Part shown: positions 1 through 64,000 of the stretch, in pieces | How positions within the stretch are numbered: the stretch's first letter is position 1 | Layout: the number at the start of each line of letters is the position of its first letter | Notes under the pieces: model-generated | Database searches by the model: none | What the model was told of the DNA's origin: nothing | What the model saw: only the letters and a program-made list of their open reading frames with translations | Assembly (NCBI GenBank): GCA_963825525.1 | Contig: CAWGTN010000002.1 | Coordinates: 384,001 to 448,000 of the forward strand | DNA length: 64,000 nucleotides | Reading direction: 5' to 3' | Source of the DNA: an uncultured Chloroflexia bacterium | GTDB taxonomy: Bacteria > Chloroflexota > Limnocylindria > QHBO01 | Translations under genes and position numbers: made by a program

Positions 1-1155
1 GGCGGGCCGCATCTTCCGGTCGCACCAGCTGGACGTGCTCGAGCCGATCCCGTGGCGCATCGTCGACACGCGCCGGCGCATGCTCGAGGGCATCCAGCGC
101 CACGGCCACCGCACGGTCGCCGATGGCGTGGAGCGCGAGGCCGATGCCCGCCGGTCGAGCCATGGCCGCGTCCGCCGCCAGCCGCTCCGGGCTGACCCGC
201 AGGATGCCGGCGATCGCCATCCGGCGTGAAGAGCGCGGCGGTTCCCGAGCCCAGCGCGCCATCGGTGTAGTGCTTGGCCCAGCCGATGCGCATCGTGCGG
301 CGGTCGACGATGGGCGTGCCGGTCCGCAGGCCGCGCGCGATCGCGGCGGGAATGGCATCGGCGGGAATCCCGATCGACAGGCGCAGGCGGCCATCGATGA
401 GGTCGCCCAGGTCCGAAAGGGTGGACGCGGAGTCACCGAGGTCCGCATCGGCGCCGATGCCATTGCGGTCGGTGTAATCCCCCGCCTCCGATGCGCCGGT
501 GATCCCCAGGGAGGCAAGCTCGCGGAGCGTCCGATCCAGGGGGTCGCGCAGGGCGGTGCCCTGCAGACGGCTGACGAGCGGCGCCACGAGGTCCATGGCT
601 CGCTCGCGCAGGATGCCATTCGGCTCGCCATGCTCGTCGCGCTCGAGGCGCCCACCGTCCGGGTCGGGCGTCCCGCCGCGGATCCCCGCCATCGCAAGAG
701 CGGCGCGCGACGCCCACGCCGAGTGCCCATCGTGACTCATGAGGTAGGCCGGCCGGCCATCCACGGCCTCGTCCAGGCGGGAGGACATGCCGGCCAGCTG
801 CGCCTCGCTCCAGCCGCGCCCGCGCACCCAGGCATCCGGGGCCAGCTCCTCCGCGGAGGCACGCAGGCGGGCAACAACGGCAGCGCCGTCGGGGGCGTCG
901 TTGAACGTGACGGCCAGGGTGGATCGAGCCAGGTCCACGAGGTGAATGTGGAAGTCGTGGAGGCCGGGAATGACCGCCGAGTCGCGAACGTCGATGAGCC
1001 GCGCACCGGGCGGAACCGCCACCTCGTCGCGGCGGCCGGCCTCGATCACGCGGCCATCGGCAATGGCGATGGCCTCCGCCGTCTCGAGGCCCTCGGCGTT
1101 GGCTGCCGAGCACGATCTGTCCGCGAATGACGATCTCCGCCCGGGGCGAGCTCAT
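1..1155 (-). CDS. Amidohydrolase family 3 (YtcJ-like), partial, runs off window; apparent +1 insertion near 1106
   Basis: ATG at 1155 overlaps upstream stop; after frame correction reads AEAIAIADGRVIEAG...VIPGLHDFHIHL (HxH metal motif); HAIG motif further downstream. Correct frame absent from ORF track. Confidence 0.8.
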
Positions 1156-2482
1156 GCGTCCGGGCGGCGAGGCGCGCGACGCGTCTGGACGAAACCGGCG
1201 GGCTCGGGCCCGAAGCGCGATGCGGACCAGCGCCGCCGGCACCACCACCAGCCAATGGCTCAGGAAGAGGGCGCCACGCGTTGCACCGCCAACCAGCGGC
1301 AGCCCACGCCGTCCCGCGGCCGCGAGGCCACCCAGGCCCAGCAGGAACACCCCGAAGCCGTAGCCGATGAACAGGGTCACCGGGACCGTCCAATCGACTG
1401 GTCGGGGCATCGGGATGGTGACGAGGGAGGCCACGATGGTGGCCACGAACAGCGGCGGAATGAGGAATTCGCCGGTGAACGCCAGGAAATCGGCCTTGCG
1501 ACTGAGCGGCTGCGACCCGGCCAGCAGACCGGGACCATGCTCGAGGAGACGCCGCAGACTGCCCTCCGCCCAGCGCAGCCGCTGACGCCACAGCGCATCC
1601 AGCGTCTCGACCGCCTCCTCCCCCACCTCGGCCTCGGGCCCCAGGGTCACGTGTCGCCCATAGGCCGACAGGCGTGTCGACAGCTCCAGGTCCTCGGTCA
1701 AGGACCGCTCGCTCCATCCGCCCACCGCCTCGAGTGCCTCGCGCCGCACGAACATCCCGTTGCCGCGCAGCTCCGCGGTGCCATCGGTCACCCAGCGACC
1801 GCATTGGCTGGCCATGTCCATGAGCTGCTCCTCGGCCTGCGCCCGCGGTCAGCCACGAATGGTCCGCGTTGCGGGGTCGTCGCGCCACCTGCAGCGCATC
1901 GGCTCGCGGGTCACGGGTCCAGGCGCGCATGACGCGTTCGAGAAATGACGGATCGACCCGCGTATCGGCGTCGATGATGCCGATGACGTCGCCCGACACG
2001 TACGGCATGGCAAAGGCCAGGACCGCGCCCTTGGTGGCGCGGCCCGATCCAGGCTCGCGGCGGCGAACGCTGACGCTCGCCCCATCCTGCACGGCCGAGC
2101 GCGCGGCCTCGCCGGTCGCGTCGTCGGAACCATCGTCGACGACCAGGACCTCGAACGCCGGCGTCCCCTCCCGGTGATAGCGAATGGCGGAGAGCGAACG
2201 GACGGTGTCGTCGATGACCTCCTGCTCGTTGCGGGCCGGGACGATGAGCGAGACGAATGGGAGGTCGTTCGCGAGGCCCGTCGGCTCGCTTGCGCCGCTT
2301 CTGGCGTCGAGCAGCGAGCGTCGCATCACGCGGCTGCCGCGCCAGGCCAGCCACGCGACATAGGCCATCGAGACGCCGATCGCGAGCTGGAGGGTTCGGG
2401 CGGCGAACGGGATCGTGATGGTCACCCACGCCACGAGGATCGAAGCGAGGAGGAAGGCGGCGGCGAAGAGCCTAGTCGCCAT
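1152..2482 (-). CDS. Glycosyltransferase family 2, MgdA-like; frameshifts near 1840 and 1210
   Basis: VPARNE, VDDGSDD, DAD, ELRGNGMFVRR, LTEDLEL and QRLRW motifs split over ORFs 1046..2671 and 433..1821; TM helices at both ends. Confidence 0.8.
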
Positions 2483-3987
2483 CGGCAGCCGGCCGCCGGC
2501 GGCGCCTCCGTCGGTGCGGTGGCTCGGGCGCGGGCTGCGCGGCCGGAGCGCCGGGCGCCGGCGCGTCGTCGACGGCGCTGCCCGGGTCATCGCCCTGGTC
2601 ATGGTCGTGGAGTCCCGCCCGGCTGTTGCGTCGCCACGAGGCGATGCCAGCCGCCAGCGCCCCGAGGCCAAGGACCGCCATGACCACCGGAATGCCGGCG
2701 CCGGGGAAGGCCAGGTTGATGACGTCGGCCGAAGCCGGCGCCAGGATCACCGGCAGGAACGAAGCCAGCGACAGCAGGGTATTGAGAATCCCGAAGATCC
2801 GACCCCGCACCTCGCTCGGCAGCTCCTCCTGGAGCGCGGTCTGCGACGGGATGGCGACGAACGCGTACTCCAGGCCGGCGAAGACCGCGATCACCACGAC
2901 GACCGCGATGAGGCTGATGAACGGCGAGATGGACGGAATGGCGTCCTCGAGGGGCGAGAAGGCCGGGCCGAAGACCGCGGTGATGGGCCGAACGAGGGCC
3001 AGCGCGACGAGCGTCACGCCCATCGCCACCAGGCCGACGTCGATCACCAGCCGCTTCGGCAATCCCTTGCCGTACGAGTTCAGGAACAGGATGCCCACCA
3101 CGGCGCCCAGGCCGGCCGGACCCATGATGAAGAAGAAGTCCTCAGCCCGAAGCAGGAGGATGTCGGTCGCAAAGCCGGGTCCGATGGCGCCCAGCACGCC
3201 GATGAGGCTGGCTGCCACGCCGAGGTAGGTCAGGCTCCAGGCGATCCGCCGGTTGGCGCGGATGAAGCCGATGCCCTCCGACAGCTGGCCCATGAGCTCA
3301 CGGACCGCGCGACCGGCGGCATCGCCGACAGCCGGCGCCTCGTGATCCGGACGGACGGACGGCAGACGGCGTGATGGCCGCTGCCGACAGGGCGAACATG
3401 ATCGCCACGATGATGTAGACAGCGGTCGAGCCCAGCACGTTGAGAACGAGCGGTCCCAGGACGCCGAACCCCAGGGCGAAGGTGGCATTGACCGTGACGA
3501 TGAAGAACGAGTTCGCGGCCATCAGATGCCGACGATCCACGATCCGCGGGATCGAAGTGAGCTCGGCCGGCGCGAAGACTGCGGTTGCCGTGGCCACCAC
3601 GAAGTTCACGAGATAGACGAGCGGCACGATGGCGGTGGAAGTCGTCGGCGCGACGAAGATGAACAGGATGACGCCGACCGCCCGGACCACGTTCGTGGTC
3701 AGCATGATGACCTTCGCGTCGCCACGCTCGACCAGCACTCCGCCGAGCGTGCTGAACAGGACGGCCGGCACGAGGAACGTCAGGATGAGCACCGCATTCG
3801 CCGTGTTCGACTGGCCCGTGCTCTCGAACACGGTGACCATGAGGGCGGCCAGCACCATGTTGCTCGCCAGCTGGCTCAACGCCTGGGCCGACCACAGATA
3901 GACGAACGCGCGGTTCTTGAAGACCGATCCCGTCCCCGTCAGATCCTGCGTACCTGCAGCGTCGGGTGGCAGCTCGATGTGCGCCAT
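2472..3987 (-). CDS. MFS transporter; frameshift near 3365
   Basis: N half (3298..3987: FKNRAFVYLWSAQALSQ, FAPAE) plus C half (2472..3488: EGIGFIR, LQEELPSEVRGRIFG); about 12 TM helices. Confidence 0.85.
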
Positions 3988-3991
3988 CGAA

Positions 3992-4204
3992 CTAGGACTC
4001 CTCGGGGCCGCGTGCCAGGTAGCCGGTGAATCGTCGCTCCACCTCCAGGCGGTCCATGAGAATGCGATGGCCGCAGCCTGCGCACACGAGGCCGATGTCG
4101 GCGCCGAGTCTCACGACTTCCCAGTCATGGCTGCCGCACGGATGCGGCTTGCGAAGTCGCAGCTGATCACCGATGCGCAGGTCGAGGGGACCGGCCACGA
4201 TCAC
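3992..4204 (-). CDS. DUF951 family protein
   Basis: LRKPHPCGSHDWEVVRLGADIGLVCAGCGHRILM signature; GTG overlaps upstream TGA. Confidence 0.85.
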   Translation of the reverse strand: MIVAGPLDLRIGDQLRLRKPHPCGSHDWEVVRLGADIGLVCAGCGHRILMDRLEVERRFTGYLARGPEES

Positions 4205-5565
4205 TCGCCACCCTCCCCGGACGTGACCCCGGTGAAGTTGAACGACCCCAGGTGCGCGGCCGGCACGCGATACGTGCCGAGGAACTCGCCCGGCAGCAGC
4301 ATCGTGCTCGCGCCGAGCGCGCGGACGTCGCTGAATGCCTCGGGGATCGACTGGGTGAATCGGAAATTCATGAGTGGCCGGGTGATCCGACCATCCTCGA
4401 TCAGGAACGTCCCATCCTTGGTCATGCCGGTCAGGATCGCCTTCTTCGGATGCACGACGTTGATGTAGTGGAAGCGCGTGACCCACACGCCGCGCTTGAC
4501 GCCGGCGATGAGCTCGGCGCGTGGCGTCTCACCCGGGGCCATGAAGACATTGAACGGCATTGGGCCGTACAGGCTGGGTGCCGGCAGCGCATGGCCGGTG
4601 GAACCGGTACCCGCACGGGAGCCCGTGGCCGCATCGTGGACCACGGCGTTGGCGATCCCTTCGTCGATGAGCTGGACCCGCTGTCGGGCCATGCCCTCGA
4701 AGTCGATCGCCGACGGGATGCCGGTCGGATCGGCGCCGTCGTCCCAGATGCTCACGCGCTCGCTCATGAGCCGCTGGCCGAGGTCCATGAAGGACCGCCC
4801 CTCCTCGAGCGCCAGGCCCGAGAAGCCGATGTAGGCCAGGTACTCGAGAAGGCCGGCGACGGCATGCTCCTCGAGGATCACCTCGTACTCGCCCGGATCC
4901 AGGGGGCCGGCGCCGCGCATCGTGTCGCCCTTGGTTGCGGCGTCCTTCCCGATCGCCTCGGCGTCGATCTCGCCCAGGTCGGTGGCTCCGGCATGCGCGT
5001 AGCCCGAGGCCGCTCCGGCCCCGTAGCCGTCCATCATCACCGTCAGCAGCTTGGCTCGCGTGGCGCGGTGGCGCGCCCGAACCCCGTGGGAGTTCGCGAC
5101 CGCGACCGTCCCGACGCCGGTCGAGAACGAGCCAGATGTCTGGAGTCCCTTCGCCTCGCCGGCAGCGATCACGGCCCTTGCGCCCTCGGCTCGCCTGTCA
5201 GGCGACGCATCGGCCGTGGCCTGCACGAACCCGAGGTCCGGGTCATGTTCCCGACCGTCCGGCTCGGGCATGATCGCGGCGCGCGGGTTGGGTTCCGATC
5301 GCTGGGCAATCGCGGTCGCGCGCTCCACGACCTCCCGGATCCCGGCGTCGTCGAGCCGATTGGTGCCGGCCACCCCGATGCGCTGCTGGTCGATGACCCG
5401 CACCTGGAGCGCCGCGTCGTGCTCCCGCACGTTCTGGTGGATCTGGTTGTTCGCGAAGCGGGTGAGCGCCGAGTCCTCCGCCATGTAGAGCGCTTCGGTG
5501 GCTTCGGCGCTCGAGGCGGCAAGGGCCAGGTCCAGGATCTCGTCGACCCGATCGGCGGCTACCAC
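4201..5565 (-). CDS. TldD/PmbA family protein (PmbA/TldE-like subunit)
   Basis: LTRFANNQIHQN, DFEG, STGHA, GVWVTRFHY, TGMTKDG motifs; lacks HExxxH; adjacent to TldD. Confidence 0.88.
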   Translation of the reverse strand: MVAADRVDEILDLALAASSAEATEALYMAEDSALTRFANNQIHQNVREHDAALQVRVIDQQRIGVAGTNRLDDAGIREVVERATAIAQRSEPNPRAAIMPEPDGREHDPDLGFVQATADASPDRRAEGARAVIAAGEAKGLQTSGSFSTGVGTVAVANSHGVRARHRATRAKLLTVMMDGYGAGAASGYAHAGATDLGEIDAEAIGKDAATKGDTMRGAGPLDPGEYEVILEEHAVAGLLEYLAYIGFSGLALEEGRSFMDLGQRLMSERVSIWDDGADPTGIPSAIDFEGMARQRVQLIDEGIANAVVHDAATGSRAGTGSTGHALPAPSLYGPMPFNVFMAPGETPRAELIAGVKRGVWVTRFHYINVVHPKKAILTGMTKDGTFLIEDGRITRPLMNFRFTQSIPEAFSDVRALGASTMLLPGEFLGTYRVPAAHLGSFNFTGVTSGEGGE

Positions 5566-7007
5566 CGACCCACCCCCACCTGCACGTTGCGGAATCTCGC
5601 AGGGGCCGCCCCGTGACCGACGTGCCCGGTCTGCATCGGCTCGCCCTTGCCGCAGTTCGGCAGGCCCCACAGCGTCCATTCGTCTGCGCCGCAGATGGCG
5701 TCGCAGCTGCCCCAGAAGCGGGGGGTGATGCCGGTGTAGGTCGGGTTCTTCACGAGCTGGGTGCGCTTTCCATTCTTGATGATCCAGCCGGCCTGGTCGC
5801 CGAACTGGAAGTTCAGCCGTCGATCGTCGATCGACCAGCTCTTGTTGACGCTCATGTAGATGCCGTCACGGGTATCGGCGATGAGGTCCTCGAGAGACCC
5901 GGCGTTGCCCGGGCGAAGGTTGATGTTCGTCATGCGGATCAGCGGGATCTGGCTCCAGGTCCACGCTCGGCTGCTGCCCATGCTCTGACGGCCGATGCGC
6001 GGCGCCGTCTCGCGGCTGGTCAGGTAGCCCACCAGGATGCCGTTCTCGATGAGTGGCACGTTCTGGGCCGGGACACCCTCGTCGTCGAATCCGAACGTGC
6101 CGAGACCGCCGGGGGCGGTGGCATCGGCGTCGATGTTCACGATCTCGCTGCCGTAGCGCAGGTTCCCGAGCTTGTCCGTGGTCAGGAAGCTCGTGCCCGC
6201 GAAGCTCGCCTCGGTTCCGAACACGCGGTCCAGCTCGGTCGGATGACCGCATGACTCGTGAATCTGGAGTGCGACCTGCGTGGAGTCGATGATGAGGTCC
6301 ATCTCGCCCGACGGGCACTGCGGAGCATCGAGCAGCGCGACCGCCAGCTCGGCCGTCTCCTGGGCGTGTTCGACGAGGTCAAGCGCACGCACGGCCTCGA
6401 AGCCACCGGTGACCACCTGGCCACCGAACGAGTTCGGGTAGCTTCGCTGCTGAACCTCGCTGTCATTGACCGCGGTCGCCTCGATGCCGCCGCCGGCCTC
6501 CACGATCTCCTGCTCGATCCGGGCGCCCGTGGAGGATGCGAACGTCTTGATCTCGCGACCGGCCACAACGCTCCCCTCACGGATCGCGATCCCCGGCACC
6601 CGACCCATGGCCGCATCGGCCTCCATGAGGATCTTCAGCTTGTCGTCGAGACTGACGGCGAAGGGGTCATCGGTGTACGGCGTCCGGTAGGTCGCGGTGA
6701 CGGGAGCCGTATCGTCGAGCTCGACAGGCTCCTTCTGGGCGGTCGCCGACGCGCGAGCGATTTCGACCGCCTCGGCGGCGATCCGATCCGCCTCCCCGGG
6801 TTCGAGATGGGCGCTGGAACTGAATCCCCAGGCGCCGTTGACGAGGACACGAATCCCGAAGCCGGCGCTCACGTTTGAGGTGGCCGCCTCGAGCGCACCG
6901 TTCTTCACCGTCAGCCCCTCGTTGCGGCGCTCGACGATCCGAATGTCGGCGTACTGGGCGCCAAGTCGGTCAGCCGTATCGAGGGCGCGGTCGATCAGAT
7001 CGTTCAC
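5559..7007 (-). CDS. tldD: TldD metalloprotease
   Basis: HESCGH zinc motif, GFDDEG, RMTN, C-terminal CGKGEP. Confidence 0.9.
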   Translation of the reverse strand: MNDLIDRALDTADRLGAQYADIRIVERRNEGLTVKNGALEAATSNVSAGFGIRVLVNGAWGFSSSAHLEPGEADRIAAEAVEIARASATAQKEPVELDDTAPVTATYRTPYTDDPFAVSLDDKLKILMEADAAMGRVPGIAIREGSVVAGREIKTFASSTGARIEQEIVEAGGGIEATAVNDSEVQQRSYPNSFGGQVVTGGFEAVRALDLVEHAQETAELAVALLDAPQCPSGEMDLIIDSTQVALQIHESCGHPTELDRVFGTEASFAGTSFLTTDKLGNLRYGSEIVNIDADATAPGGLGTFGFDDEGVPAQNVPLIENGILVGYLTSRETAPRIGRQSMGSSRAWTWSQIPLIRMTNINLRPGNAGSLEDLIADTRDGIYMSVNKSWSIDDRRLNFQFGDQAGWIIKNGKRTQLVKNPTYTGITPRFWGSCDAICGADEWTLWGLPNCGKGEPMQTGHVGHGAAPARFRNVQVGVGRW

Positions 7008-7043
7008 AGCAGTTCCATGCGGTTGGGTGGATGGCGGTACAGG

Positions 7044-7715
7044 CTACTCGACGGGCTGGGCGACCTGCGGGCTGAGATCGCGCAGGGTCCCCGGCACGCG
7101 CAGGTCGGTCCGTTCCTCGATCACGAAGACCGCGTCGATCGACTGCTGGAGGAGGGTCAGGATCCCGCCGGGACGCTCCATGGCGCTCTGCAGCCCCTGG
7201 GGTGAGCCGATTGCCCGGATCGTGAACGAGCGCCCGATGGGCACGCCGTCGATCTCGATGCTGCCGGGACCGAGCACGGCGACCGACCGGGCGGTGATCC
7301 GAACGTCGTCGATGGCGATCGCCTCCGCAGCGGCGTTGCGCAGCTCGTAGATGAGGTCGTTGACCGCCGTCGGGTCGAATGACCCGTCGACCCGCATCTC
7401 GATCCCCTGCCCGTCAACGGCCCGGAGCCCGGCGAAGGCGGCGAGGCGAGCCAGGTCCTCCTCGGTCAGCTCGCGAGCGGACTGGCCCTGCAGCTCGGCG
7501 CGCTCGTAGTCGCGGATCTGCTCGTTCAGGTTGGCAAGGCCATCGCGAAGCTCCACGTTGCGCCTTGACAGGGTGTCGATGAGGGTCGACAGCTCCTGCG
7601 CCGAAAGGCTGGAGAGCTCGATGGGCCGGGCCTGGGAGCGCAGCTGTCCGACCAGCAGGACGCCGATGACGAGGGCGACCGCGAACAGGCTGATCTGGGC
7701 CATTCGGGCGATCAT
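7044..7715 (-). CDS. DUF881 domain membrane protein
   Basis: N-terminal TM, coiled coil, GLRAVDGQGI, ELRNAAAEAIAI, FTIRAIG. Confidence 0.85.
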   Translation of the reverse strand: MIARMAQISLFAVALVIGVLLVGQLRSQARPIELSSLSAQELSTLIDTLSRRNVELRDGLANLNEQIRDYERAELQGQSARELTEEDLARLAAFAGLRAVDGQGIEMRVDGSFDPTAVNDLIYELRNAAAEAIAIDDVRITARSVAVLGPGSIEIDGVPIGRSFTIRAIGSPQGLQSAMERPGGILTLLQQSIDAVFVIEERTDLRVPGTLRDLSPQVAQPVE

Positions 7716-8497
7716 CAGTCGTCCCCGGTCACGGGCGCGCCCCAGCGCAGCCCCGTGCTGCCGACGAAGGCGGGAAGCTCAACGTTGTCGCGAGCCTGGC
7801 TCTCGAACTGAAGGCCGTAGGCCTCGATCCGCCGCGCAACTCGTACAAGGTAGGTGGGATGGGCGAGGAACCGCTCGTGGAGCCCCTCGGGCCCGATGGC
7901 CTCGATGCGGAACGGCGGCGACAGGAATGCCGTGTTCACCAGGATCGAGGACCCGACTCCATAGATGGACGTCGTGGACACCAGCCTCTCGGCCGGGATG
8001 CCCTCGGCGGCGCCGCCGGCGATCGTGATCGCCTCCGCTCCCGATGCCCACAGAGCCGTCACGAGGTCCCGAATGTCGTCGACCAGGACGATGTAGTTCG
8101 CGGGACTCTCCCCTTCGGGGACCGGCCGCGTGGAGTCGGCGATCTCGATCACGGCCCCAGGCCCGGCGACCGCGTCGAGGCCCGAAGCGAGGCGCGCCAC
8201 CGCGAGCGCATCAGTCAACGCCTTCAGCTCGCTCGCAGATCCCTCGCTTCGCTCCTGGAAATCGCGCACCCGCGACTCGGCCGCGGTGATGTCCTCGCGC
8301 AGGGCGTCCTGCTGCCGCCGGAGCTGCTCCGCCTCGGTGATGAGCACGCGTTGCGCGGAGGTCACGAACTCCTGGCGGGCAAACTGGCTGTTCCACTGGG
8401 CAGCACCCACGAACCCGATGGCGGCCAGCGCCACGGCAATGCTGATCGCCCATTGCGGTCGCGAGAAGCGACGCGGAGCCGGGTGTCGGCGCGTCAT
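7715..8497 (-). CDS. DUF881 domain membrane protein
   Basis: TM, coiled coil, GLDAVAGPG, LWASGAEAITI, SPPFRIEAIG. Confidence 0.85.
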   Translation of the reverse strand: MTRRHPAPRRFSRPQWAISIAVALAAIGFVGAAQWNSQFARQEFVTSAQRVLITEAEQLRRQQDALREDITAAESRVRDFQERSEGSASELKALTDALAVARLASGLDAVAGPGAVIEIADSTRPVPEGESPANYIVLVDDIRDLVTALWASGAEAITIAGGAAEGIPAERLVSTTSIYGVGSSILVNTAFLSPPFRIEAIGPEGLHERFLAHPTYLVRVARRIEAYGLQFESQARDNVELPAFVGSTGLRWGAPVTGDD

Positions 8498-9819
8498 GAC
8501 GCGCGCCGTTCCGCCCGGCGGAGGACGAGAACGGCCGCCACGATGGCTGCAGCTGCCGCGATGACGAGGAGGACGAGGAGCAGCAGGGCGTCGCCCGCGG
8601 CGCCACCCGAATCCGTGCCGGGTGCCGCGTCGGGCGGAACCTCGGGACGTCCGTCGACCCCGCCGGGATCGACACTGCCGGCCGCCGGGCGGTCCACGTT
8701 CGACGCACCGATCGGGTCGGGGCTGACCGGTTGCGGCGCGTCAACCCCGAACTCGTCGAAGAACTCGGTGTACAGAGCATCGGCGCTGATGCCTGTGCCG
8801 GCCTCGAGAGCCTCGGCATCGCTCGCGCCATCCTGGAATGCGGCGGCGATGCGGGCGATTGCCTCACGGCCGTATCGGTCGACGATGAGGTCCACCATCG
8901 TGGTCCCCTGCGCGTAGGACAGCTGGCCGGCGCGGTCACCGATCGGGAACTGCTCGCTGATGGCATCGAACGAGAACAGACCGCCGCCACTCGCCTCGAA
9001 CTCGACGATGCCGCGCTGCTGACCCGCATCCTGGGACTCCGACCAGGTCGCGATTCCCTCGTTCAGCCAGCGGGCCGGTTCGTGGAACGCGTTATCGGTG
9101 GCGTCGGCGAAGACGATATGGGTGACCTCGTGGACCATCGCGACCTCGAGGTAGTCGTTCGAGCCGGCTCCGAGCCACATGAAGATCGTCCGCATCTCGG
9201 AGAAGGCGGCCGCCCCGGTCCACTCGCGGGCTCCGGGACCCAGCGCCTTGAAGAAGTCGTCACGCGACGCGTACACGAAGACGTCCACCGGCCCGGCCAG
9301 GCGGGTGCCGAGCAGATCCTCCGCCTGGGCAACGCCATCCGCCGTCAGCTCCCCGAAGCGTCGAGCCTGCGCCTCGGCATCTCCGTACCAGTGGACGGTG
9401 GCCTCCCCGAGCTGCGCTCGCTGCCACCCCAGGCTCTCGCGGTCGTCCTCGTAGCGAATGGTGGATGTCTCGCTCAGCTCAGCCGTTCCGTCGTCGGTTG
9501 TCGCCCGCCACCAGTACGTGATCAGGGTGTTGGGCGTCACGTAGTCGACCGACGTGTCCCACACGTAGGTCGCGGAGCTGCCGCTCGCCTCGACGGGAAG
9601 GACGACCGCGGTATCGCTGCCGGGGAACCGTGCCAGCAGCTCGAGCCGATCCGGCTCGCCGCCCTGGAGCTCCACGTCGAAGCGAATCTCGACCTCGTAC
9701 GTCGAATCGGCGCTCACCTCACCGAATCCGCTGAAGGCGGCCACGGGCGATGCGAGCACAAGGGTGGTCGCCGCCAGCGCGAGCACCGGAACGACAGCTC
9801 CTCGAATCAGCCGTCCCAT
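8494..9819 (-). CDS. Secreted, C-terminally membrane-anchored gluzincin (peptidase MA-like)
   Basis: Signal peptide, HEVTH...WLNEGIA, C-terminal TM with basic tail. Confidence 0.85.
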   Translation of the reverse strand: MGRLIRGAVVPVLALAATTLVLASPVAAFSGFGEVSADSTYEVEIRFDVELQGGEPDRLELLARFPGSDTAVVLPVEASGSSATYVWDTSVDYVTPNTLITYWWRATTDDGTAELSETSTIRYEDDRESLGWQRAQLGEATVHWYGDAEAQARRFGELTADGVAQAEDLLGTRLAGPVDVFVYASRDDFFKALGPGAREWTGAAAFSEMRTIFMWLGAGSNDYLEVAMVHEVTHIVFADATDNAFHEPARWLNEGIATWSESQDAGQQRGIVEFEASGGGLFSFDAISEQFPIGDRAGQLSYAQGTTMVDLIVDRYGREAIARIAAAFQDGASDAEALEAGTGISADALYTEFFDEFGVDAPQPVSPDPIGASNVDRPAAGSVDPGGVDGRPEVPPDAAPGTDSGGAAGDALLLLVLLVIAAAAAIVAAVLVLRRAERRAS

Positions 9820-11360
9820 GACACCCTCCCGAAATCGATCAGGCCGATCGTGAGGTTGCCCAGGCCGCGCAGGCCGTCGGCCACCAACCACCAATTCTCG
9901 TCATACGACCACGGAATGACCGGCGCCTCCTCCGCCACGCGCTCCTCGACCGCGTCGTACGCGCGGCCGACCTCGTCTTCGGCTGCCCCCGCGGCCGCGT
10001 CCAGCAGTCGAACGAAGTCGGCGTCGCGCCATCGCCCGTAGTTGCTCAGTGCGTCCGGCTCGAGGAGAAGGCCGTACAGCGCGTGCGGAGACGCGTAGTC
10101 GGCGATCCAGTTGATCGTGAAGATCTGCGGCGGTCTCGACTCCAGGTCCTGGAGAAATGCCCCGGCACCGGGAGTCTCCGTCTCGATGGTCACGCCCAGC
10201 TCTTCGCGCCATACGGCGACAGCCGGGTCAACAAAGAGCCCGTAGGCGTTGACCGTGATCGTGCCCAGGTCCGCCCGATCCTCGTACCCGGCCTCGTCGA
10301 GCAATTGGCGGGCGCGGGCTGGATCGCTCGCCAGGCGCGGGCTGAAGCCCTCTGGCCAGATGGCGGGAGGCACGATGCTCGCCGCCGCCATCGATCCACC
10401 GCCCTCCGACAGCGGCACCAGGCGCTCCCGGTCGAGTGCAAGGCTGAACGCCAGGCGCACGCGGGCATCGTCGAACGGCGGACGCGACGTGTCGAATCCG
10501 AAGTAGCTGATGGTGAGCGGCTCGGCGGCATGCAGCCGCTTGCCGAGGTCGCGGTCATAGGCAATCCAGGTGGCGTCCGAGCCGGCCACCGGCGCCAGGT
10601 CGACGTTCCCGTCCGCGAACGCGTTCACCGATCCGCCGTCAGCACCTCCCACCCACCGAACCTCGTCGATCGGAGGCGGACCGGCGACGTAGCGCGGGTT
10701 TGCCTTGAGCACGACATCGGCGCCATCGAGGCCATCGATGACGTAGGGGCCGCTGCCGACGAAGGCATCCGGGTTCTGCCAGGTCGGCGTCGCATCGGCC
10801 GTCGCCGGGACGACGAACGTGGTCGGAGTTGCCACGATGTCAAGAAAGTACGAGGCCGGGTGCCGAAGGGTGACGATCAGGGTTCGATCATCGGGCGCCG
10901 CGATCGCGACCTCGTCCGCCTCGATCTCCCCGGCGATGCGCTCCGGCGCGCCACGGATGATGCTCAGCACATCGGGCGCCGTTGCACTCGTGGCCGGGTC
11001 CAGCAGGCGAAGCCACGAGCGTCGGACATCCTCGGCCACCAGCGGATCGCCATCGCTGAACTCGAGATCGGGTCGAATCGCGAACTCATAGGTGAGCCCG
11101 TCGTCGCTGATCTCCCACCCGGAGGCGAGAGAGGGGTACGGCTCGCCGGTCTCGTCCAGCCGCGTCAACCCGGCATACACCTGGAGCAGGAACTGCACGT
11201 CGCCGGCGTTGATGATGAACGCCGGATCGAGGGTGCTCGGCGCTCCGCCCAGGTAGCGGAGGGGCGGGCCGGCGGCGCGCGCGCTGCTGCCCGGAAGCGC
11301 CACGGCCAGCACGACAGCGCCCGCCGCGACCAACGCGGCTACCCGTGTCAGATGTCGCAT
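9807..11360 (-). CDS. ABC peptide substrate-binding protein (family 5, OppA-like)
   Basis: TLDP, SDDGLTYEF, FSDG, GSGPY, PPFDDARVRLA motifs; signal peptide. Confidence 0.9.
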   Translation of the reverse strand: MRHLTRVAALVAAGAVVLAVALPGSSARAAGPPLRYLGGAPSTLDPAFIINAGDVQFLLQVYAGLTRLDETGEPYPSLASGWEISDDGLTYEFAIRPDLEFSDGDPLVAEDVRRSWLRLLDPATSATAPDVLSIIRGAPERIAGEIEADEVAIAAPDDRTLIVTLRHPASYFLDIVATPTTFVVPATADATPTWQNPDAFVGSGPYVIDGLDGADVVLKANPRYVAGPPPIDEVRWVGGADGGSVNAFADGNVDLAPVAGSDATWIAYDRDLGKRLHAAEPLTISYFGFDTSRPPFDDARVRLAFSLALDRERLVPLSEGGGSMAAASIVPPAIWPEGFSPRLASDPARARQLLDEAGYEDRADLGTITVNAYGLFVDPAVAVWREELGVTIETETPGAGAFLQDLESRPPQIFTINWIADYASPHALYGLLLEPDALSNYGRWRDADFVRLLDAAAGAAEDEVGRAYDAVEERVAEEAPVIPWSYDENWWLVADGLRGLGNLTIGLIDFGRVSWDG

Positions 11361-11425
11361 GCGGGCTCCATTGGCGAGGCGGCCAGGATGAGAGCTCGAC
11401 GCACGGCGGCTAGTATACGGTCGCC

Positions 11426-11962
11426 GTGCAGCCCGTCCATGAACACCGATTTCAACCCCAGCCCGCGGGCAGTCTGACCCTGCGCCAGTTCGTCGAATCT
11501 CTTCGCCGATGGACGCCGGAGATGCGCCAGATGGTGCAGATCGCGCTCACTCGCACGGCGGAAGAACGCGGGACCTACCTCCAGCAGTTCCATGCCGGCC
11601 ATCACGAGCGGCAGCCCGGACCACTCGACGGCTTCATGCGATGGGCGTACTCCGACCCGCGGCTGGAGGACATCCCCCTCCTGCTGGCCGAGCTGGACCG
11701 CACCGATGGGGACTACGCGGGCGCGCTGGAGCACGAGGCCGATGTCCTCGTCCGGGAACGCGCTCATGGCAAGTCGGCGGCTCAGCGCGTGGCGGACTAC
11801 CTCGCCCTGCTCGGCATGGAGACGAGCGATCGCGTCCGCGCCGCGGTGGCAAGCCTGCTTCCGCCGGAGACGCCGGCCCCGGCCGTTACCGCCACCATCC
11901 GGCAGATGCGCCGCAGATGGCTCGAGCTGTATGGCGACGATCCCTTCTTCGGCGAGGATTGA
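11426..11962 (+). CDS. Hypothetical protein
   Basis: 178-aa ORF with protein-like composition after TAGTAT -10-like box; no family recognised. Confidence 0.6.
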   Translation: MQPVHEHRFQPQPAGSLTLRQFVESLRRWTPEMRQMVQIALTRTAEERGTYLQQFHAGHHERQPGPLDGFMRWAYSDPRLEDIPLLLAELDRTDGDYAGALEHEADVLVRERAHGKSAAQRVADYLALLGMETSDRVRAAVASLLPPETPAPAVTATIRQMRRRWLELYGDDPFFGED

Positions 11963-11963
11963 C

Positions 11964-12584
11964 GTGAGGTCGCGGCGCACGCTGGGGTGGGCGTTGATCG
12001 CCTACGGCATGCTCGGCATCGCACTCATCGTGGGCGGAGCACCGGCCGGCCTGTCGCTGGCGGCGAGCGTCGAACGACTCGCGGTCACGGCCGACGACAC
12101 GCTCCGCGCGGCCGTGACGAGTACCGAGGCCGCCGCGGCAGCATTCGTGAACGTGGATGGCAGTCTCGCTCAGGCGGAGTCATCGGCAGGGTCGGCCGCC
12201 CAGCTCTCGCGCGACGCATCGGGCACGCTGGCCTCACTCGCGGCCGCCATGGAGCTCTCGGTGTTCGGCGTTCAGCCGCTGTTGCCGCTGGCCGGCGAAT
12301 TCGAGACCAGCGCCAGCCAGGCATCGGCTCTGGGCGATGAGCTGGCGGATGTGGCGGGTTCGATGGGCGGAACCCGGGAGGACGTGGCCCGCATCGGCAC
12401 CGAGCTCAGTGGGTTGAGCACCGAGCTCGGCAAGCTCAGGGAAGCGGGCGGGAGCGGTAGTGCTCCCCCTCCGATCCGCGCGTTCGTCCTGCTCCTGCTC
12501 GCCTGGCTGATGGTTCCGGCGGTCGGCGGCATCGTGGGTGGCGCCGCGCTCCTCAGATCCGGGATGCCACGCTCAACGACCTGA
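11964..12584 (+). CDS. Hypothetical membrane protein (TM, Ala/Ser-rich helical region, TM)
   Basis: GTG immediately after upstream stop; two hydrophobic segments flank a helical region. Confidence 0.65.
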   Translation: MRSRRTLGWALIAYGMLGIALIVGGAPAGLSLAASVERLAVTADDTLRAAVTSTEAAAAAFVNVDGSLAQAESSAGSAAQLSRDASGTLASLAAAMELSVFGVQPLLPLAGEFETSASQASALGDELADVAGSMGGTREDVARIGTELSGLSTELGKLREAGGSGSAPPPIRAFVLLLLAWLMVPAVGGIVGGAALLRSGMPRSTT

Positions 12585-12588
12585 AGGA

Positions 12589-13797
12589 TCAATCGGCGGT
12601 GCGGATCACCCGTCGCAGGCGCAGCAACGCCCCGACATACAACACCACGCCGATCCCGAGCAGCGCGAAGAGCATCCACGGTGTGGTCACCGACCCTCGG
12701 AGCATGAGGTCCTGGAGCGTGGCGATGCCGTGGGTCACCGGCAACGCGTACGCGATGTACTGCATCCACTCGGCGAAATCGCTGACGGGCAGAACGAATC
12801 CGGAGAAGAAGACGCTCGCCAGGAGGATGAGCATGCTCAGCTGCACCGCCTGCCGCTCCGAGTCCGCGACCAGGGAGATCAGCAGCCCGAACCCGAGCGA
12901 CGCGAACGTCAGCAGCAGCACGATCCCGGCGAACATCGCGATGCTCCCGAGCAGGGGAACCCCCAGCACCCCGACCAGCAGCGCGCCAACGATGCCGCTC
13001 ACCACCAGGCTGAGTGCCGCGTAGGCCACGTACTTGCCGACAAGAAGCTCCATCGACGTCACCGGGGCCACCCTGAATCGGTCCATCTGGCCGGACAGCC
13101 GCTCACGGACCATCGACAGGGCGGTCAGCGTGATGGCCAGGTGCTGGATCACGAGCGCGAAGACTGCCGGGCCGAAGAAGTTCAGGACCTGCGGCTGCGA
13201 GGGCGCCACGTTCTCGGTCTCGGCCGTCGTGGGCCGCGCAATGACCTCGGGCGGAATGTTGGTGGCGGCCGGCCCCAGCTCACCCTCCGCGAAGTCGATC
13301 CCCTCGCCGGCCGCGCGCTCCACGATCTCGGCATTCAGGCTGCTCACCAGGATCGAGGTGGCCAACGTGGCCAATTGGTCGTAGACCGGGTCGACCTGGT
13401 TCCACGCCACGCGGATCGTCGTCTGGCGCCCAGCACGCAGCTCCTTCTCAGAGTCCTGCGGGACGATGACCAACAGGTCCATCTCGCCGTTGCGGAGGCG
13501 CTGTTCGGCCGCCGCACGGTCCTCGGACACCCGCGTCACTTCGAGGCGGCCGGGGGCCAGGCTCTCGTACGACTCGGCGGATCGCGAGAAGTCGCTTCCA
13601 ACGGGCACCACGATCTCCGTGGCGAAGGGGGCGCGGTAGCCGCTGTAGCCGAGTCCGAACAGAAACATCACGAGGAACGGGCCGAGGATGAGGCTGAGGA
13701 CGACCCCGGGGCGCCGGAGGACCTCTCGGAGCTCCTTGCCCGTGAACGAGGCCATGCGGACCACGCTGTGCGAGATGCCCTGCCAGGCGCTACCCAC
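12589..13797 (-). CDS. ABC-2 type transporter permease
   Basis: KELREVLR, SMVRER.SG, LLVGKY, FFSGFVLP, LPVTH motifs. Confidence 0.9.
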   Translation of the reverse strand: MGSAWQGISHSVVRMASFTGKELREVLRRPGVVLSLILGPFLVMFLFGLGYSGYRAPFATEIVVPVGSDFSRSAESYESLAPGRLEVTRVSEDRAAAEQRLRNGEMDLLVIVPQDSEKELRAGRQTTIRVAWNQVDPVYDQLATLATSILVSSLNAEIVERAAGEGIDFAEGELGPAATNIPPEVIARPTTAETENVAPSQPQVLNFFGPAVFALVIQHLAITLTALSMVRERLSGQMDRFRVAPVTSMELLVGKYVAYAALSLVVSGIVGALLVGVLGVPLLGSIAMFAGIVLLLTFASLGFGLLISLVADSERQAVQLSMLILLASVFFSGFVLPVSDFAEWMQYIAYALPVTHGIATLQDLMLRGSVTTPWMLFALLGIGVVLYVGALLRLRRVIRTAD

Positions 13798-14788
13798 GTG
13801 CCTGGTCCTCCAGCGGCTCGGGAGCGGGTCGTCCCTCGCGCGAGGCTCGCCGGCGCTCGACCAGCCCGGTGAAGACCTCGTCGAAGGTCGGCTGATGCTC
13901 CTCGAGACCGGTCACGCCGATGCCGGCGCGGCGAAGGGTCTCGATGATCTGCGGCGTGGTGCTCGCGGCGTCCTCGGTCGTGACGATGAGCTTGCGGGCA
14001 GCCGGCTGGCGCACTCCGGTCACACCGGCCACGCTGGCCAGGACATCGGCGTCGACCGCGCGCTCGGTGTTCACCTCCAGCACTTCTCCGCCGAAGACGA
14101 GCCGGCGCAGGGCGTCGGGCGTGTCGAGCGCGACGAGTTCACCATCGGCAATGAGGGCCACCCGGTCGCAGTACTCGGCCTCGGTGACGTACTGCGTCGT
14201 GACCACCAGGGTTCGTCCGTCGTCTCGAAGCGCCCGGAGCTCGTCCCAGATCGCCTGGCGCAGGACCGGATCGATCCCGGCCGTGGGCTCGTCAACGAAC
14301 AGCACATCCGGGCGGTGGACCAGCGCGCAGGCGAGCTCGAGCCGGCGCTGCATGCCGCCTGAGAGGTCGCGCGCCAACCGGTGGCGAGCGTCATAGAGGT
14401 CCACGACCTCGAGCGCCCGCCGGATCTCGCGCCGACGTCGGAACGGCCCGATGCCGTAGAGGGCGGCAACGAACCCGACGTTCTCCTGGGCGGAGAGATC
14501 CTCGTACAGGCTGAACAGCTGGGGCATGTACGCGATGCGCCCGCGCGTCCTGCGGGTGAAGTCCATCGGGTCCTCGCCGAGAACGCTGATCTCACCTTCG
14601 TTACGGCCCAGCGTCCCGGTCAGCATCCGGATGGTCGTGGTCTTGCCCGACCCGCTCGGGCCGACGACGCCGAGGATGGTGCCGCGCTCAACCTCGAACG
14701 AGAGGTCATCGACGACGGTGCGGTCCTCGAAGGCGCGAGTCACGTGGGCGACCGAGATGATCGGTTGCGTGGCTTGTGGTGCGGTCAC
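13790..14788 (-). CDS. ABC transporter ATP-binding protein
   Basis: GPSGSGKTT, LSGGMQRR, DEPTAGIDP. Confidence 0.92.
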   Translation of the reverse strand: MTAPQATQPIISVAHVTRAFEDRTVVDDLSFEVERGTILGVVGPSGSGKTTTIRMLTGTLGRNEGEISVLGEDPMDFTRRTRGRIAYMPQLFSLYEDLSAQENVGFVAALYGIGPFRRRREIRRALEVVDLYDARHRLARDLSGGMQRRLELACALVHRPDVLFVDEPTAGIDPVLRQAIWDELRALRDDGRTLVVTTQYVTEAEYCDRVALIADGELVALDTPDALRRLVFGGEVLEVNTERAVDADVLASVAGVTGVRQPAARKLIVTTEDAASTTPQIIETLRRAGIGVTGLEEHQPTFDEVFTGLVERRRASREGRPAPEPLEDQARG

Positions 14789-14923
14789 GGCCGTGCCGAA
14801 TGCAAGTCGTGTGCCGCCCGCCGAGCAAGCCCTCGGCGCGAATTGGGATCCCCTGGTCCGGTCCGTTCCGGCATGCGATGTGCCAGTCGAAGCGGTGTAG
14901 CCGATGAGGAGACCAGCAACCCG

Positions 14924-15175
14924 ATGACCAGCATGACCGCCGACGAGCGTGACGATCTTCGCAAGGACCAGTTCGCCTACGTCGACCGCGAGGGTGGCGA
15001 GCACCTGCCGATCCACGACGAGTCCCACGTGCGAAACGCCATTGCTCGCTTCAACCAGACCGATTTCGAGAGCAAGACGGCCAAGGAGGAGGCGCGCAAG
15101 AAGATCCTGCGCGCCGCCGATCGGCACGGCATCGAAGTGGACGAGGACAGCAACGTCCGCCAACCGGTGCGCTGA
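14924..15175 (+). CDS. DUF6582-like small protein (83 aa)
   Basis: FAY...LPIHDESHVRNAIARFNQTDF...ARKKILRAA; GAGGAG RBS; TGATG coupling to Ku. Confidence 0.75.
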   Translation: MTSMTADERDDLRKDQFAYVDREGGEHLPIHDESHVRNAIARFNQTDFESKTAKEEARKKILRAADRHGIEVDEDSNVRQPVR

Positions 15176-16006
15176 TGCGACCGATCTGGAAGGGCGCAAT
15201 CAGCTTCGGGATGGTCACCATCCCGGTGAAGGTCTACACGGCCACCGAGGGGAAGGACGTGCGGTTCCGGCTCCTCCACAAGACGGACGGAGCGCCGATC
15301 GAGGAGAAGCGGTTCTGCACCGAGGATGGGAAGGAAGTGGCCTGGGATGACCTCGTCCGTGGATACGAGGTCAGCAAGGGCGAGTTCGTGATCCTGGAGC
15401 CCGACGAGATCGACGCAGCCAAGCCTGAAAGCAGCACGACGATCGACATCGGCGACTTCGTGGAGGCTTCGGAGATCGACGCCGTCTACTTCGAGAAGAG
15501 CTACTTCCTCGAGCCGACCGGGGTCGGTGCCAAGCCCTTCAGCCTCCTGCGCCGCGCGCTCGAGGAGACCGATCGAGTGGCCCTGGCACGCGTGACACTC
15601 CGAACCCGGGAGCGGCTCGCCACGCTCCGCACGTACGAGGACACGCTGCTCCTCGAGACGATGTTCTGGCCCGATGAGATTCGATCGACCGGTGCGCTGG
15701 ACCTTCCCGAAGGCGAGGAGGCGCGCGTCCGTGGCAAGGAGCTCGACATGGCGCGAACCCTCATCGGCGATCTGGCCGACCGGTTCCGTCCCGAGCGCTA
15801 TACCGACACATACCGGACGGCGCTCGAGAGCCTGATCGAGCAGAAGATGCGGGGCGAGGTAAAGAACTCGAAGCGTCGAAAGGCCGAGCCCAAGGTCATC
15901 GACCTCATGGAGGCGCTCAAGGCGAGTGTTGCGGAGGCCGGCAAGAAGGGCACGAAGCGTCGCTCCGACCGCGGGCCGGCAGAAGAAGCGCCGCTCCGCC
16001 GCCTGA
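15175..16006 (+). CDS. ku: Ku NHEJ protein; frameshift near 15967 removes the true stop
   Basis: MRPIWKGAISFGMVTIPVK, VRGYE, YFEKSYFL, VIDLMEALKASV; basic tail ends at TGA 16004-16006 after correction. Confidence 0.92.
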
Positions 16007-16011
16007 GTCGG

Positions 16012-16230
16012 CTAGAAGCGCTCCTGCTCTTCCTCGAGGTCGTCGCCGCCGACGCTCCCCGACCGCTCGGGTTCCGCGGATCCGCCGACACCGAGCGTGA
16101 CGTCCGCCCGCGACGTCCCCTCCACTTCGCGACGCTCACCCGGAGTGAAGCTGTCGCTCGTGTCGTCGGGCGTCAGGTCGCCGGTGGCGCCGGTCATGCC
16201 GCCACCACCGGCGTTGCCGCGATCGGTCAT
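16012..16230 (-). CDS. Small acidic hypothetical protein (72 aa)
   Basis: ATG overlaps corrected SRPBCC stop (ATGA); G/D/E/T-rich. Confidence 0.55.
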   Translation of the reverse strand: MTDRGNAGGGGMTGATGDLTPDDTSDSFTPGERREVEGTSRADVTLGVGGSAEPERSGSVGGDDLEEEQERF

Positions 16231-16692
16231 CGCTGGCTTCCCGCCTCGACCTCGCCGCGCCAGGCGCCCGATCTCGGAGCCGCGGCTCTCGATGAACTCC
16301 TTGAAGCGTTCGAGGTCGCCCTTGACCTGACGGTCGAGGAACCCGAGCGCGCTTCCGACGGTCTCGACCAGTCCCTCTGGGTCAGCGTCCAGCTGCAGGG
16401 TCACCCGGGTCGTCTCGTCGTCGATGCGGTGAAAAGTCACGACGCCGGCGTTATCGGCGCCCGAGGTGGAGTTCCACGCCACGCGCTCGTCGGCATGCTG
16501 CTCGGTGACCTCGGCGTCCCACTCCTTTTCCTTGCCCGCCACCTCGGCAACCCAATGGAGATGGGTGTCATCGGTCTGCGTGACCGACTTCACGCCTTCC
16601 ATGAAGTGAGGGAAGTCCTCGAACTGGGTCCACTGGTTGTAGGCGGTGCTGACGGGCACCTTGACGTCGATGCTCTCTACGACGGAAGCCAT
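16227..16692 (-). CDS. SRPBCC/polyketide cyclase family protein; frameshift near 16268
   Basis: VPVSTAYNQWTQFEDFPHFMEGV, NAGVVTFH, GDLERFKEFIE; corrected end GAWRGEV; GAGGAG RBS. Confidence 0.9.
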
Positions 16693-16860
16693 GGTCGATC
16701 TCCTCTGCGCGTGCGGCGCGATGCGATACGTGGTTGCCTGACCACCTTGCAAGGGACGCGCCAGCGCGCACCTCCTCCCATCCCGGCTGAGGGCAAAGGG
16801 TCCGTATACTCATGAGGCCCGCCGCCACCCAGCCCGTCCCGATGTGCCCGCGGAGGCTCC

Positions 16861-19077
16861 GTGCAGTTCACTCCCCCGAGCGTCCCCCGTAAGCCGAGTG
16901 CGTGGCTCGCTCTCGGGTGGCTGGCCGCGATGATCCTGGTCGCCTCGATCGCGCCGGCGCGGGTATCGGCGCACGCCGAGCTCGTGACCTCCGACCCGAT
17001 CGCGAACAGCTCACTTGTCGAGGCCCCGTCGACCCTGACGGTGACGTTCAGCGAACGGATCGATCCTGATCGGGCCAGCATCGAGGTACTCGATCTCCAG
17101 CTGCGCCCGGTCGCGGGCGTCGGGCCGGCGCGGGTCGACCCCGAGGGCGTCACCGTCACCTTGGACCTGCCCGTCCTGGATCCGGACGTCTACACCGTCC
17201 GCTATGACGTGGTATCGACGACCGATGGCCACACGACCAGTGGGTTCTATGCGTTCATCGTCGATCCGACCGGTGCCCAGGCGCCGCCGAGCTCGACGCC
17301 CACCGCAACGTCCCCCTCCGCGGACGCGTTGGCGGTTGCTGCCCGCTGGCTGAGCCTGCTGGGCACGCTGATCGGGCTCGGCACCCTGGTGACCTGGTGG
17401 CACTCCGGCCGCCCGCTGGGCTTCCTGGTGCCCTGGCGCCTCGTGGCCGTGTCATCGTTCGTGGGCGCAGGGGCGCTGGCGGTCTACCTCATGCTCTCCG
17501 CCCGCACCATTCCCCCGGGGCCGGGTGGCCTGCCATTCGACCCTGCGGCCGCGTTCGGGTGGACGCCGTTTGCGGTGGCGATGCGAGTGGCCCTGCTGGG
17601 CGGACTGCTGGCCGGGTCGCTTGCCATCCTCGGAGCGATACGAGGGTCAGCCACCGGTCGGTGGTTGGTCGTCGCCGTGGCGCTTGCGGTCGGCACCTCG
17701 CTGGCGGGAATGAGCGCCGGCGGCCATGGATCGTCCCTCGGTGGACCCGTCAACGGGGCGATCGACTGGCTCCACCTGGTGGCGGCGGCTGCGTGGCTCG
17801 GGGGCATCCCGGCGATCTACGTCATGGGGCGAAGAACCGCGACGCGGGACGTGCTGCGCCGGCATGGCAGGCTGGCCCTGGTTGCGGCCCCACTCGTCAT
17901 CCTGACCGGGGTCGCCAACTCCCCCCTGGTCCTGGGCTCGGCGCGCGGCCTGGTGGCCAGCGAGTACGGCAACCTGCTGCTCGCCAAGGCCACGTTGGCC
18001 AGCATCGCGCTCGCAATCGGCGCTGTGAACCACTTCCTCCTCCGCGGTCGCGGGCGCGGGAGCGCGTCCCTCCTGGTCGCCGCCGAGCTCTCGGTGGCGG
18101 TGGTGGCCGTGCTGGCTGCCGCCACGATGGTGACGGTCCAGCCAGCTGCGGCCCGCCAGGACGTTGTGATCGGGCCGGCCATTCAGCCCGCGCACTTCTT
18201 CGGTGAGGCCGGTCCCACGTCGATCCATGCCTCGGTCAGCATCCCAGCCCCGGGCCGCCAGACGTACCAGGTCACCCTTCGCGACGCCGATACGGGAGCG
18301 CCCCGCGACGACATCCAGAAGGTCTTCCTCGAGTTCACGCCAGTGGAGACCATCGGGCTTGGCACCGAACGCATCGAGCTGGAGCCGAACACGCTCGAGG
18401 GTCTGTACTCGACGGCCGCGGCGGCCACCCCGGTCATCGGCGAGTGGCAGATGCGCGTTGTCGTCCGGCGCGCCGGTGCGCTCGACGAGTCCGTCGAGTT
18501 CGGGATGGCGGTACAGGAGCCCGGCCCCGCCCTGCGTGCCCCGCCGCCGGATACCGGCATCGGCGTCCCGTCACCGATGGCGGCGCTGTGGACGGCGCTG
18601 CCCTCGGGGTTGTCGGGCTGGATCCCGGCCTTCGCGTTGCTCGGGTTAGGCATATGGCTCGGCCGCGTTCATGCGGGACTCGCTCGCCTGCGCATCCCGG
18701 TCCTGGCGCTGGCCGTGATCCTGTTCCTCGGCGTCGGATCTCGTTCCCTGGTGGAGGGTGCGAATCGGCCGACGGTGTCGGACCTGGCGCCATACGCAAG
18801 TGCCGCCGCCGGGGATCCCGAGATCGGCGAGCGCATCTACCGGGCGAACTGCGCGGCGTGCCACGGGACCGATGGCACCGGCGACGGTCCGGTGCAGACG
18901 GCCGTGACACCGAGGTCGCTTGCCGATCGGGTCCCCGCCCTCTCCGACGCCGAGGTGTCGTACCGTATTGCGACGGGCACCGCGGGCACGCCGATGCCGG
19001 CCTTTGCCGCCAGCCTGACCGAACAGGAGCGCGATGACCTCGTGAGCTACCTTCGGGCCAGGTGGGGCACGCCGTGA
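16861..19077 (+). CDS. CopC-CopD-Ig-like-cytochrome c fusion protein
   Basis: Signal peptide then HAELVTSDP...DGH (CopC); GH, WLHLVAAAAWLGG, YGNLLLAK (CopD); CAACH and MPAF (cytochrome c). Confidence 0.88.
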   Translation: MQFTPPSVPRKPSAWLALGWLAAMILVASIAPARVSAHAELVTSDPIANSSLVEAPSTLTVTFSERIDPDRASIEVLDLQLRPVAGVGPARVDPEGVTVTLDLPVLDPDVYTVRYDVVSTTDGHTTSGFYAFIVDPTGAQAPPSSTPTATSPSADALAVAARWLSLLGTLIGLGTLVTWWHSGRPLGFLVPWRLVAVSSFVGAGALAVYLMLSARTIPPGPGGLPFDPAAAFGWTPFAVAMRVALLGGLLAGSLAILGAIRGSATGRWLVVAVALAVGTSLAGMSAGGHGSSLGGPVNGAIDWLHLVAAAAWLGGIPAIYVMGRRTATRDVLRRHGRLALVAAPLVILTGVANSPLVLGSARGLVASEYGNLLLAKATLASIALAIGAVNHFLLRGRGRGSASLLVAAELSVAVVAVLAAATMVTVQPAAARQDVVIGPAIQPAHFFGEAGPTSIHASVSIPAPGRQTYQVTLRDADTGAPRDDIQKVFLEFTPVETIGLGTERIELEPNTLEGLYSTAAAATPVIGEWQMRVVVRRAGALDESVEFGMAVQEPGPALRAPPPDTGIGVPSPMAALWTALPSGLSGWIPAFALLGLGIWLGRVHAGLARLRIPVLALAVILFLGVGSRSLVEGANRPTVSDLAPYASAAAGDPEIGERIYRANCAACHGTDGTGDGPVQTAVTPRSLADRVPALSDAEVSYRIATGTAGTPMPAFAASLTEQERDDLVSYLRARWGTP

Positions 19078-19104
19078 TCGCGATCCAGACGAGGAGAAGA
19101 TGAG

Positions 19105-19479
19105 ATGCAGAGACTTGTGCGCCCGCTGACCGCACTCGCCGCGGGGACGTTGCTCCTCGCCGGCTGCGCGGGGGGCGAATCGGGCTGCACGGACCTCCCG
19201 GACCGTGTCGAGATCACCGTGACCGCCGAGGCATTGGTTCCCGCCCAGCCCGCGGTGTGTGCAGGGCACGAGGTGACGCTGGTCCTGACCGCCGAGGTCG
19301 ACGGAGTGCTCCACATCCATGGCTACGACGAAGAGGCGCCGGCGACCCCGATCGTGGCCGGCGAGGTCAAGGAGCTCACGTTCACGGCGTCCCGCAGCGG
19401 TCAGTTTCCGGTGGAGCTCCACAGCAATGACGACCCGCAGGGCGTCGATGTAGGGATCTTCACAGTCCATGAGCCCTAG
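19105..19479 (+). CDS. Cupredoxin-like lipoprotein
   Basis: LAGC lipobox, LHIHGYD, GQFPVELH; GAGGAG RBS. Confidence 0.75.
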   Translation: MQRLVRPLTALAAGTLLLAGCAGGESGCTDLPDRVEITVTAEALVPAQPAVCAGHEVTLVLTAEVDGVLHIHGYDEEAPATPIVAGEVKELTFTASRSGQFPVELHSNDDPQGVDVGIFTVHEP

Positions 19480-20998
19480 CCGACGGACTGCCGCGGTCGC
19501 CGCGGCCCTGGTCTTGCTGCTCATGCTCATCCCGGGTCGCGTGGCAGCGCACGCCGTCGGCGGGACGTTCGAGCTGCCGGTGCCGCTGTGGCTCTATCTG
19601 GCCGGTGCCGGCGCCGCCGTGGCTGCGTCGTTCGTCGTGCTGGCCGTGGCGTCGCGCGGGGCACCCAGGGCAGCGCCCATCATCCCGATTCCTGCGTCAC
19701 TGGAGCACGTCGCCCGGCCCGTGCTCCGTGCCCTCGGGATGGTGTGGTGGTACGGCGCCATCGTGGTTGGGTTCGTGATCGGCGACATCTCGCCGCTGCC
19801 GGCCGTGCTGCTGTGGATCGGCATCTGGGTCGGTCTGCCCATCGTCTCGGTGCTGATCGGCAATCCATGGCCGTCGCTCAGCCCATTCCGCACGACCTTC
19901 GCGGGTCTCGAGTGGCTGGCGCGGCGTGCCGGCGCGGGTCGGCTGGACCTGGGCCTCACCTACCCTCCGGGCCTGGCGCGCTGGCCGGCATTCGCTCTTC
20001 TGGCGATTGCCATCTGGGTCGAGCTCGTGCTGCCGGGCGGCGAGGTGGCGGGCACCGTGGCGGTCCTCATGCTGTCGTACACGGTGATCACCTTGGCCGG
20101 GATGCTGTCCGTTGGACCCGCCGCATGGCTCCGTCACGCCGAACTGTTCGAGGTCCTGCTCGGTTGGTTCGGCAGGATCGGGCCGATCGGTCGCATCTCG
20201 ACCGATCCCGCCCTGTGCGCCGGCTGCGGCGATGAATGCGATCCGTCCCGATGCGTTGATTGCCCCGAGTGCTCCACCACGGCCGATGATGGCGAACGCC
20301 ATGCGGTGCTGCGGCCCTGGGCCGCCGGGCTGATGGACGCGGGCCGGTCCGGTCCGTCCGACGCGGCATTCATCATCCTGGCGCTGGCCGGCGTCACCTA
20401 CGACGGACTGCAAGAGACCTCGATCGGTGGATGGCTGTTCGACCTCGTCTACGGTCCACTCGCCTCGCTGCTGGGTCCCACGGACGCCCGGACGTTCCTC
20501 CTCGCCGAGACGGCGCAGTTCGCGCTGGTCTTCGTCTCATTCATGGCGGCCTTCGTGCTGGTGATCGCGTCGGCCCGGCTCATCGGCGCATCTCAGCACC
20601 GGCGACCCCTCGGGTCGGACCTCGGCCGCTACGCGATCACCCTGCTCCCGATCGCGGGCGGATACCTCATCGCGCACTACTTCACGCTGGTCATCCAGGG
20701 CATCGTCTGGCTGCCGTCGCTGATCGTCGATCCGTTGATGAGCCTGGCCCCCCAGCTCGACGCCATCCCGATTGCTCTCGTCTGGTACACGAGCGTCGGG
20801 GCGATCGTGGTCGGGCACGTCATCGGGATCGTGCTGGCGCATCGGCTTGCGAAGGCGGATGACCCGAGCCGCTCGACCATCGCCGGCCTACCCCTGGTCG
20901 GGTTGATGATCGGATACACGGTCCTGTCACTCTGGATCATCGCCGCGCCGCTGGTCGTCGAGCCCGGTATTCCGCCGGCCGCGCTGCTCCTTCCATGA
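19469..20998 (+). CDS. FedB-like (annotated fenitrothion hydrolase) polytopic membrane protein
   Basis: AHAVG..ELPVPLWLY, SPFRT, TYDG, LLPIAGGYLIAHY, VVGHVIGIVLAH, LMIGYTVLSLW. Confidence 0.75.
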   Translation: MSPSRRTAAVAAALVLLLMLIPGRVAAHAVGGTFELPVPLWLYLAGAGAAVAASFVVLAVASRGAPRAAPIIPIPASLEHVARPVLRALGMVWWYGAIVVGFVIGDISPLPAVLLWIGIWVGLPIVSVLIGNPWPSLSPFRTTFAGLEWLARRAGAGRLDLGLTYPPGLARWPAFALLAIAIWVELVLPGGEVAGTVAVLMLSYTVITLAGMLSVGPAAWLRHAELFEVLLGWFGRIGPIGRISTDPALCAGCGDECDPSRCVDCPECSTTADDGERHAVLRPWAAGLMDAGRSGPSDAAFIILALAGVTYDGLQETSIGGWLFDLVYGPLASLLGPTDARTFLLAETAQFALVFVSFMAAFVLVIASARLIGASQHRRPLGSDLGRYAITLLPIAGGYLIAHYFTLVIQGIVWLPSLIVDPLMSLAPQLDAIPIALVWYTSVGAIVVGHVIGIVLAHRLAKADDPSRSTIAGLPLVGLMIGYTVLSLWIIAAPLVVEPGIPPAALLLP

Positions 20999-21708
20999 CC
21001 GAGGTCAGCATCGGGCTTGCGTTCCTTGCCGGCCTGATCTCGTTCATCTCGCCGTGCGTGCTGGCCCTGCTGCCGGTCTACCTTGCCTTCCTGGGCGATG
21101 CGGCTGCGCTTTCGACCATTCCGGGCGGTGCAACCGTCACCTCGAGGACGTCGGTTGTCACGCAGGCGCTGCTGTTCATCGGCGGCTTCACGGCCGTCTT
21201 CGTGATCCTCGGCACGTCACTGGGCCTCGTCGGCGGGCCGCTGTTCCGGATCCCGGAGATCCGGCAGGTTGCGGGCGTGGCCGTGATCGTCCTCGGGGTC
21301 CTGACGACCGGCGTCTTCGGCCCGGTCCTCGATCGCGTGCGCGTGGGCCTGGATCCCGCCGCTCTGCCGGCGGCGCGTTCGGTTCGATCGTTGGCGCTCG
21401 GTGCGTTCGTGGCGGTCGGCTGGTCACCGTGCATCGGCCCGGTCCTGGGCGCCATCTTCACGATGGGGGTCTCCAGCGGCTCCGCGCCGGCGGTGTTCGT
21501 GCTGCTCGTGGCCTACTCGGCGGGACTCGCCGTTCCGTTCCTTGCGGCCGCGGTTGCGCTCCCCCGCCTCCGGCCGCTGCTCGACTGGCTGCGGCGTCAC
21601 CACACGGCGGTCCAAGTGGTCTCCGGCGCGTTCATTATCGGCATCGGCATCATGATCTTCTTCAACGTCTTCGCCCAGCTTGCGGGGCTGTTCGTCTTCG
21701 TGCTGTAG
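20995..21708 (+). CDS. ccdA: Cytochrome c biogenesis protein CcdA
   Basis: AFLAGLISFISPCVL and GWSPCIGPVLG. Confidence 0.92.
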   Translation: MTEVSIGLAFLAGLISFISPCVLALLPVYLAFLGDAAALSTIPGGATVTSRTSVVTQALLFIGGFTAVFVILGTSLGLVGGPLFRIPEIRQVAGVAVIVLGVLTTGVFGPVLDRVRVGLDPAALPAARSVRSLALGAFVAVGWSPCIGPVLGAIFTMGVSSGSAPAVFVLLVAYSAGLAVPFLAAAVALPRLRPLLDWLRRHHTAVQVVSGAFIIGIGIMIFFNVFAQLAGLFVFVL

Positions 21709-21764
21709 GACTGGCACGGGCCCTGCGTCGTCCCTCTGGCAAAGCCGAGTACCAGGAGAACCCG

Positions 21765-22337
21765 ATGAACCTCGACGGACTCAAGGTCGCCGTGCTGGTG
21801 ACCGATGGTTACGAGCCAAGCGAGCTGACGGAGCCGGTCGCCGCCCTGCAGCAGGCGGGAGCGACCACCACGATCATCTCGAACCACGACGGCACCATCA
21901 CTGGGAAGACTGATGCCGACACCGCGCAGGTCGACCTCACCCTCGACGGGGCCGATGCTGCCGAGTTCGACGCATTGCTGATCCCCGGCGGCACGAAGAA
22001 TCCCGACACAATGCGACAGGAGCCGAAGGCGGTCGATTTCGTGCGCGCCATGTTCGACGCGAAGAAGCCGATGGCCTCCATCTGCCACGGCCCGTGGATG
22101 CTCATCGAGGCCGACGTCGTGCGCGGCCGCCGCGTGACGAGCTACCCCTCGCTGAGGACGGACCTGCGCAACGCCGGCGCCGAGTGGACCGATGAGGAGG
22201 TCGTCGTCGACCAGGGCCTCGTCACGGCCCGCACGCCGAAGGATCTCCCCGCGTTCAACGCCAAGATGGTCGAGGAGTTCGGCGAGGGCACCCACGACCG
22301 CCGATCGACGGCCGCCGAGCCCGTCAGCGCCGGCTGA
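21765..22337 (+). CDS. PfpI/DJ-1 family protein
   Basis: ELTEP, DALLIPGG, SICHGPW; CAGGAG RBS. Confidence 0.92.
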   Translation: MNLDGLKVAVLVTDGYEPSELTEPVAALQQAGATTTIISNHDGTITGKTDADTAQVDLTLDGADAAEFDALLIPGGTKNPDTMRQEPKAVDFVRAMFDAKKPMASICHGPWMLIEADVVRGRRVTSYPSLRTDLRNAGAEWTDEEVVVDQGLVTARTPKDLPAFNAKMVEEFGEGTHDRRSTAAEPVSAG

Positions 22338-22446
22338 CGATCGGGAGGCGGGATGTCGAGCGCGTCCTCGCCCGAGTCGCGCACCGAGGCACCGCAGCAA
22401 GCGCCTGCCGAGGGTCGTCCGGCGCCGTGATCGGTATCCTTGCGGC

Positions 22447-22795
22447 ATGCCAGCCATTCCCAGCGGGACGGTCACCTTCGTGTTCACCGATATCGAAGGC
22501 AGCACGCAGCTTCTGAAGCGGCTTGGAGACCGCTACGCCGAGCTCCTGGGCCAGCATCGGCGCCTGCTGCGCGCCACCTTTGCCGAGCATGACGGCCAGG
22601 AGATCGACACGCAGGGCGATGCGTTCTTCTATTCGTTCGCACGTGCCCGCCAGGCAGTGGCCGCGGCGGTCCAGGCCCAGCGAGCGCACGACGAAGCCTC
22701 GTGGCCCGACGACGTCGTCCTCCGCGTCCGGATGGGCCTCCACACCGGTGAGCCTCTCGTCGGTGAGGAGGGGTACACCGGCCTCGATGTCGTCC
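22447..22795 (+). pseudogene. Class III adenylate/guanylate cyclase, 3'-truncated
   Basis: GTVTFVFTDIEGST, DTQGDAFF, VRMGLHTGEP, YTGLDVV, then similarity stops before the expected RAAR catalytic segment. Confidence 0.75.
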
Positions 22796-22843
22796 TGACC
22801 GACGATGACTTGGCAGTGGGCGCCCAGCCCATCCGACATGTTT

Positions 22844-22870
22844 GCGGTGCTTTCCACCGGATGGACCGCA
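22844..22870. promoter_or_regulatory. Palindromic box, candidate response-regulator site
   Basis: GCGGTG-CTTT-CCACCGGATGG; related to GCGGTG-AG-CCACCGGATGG at 26009-26027. Confidence 0.4.
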
Positions 22871-22933
22871 CTTGTCACGATGCTGCCAAAGAGTCGGGGC
22901 TCGGCCCTGCACGGACCAGTACGTGGAACGCCG

Positions 22934-23527
22934 CTACTCGGTGCCCTCGAGCCAGCCCTCTCGCAGCGCCCTGGCCGTCAGCTCCGTGCGTGAGGCGACG
23001 CCCGTTCGTTCGAACAGTCGCCGCAGATGCGATTCCACGGTTCTCGAGCTGATGCCAAGCCGCCCGCCGATCTCATCGTTCGACGAGCCGCTGACGATGA
23101 GGTCGACCACCTCCCGCTCCCGGGCCGATAGCCGGACCCCACCTCCGGGCCTGACGCCGAAGGCCAGTCCGCCCGAGGCCGCCCGCCGAATCGCGTCCAG
23201 CAGCTCCGACGTGGGGGCGGTCTTGACCACAAACCCGGCCGCGCCGAGCCGCATGGCGGCATCGGCGTATTGAGGGTAGTCGTACGACGTCAGGCAGACC
23301 ACGGCCGGCAATGCCGAGTCACCGCGGTCGCGCAGGAGCTCGAATCCGGACTCCTGCCCGAGGCGGAGGTCGAGCAGCAGGACGTCGACCGAGCCATCGA
23401 GGAGCGGGCGCAGCTCGTCCAGCGATCCAGCCACTCCGGCGATCTGCATGTCATCGGCGCGATCGATGATGGCGGCCGTTCCCTCGCGCACCAGCGGATG
23501 GTCGTCGACGACCGCGACCCGGATCAT
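22934..23527 (-). CDS. NarL/LuxR family response regulator
   Basis: VVDDH, LLDLRL, LTSY, FVVK receiver; LSARERE...SRTVESH HTH. Confidence 0.95.
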   Translation of the reverse strand: MIRVAVVDDHPLVREGTAAIIDRADDMQIAGVAGSLDELRPLLDGSVDVLLLDLRLGQESGFELLRDRGDSALPAVVCLTSYDYPQYADAAMRLGAAGFVVKTAPTSELLDAIRRAASGGLAFGVRPGGGVRLSAREREVVDLIVSGSSNDEIGGRLGISSRTVESHLRRLFERTGVASRTELTARALREGWLEGTE

Positions 23528-23539
23528 CGGCTCACTGGC

Positions 23540-25950
23540 TCATTGCGGGCGCCACTCGAGAGCGACACGCGTGCCGCCGCTCGGCCAGCGACGAACGTCG
23601 AGCAGGGCGCCGATCTGCTCCGCCCGCTGCTGCATGTTGACGAGCCCGAAGTGGCCATCGCCCGGCGCCTCCTCGGTGGCGTCGGAGCCGATCCCGTCGC
23701 CGGCGTCGTCGATGGCCAGCGTGACCCGTCCATCGGCGCTCACGTCGTAGCGGACCGCGATCGGCGGCTTGCCATGCTTGATCGCATTGGTCAGCGCTTC
23801 CTGGGCGACGCGGAAGACCGCCAGCTCCACGTCGGCGGGCGGGCGCGAGGCGTCGGAGCGCTCGAGCTTCACCACGCCGCCGGCAAGGGGCTCGACACGC
23901 TCGACGAGCCATTCGAGCGCGGCTCCGGCACCCAGATCGTCGAGGATCGGCAGGCGCAGGTCCCCGACCACGGAGCGCAGCTTCGTCGCGACCTCGCGTG
24001 CCTCGGCGGCTTCGGCTTCGTGGCCACCCTCGTCGAGGGTACGGACCAGCATGGTGAGCTGCTGGAGCGCGTCGTCGTGGAGGTCCGCGGCCAGGCGAGC
24101 GCGCTCCGTCTCCGCGGCCGCGACCGCGACGTCGCGCTGGAGCTGGGTCCTGACTGCCAGTCCAACGAGCGGATTGATCGCGAGGTAGCGCCAGACCACG
24201 ATCCCGCCAAGCCAGCCGGCAAGGATCAGCCCGCCGGCCGAGTTCGGTACGAGGACCAGCGACGCGACAAGTGGTGTTGCGGCCACCGCAAGCGTCTCGA
24301 GGCGCCACGCCATCGCCCTCGGTTCGGTCCGATCAGCGAAGGCGACCGGGATGCCCGGGATGAGTGGGATCAATCCCACCAGAGGGACGAAGAAGCGGGA
24401 TTGGAGCAGGGCGGTGATGACGAACAGGCCGGCGAGGCCGACCGAAGCCATGAAGAGGCGTGCCGCAAGTGATGGATCGGAGTGGCGCGACGCGAGCAGA
24501 TGCGCGACCGACAATCCGGCAAAGGCGGCCGGCAGCAACAGGATCGGTTGACCTTCGGAGTACGACCCCCAGGCGGCGGGCACCAGGAGGATCGGAACGG
24601 CGACGGCTGCTGCCAGACGGAATGGCCGCATCGGTCCAGTCGCTGCCGAACACGCCCTGGCGCAGCCCGATCCAGATCACGAGGCCGACGGCAGAACCGA
24701 GGACGATCGCCCACTCCGACTGGTGGGTGAGAGAGATGACCAGTGCGAGGCCGATGAGCGCGAGGGTGAGCAGGTCCCGACGCTCGCGATCGAGCGGGGA
24801 CGCCGTCGGATCCGGCGAGATCCGCACCGATCGCATGCGCGCGAACCCCGCGCTGACCCGTCGCATTCCTCGCTCCCACGGAAGCGCAAAGCTGGTGGCA
24901 ACAGCCCCGAACGCCACCATGGGCCACACCGGCATGACGTCGCTCGGCACGATGGCAACGAGGCCGATGGCGGGCAGGATGCCCAGCGCAAACAGCTGCC
25001 CGCGCTCGCGTGCGCTGCGCTTCCCGGTCAGTCCGGCAAGCACCCCGGGCGCGAATGCAACGGCGCCATAGAGCACGGCGATCGGGCCTCGCTCGTCCGG
25101 TGACAGCGTCGGCGTCGTCATGTGCTGCACCACGAGCAGCGCCGCCACCACGGCGGCTCCGCCAGTGATCGCCAGTCCCGCCCGCCTACGGCCCTGAGAC
25201 GACATGTGGTCGACGAGTCCCATGCCCAGGAGCACGGCCACAGCAAGCGTGGTCGCCCAGGTCGCGGCGACGCCGACCCCGCTACCGACTTCGACGACCG
25301 GGACCAGCAGGAGCGGCAACGCCACGGCCACAGCGGCGACGAACGCCAAGCGCCGTCCCGCAGCGCCCATCAGTCCGCGGAGGAGGAGATACGCGACGAT
25401 GGCGGCCAGCAGCAGGCCGAACCCCACGGCGTAGATGTCGGTGGCGAGCGTGCTCTCGAGCCACTGGCGCTCCATCATTCCGTACCCGTACACCACGACC
25501 CCGCGCTGGTCGCCCTCGAACGCGCCTGTCTTCGTAGACGTCGCCCACGATGATGCCGGCGATGCGGCCGGATGAGATCGCCTCGATCGGGATGGACATG
25601 GCGTCGCCGTATTCCGAGTGCATGACGACCTCCCCGACGCCAGGCGAATCCAGCGTCGATACGGACTCAACCGGGGCACCGTCGACCGTGGTCAGGGACA
25701 CGACGCGCGAGCCGGGGTAGATGCCGTTGCGCGCGGCGTTCCCATCAGGCGTGACGGACACGACGAAGACGCCCGGGAGGGTCGCATCCGCGAATCCGGG
25801 CAAGGGCATCATCGCGGCGGCCTGCGATCCCTCCGCGAGCTCGAGCCCGATGGCGACGCGGCCGTTCGCCCACAACGCGACGCTCGACAGCACGGCGCCG
25901 GTCGCGATGAGGATCGCCAGGACGTCGCGCCAGGTGGGTCGCAGCGGCAT
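23540..25950 (-). CDS. Polytopic sensor histidine kinase (HisKA_3) with PDZ-like loop; frameshifts near 25525 and 24618
   Basis: Joined ORFs 25282..25998, 24333..25679 and 23540..24631; ERARLAADLHD, QEALTNAIKHG, DDAGDG, HFGL; PDZ-like VVSVTPDGNAARNGIYPGSRVVSL. Confidence 0.85.
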
Positions 25951-25986
25951 GCTCGGACCATACCAGCGCTCCATCGGCCCACCAAT

Positions 25987-26027
25987 GCGGTAGATCACCT
26001 AATCGGAAGCGGTGAGCCACCGGATGG
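25987..26027. promoter_or_regulatory. Tandem GCGGT-N4-CACC boxes, 22-bp period, in divergent promoter
   Basis: GCGGTAGATCACC (25987) and GCGGTGAGCCACC (26009). Confidence 0.5.
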
Positions 26028-26075
26028 GCGTCGGCTCATCTCACGGTCACCATTGGCTGCCGAGGAGGTGAATCG

Positions 26076-26171
26076 ATGCAGACCCTTCGCGCGTCCGCCA
26101 TCGCGGTCCCGTTCGTCGCCCTCGCCGTGCTGGTGGCGCTGCTCTCTCTGATCGTCGGGCCGGGGGCCTAG
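26076..26171 (+). CDS. 31-aa hydrophobic peptide MQTLRASAIAVPFVALAVLVALLSLIVGPGA
   Basis: GAGGAGGTG RBS 5 nt before ATG, GC3-rich codons, fills an intergenic gap; not in ORF track. Confidence 0.75.
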   Translation: MQTLRASAIAVPFVALAVLVALLSLIVGPGA

Positions 26172-26202
26172 GCGTCTTTGCCGGCTAAGCACCGAGATTC
26201 GG

Positions 26203-26631
26203 CTAGGCGGGCGAGGCGTCCCCGATTTGACGGCCTTCACCTTCGCAGCCCCAGCCGATCCTTGGCTGCGGACGGCCACCGATCAAGGGTCCGTCGCGTT
26301 CGACGAACACGATGAGCTGCTCGTTCGGTGTCCCCGCGACGTCGCCAACTTCGCCGTCGGGCGGCGGCACGCACCAGCACTCGGAGTAGCCTGCGTTCCC
26401 GTTCATCGACGTCCCGTAGGAGTAGCGCCAGCTTGGACGGATGCCAGCAGCCTCGAGCGCCGCGCTCGCCTCTTCGGCGCTGAGTCCGGTGATCGGAGGC
26501 ACTTCCCTGTCGCCAAGCACCTCATCGGCAGCCGGCGGGTCCTGGCAAGCCAAACCGCTCTCTCCGATCCCGAGCCCGCACGCCGTCAGCACCGTGAACA
26601 GGCCGATGAGCAACCCGACTCGCACGACCAT
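26203..26631 (-). CDS. Cys-containing lipoprotein with PASTA-like segment
   Basis: LTAC lipobox; VPPITGLSAEEASAALEAAGI; CWC motif. Confidence 0.65.
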   Translation of the reverse strand: MVVRVGLLIGLFTVLTACGLGIGESGLACQDPPAADEVLGDREVPPITGLSAEEASAALEAAGIRPSWRYSYGTSMNGNAGYSECWCVPPPDGEVGDVAGTPNEQLIVFVERDGPLIGGRPQPRIGWGCEGEGRQIGDASPA

Positions 26632-26632
26632 G

Positions 26633-26734
26633 CTACGAGCGGCGGAACGCGAAGATCATCACCACGATCACGATGATGACCACGACCAGCCCCACGATGA
26701 GCCCGACTGGCGAGCCAACATCGACCGTATTCAC
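26633..26734 (-). CDS. 33-aa single-TM peptide MNTVDVGSPVGLIVGLVVVIIVIVVMIFAFRRS
   Basis: GGAGG RBS, GTG start, TM helix with basic tail, stop 1 nt before next ATG; not in ORF track. Confidence 0.6.
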   Translation of the reverse strand: MNTVDVGSPVGLIVGLVVVIIVIVVMIFAFRRS

Positions 26735-26759
26735 GCGGCGATCCTCCCCTGGGTCGTTC

Positions 26760-26835
26760 TGGCGCCCCCGGAGGGATTCGAACCCCCGACGCCCGCCTTA
26801 GGACGGCGGCGCTCTATCCACTGAGCTACGGGGGC
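26760..26835 (-). tRNA. tRNA-Arg(CCT)
   Basis: GCCCCCG acceptor, TAGCTCAGTGGATAGAGC D arm, CCGCC-GTCCTAA-GGCGG anticodon arm, GGTTCGAATCC, encoded CCA. Confidence 0.93.
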
Positions 26836-26869
26836 GGCGCCAGCTCAAGCCTACCGTATCATCCGCGCC

Positions 26870-27103
26870 ATGCCGTCCCGTCCCACGCTCTATGTCCGCC
26901 ACGGGTGCCACCTGTGCGAGGACGCGAGCGTCCTTCTCGACGCCATGCTGGGAGCCGATGGATGGGACGCGGTCGACATCGAGGCCGATGACGACCTCCT
27001 CGTGCGCTACGCGCACCGAATCCCCGTGCTCGCCGTCGACGGCGAGGATCGGTGCGAACTGATGATCACCCGTCCCGACGTCGAGGCGGCGCTGGCCCGA
27101 TGA
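26870..27103 (+). CDS. Glutaredoxin-like protein (DUF836)
   Basis: GCHLCEDA, RIPVL. Confidence 0.85.
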   Translation: MPSRPTLYVRHGCHLCEDASVLLDAMLGADGWDAVDIEADDDLLVRYAHRIPVLAVDGEDRCELMITRPDVEAALAR

Positions 27104-27657
27104 TCCCCGCGGTGCTGCGGCGACGTCGGTGGAGCCTCGCATGGCTCATCGGCATCATCGGCCTGGCGATCGTATTCGGCGTGCTGGCGACCATCCCGCT
27201 GCTGCGCGGCACGCCCGACGGTCGGAGTGGGCCCCTGGTCGGCCAGCCGGCGCCTGAATTCCGGCTCGAGGACCTCGCGGGCCGCACCTGGTCCCTCGAT
27301 GAGGCCGATGGCCGCCTGGTCTGGGTCAACTTCTGGGCCACGAGCTGCGAGCCATGCCGCACCGAGATGCCGGCCATGCAACGCCTGGCGGACGCCTACC
27401 CCGACGAGCTGCTCATCCTTGGGATCGATTGGGGCGAGGGACGCGACGCTGTCACAGACTTCGTCGACCGCTACGGCGTCGAGTATCCGATCCTGCTGGA
27501 CCCCACTCTCGAGACCTACTACCGCTGGGCGGGAACGGACGGCCTTCCACGCCACTACTTCATCGGCGCCGAGGGGACCGTCCTGCGAGAGGTGATCGGC
27601 CCGCTCGATCCGGCACGCATGGTGACGATCGTCGAGGAGCTACTGGAGGGGGCGTGA
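27100..27657 (+). CDS. TlpA/ResA-like thiol-disulfide reductase
   Basis: N-terminal TM, VNFWATSCEPCRTEMP, GLP. Confidence 0.9.
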   Translation: MIPAVLRRRRWSLAWLIGIIGLAIVFGVLATIPLLRGTPDGRSGPLVGQPAPEFRLEDLAGRTWSLDEADGRLVWVNFWATSCEPCRTEMPAMQRLADAYPDELLILGIDWGEGRDAVTDFVDRYGVEYPILLDPTLETYYRWAGTDGLPRHYFIGAEGTVLREVIGPLDPARMVTIVEELLEGA

Positions 27658-27663
27658 GCGCGA

Positions 27664-27692
27664 AACAGGCCGGGCGTCGCGCCCGGCCTGTT
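27664..27692. terminator. Hairpin between convergent genes, probable terminator
   Basis: AACAGGCCGGGCG-TCG-CGCCCGGCCTGTT, perfect 13-bp stem. Confidence 0.7.
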
Positions 27693-27713
27693 GGCATGTG
27701 GATCGGCTCGAGG

Positions 27714-28148
27714 TCAGCCCTCGACGACGATCGCCCCGGTCATCTCGGCCGGGTGCAGGTCGCACACGAAGAAGTACTCCCCCGCCTCGAGCGTGGGAAC
27801 CTCGACCTCGACAGTCGCGCCGGCGTCGATGATCTCGCCGGTGACGATGGCCTCGCCACCCTCCTCGGTGTAGACGCTGAAGTTGTGCGGGACGGTGTCG
27901 TTGTTGACGAGGGTGACGGTGAACGCCTCGCCGGCCGTCGCCTGGATAACGTTGGCGTCGAACGCCAGGTCGGCCGCGGTGATCTCGGCGGCGCCATCGA
28001 TGACGCCGATGGTGCCACCACCTGTGTTGTCGTCATCGGCCGACGCGCCGTCGCCGCTCCCGGAAGAGCACGCCGCGAGCACGAAGGCGAGGGTAGCGAG
28101 GATGATCAGGAACGGCGCACGACGCAGCGCCGATGGGTTGGTCTTCAT
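27714..28148 (-). CDS. Cupredoxin (blue copper) lipoprotein
   Basis: LAAC lipobox; HN...CDLHPAEM type-1 copper ligands. Confidence 0.9.
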   Translation of the reverse strand: MKTNPSALRRAPFLIILATLAFVLAACSSGSGDGASADDDNTGGGTIGVIDGAAEITAADLAFDANVIQATAGEAFTVTLVNNDTVPHNFSVYTEEGGEAIVTGEIIDAGATVEVEVPTLEAGEYFFVCDLHPAEMTGAIVVEG

Positions 28149-28246
28149 TCGAGGAATTGTCCTTTCGACGAAGTCGATGCGGCTTCGGAAGTGGCGTCTC
28201 GCATGATACCCGGGTGAGCGCGTCACGTCCGGTGCCGACCAAGCGC

Positions 28247-29125
28247 TCAGTCGGCCGCGCGGTAGCCCCTTTCAGTCGCCTCGATCCGGATCGGCAGCGC
28301 ACCTGGGTCGTGCGTGAAGTAGCACCACCAGCCCTCCGTCGCGGCGCGCGCCACGAGCTCGTTGCGGACCTCGATGGCGTCGATCGGATAGTCGTCGTAC
28401 GCGCTGGTCCAGCGCACGGGAATCTGCCATCGGGTCGGAATCAGGTCGCCCCAGAAGATCGCACGTTCGGTCGGGTCGCCGGCGCGCCCGCGCGCGCGCT
28501 CAGTGCCCAGCAGCACGGCCTGCGAGCCGCGGGTATGGCCTCCCGTGCGAAGAACCCGAACGCCTTCCACGAGCTCCACCTCGCCATTGACTTCCGCCAG
28601 CTGGCCGGCCGCCCGCACAGCGTCCAGCTGCTCGACTTCCATGACGCCCTGCAGCCGAAGCTCGTCGCCGTGGGCCGCTTCCGCCTCGTCGCGCTGGATG
28701 ACGTAGCGCGCATTCGGAAACGCGGGGGTTCCGTCCGCACCGAGCATCCCGCCGGCATGGTCGTAGTGAAGATGAGAAACGACCACGAAGTCGATGGAGG
28801 CCGGATCCTCGCCGACCGCGCGCAGGGCCGCCACCGGGTCACCGCCCTCGACGCCCTTGATGTCGCGATCCTTGTCGCTCATCCGCACGCCGGTCCCGGT
28901 CTCGACCAGGATTCGCTTGCCGCCGGCCTCGACGAGCAGAAGGTTCAGGCGACAGGTCAATCGGCCGCGATCGTCCACCTCGACCAGCCGGCTCCACAGC
29001 GGCTTCGGCACGACGCCGAAGAAGCCGCCGGCATCGGGCCGGAACCAGCCGGAGCGCAGGACCCGGACCGACACGTTGCCGGCGAAGACGCGCGCCTCGC
29101 CAAGATGGTGGAGCGGCTCGCTCAT
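28247..29125 (-). CDS. MBL-fold metallohydrolase (YtnP-like)
   Basis: [33 protein letters not shown]. Confidence 0.88.
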
Positions 29126-29703
29126 CGGCTCACGCGGCCGCGATCGAAGTCGGCGTGGTAGCGGCTGGCCGTGGGATCCGTCTGGCCGCGGTACTTGCTC
29201 CCGATCCGCTTGTCGCCGTAGCCGATCTCGACCGGCGAGCTGAGGCGTTGGAAGCTGATCTGGCCGATCTTCATGCCGTCGTAGAGCTTGATCGGCAGGT
29301 TGGCCACGTTGCTCAGCTCGAGCGTCAGCGTGCCTTCCCAGCCCGGATCCACGTAGCCGGCCGTCGAATGGATGAGGAGGCCCAGGCGTCCCAGGCTCGA
29401 CTTGCCCTCCAGCCGCGCGACGAGGTCGTCGGGCAGGGCCACGCGTTCGAACGTGGCGCCAAGCACGAACTCGCCGGGGTGGAGGATGAATGGCTCGTCG
29501 CCGATGATCTCCACCAGCTCGGTGAGCTCCGGCTGGTCGGCCCTGGGGTCGATCACCGCAGTGCGGTTGTTCCTGAACACGCGGAAGCGATTGCCCAGGT
29601 GCAGGTCAACGCTCGATGGCTGGACAGCCTCAGGTGTGTATGGGTCAACGACGATTCGGCCCGCGTCGATCTCGGCGCGGATGTCGCGGTCGGACAGGAT
29701 CAT
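29122..29703 (-). CDS. dcd: dCTP deaminase
   Basis: [40 protein letters not shown]. Confidence 0.95.
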
Positions 29704-29715
29704 GCGTCGCTGATC

Positions 29716-30180
29716 TTACGACCCCGGCCGCTGCTTGATGAGCCGATCGACTTCGCGCTGCAACGTCTCGATGTCGTCGTACGCGTGATAGACCGATGCA
29801 AAGCGGATGTAGGCCAGCTGGTCGAGCTCACGCAGGGCGTCCGTCGCCAGGCGCCCGATCTCGGTGGATGGCAGCTCGGCGTCGCCGCGGGTGCGCAGCT
29901 GGCTCTCGATGTCGTCGAGTGCGGCCTCTACCCGGTCGAGCGTCACCGGGCGCTTCTGGAGCGCCTTGAGCAGACCCGTGCGCAGCTTCTCGCGGTCGAA
30001 CTCCTGTCGGCTGCCGTCACGCTTGATGACGACGAGGCGCGCGCCCTCAGGCCGCTCGTAGGTCGTGAAGCGATATGAGCACGTCTCGCACTCTCGTCGT
30101 CGGCGGATGGTGCTCCCGGCTTCGAGGTCGCGCGAGTCGATGACGCGCGTGCCGGTCTCTTCGCAGCGTGGACATCGCAT
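29716..30180 (-). CDS. nrdR: Transcriptional repressor NrdR
   Basis: MRCPRC, IRRRREC, RFTTYE, ATP cone, AYIRFASVY. Confidence 0.95.
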   Translation of the reverse strand: MRCPRCEETGTRVIDSRDLEAGSTIRRRRECETCSYRFTTYERPEGARLVVIKRDGSRQEFDREKLRTGLLKALQKRPVTLDRVEAALDDIESQLRTRGDAELPSTEIGRLATDALRELDQLAYIRFASVYHAYDDIETLQREVDRLIKQRPGS

Positions 30181-30204
30181 GAGTCTGAGCGTGGCTCCGT
30201 TGCG

Positions 30205-30253
30205 GACTACACCAGTGGTTGTACCGTTCCGGAGAGTACCACAACATGTGGAC
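30205..30253. promoter_or_regulatory. Candidate NrdR box(es)
   Basis: CCACAACATGTGG at 30239-30251; degenerate CTACACCAGTGG at 30207, about 32 bp away. Confidence 0.5.
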
Positions 30254-30266
30254 CTCGAAGCGGACG

Positions 30267-30785
30267 TCAGCGCTGGCGAGTGCGCTCCAGACGCGCGGTG
30301 ACGGATCCGTCGGCAAGCAGCCCCGGCTCCCAGTGAAGCAGGACATCCACGATCTCGGTCATGCGCAGCCGGGCGTGGGTGACGTTGGCGTGGGCCCGCT
30401 TGTAGTACGTGAACGGCTCTTCGTCGCCCGGGGGCCGATGCGGAAGCCGCGTCAGCGAGCATCCGCGCTCGGCGGTGACGATCCCGCGCAGCACGCGTTC
30501 CAGGTTGGCCTCGTACTCCATGTGGAGCCCGTGGAGATCCTCGGGCGCCATCATGCCCTGCAGGCCCATGACCTCATCGTCGAGCGTGTCCTCCTGGGCG
30601 GTGAGCCGCTCGACCGCCTCGTCGGGGTCGAGATCCCGCCGCCGGAGCGCGTCGATCTCGTCGGCGACCGAGGCGATCTGGCCGTCGATGCGCGCGGAGC
30701 GATCCGACATCTCGTTGCGGTACGCGGCCAGCTCCTTGCCGGGTCCGAAGACACTCCGTCGCCGGCCGCCGAACAGCACCTTCAT
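30267..30785 (-). CDS. Hypothetical helical protein
   Basis: 172-aa ORF preceded by TAGGCT-6nt-ATG. Confidence 0.65.
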   Translation of the reverse strand: MKVLFGGRRRSVFGPGKELAAYRNEMSDRSARIDGQIASVADEIDALRRRDLDPDEAVERLTAQEDTLDDEVMGLQGMMAPEDLHGLHMEYEANLERVLRGIVTAERGCSLTRLPHRPPGDEEPFTYYKRAHANVTHARLRMTEIVDVLLHWEPGLLADGSVTARLERTRQR

Positions 30786-30794
30786 GCTCGTAGC

Positions 30795-31784
30795 CTACCC
30801 GCTGGCCGACGATTTGCGGCGGCGAATCTCGGCAGTCAGGGCCGGCACGATCTGGAACAGGTCCCCGACCACGAACAGGTCCGCGAACTCGCCGATGGGA
30901 GCGTCCGGATCACGGTTGATGGCCACGACGTGCTCCGCGGTCTGCATGCCGACCCGGTGCTGGATGGCACCACTGATTCCCGCGCCGATGTAGAGCGCCG
31001 GCTTCACGACCTTGCCGGTCTGGCCGATCTGGAGCTGGTACGGGATCCAACCCGCGTCGGCCGCGGCACGCGACGCGCCGACGGCACCACCCAGCGCCTC
31101 GGCCAGCTCGCGCAGCGGGCCGAAGCCCTCCTCGCCGCCGACACCGCGGCCGCCGGCCACGATGATCGTCGCCTCCTCGAGGTTGACGACCTTTGCATCG
31201 GCCTCGTGGCTCTCGGCGACGGTTGCCTTCCCCAGTGCCGACTCGGCGGCCTCGGGCGCCCCGCTGACCTCTGCCGTGCCGGAACCGCCATCGGCGGGCG
31301 TGAACGTGTTGGCGAGCACCAGGACCACCGATGGCGTCGGGGCCCCGTCCGCCGGTCGGGCGGTGGTGATGACGCGCCCCTGCAAGGTCGCCTGCTCGGA
31401 CTCGACCACGCCGTCGACGATCCGCGCGGCGCGCACGGGGCCGAATGCCGGAAGGTCGAGCGATCCCACGAGCGCAGCAGCCAGGTCGCGTCCGTTGGGC
31501 GTTGCCGGGGCGAGGACCGCGAGGCCGGCGTCGCGTGCCGCCGCGATCGCTGCGGGCGCGTAGGTGATGGCCGGGCGATCCTCATTGCCCAGCACGATGG
31601 CGCGCGCGGCGCCATGGGCACCCAAGGCAGCGGCACCTTCGGCGGCGCCGGCTCCGTACGCCAGGGCCACGGCGCTGCCGCCGGACTGAGATGCCAGCTC
31701 GGCCGCACCGGTTGCGAGCTCGAGAGCCGAGCGGGCCGGCGCTCCGCCGGTGAACTCGGCCAGGAACAGGATGTCGTTGCTCAT
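30795..31784 (-). CDS. etfA: Electron transfer flavoprotein alpha subunit
   Basis: [30 protein letters not shown]. Confidence 0.95.
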
Positions 31785-31786
31785 GG

Positions 31787-32569
31787 TCAGATCAGCTTTC
31801 GTGAGGCGAGCCAGTCGGCGATCTTGGCCGCGGCTTCGGGGGCTGGCAGGTCGGCGATCCGCTCCGTGGGAGGCTTCTCCTCCGGGGCGCGCGCATCGGT
31901 GACCTTGGTCAGGGCCGCGCCGTGGAGATCATCGGCCGAAAGGCCGACGTCACTCAGTGACCACGTCTCCATCGGCTTGCGCTTGGCGGCCATGATGCCC
32001 TTGAGGCTGGCGTACCGCGGCTCGCCGACCTGGTCGGTCACCGTGGCGACCACCGGCAGCGGTGCGGCGATCCAGTCGAATCCGGCTGCCGACAGCCGAC
32101 GCACGCGCGCCTCACCGTCGGACAGCGCGAGCTCGGACCCGTAGGAGAGCAGCGGGACGTCGCGCATCGCGGCCACCGCACCGGGCACCAGCGAGCCGCG
32201 GGCGTCGTCCGAGGCCATGCCCATGAGCGCCACATCGGGCGCCAACTTGTCGAGCGCGGCCGCGAGCACTTTGGCGGTGGTCCACTCGTCCGCGCCGACC
32301 AGCGCCGCATCGGTGATGAGCACCGCATCGTCACCGCCCATGGCGAGCGCGCGTCGAAGGGCCTCCGACGCCTGGTCGGGCCCCATCGAGAGGTAGGTCA
32401 CGGACTCTACGGTGCCGGCATCCACGAGGCGCAGCGCCTGCTCGATGGCGTACTCGTCGAGAGGGTTGATGATGGCCTCGACACCGGTGCGGTCGAGGCG
32501 CAGGTCATCGGTATAGCGCTTGTCGGCGCTGGTTGCCGGGACCTGCTTGATACAGACGACGATCTTCAC
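31787..32569 (-). CDS. etfB: Electron transfer flavoprotein beta subunit
   Basis: [33 protein letters not shown]. Confidence 0.95.
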
Positions 32570-32591
32570 GATCCGCTTGCACTGCTCCTGT

Positions 32592-33761
32592 CTACGAGCC
32601 CCGCTTCGCCACGCCGGCCCGCTGGAGGAGCTGGCGCGCGATGATGAGGCGCTGGATCTGCTGGGTTCCCTCGTACAGCTGCGTGATCTTGGCGTCACGC
32701 ATCATGCGCTCGACCGGATACTCGGTGATGTAGCCGTACCCGCCCAGAACCTGGACGGCGTCGGTGGTCACGCGCATGGCAGTGTCACCTGCCACCAGCT
32801 TCGCGCTCGACGTCCAGTATGGGAGGTCGGGCGCATTCGCATCAACGCGAGCCGCGGCCGCGTAGGTGAGCTGCCGGGCCGCCTCGTTCTGGGATGTCAT
32901 GTCGGCAAGCATCCACCCGATGCCCTGGAAGTCGGCCACGCGTTGGCCGAACTGCTGGCGGTCGGCTGCATAGGCCACCGCGGCGTCGATGGCTCCCTGC
33001 GCGATGCCCACGGCCTGCGCCGCGATCCCGAGCCGGCTGCGGTCCAGGGTCTCCATCGCGATCCTGAAACCCTCCCCCTCCTCGCCGAGGCGGTTGGCGA
33101 GCGGCACGCGGACGTCGTCGAATGTGAGCTCTGCCGTGGGCGAGCCTCGGATCCCCATCTTGTGCTCGACCCGCGGAGCCGCGAAGCCGGGCGTATCGGC
33201 CTCGACGATGAAGGCGCTCATGCCCTTGCGCCCGCCGGCCTCCGCATCGGTGATGGCGAATACGGTCAGAACGTTGGCCACGCTGCCGTGGGTGATGAAG
33301 CGCTTGCTGCCGTTCAGGACGTAGACATCGCCATCGCGCACCGCGCGCATGTGGTTGCTTGCCACGTCGCTGCCGGCCGCGGCCTCGGTCAGCCCGAAGG
33401 CGATCAGCCACTCGCCCGAGGCGAGCCGCGGGAAGTAGCGGTCTCTCTGCTCGTCGGACCCGGCCAGGATGATCGGCAGGGCGCCGAGCTTCTGGACGAT
33501 CGGGATGAGGCTGGTCGTCGCGTCCGCCCGGGCGATCTCCTCGACCAGGATGCTCTGCGCGACCGTGTCGAGGTTCGTGCCGCCGTGCCGCTCCTCGAAG
33601 CAGGTCCCGAGGAGGTCCTGCTGGGCGAGCAGCTGGCGGAGGTCCTCGGGGAACTCGGCCTTCGCGTCGATGTCGGCGGCGCGTGGCGCGATCTTCTCGT
33701 CGGCCAGCTCGCGCACCACGGCGCGCAGCTCATCGTGCTCTGCGGTCGGAAGGTAGGTCAC
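32592..33761 (-). CDS. Acyl-CoA dehydrogenase
   Basis: FGLTEAAAGSD, NGSKRFIT, KMGIRGS, GGYGY, YEGTQQIQR. Confidence 0.95.
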   Translation of the reverse strand: MTYLPTAEHDELRAVVRELADEKIAPRAADIDAKAEFPEDLRQLLAQQDLLGTCFEERHGGTNLDTVAQSILVEEIARADATTSLIPIVQKLGALPIILAGSDEQRDRYFPRLASGEWLIAFGLTEAAAGSDVASNHMRAVRDGDVYVLNGSKRFITHGSVANVLTVFAITDAEAGGRKGMSAFIVEADTPGFAAPRVEHKMGIRGSPTAELTFDDVRVPLANRLGEEGEGFRIAMETLDRSRLGIAAQAVGIAQGAIDAAVAYAADRQQFGQRVADFQGIGWMLADMTSQNEAARQLTYAAAARVDANAPDLPYWTSSAKLVAGDTAMRVTTDAVQVLGGYGYITEYPVERMMRDAKITQLYEGTQQIQRLIIARQLLQRAGVAKRGS

Positions 33762-33857
33762 TCGGCTCCTCGGGCGCGGAGTTCTGCGGCAGGGGCTCGG
33801 GCGATTGAGTGTAGCGGATCGACGGCGCAGATCAGCCGAGCGGCGGAGCCGCCACGT

Positions 33858-34724
33858 TCAGTCGTGTGGCCCCTGGAGCTCCACCTGTCCATCGTGCACC
33901 CGGGCACGGTAGGTCACCTGGCGAGTCGACGCCGGTCCGTGGACCACGGCACCGTCGCGGAGACGGAACACCGATCCGTGCCAAGGACAGCTGATCGTCC
34001 CGTCGCGCAGCTCACCTTCCGAGAGCGGGCCACCGGCGTGCGAGCAGGTGTCCTTGAGCGCATGGACCAGGTCGCCACGGCGGACGAGGACCACCTTGGT
34101 CGCGCCGAAGCTCACCTGGGTGGCCTCGCCATCGGGCACCTCGGCGACCGGAGCGACCGCGGTGAACTCCTTCGCGCGCTTGCCACGGCTGAATGCGTTG
34201 TGGTTGACCATGTAGCCGTACTTGAAGACGACATGGCCGCCGATGTAGGAGCCGACCGAGATGATCCCGTAGCCGATCAGCATCGGCCAGAACGCTCCGT
34301 CCACATTCCCGCCGAGCCGCAGCGCGAGCGAGATGCCGAATCCGGCCATCCCGACGAAGTTGATGATGCCGTGGAGCCCGACCACGTTGCGCTCGTTGCC
34401 CGATGCCGTGTCCTTGAAATCGGTCCAGCCCGACAGGATGGATCCGACGCCCGCGGCATAGGTCAGCGCAAGTACCCAGGTCGCCGCGTCCTCCGTGCCG
34501 GACGCTCCGAACACGACGCGCAGCACGTCCAGGAAGACGACGGCCGTCGCGCCGCCGATGACGACGTCGACGAGCACCGGGTGGAGCGAATGGCCGAGCC
34601 ACGAGCCGTTGAGGAGATCCTGGAGCAGCTTGCCGGGTCTCCCCAGGACGCGAAAGACCGCGTTGAGGAACCCGGCCAGCCAGTTCAACAGGCCGGCGAG
34701 TGGCTTGGCGGCACGCTCGATCAT
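33858..34724 (-). CDS. DUF2231 membrane domain plus Rieske 2Fe-2S protein
   Basis: WLGHSLHP, GGHVVF; CSHAGG...CPWHGS. Confidence 0.88.
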   Translation of the reverse strand: MIERAAKPLAGLLNWLAGFLNAVFRVLGRPGKLLQDLLNGSWLGHSLHPVLVDVVIGGATAVVFLDVLRVVFGASGTEDAATWVLALTYAAGVGSILSGWTDFKDTASGNERNVVGLHGIINFVGMAGFGISLALRLGGNVDGAFWPMLIGYGIISVGSYIGGHVVFKYGYMVNHNAFSRGKRAKEFTAVAPVAEVPDGEATQVSFGATKVVLVRRGDLVHALKDTCSHAGGPLSEGELRDGTISCPWHGSVFRLRDGAVVHGPASTRQVTYRARVHDGQVELQGPHD

Positions 34725-36175
34725 CAGCCCGTCAGCTCGGCCGCGAACTCGCCGAAGACCTCGATGTAGCGATCGATGTCGGCGTTGGTGTGCTGCACCG
34801 AGAGCGTCCACTGGTCGTCCGGACCGGGCGGAAGCAGGATCCCGCGGTTCGCCAGGTAAAAGAAGCTGGCTGCCCACAGGTCGGAGTCCAGGTCGACCAG
34901 GGTTCGGTAGTTGGTGACGCGCTCCGGGGTGAACATCACGCAGCCCTTGGGACCGACGTTGATCGCGTAGCCCGGCAGCCCATGGTCATCGATCACGGAC
35001 TGGCTGCCTGTCGTGAGCCGGTCGGCCATCGCGTTGAGCACCGGATAGGCGTCCTTGGTGAGGATCTGGGTGAGCGTCACGACGCCGGCGGTCATCGACA
35101 GCGGATTCCCGTTGAAGGTGCCCAGGTGTGCGACGCGGGTCGCACCGCTCGGAAGCGTCGAGCGCTCCATCCCCGAGCCGAGCGCCCCACTCATGCCGGC
35201 GAAGTGCTGGCTGCCCTCGAGCGTCTCGATGACGCGCATCACCTCGGCACGCCCGCCGAAGGCGCCGATCGGGATGCCGCCGCCGATGCTCTTTGCCAGG
35301 CAGAAGAGATCGGGCTTCACGCCGTAGTACTCGTAGGCCCCGCCCCAGGCGATCACAACGCCGGTCTTGACCTCGTCGAAGATGAGCACGACGCCGTGCT
35401 CGGTTGCCAGCTCGCGAACGCGCTGCAGGAATCCCGGCTCGGGCGGGACGACGCCGATGTTGAACTGGACGGGCTCCACGATGATCGCGGCGATCTCGCC
35501 CTCGTGGGCCTGGAGGATCGCCTCGAGCATGTCGGGCTCGTTGAACGGAGCGATGACGGTCTCCGCGATCCGGCTGCGCGGGATGCCGGCACTTGCCGGC
35601 ACGGTGGCCGGAGCGTCGATCGGTCCCATGGCCTCGCGCGGCGGCTGAATGCTGACCAGCACGTCGTCATGGTGGCCGTGATAGCCGCCTTCGAACTTGA
35701 TGATCTTCTCGCGTCCGGTGTAGCCGCGGGCCACGCGGATGGCGTCCATGGTGGACTCGGTGCCCGAGTTGCTGAAGCGCACGGAATCGGCGCCAAAGCG
35801 GGCTCGGATCTCCTCGGCCAGCGTCACGCCGTCCTCGACCGGGAAGGTGTAGCACGTGCCGTTCGCCACGCGCCGCTGAAGGGCCTCCGCCAGCAGCGGA
35901 TGCGAGTGACCGGCGGCCAGCACGCCGAACGCCATGTCGAAGTCGATGTACTCGTTGCCGTCCGCGTCCCAGATCCGGCTGCCCCGGGCGTCGCCCATGA
36001 ACAGCGGATATGGGTCGTAGGCCTGAAACGAGCTTGCGACGCCAAGCGGCATGGACTCGCGCGCGCGATCGAAGAGCGCCTTGCTCTTTGCGGTTCGCGC
36101 CCGATACGCCGCCTCTTCCCGCGCGCCGATCTCGTTGACGCGCGCCCGATCGATTTCGTGCCTGGTGACCGTCAC
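34724..36175 (-). CDS. Class III aminotransferase (GSA aminomutase-like)
   Basis: SNSGTES, FEGGYHG, FDEVKTG, AKSIGGG, GTFNGNP; AGGAGG RBS before GTG 36175. Confidence 0.88.
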   Translation of the reverse strand: MTVTRHEIDRARVNEIGAREEAAYRARTAKSKALFDRARESMPLGVASSFQAYDPYPLFMGDARGSRIWDADGNEYIDFDMAFGVLAAGHSHPLLAEALQRRVANGTCYTFPVEDGVTLAEEIRARFGADSVRFSNSGTESTMDAIRVARGYTGREKIIKFEGGYHGHHDDVLVSIQPPREAMGPIDAPATVPASAGIPRSRIAETVIAPFNEPDMLEAILQAHEGEIAAIIVEPVQFNIGVVPPEPGFLQRVRELATEHGVVLIFDEVKTGVVIAWGGAYEYYGVKPDLFCLAKSIGGGIPIGAFGGRAEVMRVIETLEGSQHFAGMSGALGSGMERSTLPSGATRVAHLGTFNGNPLSMTAGVVTLTQILTKDAYPVLNAMADRLTTGSQSVIDDHGLPGYAINVGPKGCVMFTPERVTNYRTLVDLDSDLWAASFFYLANRGILLPPGPDDQWTLSVQHTNADIDRYIEVFGEFAAELTG

Positions 36176-36185
36176 GGTCGCCCTC

Positions 36186-36671
36186 CTAGCGAGCTCCCCA
36201 TTGGTAACTTTCCTTGACAAAGCGCAGCTCGACGAGCGTCTCGGTCGAACGGATACCGTCGATCCCCGCGAGTCGTTCGGTCAGCACGCGCAACAGGTGA
36301 TCATTGTCCTCGCACACGATCTCGCACACGAGGTCATAGCGCCCGGCGGTGATGACGAGGTACGTCACCTCGTCCAGCTTCGCGATCTCGTCGGCAACCT
36401 CCGTCAGGCGCGCCGCCTCGACCTTGAGGCCGATGAGGGCCGGCTGCTGAAAGCCCATGGCCAAAGGATCGGTGACCCCCACGATCTGCACCACGCCTCG
36501 TCCGATCAGCCGCTCGGCGCGCTGCCGGACGGTGGCCTCGGGAACGTCAAGCTGACGTCCGATCTGAGCGTACGGCCGTCGACCATCCAGCTGAAGACAC
36601 TGGATGATGCGCTTGTCGAGGTCGTCGAGAATGGGCCGCCGCCCCGGTTGCTGGATCGATCGCACCGCCAT
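36186..36671 (-). CDS. Lrp/AsnC family regulator
   Basis: LDDLDKRII..LQLDGRRPY..I, EATVRQR, GRYDL. Confidence 0.92.
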   Translation of the reverse strand: MAVRSIQQPGRRPILDDLDKRIIQCLQLDGRRPYAQIGRQLDVPEATVRQRAERLIGRGVVQIVGVTDPLAMGFQQPALIGLKVEAARLTEVADEIAKLDEVTYLVITAGRYDLVCEIVCEDNDHLLRVLTERLAGIDGIRSTETLVELRFVKESYQWGAR

Positions 36672-36704
36672 GGCGAGAAGAGTACTCAGCAGCTGGGAGA
36701 CGGT

Positions 36705-36765
36705 CAACATTCCGCAACATTCGAGGTCCGATTCTACGGATTCCGCGAGGTTTGACGGAATCCGT
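36705..36765. promoter_or_regulatory. Repeated palindromic operator-like sites upstream of Lrp/AsnC gene
   Basis: ACGGATTCCG (36736) and ACGGAATCCGT (36755); CAACATTC twice at 36705 and 36715. Confidence 0.5.
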
Positions 36766-36873
36766 GGGGTTTCGAGGGTGCTGTTCAGTGGCGTTGGCTC
36801 AGGTGGGTGGGTTGGGGGCCGCGGACGGCGGCGGCGACGGCGGCAGCGACGCTTTGGGTGATCCGGTGCCGCT

Positions 36874-37270
36874 CGACTTGTCAACTGCACCCCACACGCG
36901 CATTAGCGGGGGCAGAGGCCGGCGGCGACCCGTGGCCACGCTCAGCAACGCCGCCCGAGACTCCTGATTACCCGCTAATGCGAACCAGGCGAGCAGTTGT
37001 CAGGGCGCGGCGCGGGGACCGGTGAGCTGCATCCGTGGTGCGCGCTACCCGGCCGCAGAGACCAGACGCGAGCCGGGCCAGACGACCCAGCGCCGCCCGA
37101 CTTGTCAACTGCACCCCCCACGCGCATTAGCGGGCGCCGAGGCCGGCGGCGAGCAGTGCCCACGCTCAGCAACGCCGCCCGAGACTCCTCACTACCCGCT
37201 AATGCGAACCAGGCGAGCAGTTGTCAGGGCGCGGCGCGGGGACCGGTCAACTGCACCTCACACGCGCATG
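36874..37270. repeat. Two 150-bp palindromic REP/REPIN-like units plus partial third copy
   Basis: 36874-37023 and 37098-37247 nearly identical; nested inverted repeats CAACTGC/GCAGTTG, CGCATTAGCGGG/CCCGCTAATGCG, GGCGGCG/CGCCGCC. Confidence 0.9.
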
Positions 37271-37308
37271 AGCTGGCCGCGGAGACGCAACGCTCCAGCT
37301 CTCCAGCG

Positions 37309-39531
37309 TCAGTCCCCCCCGGTCTCCGCCGCACCCACCTCGCGCTTCCACGCCCCCGTCGCATCGGCGAGCAGCTCCGCGACATCGCGGACCGCGACAT
37401 CGGTGCGGTCGAGGTCCGTGGTGCCATCTCGCAGCATGATCAGGCAGAAGGGACACGCGGTCGCGATCTCGTCCGGTGTCTTCTCGAGCGCCTGCTCCAC
37501 GCGCTTGTGGTTGATGCGCGTGCCCTCGCGCTCCTCCATCCACATCCTCGCGCCGCCGGCGCCGCAGCACATCCCCTTGCGGTGGTGAAGGTCCATCTCG
37601 ACCACGCTCTGGCCCGGCACGGAATCCACCACGCGACGGCCCTCGTCGTAGACCTCGTTGTAGCGTCCCAGGTAGCACGCGTCGTGATACGCGATCACGG
37701 CGTCATGGTGCTCCTCGGGCACCAGCCGGCCATCAGCGACCAGCCGATCGAGCAGCTGGGTGTGGTGGATGACCTGGATCCCGGTGAGGCCGAACTGCGG
37801 GTACTCGTTCTTGATGGTGTTGAAGCAGTGCGGGCAGGTGGCCACGATGGTCGAGATGCCGTGCTCGGCGTGCGCGGCAGACAGGGTCGCGACGTTCTCC
37901 TCGGCGAGCATCTGGTAGAGGTACTCGTTGCCGGCCCGCCGCGCCGGATCGCCCGTGCAGGTCTCCTGGGCGCCGAGCACCGCGAACGGTATCTCGGCCT
38001 GGTTCAGGAGCTGCGCCATGGCACGCACCACCTTCCGATTGCGATCGTCGAATGCGCCGGCGCACCCGACCCAGAACAGGATGCGCCCGCCGAGCACGTC
38101 GCCCGTGGGATCGGACTCGTGAATCGTCCTCCATGGCGTGGTGCCGTCCGTGCTGCGCCGGGGCGGATCGGCATCGGCCAACAGGGGAACGTCCAGGCCC
38201 TTTGCCCAGTCCATGCGCGATGATTTCGGCTGGCCCCAGGGGTTGCCGGCGTTCTCCATGTTGCGAAATGCCGCATTGAGCTCCTTGGGGAATCGGCTCT
38301 CCTCGAGCACCGCGTTTCGGCGAATCTCGACGATCGTGTCAACGTGCTCGATGAGCACCGGGCAGCCCTCGACACACCAGCCGCAGGTCGTGCACTGCCA
38401 GACCGCCTCCTCCGGGATCACGTTGTCCATGAGGGGCAGGGTGAGCGCCTCCTCCGCGCGGCCCCGGGCCAGCGACAGCGCATCCTCCGAGGCCGATGCA
38501 CCACCGTTGGCTCCCCCCTTCCACGCACGCTGGGCCGATGCGGCCGCTGCCAGCGCCGTCTCGGCCGATGCGATCTGATCGCGCAGTCCTTCCATGAGGT
38601 GCTTGGGCGAGAGCGTCTTGCCCGTCATCGAGGCCGGACAGAACTCCATGCAGCGTCCGCACTCCGTGCACGCCAGGCCGTCGGAGAGGTGACGCCAGGT
38701 CAGGTCCTGCAGGCCCTTGGCACCGAAGACGGGAAGCTCCTCGCCTTCCTCGGGCTCCGCCTCGAGGTCCATCTTGCGGAGCGCGCCACGCGGCTCGAGG
38801 TTGCGGAAATAGACGTTGGGCTCGCTGCTGATGATGTGGAGGTGCTTGCTGTACGGCAGGTAGGCCCCGAATCCAAGGACCAGGATGATGTGCGACCACG
38901 CCATGACCCCGAAGCCGATGGTGGCGGCTTCCCGGCCGATCGGCTCGAGTGCCAGGCTCAGCGGGCCGGCCAGGGGCGCCCAGGCACGAGCCGGGTCCTC
39001 TGGCTCCAGCACGAATCCGAACGCGTCCCCCAGCCACTCGGTGAGCACGATGCTGAAGATGAGGCCCAGGATGATGAAGGCGTCACGCGTGAGGGCCAGC
39101 CGCGCCGGACGAATCACGGTGCGACGAATGACGAAGTACGCGACCGAGGCCAGTACCAACCCGACGAAGACGTTGGCGAACAGGACGATCACGCTCCAGA
39201 AGAAGCCGCCCAGCGGCCATCCGACGACGGTCTCCACCAGCCCGTTGGTCAGGTAGTTGCCGGTCGTGGCGAGGAGCACGATGAACCCCCAAAACACGAA
39301 GGCGTGCGTCAGCCCTGGACCGGGGTCCTGGAGCAGCCGGCGCTGACCGAACACGAACACGCCGAGGGCCTTGATCCGCTGCGGGACGCGGTCAAAGCGA
39401 TCGAGCGGCCGCCCGGCGCGCACCACGGCCAGGTGCCAACGGGCACGGCGCCAGAACAGAATGCCGGCCGCCACGATCGGGATGATGATCAGCGGATACG
39501 CCGGAATGGACGCTTCCATGAGTCGCGCCAT
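37309..39531 (-). CDS. Membrane Fe-S oxidoreductase (FadF/HdrD-like, CCG domains); start may be 39519
   Basis: NarI-like TM region, CTECGRC..CP, CTTCGWC..CP, CTGDP, CCGAGG. Confidence 0.9.
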
Positions 39532-39552
39532 GGTAGCGGCGCGGGCAGGTGC

Positions 39553-40525
39553 CTAGTGGTCGCCCCCGGCCAGCTGGTCGAGCGCATGACGCAGGACGGG
39601 TGACAGGGCGTCGAACGACTCCAGTGGCACCCCGGGGCGAACCGGGCAGGTTGACGATGAGCGTGGCTCCACGCGAGCCGACAACGGATCGCGAGAGGGC
39701 GGCCATCGGCGTCGAGGCCACACCAACCGACCGCATGAGCTCAGCGAGCCCAGGAGCCTCGCGGTCGATCACCCGCCGCGTCGCCGCCGGCGTGACGTCG
39801 GTGGGCGACATTCCGGTGCCCCCGGTCGTGAGGATCAACCGATGGCCGGCATCGGCCAGGGAGATGAGCAGCGCCGCGATCTCCGACTCGTCATCGCGCA
39901 CCACGACGGCCTGCGGCGCGACATCGAATCCCGCGCCACGCGCACGAGTGACCAGCTCCGGACCGGAGAGGTCGTCCCGCTCCCCTGCCGCGGACCGATT
40001 CGAGCAGGTCACGACGATCGCCTCGTGATCCGCTCGCGGGACGGGGGCAACGTCAAGCCGATAGTCCCCCGAACGACCCCCGTACTTCTCCAGCAGGGTC
40101 ACGCCCCCAATGACGATGTCCCTCTGCAGCGCCTTCGCCATGTCGTACACGGTCAGTGCGGCCACGCTGACTGCGGTCAGCGCCTCCATCTCGACGCCGG
40201 TCCGTGCCGTCACGCTGACCTCGGCACGGATGACCACGGTGCCGGCGGCCGAGTCGGGCTCCAGCTCCACGCTTACCCTGTCGAGAGGGAGGGGATGGCA
40301 GAGGGGAATGAGCTCGCTCGTTCGCTTCGCCGCGCCGATGCCGGCCAGTCGCGCGGTGACGAGGGCGTCGCCCTTTGGCCCGCCACCGGCGAGGAGCGCT
40401 TCGAGCACATCGGGGCGCATGTGGACCGTCGCCTGGGCCACCGCGCGGCGCGCGGTGATCGGCTTGTCACCCACGTCGACCATCCGCGGCGCCCCGTCAT
40501 CGTCGAGATGGGTCGGGCGGGTCAT
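39553..40525 (-). CDS. moaC: Fused MoaC-MoaB/MogA Moco biosynthesis protein; frameshift near 39620
   Basis: [22 protein letters not shown]; TTGGTG, DVTP, NLPGSP. Confidence 0.88.
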
Positions 40526-41719
40526 GCCAGCGCACCGAGCAGGATCGCGTCGTACTCGCCGCCGATGCGCGTCGCCGGCTCACCCTCGGGCACCACCAGC
40601 AGCCCGTTCGCCGACGCGAGGGGCAACAGCTGCGAGGAGCCCTGGCCCCCGGCCGAGGTTGCCCGATAGCCGGTTGCATCGGCTTCGACCCTGACCCGCA
40701 GGTAGGCGCGACGACCGGGATCCTTGGCGATCTCCTCTTCGGTCCGCGCTCGCACACGAACGCGGTCGTCGACCGACAGGCCCAGCATGGCGCGGATCAT
40801 GGGGCGCACGAACACCTCAAAGGTGACGAGGGCACTCACCGGGTTCCCCGGCAGGCCGATGAACGGCAGCACGCCGATCTTCCCATACGCGAGTGGCTTG
40901 CCGGGCTGCACCGCGATCCGCCAGAAGTCCAGGTCTCCGAGGCGCTCGATCACGGCTCGCACGTGATCGTGCTGGCCCACGCTCACGCCCCCTGATGCAA
41001 CGAGCAGGTCCGAGCCACCGGTCGCGTCACGGATCCGCGCCTCGATGACCTCCGGATCATCGGGCGCCCGCTCAAGGATGTTCGGCATGCCGCCCGCCTC
41101 CTCGACCGCCGCGGCGAGCGCGAAGGCATTGGCATCGTAGATCTGGCCGTGGCCAAGGTGATCTCCGGGCGACCGCAGCTCGTCGCCGGTCGACAGGATC
41201 GCCACGGTGGGACGGCGGCGGACCGCGACGGTCGCGACACCCATGGCCGCCAGCAGCCCGATGGCCGACGCTGTCAGCGGCGTCGACCCGATGGGGACGC
41301 GCTGGCCACGGCCCACGTCCAACCCTGCAGGCCGAACGTGAGAGCCGGGCACCGGAGACAGCGAGAATTCCACGTGGCCGTCACGCTCGACGGCATCCTC
41401 GATCGGCACGATCGTGTCCGCACCGTCCGGGACGGGGGCCCCGGTCATGATGCGCACCGCCGTGCCCGGTGCGACGGCCGGTGCCGGTGGCCCACCCGCT
41501 CGCGACTCACCGATCACCGGACGGCTCCGTCGGTCATCCGAGGAACACACGGCGTACCCGTCCATCGCCGAGTTGTCGAATGTCGGAACGTCGGCACTCG
41601 CGACGATCTCGCGGCTCGGATGGCACCCGGCCACGGGCTTCCGACAGTGGCACCTTCTCAGAGTCCACGATGCTGACCGCACTGACGAGCCTGCGAAGCG
41701 CCTCGTCGACCGAGAGCAT
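40522..41719 (-). CDS. moeA: Molybdopterin molybdotransferase; frameshift near 41610
   Basis: MLSVDEA start, [35 protein letters not shown]. Confidence 0.92.
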
Positions 41720-41723
41720 CGGC

Positions 41724-42848
41724 TCAGACGCCGAGCTTCATCCGCGCCTCGATGAGGCGCATGATCCCCCGTCGTGACACGAGCCCAACGGGGAGCCGCG
41801 CCTCGTCGCCGATGACCGGGAGCTGGCTCACCTCGTGCTCCTGGATGAGTCGCAGCGCCTCGACCAGGGGCTCATCCGGGCCGATGGTCGCCAGGTCGCC
41901 GTAGCGGGTCATGATGTCGGTCACGCGTGCCCCCTCCCACGACTCGCGGGGCAATCGCCGGACGTCGGAGAGGGTCACCACGCCGGCCAGTCCGCCGTCG
42001 TCGTGCCGAACCAGGAACGATCGGTCGTCACCGCGCATGAGGTGCTCCGAGACGAGCTCGGAGACCAGCTCATTGGGTGCCACCGTTGCCGGTTCCAGCT
42101 CCATGGCGTCGCGGACCCGGACGCCGCTCAACGAACGCTCGAGGCCAGCCTGCGCCTGTGACGACTCGGCGGCCGTCGCCAGGAACCAGCCGACCAGGGC
42201 CAGCCACAGTCCGCTGCCGATGTCACGCGAGCGAAGGGCCCAGAACACGCCACCGGCCACCATGAGGTAGCCGACAACGCGACCCACAATCGCCGCCTGG
42301 CGGGTGGCCGTGAGCTGGTCGCCACGGATCCGCCACAGGACGGCGCGCAGCACGCGGCCGCCGTCCATCGGGTATCCGGGAACGAGGTTGAAGACGCCGA
42401 GCACGATGTTGATGAATCCAAGCCAGCCGAGCAGGGTCTGCGCCTCCCGCTGCGGAATGAGCGCGCCGACACCGAGCAGCAATGCGCCCAGCAGGAGGCT
42501 GGAGATGGGACCGGCGAGGGCGATGGCCGCCTCGTCACGCGGCCGCTTGCTATCGGCCTCGATGCTCGTCGCGCCACCGAAGATGAACAGGGTGATGCCC
42601 GACACCTTCAGGCCCAGGCGCCGCGCCAGGATGGCGTGCGAGAACTCGTGGATCAGGACCGAGACGAAGAAGAGGATCGCGGTCCCGGCCCCCAGCAGCC
42701 AGTACTGGGTGGTCGTCAGTCCGGGGGTGGTACTCGGGAAGAACGCATCGGCCAACGTGTAGGTGAGGAGGCCGGCAATCACCAGCCAACTCGGATGCAC
42801 GGAGAGGTCGATTCCCGCCACGCGTGCGATCTTCCATCCGTTGCCCAT
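41724..42848 (-). CDS. Site-2 protease (M50) with CBS domains
   Basis: HEFSH, AGP, FNLVPGYPMDGG, C-terminal CBS pair. Confidence 0.92.
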   Translation of the reverse strand: MGNGWKIARVAGIDLSVHPSWLVIAGLLTYTLADAFFPSTTPGLTTTQYWLLGAGTAILFFVSVLIHEFSHAILARRLGLKVSGITLFIFGGATSIEADSKRPRDEAAIALAGPISSLLLGALLLGVGALIPQREAQTLLGWLGFINIVLGVFNLVPGYPMDGGRVLRAVLWRIRGDQLTATRQAAIVGRVVGYLMVAGGVFWALRSRDIGSGLWLALVGWFLATAAESSQAQAGLERSLSGVRVRDAMELEPATVAPNELVSELVSEHLMRGDDRSFLVRHDDGGLAGVVTLSDVRRLPRESWEGARVTDIMTRYGDLATIGPDEPLVEALRLIQEHEVSQLPVIGDEARLPVGLVSRRGIMRLIEARMKLGV

Positions 42849-42857
42849 GGGCGGAGT

Positions 42858-43484
42858 CTAGATCAGGGCGGGCGGCGCGTCCCCGGAGGCGCCTCTCCAT
42901 CTCGCGTAGCCGATCAAGGTGACGATCAGGGCGGTCAGGATGACGGCCAACCCAGCAAGCAGCGTCGCGTCGAACCAGAACCCGTCGGGGAACAGGACGA
43001 TGAGCTGCGAGCCGGGCGCGAACAGGTAGGTGCCCGGTGGAAAGAAGATCGCGTGGAACGCTAGGAAGGCAGGCTCGAAGGCCACGCTGAACACGACCGC
43101 CAGGACGAGCGCGACGAGACCGACCGAACCCGATGCGATCAGCATCACGCGACCCTGGCGTCGCCGTTCGCGGCGCAGCCACGAGCCGGCGACCCCGACC
43201 AGCACGAGCCCCATGATCGCCACGGCCGCCAGGACCTGCACCAGGCGCGACACATCGGCCATGTGCGAACGCTCACGCTCGTCCAGGAGCGGCTCCTGGC
43301 CGTCCAGGGCGGCATCGAATGGTCCGTTGACGTAGATGTCAGCCAGGATCGCACCGGTCACACGATCGATCTCGGCCTGGGTCGTACCCAACTCGGCGGC
43401 GACCTGGTGGCGCTGCTGGAGCGCGGAGGTCAGCCACGGGTTGAACAGCAGCAACGGTCCGGCGAGCGTGATCGTGACCGCCAA
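42858..43484 (-). CDS. DUF1461 membrane protein; start may lie up to ~70 nt further upstream
   Basis: ERSHMADV, FLAFHAIFF, LIVLFPDGFW. Confidence 0.82.
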   Translation of the reverse strand: MAVTITLAGPLLLFNPWLTSALQQRHQVAAELGTTQAEIDRVTGAILADIYVNGPFDAALDGQEPLLDERERSHMADVSRLVQVLAAVAIMGLVLVGVAGSWLRRERRRQGRVMLIASGSVGLVALVLAVVFSVAFEPAFLAFHAIFFPPGTYLFAPGSQLIVLFPDGFWFDATLLAGLAVILTALIVTLIGYARWRGASGDAPPALI

Positions 43485-43549
43485 CCCGAGTCCGAAGAGG
43501 ATGCCGACCGCGCCCGGGGCGCGCGACGCCGGTCGGGGTTCGCCGACGG

Positions 43550-43927
43550 TCAGAGGACGCGACCAGCCATGCGGCTCGACCCGATGACCATGGAAAGCAC
43601 CATGCCGACGATGCTGATCACGATCGATCCCAGGAGGGCCGCGAAGAAATCGCCGACAACGAACCCGAGGGCCAGCTCAGACGAGATCGCGCTCGTGAGG
43701 AGCAGCAGCAGGGCGTTGATGACGAGGAGAAAGAGCCCCAGGGTCATGATCGTGATCGGCAGGGTGAAGATCCGAAGCACCGGTCGCAGGAACGTGTTGA
43801 CGGCCCCGAAGATGGCGGCGACCAGCAGCAGCTTCCACCACTCGCCGGTGAACTCGAGGTTCGGCACGATGAGGACCGCCACGTACAGCGCGGCGGCGTT
43901 GACCAGGATCTGAATGACTCGGTCCAT
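43550..43927 (-). CDS. 4-TM holin-superfamily IV (YvlD-like) membrane protein
   Basis: VNTFLRPVL..FTLP..IMTLGLFLLVINA. Confidence 0.85.
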   Translation of the reverse strand: MDRVIQILVNAAALYVAVLIVPNLEFTGEWWKLLLVAAIFGAVNTFLRPVLRIFTLPITIMTLGLFLLVINALLLLLTSAISSELALGFVVGDFFAALLGSIVISIVGMVLSMVIGSSRMAGRVL

Positions 43928-43937
43928 GGCGCCTAGC

Positions 43938-45275
43938 CTAGCCGATGGTGTCCACGCCCGGCGGCCCGCCGAGCAACCGACCGCGTACCCAGGCGGCGCG
44001 GACCATGTTCGGGTGGGGCCGGAAGATGAGGCGGCTGGCAAGCTCGTCCGCGTCGGTGGGCGGCTCGTCCCCGGGAAGTGGCGTGGTCAGGCGCGGGTCG
44101 ATCGCGATCAGGTCCGCCTGCTTTCCGACCTCCAGTGATCCGATCTCGGACTCGAGCCCCAGGGCCGTGGCGCCACCCAGGCTCGCGACCCGGAGCCAGT
44201 CGAGGGGTCGGAATGCTCCCCCGCTCGATGCTCGGCCGGTGAGCTCAAGTACTCGTTGGGTCACCGCGCCGGCCCGCATGACGCTGAACATCGAGACCTC
44301 GGGTCCGCCCGCCACATCGCTCCCCAGCCCGAGCACCATCCCCGCCTCCCGGTAGGCGGCCAGCGGCATCATCCCGCTCGAGAGGAACAGGTTCGACGCC
44401 GGACAGTGAGCCACCCGCGAGTCGCTGTCCACCAGGCGCGCCACCTCGTCATCGGAAAGGTGGATGGCGTGCGCCAGGATGGCCCGGGGTCCGAGGCCGC
44501 CGGCACGCTCGTACACGTCGAGATAGTCGCGCGAGCCGGGAAACAGCCGAAGGACCTCTTGGATCTCACCGGCGTCCTCGGAGATGTGGGTCTGCCAGTA
44601 CGCACCGTGGCGGGTCGCCAGCTCCGCCGACTCGCGGAGCATCTCGGCGGAGCACGACACCGCAAATCGCGGCGTGAAGGCATAGCGCAGGCGTCCGTCG
44701 TCCCGACCGTGCCACCTTGTTGCGAGGTCGTCGGATTGACGCAGGCTGGTCTCGAGGATGTCGCCAGCCCCTATTTCGGCGTCGTAGGTCAGCCGATCCA
44801 TCATCACCTTGCCGATGACGGCGCGGATGCCGTGCTCCTCGGCGGCCTCGAACGCCGCGTCCGTCGAATCCGGCCAGAGGGCGGCATAGGCAACCACGGT
44901 GGTCGAGCCGGCGGCCGCGAAGGCGCGCCACGCTGCCGGGGCCTGCCGCTCGGCGACGGATCGGTCGTACGCTCGCTCGAGCGGGAAGATGTAGCGGTCG
45001 AGCCACGCCAGCAGATCCAGCCCGCTTCCCAGGCCGGCGTTGGGCAGCTGCGGCAGATGGGCATGGAGGTCGACGAGACCGGGCATGAGCACGAGTGGGC
45101 GCAGGTCGACCGCCTGCTCCGCGGCGCGTCCTGTCCAGGCACCAACGTGGGAGATCCGGCCGGCAGCATCGACCTCGATGAGGCCGTCCACCTCGTCGAG
45201 CAGACCGCCATCATCGCGCGGCGAGAGCAGCCGGGCGCGAAGCGCGAACGAGGGATTCGGCGGAAGTACCGTCAT
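43938..45275 (-). CDS. guaD: Guanine deaminase-like amidohydrolase
   Basis: DLHAHLPQ, WLDRYIFPLE, TPRFAVSCS, QTHISE, HCPASN, GSDVAGG. Confidence 0.85.
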   Translation of the reverse strand: MTVLPPNPSFALRARLLSPRDDGGLLDEVDGLIEVDAAGRISHVGAWTGRAAEQAVDLRPLVLMPGLVDLHAHLPQLPNAGLGSGLDLLAWLDRYIFPLERAYDRSVAERQAPAAWRAFAAAGSTTVVAYAALWPDSTDAAFEAAEEHGIRAVIGKVMMDRLTYDAEIGAGDILETSLRQSDDLATRWHGRDDGRLRYAFTPRFAVSCSAEMLRESAELATRHGAYWQTHISEDAGEIQEVLRLFPGSRDYLDVYERAGGLGPRAILAHAIHLSDDEVARLVDSDSRVAHCPASNLFLSSGMMPLAAYREAGMVLGLGSDVAGGPEVSMFSVMRAGAVTQRVLELTGRASSGGAFRPLDWLRVASLGGATALGLESEIGSLEVGKQADLIAIDPRLTTPLPGDEPPTDADELASRLIFRPHPNMVRAAWVRGRLLGGPPGVDTIG

Positions 45276-45337
45276 CGACGCCGATGCTACATGCCCGGAG
45301 CGAGTATCCTTCCGGTTCTACCGTTAGGAGGCCTCTC

Positions 45338-45544
45338 ATGGCCAGTGGCAGCATCAAGAAGATCGTGGCCGATCGCGGCTTCGGCTTCATCACCGGCGAG
45401 GATGGCAAGGATTATTTCTTCCACCGCGACGGGCTCAGTGAGACGATCGACTTTGATCGTCTCGTCGGCGGCGAGGCAGTAACCTTCGACGTCGAGTCCA
45501 ACCCGCGCGGTCCGCGCGCAGCGAACATCAAGGCCGCCGAGTAA
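45338..45544 (+). CDS. Cold-shock domain protein
   Basis: RGFGFI, DYFFH, RGPRAANI; TAGGAGG RBS. Confidence 0.93.
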   Translation: MASGSIKKIVADRGFGFITGEDGKDYFFHRDGLSETIDFDRLVGGEAVTFDVESNPRGPRAANIKAAE

Positions 45545-45567
45545 CTCACTCGACTTCCTTGCGACAC

Positions 45568-45604
45568 GGCGGCTGACGACGTCCCTCGGGCGCTCGTCAG
45601 CCGC
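45568..45604 (+). terminator. Stem-loop after cold-shock gene
   Basis: GCGGCTGACGA...TCGTCAGCCGC 11-bp stem; weak U tract. Confidence 0.55.
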
Positions 45605-45774
45605 TTCGTCATACATGCGGGCACGACAGACGCCCCATGCCGATCCGAATTCGTCTTGTGAGTGCGGATGGCGCGAACGTTGTGGTTCGTCAACCCGGGG
45701 TGGCCCGGAGCGCCGCGTCGGATGTCCGCCGTCTCCAGCGCGGCGCGACGGCCGACAGCTCGGGATCGAAGGAT

Positions 45775-45851
<77 letters not shown>

Positions 45852-45881
45852 ACCGACGGCGGTCAGTATAGCGGCCACCGC

Positions 45882-46895
45882 TCAGCCGCCGGCAATGCCC
45901 CCGAGCTCGTCCTTCGTGCTGCGCGCCATGAGCTCCGCGACGGCGGCCATCGGTGCGCGGCCCTCGAACACCACGGCACGCACCTGCTGGGCGATCGGCA
46001 TCTCCACGCCATGCTCGGCGGCGAGCTCCAGCGTGCCGGCGAGGGTCGCGACGCCCTCCGCCACTCCGGTGAGGTGCTCCCCCGCCTCGGGCCACGGGAT
46101 GCCGGACGCGATGAGCTCACCGGCCCTCCGGTTCCGTGACAGAGGCGACATGCAGGTCGCGATGAGGTCACCCACCCCGGCCAGCCCGGCAAACGTGAGG
46201 GGGTGCGCGCCGGCCGCGACGCCGAGACGGGTCATCTCAGCCAGGCCCCGGGTGATGATCCCCGCCTTGGCCGAGTCGCCGAACTCGAGTCCATCGACCA
46301 TGCCGGCGGCGAGGGCGACGACGTTCTTCAGCGCACCGCACAGCTCGACCCCCACCATGTCGGGGTTGGTGTAGATCCGGAACCGATCGGACGAGAGGAG
46401 CGCGGCCACGTCCGCGGCCAGCTCGGCATCATCGGAGGCAACCACCGAGCCCGCCGGCTTTCCGGCGCCGATCTCCCGCGCCAGGTTCGGGCCCGACAGT
46501 GCTGCCACTCGTCGACCCGGCAGCACCTGTTCGATGACCTGGGTCATCCGCAGATGCGTCCCCTCCTCGATGCCCTTGACCACCGAGACGATCGCGGCAT
46601 CGGGGTCCAACAGAGAGCCGATCGCCTCGAGAGTCGTGCGCACATGAGCTGATGGGACCGCGAGCACGTACAGGCGGTGCGGCTCCGACAGGAACGCATC
46701 GTCGGTCACGATCCGCACGTTCGGTGGAAACACGACACCCGGCAGATAGCGCTCGTTGGAGCGGGAGTGCGCGAGCCGTTCGGCAGCCTCCGTGGTGTGC
46801 GCCCGCAGGCTCACCGGCCGCTGGGCATCGGCCAGCAGGACGGCCAGGGTGGTGCCCCAGGCACCTGCGCCGATGATTCCGATCTGGTCACTCAT
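45882..46895 (-). CDS. gpsA: NAD(P)H-dependent glycerol-3-phosphate dehydrogenase
   Basis: GAGAWGT, SGPNLA, GALKN, GDLIATC, SRN. Confidence 0.95.
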
Positions 46896-46905
46896 GGCTG
46901 CATCC

Positions 46906-48342
46906 TCACCGCCGCCGGTTCGTCGCTCGCTTTCGCGGTCGCACGGACTTCCGCGCCGCCTCCTCCGACTCCCGCTTGCGCAGGATGAGCCGGATCGGCG
47001 TGCCCAGGAAGCCGAACTTCTCGCGAACCTGGTTCTCGAGGTAGCGCTTGTAGCTGAAGTGGACGATCTCCGGGTCGTTGCAGAAGACCACGAAGGTCGG
47101 TGGCGCAACGCCCACCTGGGTCGCATAGAAGATCTTCGGCAGCCGATTCCGCACGTGCGACGGCGGATGCGCTCGGACAGCATCCATGATGAGCCGATTC
47201 AGCTCGCCCGTCGGAACGCGCCGATACCGCTCCTCGGCCACGCGCAGCGCCTCGCGGAGGATTCGCTCGAGTCGCTGTCCGGTCAGTGCCGAACCGAACA
47301 CGATGTCCGCCCAGGCCAGGTACGGCGCGTCGCGACGGAGTCGCTTCATCCAGCGGTCGGCGGTGTTCTCGTCCTTCTCCACCGCGTCCCACTTGTTGAG
47401 GACCAGGACGATCCCCTTGTGCGCCTCGAGGACGTAGCCGACCACGTGGGCGTCCTGCGCGGTGTACCCCTCGATCGCGTCGATCATGACCACGGCCACG
47501 TCCGCCGAGTCGATGGCCTTCATGCTGCGCAGCACGCTGTAGCGCTCGATCCCGCGGTCGATGGAGCCACGGCGTCGGATGCCGGCCGTATCCACCAGCA
47601 CGAGCGGCTGTCCGTCGAGCTCGATGGCCGTGTCGATCGGGTCGCGGGTGGTGCCCGGCGTATCCGAGACGATCATGCGCTCCGAGCCGAACACGCGGTT
47701 CACGAACGTCGACTTGCCCGTGTTCGGCCGTCCCACGATGGCGATCCGCGGCGCGCCGAGTTCCGTCTCGGCCAGCTCCGCCATCTCTTCCTCGGTCATG
47801 TCCTCCGGCTCGAGGATCACGGCATCCTCGGCTTCGGTCTTCGGCGGAAGGCCCTCGACGATGAGGTCGGCCAGGTCGCCGGTATTGCGCCCGTGCTGCG
47901 CGCTGACCGTGATGGCAGGATCGAATCCCAGGGCGTAGAACTCGACCGCATCGGCCTCGCGCGCCGGGTTGTCGCCCTTGTTGATGACCAGGATCACCGG
48001 CGCCTCGGCTCGGCGCAGGCGATCGGCCACGTCGTGGTCGAGAGGTGCAAGTCCGACATGGGCGTCGACCACGAAGAGGATGAGATCGGCTTCCTCGACC
48101 GCCACGCGCGCCTGGTCCTGCACCCGCTCCTCGATGTGCGTCCCGGGCTCGAGCTCCAGGCCCCCGGTGTCGACGACCGTGAAGGTCCGGCCATTCCATT
48201 CGGCCGTCCCGTAGACGCGGTCGCGAGTCGTGCCGGAGACGTCGGAGATGATCGCCACGCGCTCGCCGATCAGCCGGTTGAAGAGCGTGCTCTTGCCGAC
48301 GTTCGGGCGACCGACGATGGCGACCACGGGAAGGGAGGACAT
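46906..48342 (-). CDS. der: Ribosome biogenesis GTPase Der
   Basis: Two G domains (GRPNVGKS, GRPNTGKS, DTAG) and KH-like C terminus. Confidence 0.97.
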   Translation of the reverse strand: MSSLPVVAIVGRPNVGKSTLFNRLIGERVAIISDVSGTTRDRVYGTAEWNGRTFTVVDTGGLELEPGTHIEERVQDQARVAVEEADLILFVVDAHVGLAPLDHDVADRLRRAEAPVILVINKGDNPAREADAVEFYALGFDPAITVSAQHGRNTGDLADLIVEGLPPKTEAEDAVILEPEDMTEEEMAELAETELGAPRIAIVGRPNTGKSTFVNRVFGSERMIVSDTPGTTRDPIDTAIELDGQPLVLVDTAGIRRRGSIDRGIERYSVLRSMKAIDSADVAVVMIDAIEGYTAQDAHVVGYVLEAHKGIVLVLNKWDAVEKDENTADRWMKRLRRDAPYLAWADIVFGSALTGQRLERILREALRVAEERYRRVPTGELNRLIMDAVRAHPPSHVRNRLPKIFYATQVGVAPPTFVVFCNDPEIVHFSYKRYLENQVREKFGFLGTPIRLILRKRESEEAARKSVRPRKRATNRRR

Positions 48343-48429
48343 CGACTGAGTGTAGCGGCGTGTCGCCATGGCATCGGACGATGGTCCCGGAGGCTACGAC
48401 GGGCGGACGCCGCGCATTAGGATCAGGCC

Positions 48430-49695
48430 ATGAGGATCGGGTTCGTCGCCACGAGACTGTTCGGCGTCGACGGGGTGACCTTCGAAGCCGCGAAGTGGGA
48501 GGCCGTGCTCGGGCGCATGGGCCACGAGATGCGCCTGCTGGCGGGCGAGGTGGACGCACTCCGGCCGAACGCCACGATGGTGCCCCCGATGCACTTTGCC
48601 TATCCACCCGCCGCTCGTGTCACCGCCGCCGCATTCGACCCGGCCAGCGATCCCGACGCGGTGCGTGCCGAGATCCAGCGGCTCGCCAACCAGCTCCTGC
48701 CGGTACTGCACAGCTGGGTTCAGGTCCAGCACATCGAGCTGCTGGTGATCGAGAACGCCTGGGCCATCCCGATGCACCTTCCACTCGGCGTTGCGCTGCG
48801 ACGGCTCGTCGAAGAGACGGGTCTTCCGGCGATCGGCCACCACCACGACTACTGGTGGGAGCGGGAACGGTTCGCAGGCTGCGTGGTTCCGGAGGTGCTC
48901 GAGGCGGCGTTTCCTCCGGCCATGCCCGGCGTCCGTCACGTCAGCATCAACAGCCTGGCGGCCGATCAACTGCGCCGGCGTCGAGGCATCGCGTCCTCGG
49001 TTGTGCCGAATGTCTTCGACTTCGCAATGGGCCGACCGCGCCCGCATCCCGCCGTCCGTCGTCAGTTGCGTGCCGAGCTCGGCATGGGCGAGCGAGGCGT
49101 GCTCGTCGTTCAGCCGACGCGGGTCGTGCCGCGCAAGGGCATCGAGCTTGCGATCGAGCTCGTCGGACGCCTGCGCGATCGGCACGCCGTGCTTCTGATC
49201 ACGAGTCCGGCCGGCGACGAGGGCCTCGACTACCTCGTTGAGCTCGAGCGCCGGGCCGATGGCGCGGGGGTGCGCCTGCGCTACGCGGCGGATCGGTTCA
49301 CGCCTGACTTCGAGGGTCAGCCACTCCGACCGGCCCATTCGCTCCACGACGCCTACCTGGCCGCGGATCTCATCACCTACCCGTCGCTGTACGAGGGGTA
49401 CGGCAATGCGCTGGTGGAGGCGATCTACTACGGGAAGCCGACCGTCGTGAATCGCTACAGCGTCTATGAGGCCGACATCCGGCCCCTCGGCTTTCGGCTC
49501 ATCGAGATCGATGGCGCAATCAGTGCCGACACCGTCAGCGAGGTCCGAGCCACGCTGGCGGACCCGCGCCGCCAGGCGAGGGTCGCCCGCAAGAACTTCG
49601 AGATCGGCAGGCGCCACCTCTCGTACGAGGTCCTTCGAAGCCGCCTGCGACGCTACATCGGCAAGCTGACCGAGACACGGGAGCAACCAGGATGA
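48430..49695 (+). CDS. Glycosyltransferase family 4 (MggS-like)
   Basis: TRLFGVDGVTFEAAKW, HHHDYWWER, QPTRVVPRKGIE, YPSLYEGYGNA. Confidence 0.85.
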   Translation: MRIGFVATRLFGVDGVTFEAAKWEAVLGRMGHEMRLLAGEVDALRPNATMVPPMHFAYPPAARVTAAAFDPASDPDAVRAEIQRLANQLLPVLHSWVQVQHIELLVIENAWAIPMHLPLGVALRRLVEETGLPAIGHHHDYWWERERFAGCVVPEVLEAAFPPAMPGVRHVSINSLAADQLRRRRGIASSVVPNVFDFAMGRPRPHPAVRRQLRAELGMGERGVLVVQPTRVVPRKGIELAIELVGRLRDRHAVLLITSPAGDEGLDYLVELERRADGAGVRLRYAADRFTPDFEGQPLRPAHSLHDAYLAADLITYPSLYEGYGNALVEAIYYGKPTVVNRYSVYEADIRPLGFRLIEIDGAISADTVSEVRATLADPRRQARVARKNFEIGRRHLSYEVLRSRLRRYIGKLTETREQPG

Positions 49696-49707
49696 CCTGA
49701 GGCCCGC

Positions 49708-50580
49708 TCAGGCTGTCAGCGCGAAGACCCGTTCCCGGATTTCCTCGAGGTCAACCTCCGGCGTGGATGTGCCGCCGGTGATGCCGATGCGGGCCTTGCC
49801 CTGCAGCCAGCCGGCGTGCTCGGCGGCGAGCTCATCGGCATCGGCGACGTGAACCGTATCGGGCAGGATCTCGCGGCATTTCACGGCGAGCTCCTTGGTG
49901 TTCGAGCTGTTCTTGCCGCCGACCACGATCATGGCGTCGACCTCCTTGGCGAGCGCCACAGAGTCGTCCTGGCGCGTGAGCGTCACGGGGCAGACGGTAT
50001 TCACCACCCGCAGGTCGTGGGCGCGGCGCAGGCAGAACGCGGCGAACTCTTCGAGCTTCTGCGGCAGGATCGTCGACTGGCTCAGCACGCCGATCTTCTT
50101 GGTGCGTGGCACGCGCTCCCAGGTGGATCGGTCCATGTCATCCACGACGACGTGCTTCTCGCCGGCGTAGGAGCGGACGCCCTTGACCTCCGGATGATCC
50201 TCGTGGCCGATGATGCAGACCGTGTAGCCGGCCTCCGCAAGCTCCCGGGCCGCTTTCTGCGACTGGAGAACCCAGGTGCAGGTGGCATCGATGACCTCGA
50301 GGCTCCCCTTGCCCTTCACCGTCTCGAACTCGGACTTCGGCACGCCATGGGCACGGATGACGAGGGTGCCACCCTCGACCTGGTCGGCGAGGTCGGCGGT
50401 GCGGATGCCGCGGTCCGATAGATCGGCCTTGATACCGGGGTTGTGTACCAGCTGGCCGAGGGTGGTCACGTCCTTCCCCTCGCTTCGGGCGTGCTTGGCC
50501 TTGTCGATCGCCAGCCGCACGCCGTAGCAGAAGCCGGCGCGCTCGGCGATGCGAACGTCGGGTCGGGTGGCCGTGGTCAT
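49708..50580 (-). CDS. ispH: 4-hydroxy-3-methylbut-2-enyl diphosphate reductase
   Basis: GFCYGV, LVHN, IRAHG, DATC, HPEV, TVC, SSNT, GTSTP. Confidence 0.95.
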   Translation of the reverse strand: MTTATRPDVRIAERAGFCYGVRLAIDKAKHARSEGKDVTTLGQLVHNPGIKADLSDRGIRTADLADQVEGGTLVIRAHGVPKSEFETVKGKGSLEVIDATCTWVLQSQKAARELAEAGYTVCIIGHEDHPEVKGVRSYAGEKHVVVDDMDRSTWERVPRTKKIGVLSQSTILPQKLEEFAAFCLRRAHDLRVVNTVCPVTLTRQDDSVALAKEVDAMIVVGGKNSSNTKELAVKCREILPDTVHVADADELAAEHAGWLQGKARIGITGGTSTPEVDLEEIRERVFALTA

Positions 50581-50687
50581 GACATCCATTCTAGAAGGGA
50601 TACGACGCAGGTTCCGTACCGGCATCATGTGAATGACGGCGGCCCACCGTAGGATGGGTGTTACCCACCGTACTGGAGATGTTGCAA

Positions 50688-50888
50688 ATGTCCGGACACC
50701 ACAACGAATCACCCCTCGAAATGGCCGAGGATCTCCCGGCCGAGACGTTCATCGCCGCGACCGGCCTGTCCATCGCACTGTCGCTCGTGCTCTATGCCAC
50801 CGGCCGCAAGCAGGCGGCGCAGTTCGTCGGCCTCTGGGCACCGACGATCATCAACCTCGGCCTGTTCCTGAAGCTCATCCGCAGGTAG
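50688..50888 (+). CDS. Small 2-TM hypothetical protein
   Basis: GGAG RBS; FVGLWAPT motif. Confidence 0.7.
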   Translation: MSGHHNESPLEMAEDLPAETFIAATGLSIALSLVLYATGRKQAAQFVGLWAPTIINLGLFLKLIRR

Positions 50889-50896
50889 CCGTCGGG

Positions 50897-51535
50897 CTAC
50901 TGCTGGGCCGGGGGGAGCAGCGCCCGCACTGCGGCGTGCATCCGGGCCGTTGCCTGCTCGAGGGCCTCGCGGTCGATACGTCCCGATGGCTGATGTGGAA
51001 GGGTGATCGGTTCCCCGATCCGCACGGTCAGGCGGGTCGCGTGAGGGATGCGGGAGCCGTCGGGGAAGAGCCGGTGTGATCCGGCGATCGCGACCGGCAG
51101 CACCGGAGCACCGGACCGGATGGCGAGGAACGCTGCCCCGGACTTGAACTCCTTCAGGTGGCCGTTTCTTGATCGCGTGCCCTCCGCGAAGATCGCGATC
51201 GGGCGGCCGGAGGCCAATGTCTCGAGGCTGAAGCGCTGCGCGTTTCGGTCGCCTTCCCCACGCCGCACGAAATACGTGCCTGACTGGGTCGCCAGCCAGC
51301 CGATGAAGAACCAGCTGCGCATCTCGATCTTGGCCATGAAGTGAATCACGCGCCCCACCTGGTGGCCGGTCGCCCAGCCGATGAAGGGCGGATCCAGGTT
51401 CGAGCAGTGGTTCGACACCAGGATGAACGACCCCGTGCGCGGCACGTGCTCGACTCCCTCTGCCCGCAGTCCCCACAGCAGGCGCGCCGCCCCAGCGATG
51501 AGTGCCGCACCGGGATGGAAGAACCAGCTACGCAT
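50897..51535 (-). CDS. plsC: 1-acyl-sn-glycerol-3-phosphate acyltransferase
   Basis: NHCSNLD, FMAK, FAEGTRS, PVLPV. Confidence 0.9.
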   Translation of the reverse strand: MRSWFFHPGAALIAGAARLLWGLRAEGVEHVPRTGSFILVSNHCSNLDPPFIGWATGHQVGRVIHFMAKIEMRSWFFIGWLATQSGTYFVRRGEGDRNAQRFSLETLASGRPIAIFAEGTRSRNGHLKEFKSGAAFLAIRSGAPVLPVAIAGSHRLFPDGSRIPHATRLTVRIGEPITLPHQPSGRIDREALEQATARMHAAVRALLPPAQQ

Positions 51536-52203
51536 CGAGCTCCTCCAGGCGAGCCACCATGGCGTCGACGCATTGGGTGACGTCCAGCCGGCCCGTGTCA
51601 AGCACCAGGGCATTCGGAGGAACGCGAAGCGGGGCCACGGCTCGCTCCGAGTCCGCCGCGTCGCGGTCCCGAATCTCGGCCAGGTATGCGGCGACGCGAT
51701 CCGGACGCCCCATCTCGTTCGCACGACGCGCGGCGCGGACCTCGGCATCGGCTGTCAGGAACACCTTGAGCGTCGCTTCGGGCAGCACCACGGTGCCGAT
51801 GTCGCGCCCGACCATGACCACGTCGCCGCGCATGCGCCGTCGCTCGCTGGACGCCGAGCATCGCCTCGCGAACCTCCGCGTGCCGGCTCACCGCACTGAC
51901 GGCCCGGTCCACGGGTGGGGTGCGGACCTCGAGCGTCACGTCGCGCCCCTCCAGCCGCACCGTCTCGAGACGGTCCACCTGGTGGGCTGCGGGCTTCTCG
52001 ACCGCGATCGCGCAGTCATTGGCGAGCCGTCCGAGTGCCGCGCCGTCATGCAGGTCAACCCCGCGCTCGAGAGCGGCGAGCGTCAGGGCCCGGTACATGA
52101 GCCCGGTGTCGACGAACGTGGCGTCGATGCGGCGCGCGAGCGCATGGCCCACCGTGCTCTTGCCTGCACCCGACGGGCCGTCGACGGCGATCGCCCGGCT
52201 CAT
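51528..52203 (-). CDS. cmk: Cytidylate kinase; frameshift near 51840
   Basis: IAVDGPSGAGKST, DTGLMYRA, then GRDIGTVVLP..KVFLTA, RD..D in the next frame. Confidence 0.92.
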
Positions 52204-52946
52204 CGGCGCCGAGCGCCGGAGAGCGACGCCACCTCGTCCGGCCTGAGGTCACGCCACTGCCCTGACGAGAGGCCGCTGAGGCGCAGCGGACCGATCCCGA
52301 TGCGGACCAGCCGATCCACGCCGGCGTCGAGGGCGGCGAACAGGCGCCGGACCTCTCGCTTCCTGCCCTCGCCGATGCGGACCTGGAGCCAGGCTCCCGA
52401 TTCATCCCGCTCGCGCTCCACCTCCCGCGGCGGCAGAGCGTACTTCGCATCGAGCACGTGGGCAGGGCCGTCATCAAGCTCCACGCCGACGCGGAGACGC
52501 TGGAGGTCCTCGCGGCTCGGGGGCGGATGCACCAGGACCGCGTACTCGCGAATCGTGCCGTAGCGCGGATGGAGAATGCGATTCGCCCACTCCCCGTCAT
52601 TCGTCAGGATCATCAGGCCCTCCGAATCAACATCCAGCCGTCCGGCCGGCCACAGACGTTCCCCGCCGGTGTCGACGAGCGACACGACCGAGCGACGCCC
52701 GCGCTCGTCGAAGGCGGAGCTGAGGAAGCCTCGCGGCTTGTGAATGGCCAGGTGAACAGCCCGACCGGCCGTCGGCAGGCGCTGGCCGTCAACCTCGACG
52801 CTGTCGACTGCGGGATCCGCCGATTGGCCGATCTGCGCGACCGTCCCATTGACTCGAACGCGGCCGTCCACGATGAGCTGCTCAGCCCCACGCCGCGAGG
52901 CAAGCCCGGCGCGCGCGATGAGCTTCTGAAGGCGCTCAGTCGCCAT
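52200..52946 (-). CDS. rluB: Pseudouridine synthase (RluB-like)
   Basis: ERLQKLIARAGLASRR, GRLD, EGRKREVRR. Confidence 0.88.
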   Translation of the reverse strand: MATERLQKLIARAGLASRRGAEQLIVDGRVRVNGTVAQIGQSADPAVDSVEVDGQRLPTAGRAVHLAIHKPRGFLSSAFDERGRRSVVSLVDTGGERLWPAGRLDVDSEGLMILTNDGEWANRILHPRYGTIREYAVLVHPPPSREDLQRLRVGVELDDGPAHVLDAKYALPPREVERERDESGAWLQVRIGEGRKREVRRLFAALDAGVDRLVRIGIGPLRLSGLSSGQWRDLRPDEVASLSGARRR

Positions 52947-53508
52947 CGGCCGAGACGGGCACTTCGGTGAGGGCGGCGAGCTGCGCCGCGTCGGATGAGA
53001 GCGGCGGCAGGTCCTCGAGCGACGTGAGGCCGAACCGCTCGAGGAATGTGAACGTGGTGCCGAACAGCACGGGCCGGCCGGGCGTGTCGCGGCGACCCAC
53101 CTCGACCACCAGCCGCCGATGCATGAGCGAGCGAATCACGTAGTCCGAGTCGACACCGCGGACGCGCTCCACGTCGGCGCGGGTGCACGGCTGGCGGTAG
53201 GCGACGACGGCGAGCGCCTCGAGGGACGCCGGCGACAGACGAGCCTCCTCGCGCGCGGCGTAGGCGGCAAGCCGGGCGCCGACCTCCGGCGCGGTCACGA
53301 GCTGCCACGCATCGTCGTGATGCTGAAGCCGAATCCCCCGCTCGTCCTCGTCGAGGCGCTCGGCCAATGCGGCGAGCGCCGCCTCGGCCTGCAGCCGCGG
53401 GACCTCGGCCAGGTCGCCGAGCTCGGCAGAGCTCAGCGGTCGCTCGGCGATGAAGAGCAGCGCCTCGAGGAACACGCCGAGCTCGTGCGGCATTCCGTCG
53501 TCACTCAT
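52936..53508 (-). CDS. scpB: SMC-Scp complex subunit ScpB
   Basis: EALLF, LSPASLEALAVVAYRQP, GRPVLFGTT..FL..FGL. Confidence 0.95.
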   Translation of the reverse strand: MSDDGMPHELGVFLEALLFIAERPLSSAELGDLAEVPRLQAEAALAALAERLDEDERGIRLQHHDDAWQLVTAPEVGARLAAYAAREEARLSPASLEALAVVAYRQPCTRADVERVRGVDSDYVIRSLMHRRLVVEVGRRDTPGRPVLFGTTFTFLERFGLTSLEDLPPLSSDAAQLAALTEVPVSADGD

Positions 53509-54299
53509 CGGCTCACCTCGGGCGCCATCTCGATGAGGATCGTGCCGAAGATGTCGTCCTGGTGGGCGGTCACCTGCCTGCGCCGGACGAGCTCGAGGGT
53601 GGCGAGGAAGGTGACGGCCGCCTCGGTGCGCGAGTGGCAGCGAGAGAGGATCGACTGCAGGATGACGCGGCCCCCCCGTCGCAGGGCCGCCCGCAGGACC
53701 TCGATCTGCTGGCCGATGGTGACCTCGCGCGCAACGATCTCGGGTGGCGGTGCCACCGGCTCGGGGATTGCGGCCAGCGTCTCGAGTGCGGCAACCAGCA
53801 CGCCGACCGGAAGGGGCTCGGATGGGGCCTCGGGCAGATCGGACTCGCGCGGCTCGCGACGCATGACCGGCGCGACGCCGTCCCTCGCCCCGAGTGCGAC
53901 CGCCGCGTCACGAAGGGCCCGGTATTCCAGGATTCGGCGACGGAGCTCGTCCTCATCGGGCTCGTCGAGTCCCTCGGGGATGGCAGGAAGCGGCTCGGCC
54001 GGCAGCATCCGCTTCGATTTCAAGAGAATGAGCTGGGCCGCAATCGCCACGAACTCGGACAGGTTGGCCGCGTCCACCGGATGCCGCGTCAGGTGCTCCA
54101 CGTACGCGTCGGCGACGTCGGCCAGCGGGACGGAGAGGATGTCGAGCTGGCGCGATTCGATGAGATGCAGGAGGAGCTGCAGAGGTCCCTCGAAGACCGG
54201 CAGCGCGATCGAAAACTCGCCGTCGCCGACAGATACCGCCACCGGGACCTGCGGCTCGACCGGGATGGCGCGACGCGAGGTTCCGTCAGCTGGCGTCAT
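53505..54299 (-). CDS. scpA: Segregation and condensation protein ScpA
   Basis: FEGPLQLLLHLI, LKSKRMLP, TFLATLEL. Confidence 0.93.
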   Translation of the reverse strand: MTPADGTSRRAIPVEPQVPVAVSVGDGEFSIALPVFEGPLQLLLHLIESRQLDILSVPLADVADAYVEHLTRHPVDAANLSEFVAIAAQLILLKSKRMLPAEPLPAIPEGLDEPDEDELRRRILEYRALRDAAVALGARDGVAPVMRREPRESDLPEAPSEPLPVGVLVAALETLAAIPEPVAPPPEIVAREVTIGQQIEVLRAALRRGGRVILQSILSRCHSRTEAAVTFLATLELVRRRQVTAHQDDIFGTILIEMAPEVSR

Positions 54300-54771
54300 C
54301 GGCCAGGCGCAGTGCGCGTAGCAGGGGCTCGTCCACGTCGGACACGGTACCGCGGATGAACCCGGACGCGCGCGGCCCACAGCCCGCGCTGCTCGCCAGG
54401 TCAGCCGACAGGGCGTCGTGGTTGAGATACAGCTCGAATCCGTAACGCCAGGAGGCCGGATCGTCGTGCGCCAGCCGCCGGAGAAGCGAGGGCGCCGCAG
54501 CCTCGAGCAGCACCCCGACAACCCTGTGCCAGAGCCGCATGCGATGTCCCTTGGCGGCATCGTGGAGAAGAGCCGCGGCCAGCAGGTCCGGATCGTCGTG
54601 GCCGGCACGCCGCAGCCTGGCGGCGACGTCCAGTGCATGGCGCCGGTCTGCGACCGGCATCCCCTCGAAGATGGCGGCGGCCCGATCGGGCAGTGCGCGT
54701 CGCACGAGGAGCGACTCCTCCGGTTCCACCCGCGCCCGCACGTGGGCGATGAACTGCCCGACCCTATGCAC
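54286..54771 (-). CDS. HD domain protein
   Basis: DRRH, AALLHDAAK, LADD. Confidence 0.8.
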   Translation of the reverse strand: MHRVGQFIAHVRARVEPEESLLVRRALPDRAAAIFEGMPVADRRHALDVAARLRRAGHDDPDLLAAALLHDAAKGHRMRLWHRVVGVLLEAAAPSLLRRLAHDDPASWRYGFELYLNHDALSADLASSAGCGPRASGFIRGTVSDVDEPLLRALRLADDAS

Positions 54772-55381
54772 CGATCAGGACCCGCGTGATGGGAGCGGAG
54801 AGGCCAAGGAGCGCGCGCAGGGGGCTGCCCGGCAGGAAGATGAGGAGCAGGAGCACGATCACGCCATACGGTGCGTACCGCGCGATGAGCATCGCCTGCG
54901 GCGCCGGCAGATAGGCGAGGGCCACGTTGTAGCCGTCCAGCGGCGGGATCGGGAGCAGGTTGAAGATCGCCAGCAGGATGTTCAGCTGGACGATCAGCGC
55001 GACGAGGTTCGGCCCGAAGCCACCTTCGGCGCCCGACAGCGTGATGACGCGGTAGATGACCGCGAAGACGATGGCGACCGCGACATTGGCGAGCGGCCCT
55101 GCGAACGCGACCGTGGCCATCGAGCGTCGGCCGCCGCGCAATGCGGCGGGGTTGACCATGACAGGCTTTGCCCAGCCGAAGCCCGCGAACACGAGCATCA
55201 GCGCCCCGATCGGGTCGACGTGGGCGATCGGATTGAGCGTCAGGCGGCCCATCGCACGCGGCCGATGGTCTCCCAGCTCATCGGCAACGAACGCGTGACT
55301 GAACTCGTGGAATGTCAGCCCCACCAACAGGGCCACCGCCCCGGCGATCAGCCGCTCGAGCGAGATGTCGCCGAACAGCAT
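54764..55381 (-). CDS. Site-2 protease family protein
   Basis: HEFSH, LTLNP, GWAKPV, AGP, FNLLPIPPLDG. Confidence 0.92.
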   Translation of the reverse strand: MLFGDISLERLIAGAVALLVGLTFHEFSHAFVADELGDHRPRAMGRLTLNPIAHVDPIGALMLVFAGFGWAKPVMVNPAALRGGRRSMATVAFAGPLANVAVAIVFAVIYRVITLSGAEGGFGPNLVALIVQLNILLAIFNLLPIPPLDGYNVALAYLPAPQAMLIARYAPYGVIVLLLLIFLPGSPLRALLGLSAPITRVLIGA

Positions 55382-56265
55382 CAGACCAGCCGCGGAAGCA
55401 GGTCGCCCAGCAGCGTTACGAGCCGACCGGCACCCAGGCGACCCATCTCGATCACCTCGGCGTGCGTTGCGCCTTCCACCACGTCGTCCGTCGCCTTGTT
55501 CGTGATGAGGCTGAAGCCCAGGACCGTGCGGTCGGCATGCCGCGCCACCTCCGTCTCATGTGCCGTGCTCATCCCGACGGCATCCGCCCCCAGCCCGCGC
55601 AGCATCCGCATCTCGGCCCTCGTCTCGTAGGCGGGTCCCGAGAGCATGACGTACACCCCCTGGCGCAGCGGCACCCCGGTTGCGTCCGCGGCGGCGAGGG
55701 CGGCGGACCGCAGCTCGGGATCGTATGCGTCCGTCATGGGTGGGAAGCGTGGCCCAAAGCGGTCGAGGTTCGGGCCGAGGAGCGGGTTCTCGCCCGACAG
55801 GTTGATGTGATCGGTGATCAGCATCACGTCCCCAGGCTCGAAATCGGGATCGAGACCGCCGGCGGCGTTGGTGAGCACCACGATGTCGGCGCCGAGCGCG
55901 ATCACGGCCCGCAGCAGGATGGTCGCCTCCCGATGGGAGTAGCCCTCGTACGGATGTGCTCGGCCCGAGAGCACCATGACCGGCATCTCTCCCACCGTAC
56001 CGGCGATCAGCTCACCGGCGTGGCCCTCGACGCCAGCGGGAGGGAGGTGCGGAATCTCACGGTACGGGATCCGCTGTCGTCCTTCGGGAGCGAGGAGCTC
56101 GGAAACGCCGCCGAGGCCCGAACCGAGGACCGCCACGACACGCGGGCGTGCCAGGGCCGGGGTTGCCGTGAGCCGCTCCTCGATCGCCTCGCTGGCCTCG
56201 CGGATCCGCCGATCGAGCTCGGGACCGTGGATCCCGTCGGGAAGCGCGCCGAGGTCCGTCACCAC
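55381..56265 (-). CDS. punA: Purine-nucleoside phosphorylase
   Basis: LGSGLG, GHAG, TNAAGG, GPAYET, VGMST. Confidence 0.92.
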   Translation of the reverse strand: MVTDLGALPDGIHGPELDRRIREASEAIEERLTATPALARPRVVAVLGSGLGGVSELLAPEGRQRIPYREIPHLPPAGVEGHAGELIAGTVGEMPVMVLSGRAHPYEGYSHREATILLRAVIALGADIVVLTNAAGGLDPDFEPGDVMLITDHINLSGENPLLGPNLDRFGPRFPPMTDAYDPELRSAALAAADATGVPLRQGVYVMLSGPAYETRAEMRMLRGLGADAVGMSTAHETEVARHADRTVLGFSLITNKATDDVVEGATHAEVIEMGRLGAGRLVTLLGDLLPRLV

Positions 56266-56269
56266 CCGG

Positions 56270-57073
56270 CTACATCCGCTCCAGCAGATCGCGTTTCTTG
56301 GCCTCGTATTCGTCGGACGTGATGAGGCCCTTGTCGCGCAGGCCGGCCAGGCGTTCGAGCGTCACCGCGAGCTCATCCGCCGGGCTGCGCGGCTCTGCCG
56401 GCGCGGTGAGCGGGGCACTCGGATCGGCCGTGGGTGCAGCCTCGCTGTCGTGCACCGCCACGCGATCCGACCCCGCCCGCGGGGCCATCGGCTCGGCTCG
56501 CTGCATCTCGGCCACGGCAGCCGTGGACTGGTAGCGGGGGCGGGCGAGGTCCGGGCGCTCAAGCATTTCCTTCTGGTCGAGCATCGCCTTCTTGAACTCG
56601 ATCGGGTCGGCGATCATCGGGAAATCGGCGACGTTCGAGCCGCTCACGGCCTCCTCGGCAGCCGTCAGGATGTCGAGCGTGCCGAAGCCGAAGATGCGCC
56701 CGAAGACACTCTGGTCGAGCCGCGCGTCGTTGATCTTCTCGAGGCTGGAGTCGGACATGCTCTTGTTCAGGACGCCTTCGGCCCGGATGACGCGGCGAGT
56801 GGTGATCAGCCACTCCTGGTTGCGCCAGTCCCAGAACACGAAGGCCACCCAGGCCGCCGCTCCGATGAGTGTCGCGACCGCGATGATGGTCAGGATGCCG
56901 TCGACGGTTTCGTTGGCCACCACGCCGTTCGAGCCCATCCACAGGATGAGCGCCAGCGCCACGATGGCGAGCACGATCCACAGCCACGTCCGCGCGATGA
57001 CCGCAAACCAGTGCTGGCGGCTCTCGTGGACGACCTCTTCCCCGCGACTCAGGAGGTTCCGGGCGTAACTCAT
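56270..57073 (-). CDS. Bacterial PH domain membrane protein with SHOCT tail
   Basis: 2 TM, ITTRRVI..GVL, GRIFGFGTL, LRDKGLITSDEYEAKK. Confidence 0.85.
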   Translation of the reverse strand: MSYARNLLSRGEEVVHESRQHWFAVIARTWLWIVLAIVALALILWMGSNGVVANETVDGILTIIAVATLIGAAAWVAFVFWDWRNQEWLITTRRVIRAEGVLNKSMSDSSLEKINDARLDQSVFGRIFGFGTLDILTAAEEAVSGSNVADFPMIADPIEFKKAMLDQKEMLERPDLARPRYQSTAAVAEMQRAEPMAPRAGSDRVAVHDSEAAPTADPSAPLTAPAEPRSPADELAVTLERLAGLRDKGLITSDEYEAKKRDLLERM

Positions 57074-57093
57074 CGGCTTGGTGCGCTCCGCTT

Positions 57094-58017
57094 TCAGGCT
57101 CTCGGATGGGCCCGCGAGTAGACCTCGCGGACACGCTCGCCGGTCAGGTGGGTGTAGAGCTGGGTGGTGCTGATGCTAGCATGGCCGAGCAGCGCCTGGA
57201 CCACTCGCAGATCCGCTCCGCCTTCGAGCAGATGGGTCGCGAAACTGTGGCGAAACGTGTGCGGAGTCACGTGGCCGCCCACCCCCGCGGCCTCTGTCCA
57301 GCGCCGGACCAGCCGCCACACCGACTCACGACCCACCCGCGTGCCGCGCGGCCCCACGAAGACCGCCGGCGTCGGTCGCCCCGCCGTCCACTCGGTGCGC
57401 GGTCCTGACCGATAGCGGTGCAACCGCTCGCGCGCTTCGTCCCCCATCGGCACCCGCCGTTCCTTGTTGCCCTTGCCGATGACCCGCACCTGCTGGCTCG
57501 CGAGATCAACGCGATCGGTGTCCAGCCCCACGAGCTCGCTGACCCGCAGCCCGCACGCGTACAGCAGCTCCATGATCGCCCGGTCCCGGATGCCCATCGG
57601 ATCATCGGCCGGCGGGGCATCCAGGATGCGCACCACGTCGTCCGGTGCGAGGACATCCGGCAGGTAGCTGCCCGGGCGCGGCGCGTCGACGAGGGCGGGC
57701 ACGTCGCGGGTCGCCAGGCCCTCACGCAGGGCGAACCGATAGAAGCTGCGCACGGCGGCACTCTTGCGCGCCTGGGTGCTCCCACGCGCTCCCTGTTCCT
57801 GAAGCCTCCGCACGAACTCGACGAGCGGCCCGGAATCGTCGCGCCAGCGCGTCTCGGCTCGCTCGCCAAACTGCGCGAGATCGCGTCGATAGGCCGCGAT
57901 GGTCAATGGCGACAGGCCCCGCTCGACCCGCAGCTCCAGCAGGAATGCCTCGATCGCCGATTCAAGGGCCGGATCGAGGGCCGGGTCAACGGCCAGGTCG
58001 GGCGCCGAGTCAGGCAT
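57094..58017 (-). CDS. xerD: Site-specific tyrosine recombinase XerD
   Basis: RDRA..ELLYACGLRVSE, GKGNKER, TPHTFRHSFATHLL, LLGH, TTQLY. Confidence 0.92.
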   Translation of the reverse strand: MPDSAPDLAVDPALDPALESAIEAFLLELRVERGLSPLTIAAYRRDLAQFGERAETRWRDDSGPLVEFVRRLQEQGARGSTQARKSAAVRSFYRFALREGLATRDVPALVDAPRPGSYLPDVLAPDDVVRILDAPPADDPMGIRDRAIMELLYACGLRVSELVGLDTDRVDLASQQVRVIGKGNKERRVPMGDEARERLHRYRSGPRTEWTAGRPTPAVFVGPRGTRVGRESVWRLVRRWTEAAGVGGHVTPHTFRHSFATHLLEGGADLRVVQALLGHASISTTQLYTHLTGERVREVYSRAHPRA

Positions 58018-59683
58018 CGACGCCGGCTGTCGCCGCCGCCCGCAGCAGCGCATCGGCGGCGGCCCGCGCCTCGGTGCCCGGTTCAGCTCCCCCGAGCATG
58101 GCGGCGAGCTCCGCGGCGCGTGCCGGCCGGTCGAGAACCTCGGCATACGTCGTGGTGCGGTCGCCTCGAATTCGCTTTCCGACAACGATGTGTGTGTCTG
58201 CCAGTGCCGCGACCTGCGGCAGGTGGGTCACGCACAGCACCTGGTGATAGCGGCTCAGGGCGCGCAATCGCTCTCCCAGGGCCGCGGCATTTCGGCCACC
58301 AACACCAGCATCGACTTCGTCGAACACCAGCAGCGGCGTATCGTCCGCGGCGGCCAGCACGACCTCGAGAGCCAGTGACAGGCGGCTTGCCTCGCCTCCC
58401 GACGCGATCCGGGCCAGCGGACGAGGCGGCTCACCTCGATTCGGCGCGAAGGTGAACACGACTCGATCCGCGCCGTCGGGTCCGACGTCGGATGCTTCCC
58501 GATCGATCCCGAATGCCCCGCCTTCGATGCCCAGTGGAGGCAGCTCGGCATTGACGTGCGCGCTCAACCGGGTGGCCGCTTCGACTCGAGCGGCCGACAG
58601 CCCCTCGGCCGCGGCGGACAGCTCCGATCGACGCGCGGCCTCCTCGACGCGCAGGCGCTCGCGCGCCCCTTCCTGGTTCTCGAGTGCCTCGAGCTCGGCC
58701 GCCGCCGCGTCGCCGAACGCCACCACCGCCTCGAGCGACTCGCCGTACTTGCGGCGCAGCTCGTAGAGGAGCGCGAGCCGCTCCTCTGCCGCTGCCCGGC
58801 TCCCCGGGTCGAGATCCACCGCCTCTGCCAGGCCGCTGGCATCGCGCGCCAGCTCCGCTGCCTCGGCCACCAGCGCCGACGCGCGATCGACCAGGGGTAC
58901 GAAGCGCTCGTCGTGCTGCGCCGCGGTCGCCAGGTCGCGTTCGGCGGCGCCCAGGACATCGGTGGCGCCGGAATCCTCGCGCAGCGCCGCAGCGGCCGAG
59001 GTCGCCGAGCGGGCGATCGTTTCCGCATGCTCGGCAGCGCGCAGCTGCGCCTCGAGCTCCGCGTCCTCGCCGATCCGGGGGGCCGCCGCGCCTATCTCCT
59101 CGGCCTGGTGGCGCAGCAGCTCAACGCGGCGTGCCAGCTCGTGGGCATCGGTCAGCAGTTCGGCGGAGGCAGCCACGGTTGCCCGCCACGCCCGGAATCG
59201 ATCACTCACCACGGCCCGGGCGGCGTCGAGGCCGCCGAATCCGTCAAGCAGGGCCAGCTGGCGGGCCGGCTGCAGAAGGCGCTGCTGGTCGTGCTGGCCG
59301 TGGATCTCGCCGAGATGCGCCCCGATGGCGGCCAACCCCCCGACCGTGACGGTCCGGTCGTTGACCCTCACGATCGAGCGACCGTCCGCACCCACCTCGC
59401 GGCGAATGACGACGCTCCCCTCTCCCGCCGCGACCACATCATGCATGGCGTGGTCGTCGGGCATTGCCGGCGCGTCGAAGATCGCCTCGACCCGCGCCGC
59501 ATCCGTCCCGGAGCGCACCTGGTCGGTGGCAGCTCGGGCGCCGAGCACGAGTGCCACGGCATCGACCACCAACGACTTACCCGCGCCGGTCTCGCCGGTC
59601 AGGACCGTGAAGCCGTCGCGAAGTGGCAGCCGTACCGATTCCACGACCGCCAGGTTCTCTACGGTCAGCTCACGAAGTGCCAT
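58010..59683 (-). CDS. recN: DNA repair protein RecN
   Basis: TGETGAGKS, ASGGE, FDEVDAG, VTHLPQVA. Confidence 0.95.
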   Translation of the reverse strand: MALRELTVENLAVVESVRLPLRDGFTVLTGETGAGKSLVVDAVALVLGARAATDQVRSGTDAARVEAIFDAPAMPDDHAMHDVVAAGEGSVVIRREVGADGRSIVRVNDRTVTVGGLAAIGAHLGEIHGQHDQQRLLQPARQLALLDGFGGLDAARAVVSDRFRAWRATVAASAELLTDAHELARRVELLRHQAEEIGAAAPRIGEDAELEAQLRAAEHAETIARSATSAAAALREDSGATDVLGAAERDLATAAQHDERFVPLVDRASALVAEAAELARDASGLAEAVDLDPGSRAAAEERLALLYELRRKYGESLEAVVAFGDAAAAELEALENQEGARERLRVEEAARRSELSAAAEGLSAARVEAATRLSAHVNAELPPLGIEGGAFGIDREASDVGPDGADRVVFTFAPNRGEPPRPLARIASGGEASRLSLALEVVLAAADDTPLLVFDEVDAGVGGRNAAALGERLRALSRYHQVLCVTHLPQVAALADTHIVVGKRIRGDRTTTYAEVLDRPARAAELAAMLGGAEPGTEARAAADALLRAAATAGVDA

Positions 59684-60534
59684 CAGTACGGCAGCAACCC
59701 TGCCTTCGTGCGCAGCAGGTCGTAGAACGGAGTCGCACCGGTCGGCTCGAGCAACCTGAGGGGCTCGGCAAGGGCCCGAACGTCAACGCGATCCCCCGGA
59801 TGCAGCTCCTCGTCCCACTGCCCGTCGATGCTGACGATGGCGGGGTCCGCCGCCTCTCGCAGGGTCAGGGTCACGACCTGGTCCTCGCCCGCCACCACGC
59901 TGTGGAGTGGGGAGAGATAGCTCGCCACCGGCGTGATGATCATGTTGCGCAGCCGGGGGTCGAGAATCGATCCGCCGGCGCTGAAGCTGTAGGCGGTCGA
60001 GCCGGTTGGTGTGGCGACCACGACGGCATCGGCGACGTAGGTCGCCAGGTGGCTGCCCGAGACCTCCACCTCGAGCCGGATCATCCGAACGCGACGCCCC
60101 CTGGCCACGACGACCTCGTTCAGGCAGGCGTGGCTGGCGCCGGCCGATCCATCGGCGTGCACGATGGACGCCTCGATCCGAAACCGCTCCTCGATCGAGA
60201 AGTCGCCGCTGGCGACCTGGTCGAGCGCGCCCTCGAGACCCTCGGTCTCGACCTTGGCCAGGAAGCCAACACGGCCGAGGTTGATGCCCAGGGCCGGGAC
60301 GCCGGTCTCGCCGATCGCCCGGGCACCACGCAGGAACGTGCCGTCACCCCCCAGCACGCAGACGAGATCCGTCCCGGCGCCGCACCCCGCCTCGATCACG
60401 TCGCGGTCCTCCGCCCGGGCATCCCAGGCGTCGACGCCATGGGCGGCACACCACTGGTGGGCTCGTTCGAGAACGGCTCGAGCCTCCGCGTTGTACGGGT
60501 TGAAGACGAAGCCGATGCGCCGCAGGTCCATCAA
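59683..60534 (-). CDS. nadK: NAD kinase
   Basis: GGDGT, GRVGFL, NE, TPTGSTAYSFSAGG. Confidence 0.95.
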   Translation of the reverse strand: MMDLRRIGFVFNPYNAEARAVLERAHQWCAAHGVDAWDARAEDRDVIEAGCGAGTDLVCVLGGDGTFLRGARAIGETGVPALGINLGRVGFLAKVETEGLEGALDQVASGDFSIEERFRIEASIVHADGSAGASHACLNEVVVARGRRVRMIRLEVEVSGSHLATYVADAVVVATPTGSTAYSFSAGGSILDPRLRNMIITPVASYLSPLHSVVAGEDQVVTLTLREAADPAIVSIDGQWDEELHPGDRVDVRALAEPLRLLEPTGATPFYDLLRTKAGLLPY

Positions 60535-60887
60535 CCCTCCTGGCCCGCGTCGCTACCGCGCAGCAGACGAGCGAGAGCGTCGATCCGCTCGGTGAGCGCC
60601 GCGAGCTCGGTCGAGACCTCCCGCGGGCCAGCGCCCTCGCGAACCGCCGCGTACGAGCGGTCGAGCCCCGCGGCGATCAGGGCTCGCATCAGGCTGGATG
60701 GCGACACGCCGCGAATCCTGGCGGCCTCCTCGACCCGCTCGAGCAGGGCGTCGGGCATGCGGAGGCTGACGATCTGGCGCATCGTGTCAGGCGCGGGCTC
60801 GTGGACGGGCGGCTCCACGACCTCGATTCCCTCGAAGCCGATGCCGAGCTGCTCGATCGGCGGCGACGCCGCGGCTCTGCGCTTCAC
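60531..60887 (-). CDS. CopG/ribbon-helix-helix protein
   Basis: QIVSLRMPDALLERVEEAARIRGVSPSSLMRALI; TACGAT-6nt-GTG. Confidence 0.7.
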   Translation of the reverse strand: MKRRAAASPPIEQLGIGFEGIEVVEPPVHEPAPDTMRQIVSLRMPDALLERVEEAARIRGVSPSSLMRALIAAGLDRSYAAVREGAGPREVSTELAALTERIDALARLLRGSDAGQEG

Positions 60888-60924
60888 CCCGTGATCGTAG
60901 TACGCGCGTCGTACAGCCGTGGCC

Positions 60925-61704
60925 TCAGGTCGTCTCGACCATCTTGAGGATCCACTCCGCCCACTCGTCGTCATCGCCTGGCTGGGTCCGCAGCTCCACG
61001 AGAAACTCGACGTTGCCGTCCGCGCCGGTGATCGGCGAGCGGATCACGTTCCAGGGATGGAGATCAACGTCCTCGGCCGCAGACGCCACGTCGCGCAGGA
61101 CACGCTCCCAGACCGCCCGATCGCGGACCACGCCCCCGCGCGGGACGTCATCGCGGCCGGCTTCGAACTGGGGCTTGACCAGGGCCACGACGCGGGCCCG
61201 ATCGGCCATCAACGCTCGCACTGCCGGAAAGACGAGCGCCAGGCCGATGAAACTCAGATCCAGCGTCACCAGGTCGATCGGCTCAGGAAGCTGACGGAGC
61301 TCGCGAAGGTTCGTGCGCTCCATGCTCACGACCCGCGGGTCGTCGCGCAGGCGCTGGATGAGCTGGGCTCGGCCCACGTCCACGGCGTAGACCACCCGGG
61401 CGCCCCGGGCAAGCAGAACGTCGGTGAAGCCGCCGGTCGATGCGCCGGCATCCAGGGTTGCCAGCCCGGTCGGGTCGATGGCGAAGGCATCCAGCGCACG
61501 ATCGAGCTTCGCCCCCGCTCGACTGGCCCAGCGGGGCTTCTCGGCGATCGTCACCTCGGCATCGCTCGCCACGAGCTGTCCGGGCTTCAGGCGTCGTGTC
61601 CCGCCGAGCTCGACGTCCCCGGCATGGATGAGCGATTGCGCTTCAGCCCGCGAGCGCGCGAGGCCACGTTCGTGAAGCAGCTGGTCGAGGCGCAGACGAG
61701 GCAT
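60925..61704 (-). CDS. tlyA: TlyA family rRNA methyltransferase
   Basis: RLDQLL, SRAGAKL, DAGASTGGFTD, DLSFI, KPQFE, GNVEF. Confidence 0.95.
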   Translation of the reverse strand: MPRLRLDQLLHERGLARSRAEAQSLIHAGDVELGGTRRLKPGQLVASDAEVTIAEKPRWASRAGAKLDRALDAFAIDPTGLATLDAGASTGGFTDVLLARGARVVYAVDVGRAQLIQRLRDDPRVVSMERTNLRELRQLPEPIDLVTLDLSFIGLALVFPAVRALMADRARVVALVKPQFEAGRDDVPRGGVVRDRAVWERVLRDVASAAEDVDLHPWNVIRSPITGADGNVEFLVELRTQPGDDDEWAEWILKMVETT

Positions 61705-61710
61705 GCTGCG

Positions 61711-63666
61711 CTACGCGGCGGGAATCCTGGCGTTGCGCTTTGGCGGTGCATGCTCTGAGCCGAGCGCCTCGCGAACCTGCGCCAGGATGCCCGGCGCATC
61801 GATTCGCTGCTGGGCTCGCAGGTCCGTGACGGCGCCGTGGTGCACGAAGCCATCGGCCAGCGCGATCTTCCGGACCGGGACGCGGATGCCAGCCTGGTTG
61901 AGCGTGTCGAGCACCCCGTCACCGAACCCACCTGCCGCGGCCGATTCCTCTGCTGTGACGACAAGCCGCTTCCCGGCGGCGTGCTCGACGATCAGGGCCT
62001 CGTCGAGCGGCTTGGCCCAGCGCGCGTTGATGACGGCGGCCGCGACGCCGTCCTGCTCGAGCGCATCGGCCACCGCGAGAAGGCGCTGCACGATCGGGCC
62101 GAATCCCACGAGGAGGACATCGTCCCCGGAGCGAAGGAGCTCACCGCGTCCGATCTCGAGCTGGGTGCCCTCGCGATCGTCGAGGTCCTCGCCAGCGTCG
62201 CGGGGATAGAGCAGCGCCGCCGGACCGCCGTGGGCGTGTGCCGTCACCAGCAGATCCCGCAGCTCCTGTTCGTCCTTTGGTGACCCGATGACCAGGTTCG
62301 GCAACGAGCGCATTGCCGGCAGCATGAACATGCCCTGGTGACTTGTTCCGTCCTCGCCGACCAGCCCCGATCGGTCGAGCCCCAGGATCACCGGCAGGTC
62401 GTTCTGGCAGACGTCATGGACCAGCCCGTCATAGGCGCGCTGGCTGAACGTGGAGTACAGCGCAACCACGGGCCGCATTCCGGCAAGCGCCATTCCGGCG
62501 GCCATCGTCACCGCGTGCTGCTCAGCGATCCCGACGTCATGGAAGCGACGTGGATAGTTGTCCGCAAAACGTGAAAGGCCGGTGCCCGTTGGCATGCCGG
62601 CGGTGATCGCCAGGACGCGATCATCCGTTCCCCCGAGCCGGACGAGCTCCTCGACAAAGGTCTGCGTGTAGGACTTCGGCTTCCGCTTCCCGTTGCCCTC
62701 GGGCGGAAGTGGCTCCTCGGTGGGATCGATGAGGCACAGGTCGATCGGCGGCAGGCTGGCGCCATGGAAGCTCATCGAGTCTTCCTCCGCCGGTGCGTAT
62801 CCCTTGCCCTTGACGGTCTTGACGTGCACCAGAACGGGAGCGCGGAGGTGGAACGCGGCCTCGAAGGCGGCCTCGAGCTCCTCGCGATTGTGACCGTCCA
62901 GCACCCCGATATACGTGATGCCGATGTCCTCGAAGAACCCGACCTTGGCCCAGCTGCGCTTGAACCCCTCCTTGGCCCACGCGAGGAGATCGAACGCCGG
63001 CTTGCCGATGAGCGGGATGCGCGGAAGCGCCCGCTGCGTCACCGACTTCGTCTCCTGATAGGCACGGGACAGCCGCATCTTGTTCAGACGCGTCGAAAGG
63101 CCGCCGACTGACGGGCTGATGCTCATCTCGTTGTCATTCAGCACGATCAGCAGCGGATGGCGCGTGTGGCCGAGGTGGTTGAGCGCCTCCATGGTCAAGC
63201 CCGATCCGATGGCGGCATCGCCCACGCACACCGCGATCCGCTGGCGCGAGGCCGGTGCGGTTGCCGGGTGCAGGTCCCTGGCCGCCGCCAGCCCGACGCC
63301 GATGCTCACGCCGGTGCCGGCGTGGCCGCCGTCGAACACGTCGTGTTCGCTCTCGCTGCGCCTGGGGAAACCGCCGACTCCATCCAGCTGACGGAGCGTG
63401 TCGAATCGGTCCCAGCGGTTCGTCAGCAACTTGTGCGCGTACGCCTGGTGGCCGGTGTCCCACACGATTCGGTCACGCGGAGAATCCATGGTCCGATGCA
63501 GGGCCAGCGTGATCTCGACCACGCCCAGGGAGCTTGCGAGGTGCCCGCCGGTCTGATGCACGGTCCGGATCATCTTCTCGCGCAGCTCGTCAGCCAGCGT
63601 TTCCAGCTGCTCGGGCGTCATGCCGTGCAGCTGTGCCGGGTCGCGGATCGTCTCGAGCAGCGTCAT
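61711..63666 (-). CDS. dxs: 1-deoxy-D-xylulose-5-phosphate synthase
   Basis: GGHLASSLG, DTGHQAY, GD...NDN, GIAEQHA, GEDG.SHQG. Confidence 0.96.
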   Translation of the reverse strand: MTLLETIRDPAQLHGMTPEQLETLADELREKMIRTVHQTGGHLASSLGVVEITLALHRTMDSPRDRIVWDTGHQAYAHKLLTNRWDRFDTLRQLDGVGGFPRRSESEHDVFDGGHAGTGVSIGVGLAAARDLHPATAPASRQRIAVCVGDAAIGSGLTMEALNHLGHTRHPLLIVLNDNEMSISPSVGGLSTRLNKMRLSRAYQETKSVTQRALPRIPLIGKPAFDLLAWAKEGFKRSWAKVGFFEDIGITYIGVLDGHNREELEAAFEAAFHLRAPVLVHVKTVKGKGYAPAEEDSMSFHGASLPPIDLCLIDPTEEPLPPEGNGKRKPKSYTQTFVEELVRLGGTDDRVLAITAGMPTGTGLSRFADNYPRRFHDVGIAEQHAVTMAAGMALAGMRPVVALYSTFSQRAYDGLVHDVCQNDLPVILGLDRSGLVGEDGTSHQGMFMLPAMRSLPNLVIGSPKDEQELRDLLVTAHAHGGPAALLYPRDAGEDLDDREGTQLEIGRGELLRSGDDVLLVGFGPIVQRLLAVADALEQDGVAAAVINARWAKPLDEALIVEHAAGKRLVVTAEESAAAGGFGDGVLDTLNQAGIRVPVRKIALADGFVHHGAVTDLRAQQRIDAPGILAQVREALGSEHAPPKRNARIPAA

Positions 63667-63740
63667 CGAAAACCCATGCCTCCAGGATCGAAAAAGTATA
63701 CGGGCGGTCGCACCGGCACGCCTGCGGACGGCCGATCCAC

Positions 63741-64000
63741 TCAGACGAGCGACTTCTCGAAGACGTGACTGCGCTTGGTCTCCACGAACCCCATACGTTC
63801 GTAAAAGCGATGCGCACGCGTCCGCGTGCTGCGCGAGCGGACGAGCATCGTGTCGAGGGCATGACCGCGCGCCCATGCCTCGCCGGCCGAGAGCAGCGCC
63901 GTCCCGGTGCCCACCGACCGTGCATCCTCGTCGACCACCAGGCCGGCGATGAGCGCGCGCTCGGGCTCCTCGAGGGTCGCGTGCCGAAGGACGTGGAGCC
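63741..64000 (-). CDS. GNAT family acetyltransferase, partial
   Basis: LVVDEDARSVGTGTALL...AHRFYERMGF. Confidence 0.85.
   Translation of the reverse strand, partial: LHVLRHATLEEPERALIAGLVVDEDARSVGTGTALLSAGEAWARGHALDTMLVRSRSTRTRAHRFYERMGFVETKRSHVFEKSLV

Follow-up and report, generated by a model that had tools for sequence, protein, structure and literature searches.

The small open reading frame (ORF) which diverges from a sensor histidine kinase gene in the window, i.e. in the 64,000-nucleotide stretch of DNA from an uncultured Chloroflexia bacterium that was analysed here, is shown by comparison with related genomes to be a genuine gene: it is conserved, linked to the kinase, coupled to an ABC exporter gene and retained after loss of that gene. 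Its predicted product appears to represent a new, undescribed peptide family which is specific to the Limnocylindria and has no counterpart in Pfam or NCBIfam. The role which we favour, at a little below an even chance, is that of a two-component-linked single-pass membrane protein which would act on the kinase and, where one is present, on the exporter.

The first-pass annotation had reported a 31-residue peptide without Trp or Cys and a ribosome binding site in front of its gene, and all of these features were confirmed (product MQTLRASAIAVPFVALAVLVALLSLIVGPGA; Table 1). A 31-codon ORF by itself is meaningless in DNA of 68% GC. The present one appears to be more than chance, as its position, length, ribosome site and codon pattern are all kept in relatives. 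The peptide is predicted to consist of an N-terminal MQTLR, a hydrophobic helix of about 21 residues (approximately residues 7-27) and a tail of 3-4 residues, and it carries no charged or polar motif hinting at a binding mode. It gave no match against Pfam at E<=0.01, and 13 members of the family gave none against NCBIfam at E<=10; neither the MgrB nor the KdpF family was matched in these searches. The ESM Atlas returned just unnamed clusters of 30-36 aa labelled 'hypothetical protein' (best 0.96), which are of low recognition value and provided no lead. Among the runs listed as carrying the 2.8-kb stretch around the locus, there was no RNA run.

Table 1. Positions of the predicted features in the window (numbered from its first nucleotide).
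Feature	Position	Strand	Remarks
NarL/LuxR-family response regulator (Response_reg + GerE)	22934..23527	-	orthologues 53-86% identical, downstream of kinase in relatives
Sensor histidine kinase, 802 aa if intact	23540..25950	-	TM1, PDZ-like ectodomain, ~11-13 hydrophobic segments, HisKA_3, HATPase_c; start codon 25948-25950
Extra bases interrupting kinase	one near 25528-25530, one near 24616-24617
Divergent candidate control region, 125 bp	25951..26075	.	conserved blocks in alignments of 15 and 26 loci
Block GACCATACCAG	25957-25967		adjoins kinase start
Block CACCAATGCGGTAGATCACCTAA	25980-26002		contains imperfect inverted repeat
Block CCGGATGG	26020-26027
Shine-Dalgarno GAGGAGGTG	26062..26070	+	5 nt 5' of small-ORF ATG
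Small ORF, 31 codons + TAG	26076..26171	+	predicted single-pass membrane protein; ATG at 26076, TAG 26169-26171

The window belongs to a metagenome-assembled genome of Candidatus Limnocylindria. The small ORF was found in 23 of the 63 genomes of the genus (E<=4e-13), nearly always divergent from the orthologous kinase. At all 14 of the first genus loci, being those with upstream DNA, an orthologous ORF of 28-33 aa was present, and this length is constant in relatives. The ribosome site GGAGGTG is kept with equal spacing in 21/22 genus loci and is weaker in one subclade (L088-L090, L105). For codons 2-24, the pN/pS ratio over 22 loci was 0.26 (0.18 after Jukes-Cantor correction), while four of the other five reading frames gave 1.5-4.0 and one antisense frame 0.43; the column entropy at codon positions 1, 2 and 3 was 0.39, 0.16 and 1.09, respectively. 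The core of the ORF is under purifying selection (pN/pS ~0.25). The last seven codons are nearly neutral (pN/pS 0.90), and the conserved portion of the peptide comprises the N-terminus and the hydrophobic helix, with a hypervariable tail. In terms of mean column identity the peptide (74%) is better conserved than the kinase (52%). It is also free-standing: all 46 matches among 1.84 billion representatives were proteins of 29-74 aa in which the matching part is C-terminal, with the one exception of a weakly matching repeat protein of 169 aa. The outcome which the earlier proposal had named as refuting it did not occur, as a small ORF conserved in position and at the codon level is present at the loci of homologous kinases.

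Linkage to the kinase was observed in two overlapping sets of loci. Kinase parts lie divergently upstream of the small ORF in 21 of the 24 genus loci and in 32 of the 33 usable loci of a species-wide scan, from which L103 was left out of the context counts, being cut by a contig end. The adjacency is not absolute, since at three genus loci (G007, G064, G076) and at one locus of the scan (L094) the peptide occurs and a kinase is absent from the surrounding 1.4-4 kb. At the loci of more distant kinase homologues from a neighbouring family (five loci, L040-L044), tblastn gave no match to the peptide, and no hydrophobic small ORF starting with ATG was seen in divergent orientation within 500 nt. 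A Eubacteriales match in the scan (L107) was dropped, as it is not an ORF of this kind. Co-folding of the peptide (alignment of 18 rows) with the sensor region of the kinase, taken as residues 1-640 of its G002 orthologue (alignment of 17 rows), scored 0.00, which is evidence neither way.

The kinase had been described earlier as a HisKA_3 protein of about 800 residues with a transmembrane segment, a PDZ-like loop and many further transmembrane segments. The kinase domains are indeed present; the single ORF is not, as the kinase gene in the window reads in three frames (25950 to ~25528, ~25527 to ~24617 and 24631 to 23540). The last piece is the only one with HATPase_c (E 5.9e-9) and HisKA_3; the latter, whose 23.4 bits (E 9.1e-5) here fall slightly short of the cut-off (24), is found again in the orthologues, which are single open frames of 796-865 aa within the genus. 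Logan contigs from four soil runs of three studies are each one base shorter at 24616/24617 and at 25528/25530. As both bases are absent from the contigs of all four runs, they are most likely errors of the four-contig assembly or private to the strain; without them the kinase reads through 802 aa, and the gene is probably intact in nature. The many transmembrane segments are supported by a hydropathy scan of an intact orthologue. The regulator was also assigned correctly (Response_reg, E 7.8e-17; GerE/LuxR, E 1.2e-15), and the locus has both the kinase domains and the receiver/GerE regulator of a HisKA_3 / NarL-LuxR two-component system.

The PDZ-like nature of the ectodomain received moderate support. 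An AlphaFold2 model of kinase residues 1-141 had a mean pLDDT of 84.4. Among the matches listed by Foldseek for the ectodomain model, PDZ domains occurred throughout, but the best E-value was just 5.5e-3; with VIA-align, PDZ was found in all 50 among the matches listed (Z <=6.0 over 62-85 residues). The Pfam PDZ models match only one relative, L098, and this below the cut-off (E 4.4e-4). Residues G35 and V32 of the ectodomain, which are invariant in 19 sequences, lie in a hydrophobic-Gly-hydrophobic stretch which may be the carboxylate-binding loop of a PDZ domain. In comparison to the G002 reference, the kinase is 27% identical in the ectodomain, 40% in the transmembrane bundle and 82% in DHp+CA, and the ectodomain is its fastest-evolving part.

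The 125-bp gap between the divergent kinase and small-ORF start codons was measured correctly in the first-pass annotation, and its conserved blocks may play the role of promoter or regulator box. Scanning of 25800-26400 revealed neither a sigma-70 consensus promoter nor a terminator, and Rfam gave no match at E<=1 on 25700-26500. In a genome search, the block CCAATGCGGNAGATCAC was exact solely at its own locus; one site with one mismatch and 21 with two or three mismatches were obtained, which are counts by letters alone, and so no regulon is claimed from them.

In relatives, the small ORF is coupled to an exporter. Its stop overlaps an in-frame ATG or GTG opening the ABC N-terminus in 19/20 ABC-type loci, where two novel membrane proteins are encoded behind a DrrA/PmtA-like ATPase; the similarity of this ATPase to the PSM exporter PmtA has an E-value of 5.3e-32 and falls below the cut-off. 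When the presence of the ABC gene was placed on the kinase tree (26 rows), seven changes were needed, of which at least four are forced by well-supported branches; the row L088 is an artefact of an ORF over-extended into the regulator (branch ~10). At least four independent losses of the exporter left the small ORF and its ribosome site in place. Some of the losses are very recent; the kinases of L087 and L091 are almost identical, and retention there is therefore uninformative. At 12 loci without the ABC gene the core had a pN/pS of 0.24, as against 0.33 at 10 loci with it. In the window's own genome (92% completeness), neither permease gave a tblastn match and the best ATPase match is just 35% identical. 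In ABC-less loci a saccharopine-dehydrogenase-like gene of equal orientation often follows ~140 nt downstream of the small ORF; in the window the gene next to it is convergent.

A related group of 31-aa ORFs was found in a second module, where it follows a PspC-domain gene and diverges from a PspC-domain kinase and a LuxR regulator at 6/6 enlarged loci. The profile of this group matched the six-frame translation of the window's genome with an E-value of 1.6e-4 and had no further match <0.1, i.e. no second small ORF was found there by this profile; the reverse profile cross-match between both groups gave 2e-5 to 5e-3. A PspC-domain ORF is present in the window's genome at C2:841076.

On this basis, the small ORF would be the first cistron of a transcription unit which diverges from the kinase-regulator operon and shares the conserved 125-bp control region with it; owing to this common region, the LuxR-type regulator probably acts on the unit. 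In the ancestral state, the stop of the small ORF would have overlapped the start of the DrrA-like ABC exporter ATPase gene, so that peptide and exporter would be made together. The peptide would stay resident in the membrane as an accessory of the signalling module, where its contact partner may be the many-helix sensor part of the kinase, for feedback or as a connector in the way of MgrB, SafA or ScrA, and also the exporter where one exists. Its membrane insertion and orientation, its control by the regulator and its physical target are putative. The earlier annotation had offered two roles, a pheromone precursor or an intramembrane kinase modulator. The modulator survives and is preferred here, as the peptide, still under purifying selection, remained beside the kinase when the ABC genes were repeatedly lost, and a related group is found in a second HisKA_3/LuxR module. 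The earlier annotation did not recognise the kinase frameshifts, the affiliation of the organism with Chloroflexota or the ancestral coupling, at the level of translation, to an ABC exporter.

A further proposal, which we regard as quite unlikely, is that the peptide tail would be a membrane-tethered ligand read by the PDZ-like ectodomain of the kinase. The PDZ fold typically binds the C-termini of peptides. The C-terminal tail of 3-4 residues would emerge on the outside of the membrane, where the ectodomain is predicted to start directly after the first transmembrane helix. By joint diversification, each lineage would have its own cognate pair of tail and ectodomain, and the kinase would report occupancy, displacement or clipping of the tail, for which damage to the envelope, competition by the C-termini of other proteins or the activity of the exporter are possible triggers. 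In an exploratory partial Mantel test, which is over-optimistic for related sequences, the distances between tails tracked those between ectodomains (r 0.27, p 0.004) and did not track those between catalytic domains. Two further observations are compatible with such a tail ligand: the ectodomain keeps an invariant Gly-containing loop in spite of 27% identity, and the tail is constant in length at a pN/pS of ~0.9.

The peptide may instead be a mere small subunit of the ABC exporter, comparable to KdpF or AcrZ, with the kinase link reflecting only a regulon and with a leftover in ABC-less genomes. The 4-nt overlap with the ATPase gene fits a pure subunit equally well, the gene order of a DrrA/PmtA-like ATPase and two membrane proteins agrees with it, and KdpF (29 aa) is a known stabilising subunit according to the excerpted text of PMC12648545. 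We nevertheless find this rather unlikely, because the core is not relaxed in ABC-less loci, at least four independent ABC losses kept both ORF and ribosome site, the window's genome has no permease homologue by tblastn, and the module of the related small-ORF group is without an ABC transporter. The same overlap, together with the very strong ribosome site of the small ORF and a weak or absent one for the next gene, could also indicate a regulatory leader whose translation or membrane targeting controls the downstream gene while the peptide is functionless; the saccharopine-dehydrogenase-like gene of ABC-less loci would suit such control. Conservation of the core as amino-acid sequence makes this very improbable; moreover, the convergent neighbour in the window leaves nothing downstream to regulate, and terminator, attenuator-like structure and Rfam match were all not found in the scans described above.

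Export of the peptide or a fragment of it, perhaps by the ABC exporter, and sensing from outside by the ectodomain would make it the precursor of a pheromone or autoinducer. In architecture, the locus is reminiscent of quorum-sensing modules of the peptide/ABC/two-component kind, its ATPase in relatives is PmtA-like below the cut-off, the ectodomain has a PDZ-like, peptide-binding type of fold, and the tail is hypervariable as in pherotype systems. Yet the peptide is nearly all one hydrophobic helix, conserved at the N-terminus and in the helix and not in the tail; a leader or cleavage motif is absent, genes for ComQ, AgrB or peptidase domains were not found among the scanned neighbours, and peptide and kinase persist through repeated exporter loss. 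The pheromone half of the earlier suggestion is thus unsupported, given the near-neutral C-terminal codons and no maturase family among the scanned neighbours, and we hold it to be very unlikely. Type I toxins are hydrophobic and about 30 aa long, and the size and hydrophobicity of the peptide would fit a membrane-active effector or toxin-like stress peptide, induced by the two-component system and not acting on it; the PspC domain and the ABC exporter also give the modules of the two small-ORF groups a flavour of envelope stress. Type I toxins, however, do not typically have a strong ribosome site of constitutive appearance or so strict a synteny with a kinase, and no antisense RNA feature was seen in the Rfam search, so that such an effector seems very improbable.

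Small membrane proteins which tune sensor kinases or transporters are known from few well-studied bacteria and are routinely overlooked by annotation. For the present candidate, an undescribed family, the signature obtained by comparison is unusually clean (constant position and length, strong ribosome site and codon-level selection), and its host class, Limnocylindria, is uncultured and globally common in soil. It is tied to two different HisKA_3/LuxR modules and marks an unusual PDZ-like kinase with ~12 membrane helices. If the modulation of the kinase is true, the MgrB-type principle would extend to Chloroflexota, in a compact three-part system open to reconstitution in a laboratory host. 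Should the tail be read by the PDZ-like domain, this would be a new route for feeding a signal into a histidine kinase.

Among known systems, three-component envelope-stress modules with a PspC-domain kinase, e.g. in Corynebacterium glutamicum, are cited in PMC9239133, and in the excerpted text of this survey a small ORF in PspC modules goes unmentioned. The related small-ORF group sits in such a module (PspC kinase and LuxR regulator, divergent PspC protein). The module of the window differs from it, as its kinase is PDZ-like with many transmembrane segments and has no PspC domain.

ComP of Bacillus is a HisKA_3-family kinase with many membrane helices, and the earlier analogy with it holds for architecture only. 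As in ComQXPA, a many-helix HisKA_3 kinase, a NarL/LuxR regulator and a small peptide gene share the locus, and the sensor part is variable whereas the catalytic part is conserved. ComX has a conserved isoprenylated Trp, the isoprenyl transferase ComQ is encoded adjacently and the peptide gene lies upstream in the kinase operon. In the present family, on the other hand, Trp is not conserved (1/13 and 1/18 aligned orthologues, at a variable tail position), the peptide is hydrophobic throughout, its gene is divergent from and not co-operonic with the kinase, and the host belongs to Chloroflexota. The earlier statement that no ComQ/AgrB-type maturase lies nearby agrees with the Pfam scans of the neighbours in the window and in relatives, where no prenyl-synthase family was found either. 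AgrD/AIP peptides require Cys (or Ser) for the thiolactone ring and an adjacent AgrB maturase; the peptide does not fit this type, as it has no Cys and the AgrB family was not found among the scanned neighbours.

According to the excerpted texts of PMC12648545, PMC8404706 and PMC12239555, MgrB, SafA and UgtS act on PhoQ and ScrA on SaeS, all being small single-pass membrane proteins, and MgrB exerts negative feedback on its kinase. The likeness lies in a very small size, in a single membrane helix and in genes that belong to a two-component regulon or adjoin it, with kinase targets in the membrane or periplasm. The observations bearing on an MgrB-like mode of action of our peptide are the conserved 125-bp region shared with the kinase operon and the conserved synteny. 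In sequence these proteins are unrelated to our peptide, of which hardly anything is predicted to lie outside the membrane; MgrB, by contrast, carries a Cys-containing region in the periplasm. Moreover, our peptide is encoded directly divergent from its kinase, contact with which is a proposal, and this kinase is of the HisKA_3 type with many transmembrane segments and a PDZ-like ectodomain.

KdpF is encoded by the first gene of a transporter operon, and the two-component genes kdpDE adjoin kdpFABC. A comparable arrangement, with a peptide of ~30 aa as first cistron of a transporter operon, is seen in 19/20 ABC-type loci of relatives, and the transporter is absent from the window's genome. KdpF (29 aa), which is part of the KdpFABC transporter complex in the excerpted text of PMC12648545, is hydrophobic and ~30 aa long like our peptide. 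Neither KdpF nor AcrZ, which acts on AcrAB-TolC, is homologous to our peptide, and the transporter here is a DrrA-like ABC exporter. The peptide described here differs from both, further, in that selection on it continues in genomes without the transporter.

The data establish that the ORF divergent from the sensor kinase is a genuine gene for a small membrane protein, linked to the kinase/regulator pair and, in its ancestral state, also to an exporter. An ORF of 28-33 aa in matching place and orientation was found in 14/14 of the early genus loci having DNA upstream of the kinase (a fifteenth ends at a contig edge and is outside this count), with AGGAGGTG lying 5-6 nt before its ATG. A profile of 13 of these ORFs matched 23 of the 63 genus genomes strongly (E<=4e-13), and at E<=0.01 it matched 11 of the 13 genomes with completeness of 90% or more and contamination of 5% or less. 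Across 22 loci the pN/pS of codons 2-24 was 0.26 (corrected 0.18) and most variation was carried by third codon positions (entropy 0.39/0.16/1.09 at positions 1/2/3); four of the five alternative reading frames gave 1.5-4.0 and the remaining one, antisense, 0.43. The 22-locus set includes G006 and G064 and the 14-locus set G034, genomes flagged as unpublished, without which 20 and 13 loci are left. The related loci belong to Candidatus Limnocylindria (Chloroflexota), in MAGs mostly from soil, and the stretch itself was found mainly in soil metagenomes.

The peptide was matched by no Pfam or NCBIfam family. Its profile found 46 matches at E<=1e-3 among 1.84 billion representative proteins; these are of 29-74 aa and match at their extreme C-terminus, a weak 169-aa repeat protein being the sole exception, which argues that the family is small, lineage-restricted and always free-standing. 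Conservation covers residues 1-24, with M1, R5, A10, P12, F13, A17 and L23 invariant in 18 sequences. Codons 25-31 showed a pN/pS of 0.90 (18 loci), the stop position being nonetheless held. Distance in this tail was weakly correlated with distance in the kinase ectodomain (Mantel r 0.22, p 0.018; r 0.27, p 0.004 when partial on catalytic-domain distance) and uncorrelated with catalytic-domain distance (r 0.03), but such tests are over-optimistic when sequences are related, and saturation is near in both regions, so the correlation is a lead only.

Features of the small-ORF locus and its surroundings
Feature	Position	Strand	Remarks
Cyclase-domain ORF	22192-23052	+	partial adenylate/guanylate cyclase catalytic domain, E 2.2e-8, profile positions 5-114 of 183
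Response regulator	22934-23527	-	receiver domain and GerE/LuxR helix-turn-helix
Sensor kinase	23540-25950	-	
PDZ-like ectodomain	within 25528-25950	-	kinase residues ~30-141; begins right after first membrane helix
Kinase start codon	25948-25950	-	125 bp separate kinase and small-ORF starts
Block GACGGTAGCAG	5-8 nt from kinase ATG		conserved in 26 loci
Block ACCAAT	control region		conserved in 26 loci
Inverted repeat GCGGGA-NN-TC[AC]CGC	control region		conserved in 26 loci; perfect in some lineages
Block CCGGATGG	control region		conserved in 26 loci
Block CATCGG	control region		conserved in 26 loci
Ribosome site GAGGAGGTG	26062-26070	+	5 nt ahead of ATG 26076
Small ORF	26076-26171	+	product MQTLRASAIAVPFVALAVLVALLSLIVGPGA
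Convergent neighbour, 142 aa	26203-26631	-	lipoprotein-like N-terminus; weak PASTA match, E 3.2e-3
TlpA-like thioredoxin and cupredoxin genes	27052-27657	+	after the 142-aa neighbour

The first-pass annotation had described the small ORF with its ribosome site, the intergenic gap, the regulator and a kinase in a single ORF; all of these stand except the last, as the kinase gene in the window is split over three frames. Alignment of the intact 777-aa orthologue from genome G023 placed the shifts near 25528 and 24617, neither in a long homopolymer. Genus orthologues of the kinase each fill one open frame of 796-865 aa; in one subclade the kinase is shorter, at 558 aa. Four soil runs, from three studies, yield Logan contigs that each have one base fewer at 24616/24617 and at 25528/25530, and the source assembly has 4 contigs, 2.58 Mb in all. 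On these grounds, the two extra bases are taken for errors of the assembly or a lesion private to this strain, and the natural gene is put at 802 aa. The same Logan contigs, of related strains, also lack 8 nt at 23529, where kinase stop and regulator start adjoin, and one codon (3 nt) at 24566 inside the kinase. Similar indel errors may affect other genes of this genome and could depress its completeness estimate. The cyclase-domain ORF extends into the regulator gene's 3' end and may have been truncated or frameshifted.

Hydropathy scanning of the intact kinase from genome G002 has shown one N-terminal helix, an ectodomain of ~140 residues and ~11-13 hydrophobic segments up to residue 622, directly followed by the dimerisation and catalytic domains. 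Relative to this kinase, identity stood at 82% over the catalytic part, 53% over TM1, 40% over the TM bundle and 27% over the ectodomain. Only PDZ domains matched the ectodomain model (pLDDT 84.4), with modest scores (Foldseek best E 5.5e-3, VIA Z <=6.0), and Pfam PDZ models matched one relative's kinase below cut-off. The best conserved ectodomain part is a Gly-containing loop (G30, V32, G35, L38). In the control region, the scan detected no consensus promoter or terminator; GACGGTAGCAG, in the kinase-strand reading, looks like an extended -10 element, and the kinase mRNA would then be leaderless.

The kinase lies divergently upstream of the peptide in 21/24 genus loci and in 32/33 usable loci of a scan with one genome per species, the two sets overlapping; the peptide occurs without an adjoining kinase in G007, G064, G076 and L094. 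On its other side, an ABC ATPase gene and then one for a membrane protein are found in 22 species-scan loci, and a saccharopine-dehydrogenase-like gene directly adjoins the peptide in eight; the window, G032, L090 and L105 have other neighbours. The genes for the 142-aa convergent protein, the TlpA-like thioredoxin and the cupredoxin were not conserved beside the small ORF in relatives. The ATPase is DrrA/PmtA-like, under curated cut-offs, and no family was matched by the two membrane proteins after it (343 and 315 aa). The peptide's TGA overlaps the in-frame ATG or GTG opening the ATPase (ATGA or GTGA) in 19/20 ABC-type loci; in the ancestral arrangement the peptide gene therefore headed the exporter operon, as a translationally coupled first cistron. 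As the dehydrogenase-like gene comes after the exporter genes in full loci, the ABC-less loci look like deletions. Two contigs of one long-read MAG (L081/L086) bear the whole locus in nearly identical form. The peptide-ABC locus also occurs, with an ATPase 87% identical to the Limnocylindria one, on a contig assigned to an actinobacterial Egibacteraceae MAG (L108), probably by mis-binning.

A tree was built by a quick method from the conserved C-terminal part of the kinase (26 rows, of which L088 is an artefact). The ABC label needed 7 changes on it, and well-supported branches force at least 4 of these; some losses (L087 vs L091) happened very recently and carry no weight. Core pN/pS was 0.24 in 12 ABC-less loci vs 0.33 in 10 ABC loci, so selection on the peptide is not relaxed after exporter loss. 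In the window's genome (91.8% complete) tblastn found neither permease, the best ATPase match was 35% identical, and 1.28 Mb separate the locus from the dehydrogenase-like gene.

Weaker profile matches with 32-codon open frames revealed a related 31-aa ORF, M[RH]AWRSVLVA[VL]PFV.GA..[VI]A[LV]LSA, whose ATG lies 3 nt past the stop of a PspC-domain gene (for example, L113:6362-6457). In six enlarged loci of this type (L112-L117, from G078, G022, G008, G009, G080 and G025) a LuxR-type regulator is found ~2.6-3.3 kb off on the opposite strand, and the gene between is a PspC-domain histidine kinase (Pfam, one locus). In six-frame translation of the window's genome, a profile of four such ORFs had the window peptide (E 1.6e-4) as its only match below E 0.1, the second-group ORF being absent there. 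Thus two different HisKA_3/LuxR modules each bear a family member on the divergent arm. A single PspC-domain ORF is present in the window's genome (contig C2:841076). Three-component envelope-stress systems are described as including PspC-domain kinases (PMC9239133); the part of that source consulted mentions no small ORF.

We tentatively favour, at a little short of an even chance, a peptide that would be a membrane-resident accessory acting on the kinase and, in loci that have one, the exporter. The first-pass annotation had offered an autoinduced pheromone precursor or an intramembrane kinase modulator, and only the latter half is retained; a pheromone is the least good fit among the rivals, given the conservation pattern and the repeated exporter loss. 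The other rival readings would make the peptide a pure transporter subunit, its ORF a leader ORF, or the peptide a membrane-active effector.

No paper on Limnocylindria two-component systems and no description of the peptide family was found in the main texts of the literature searched. The accessory reading likens the peptide to ScrA, which acts on SaeS. Small proteins acting on PhoQ (MgrB, SafA and UgtS) and on transporters (KdpF and AcrZ) are likewise comparable (PMC12648545). The peptide represents a new family, of a kind of small membrane protein already known.
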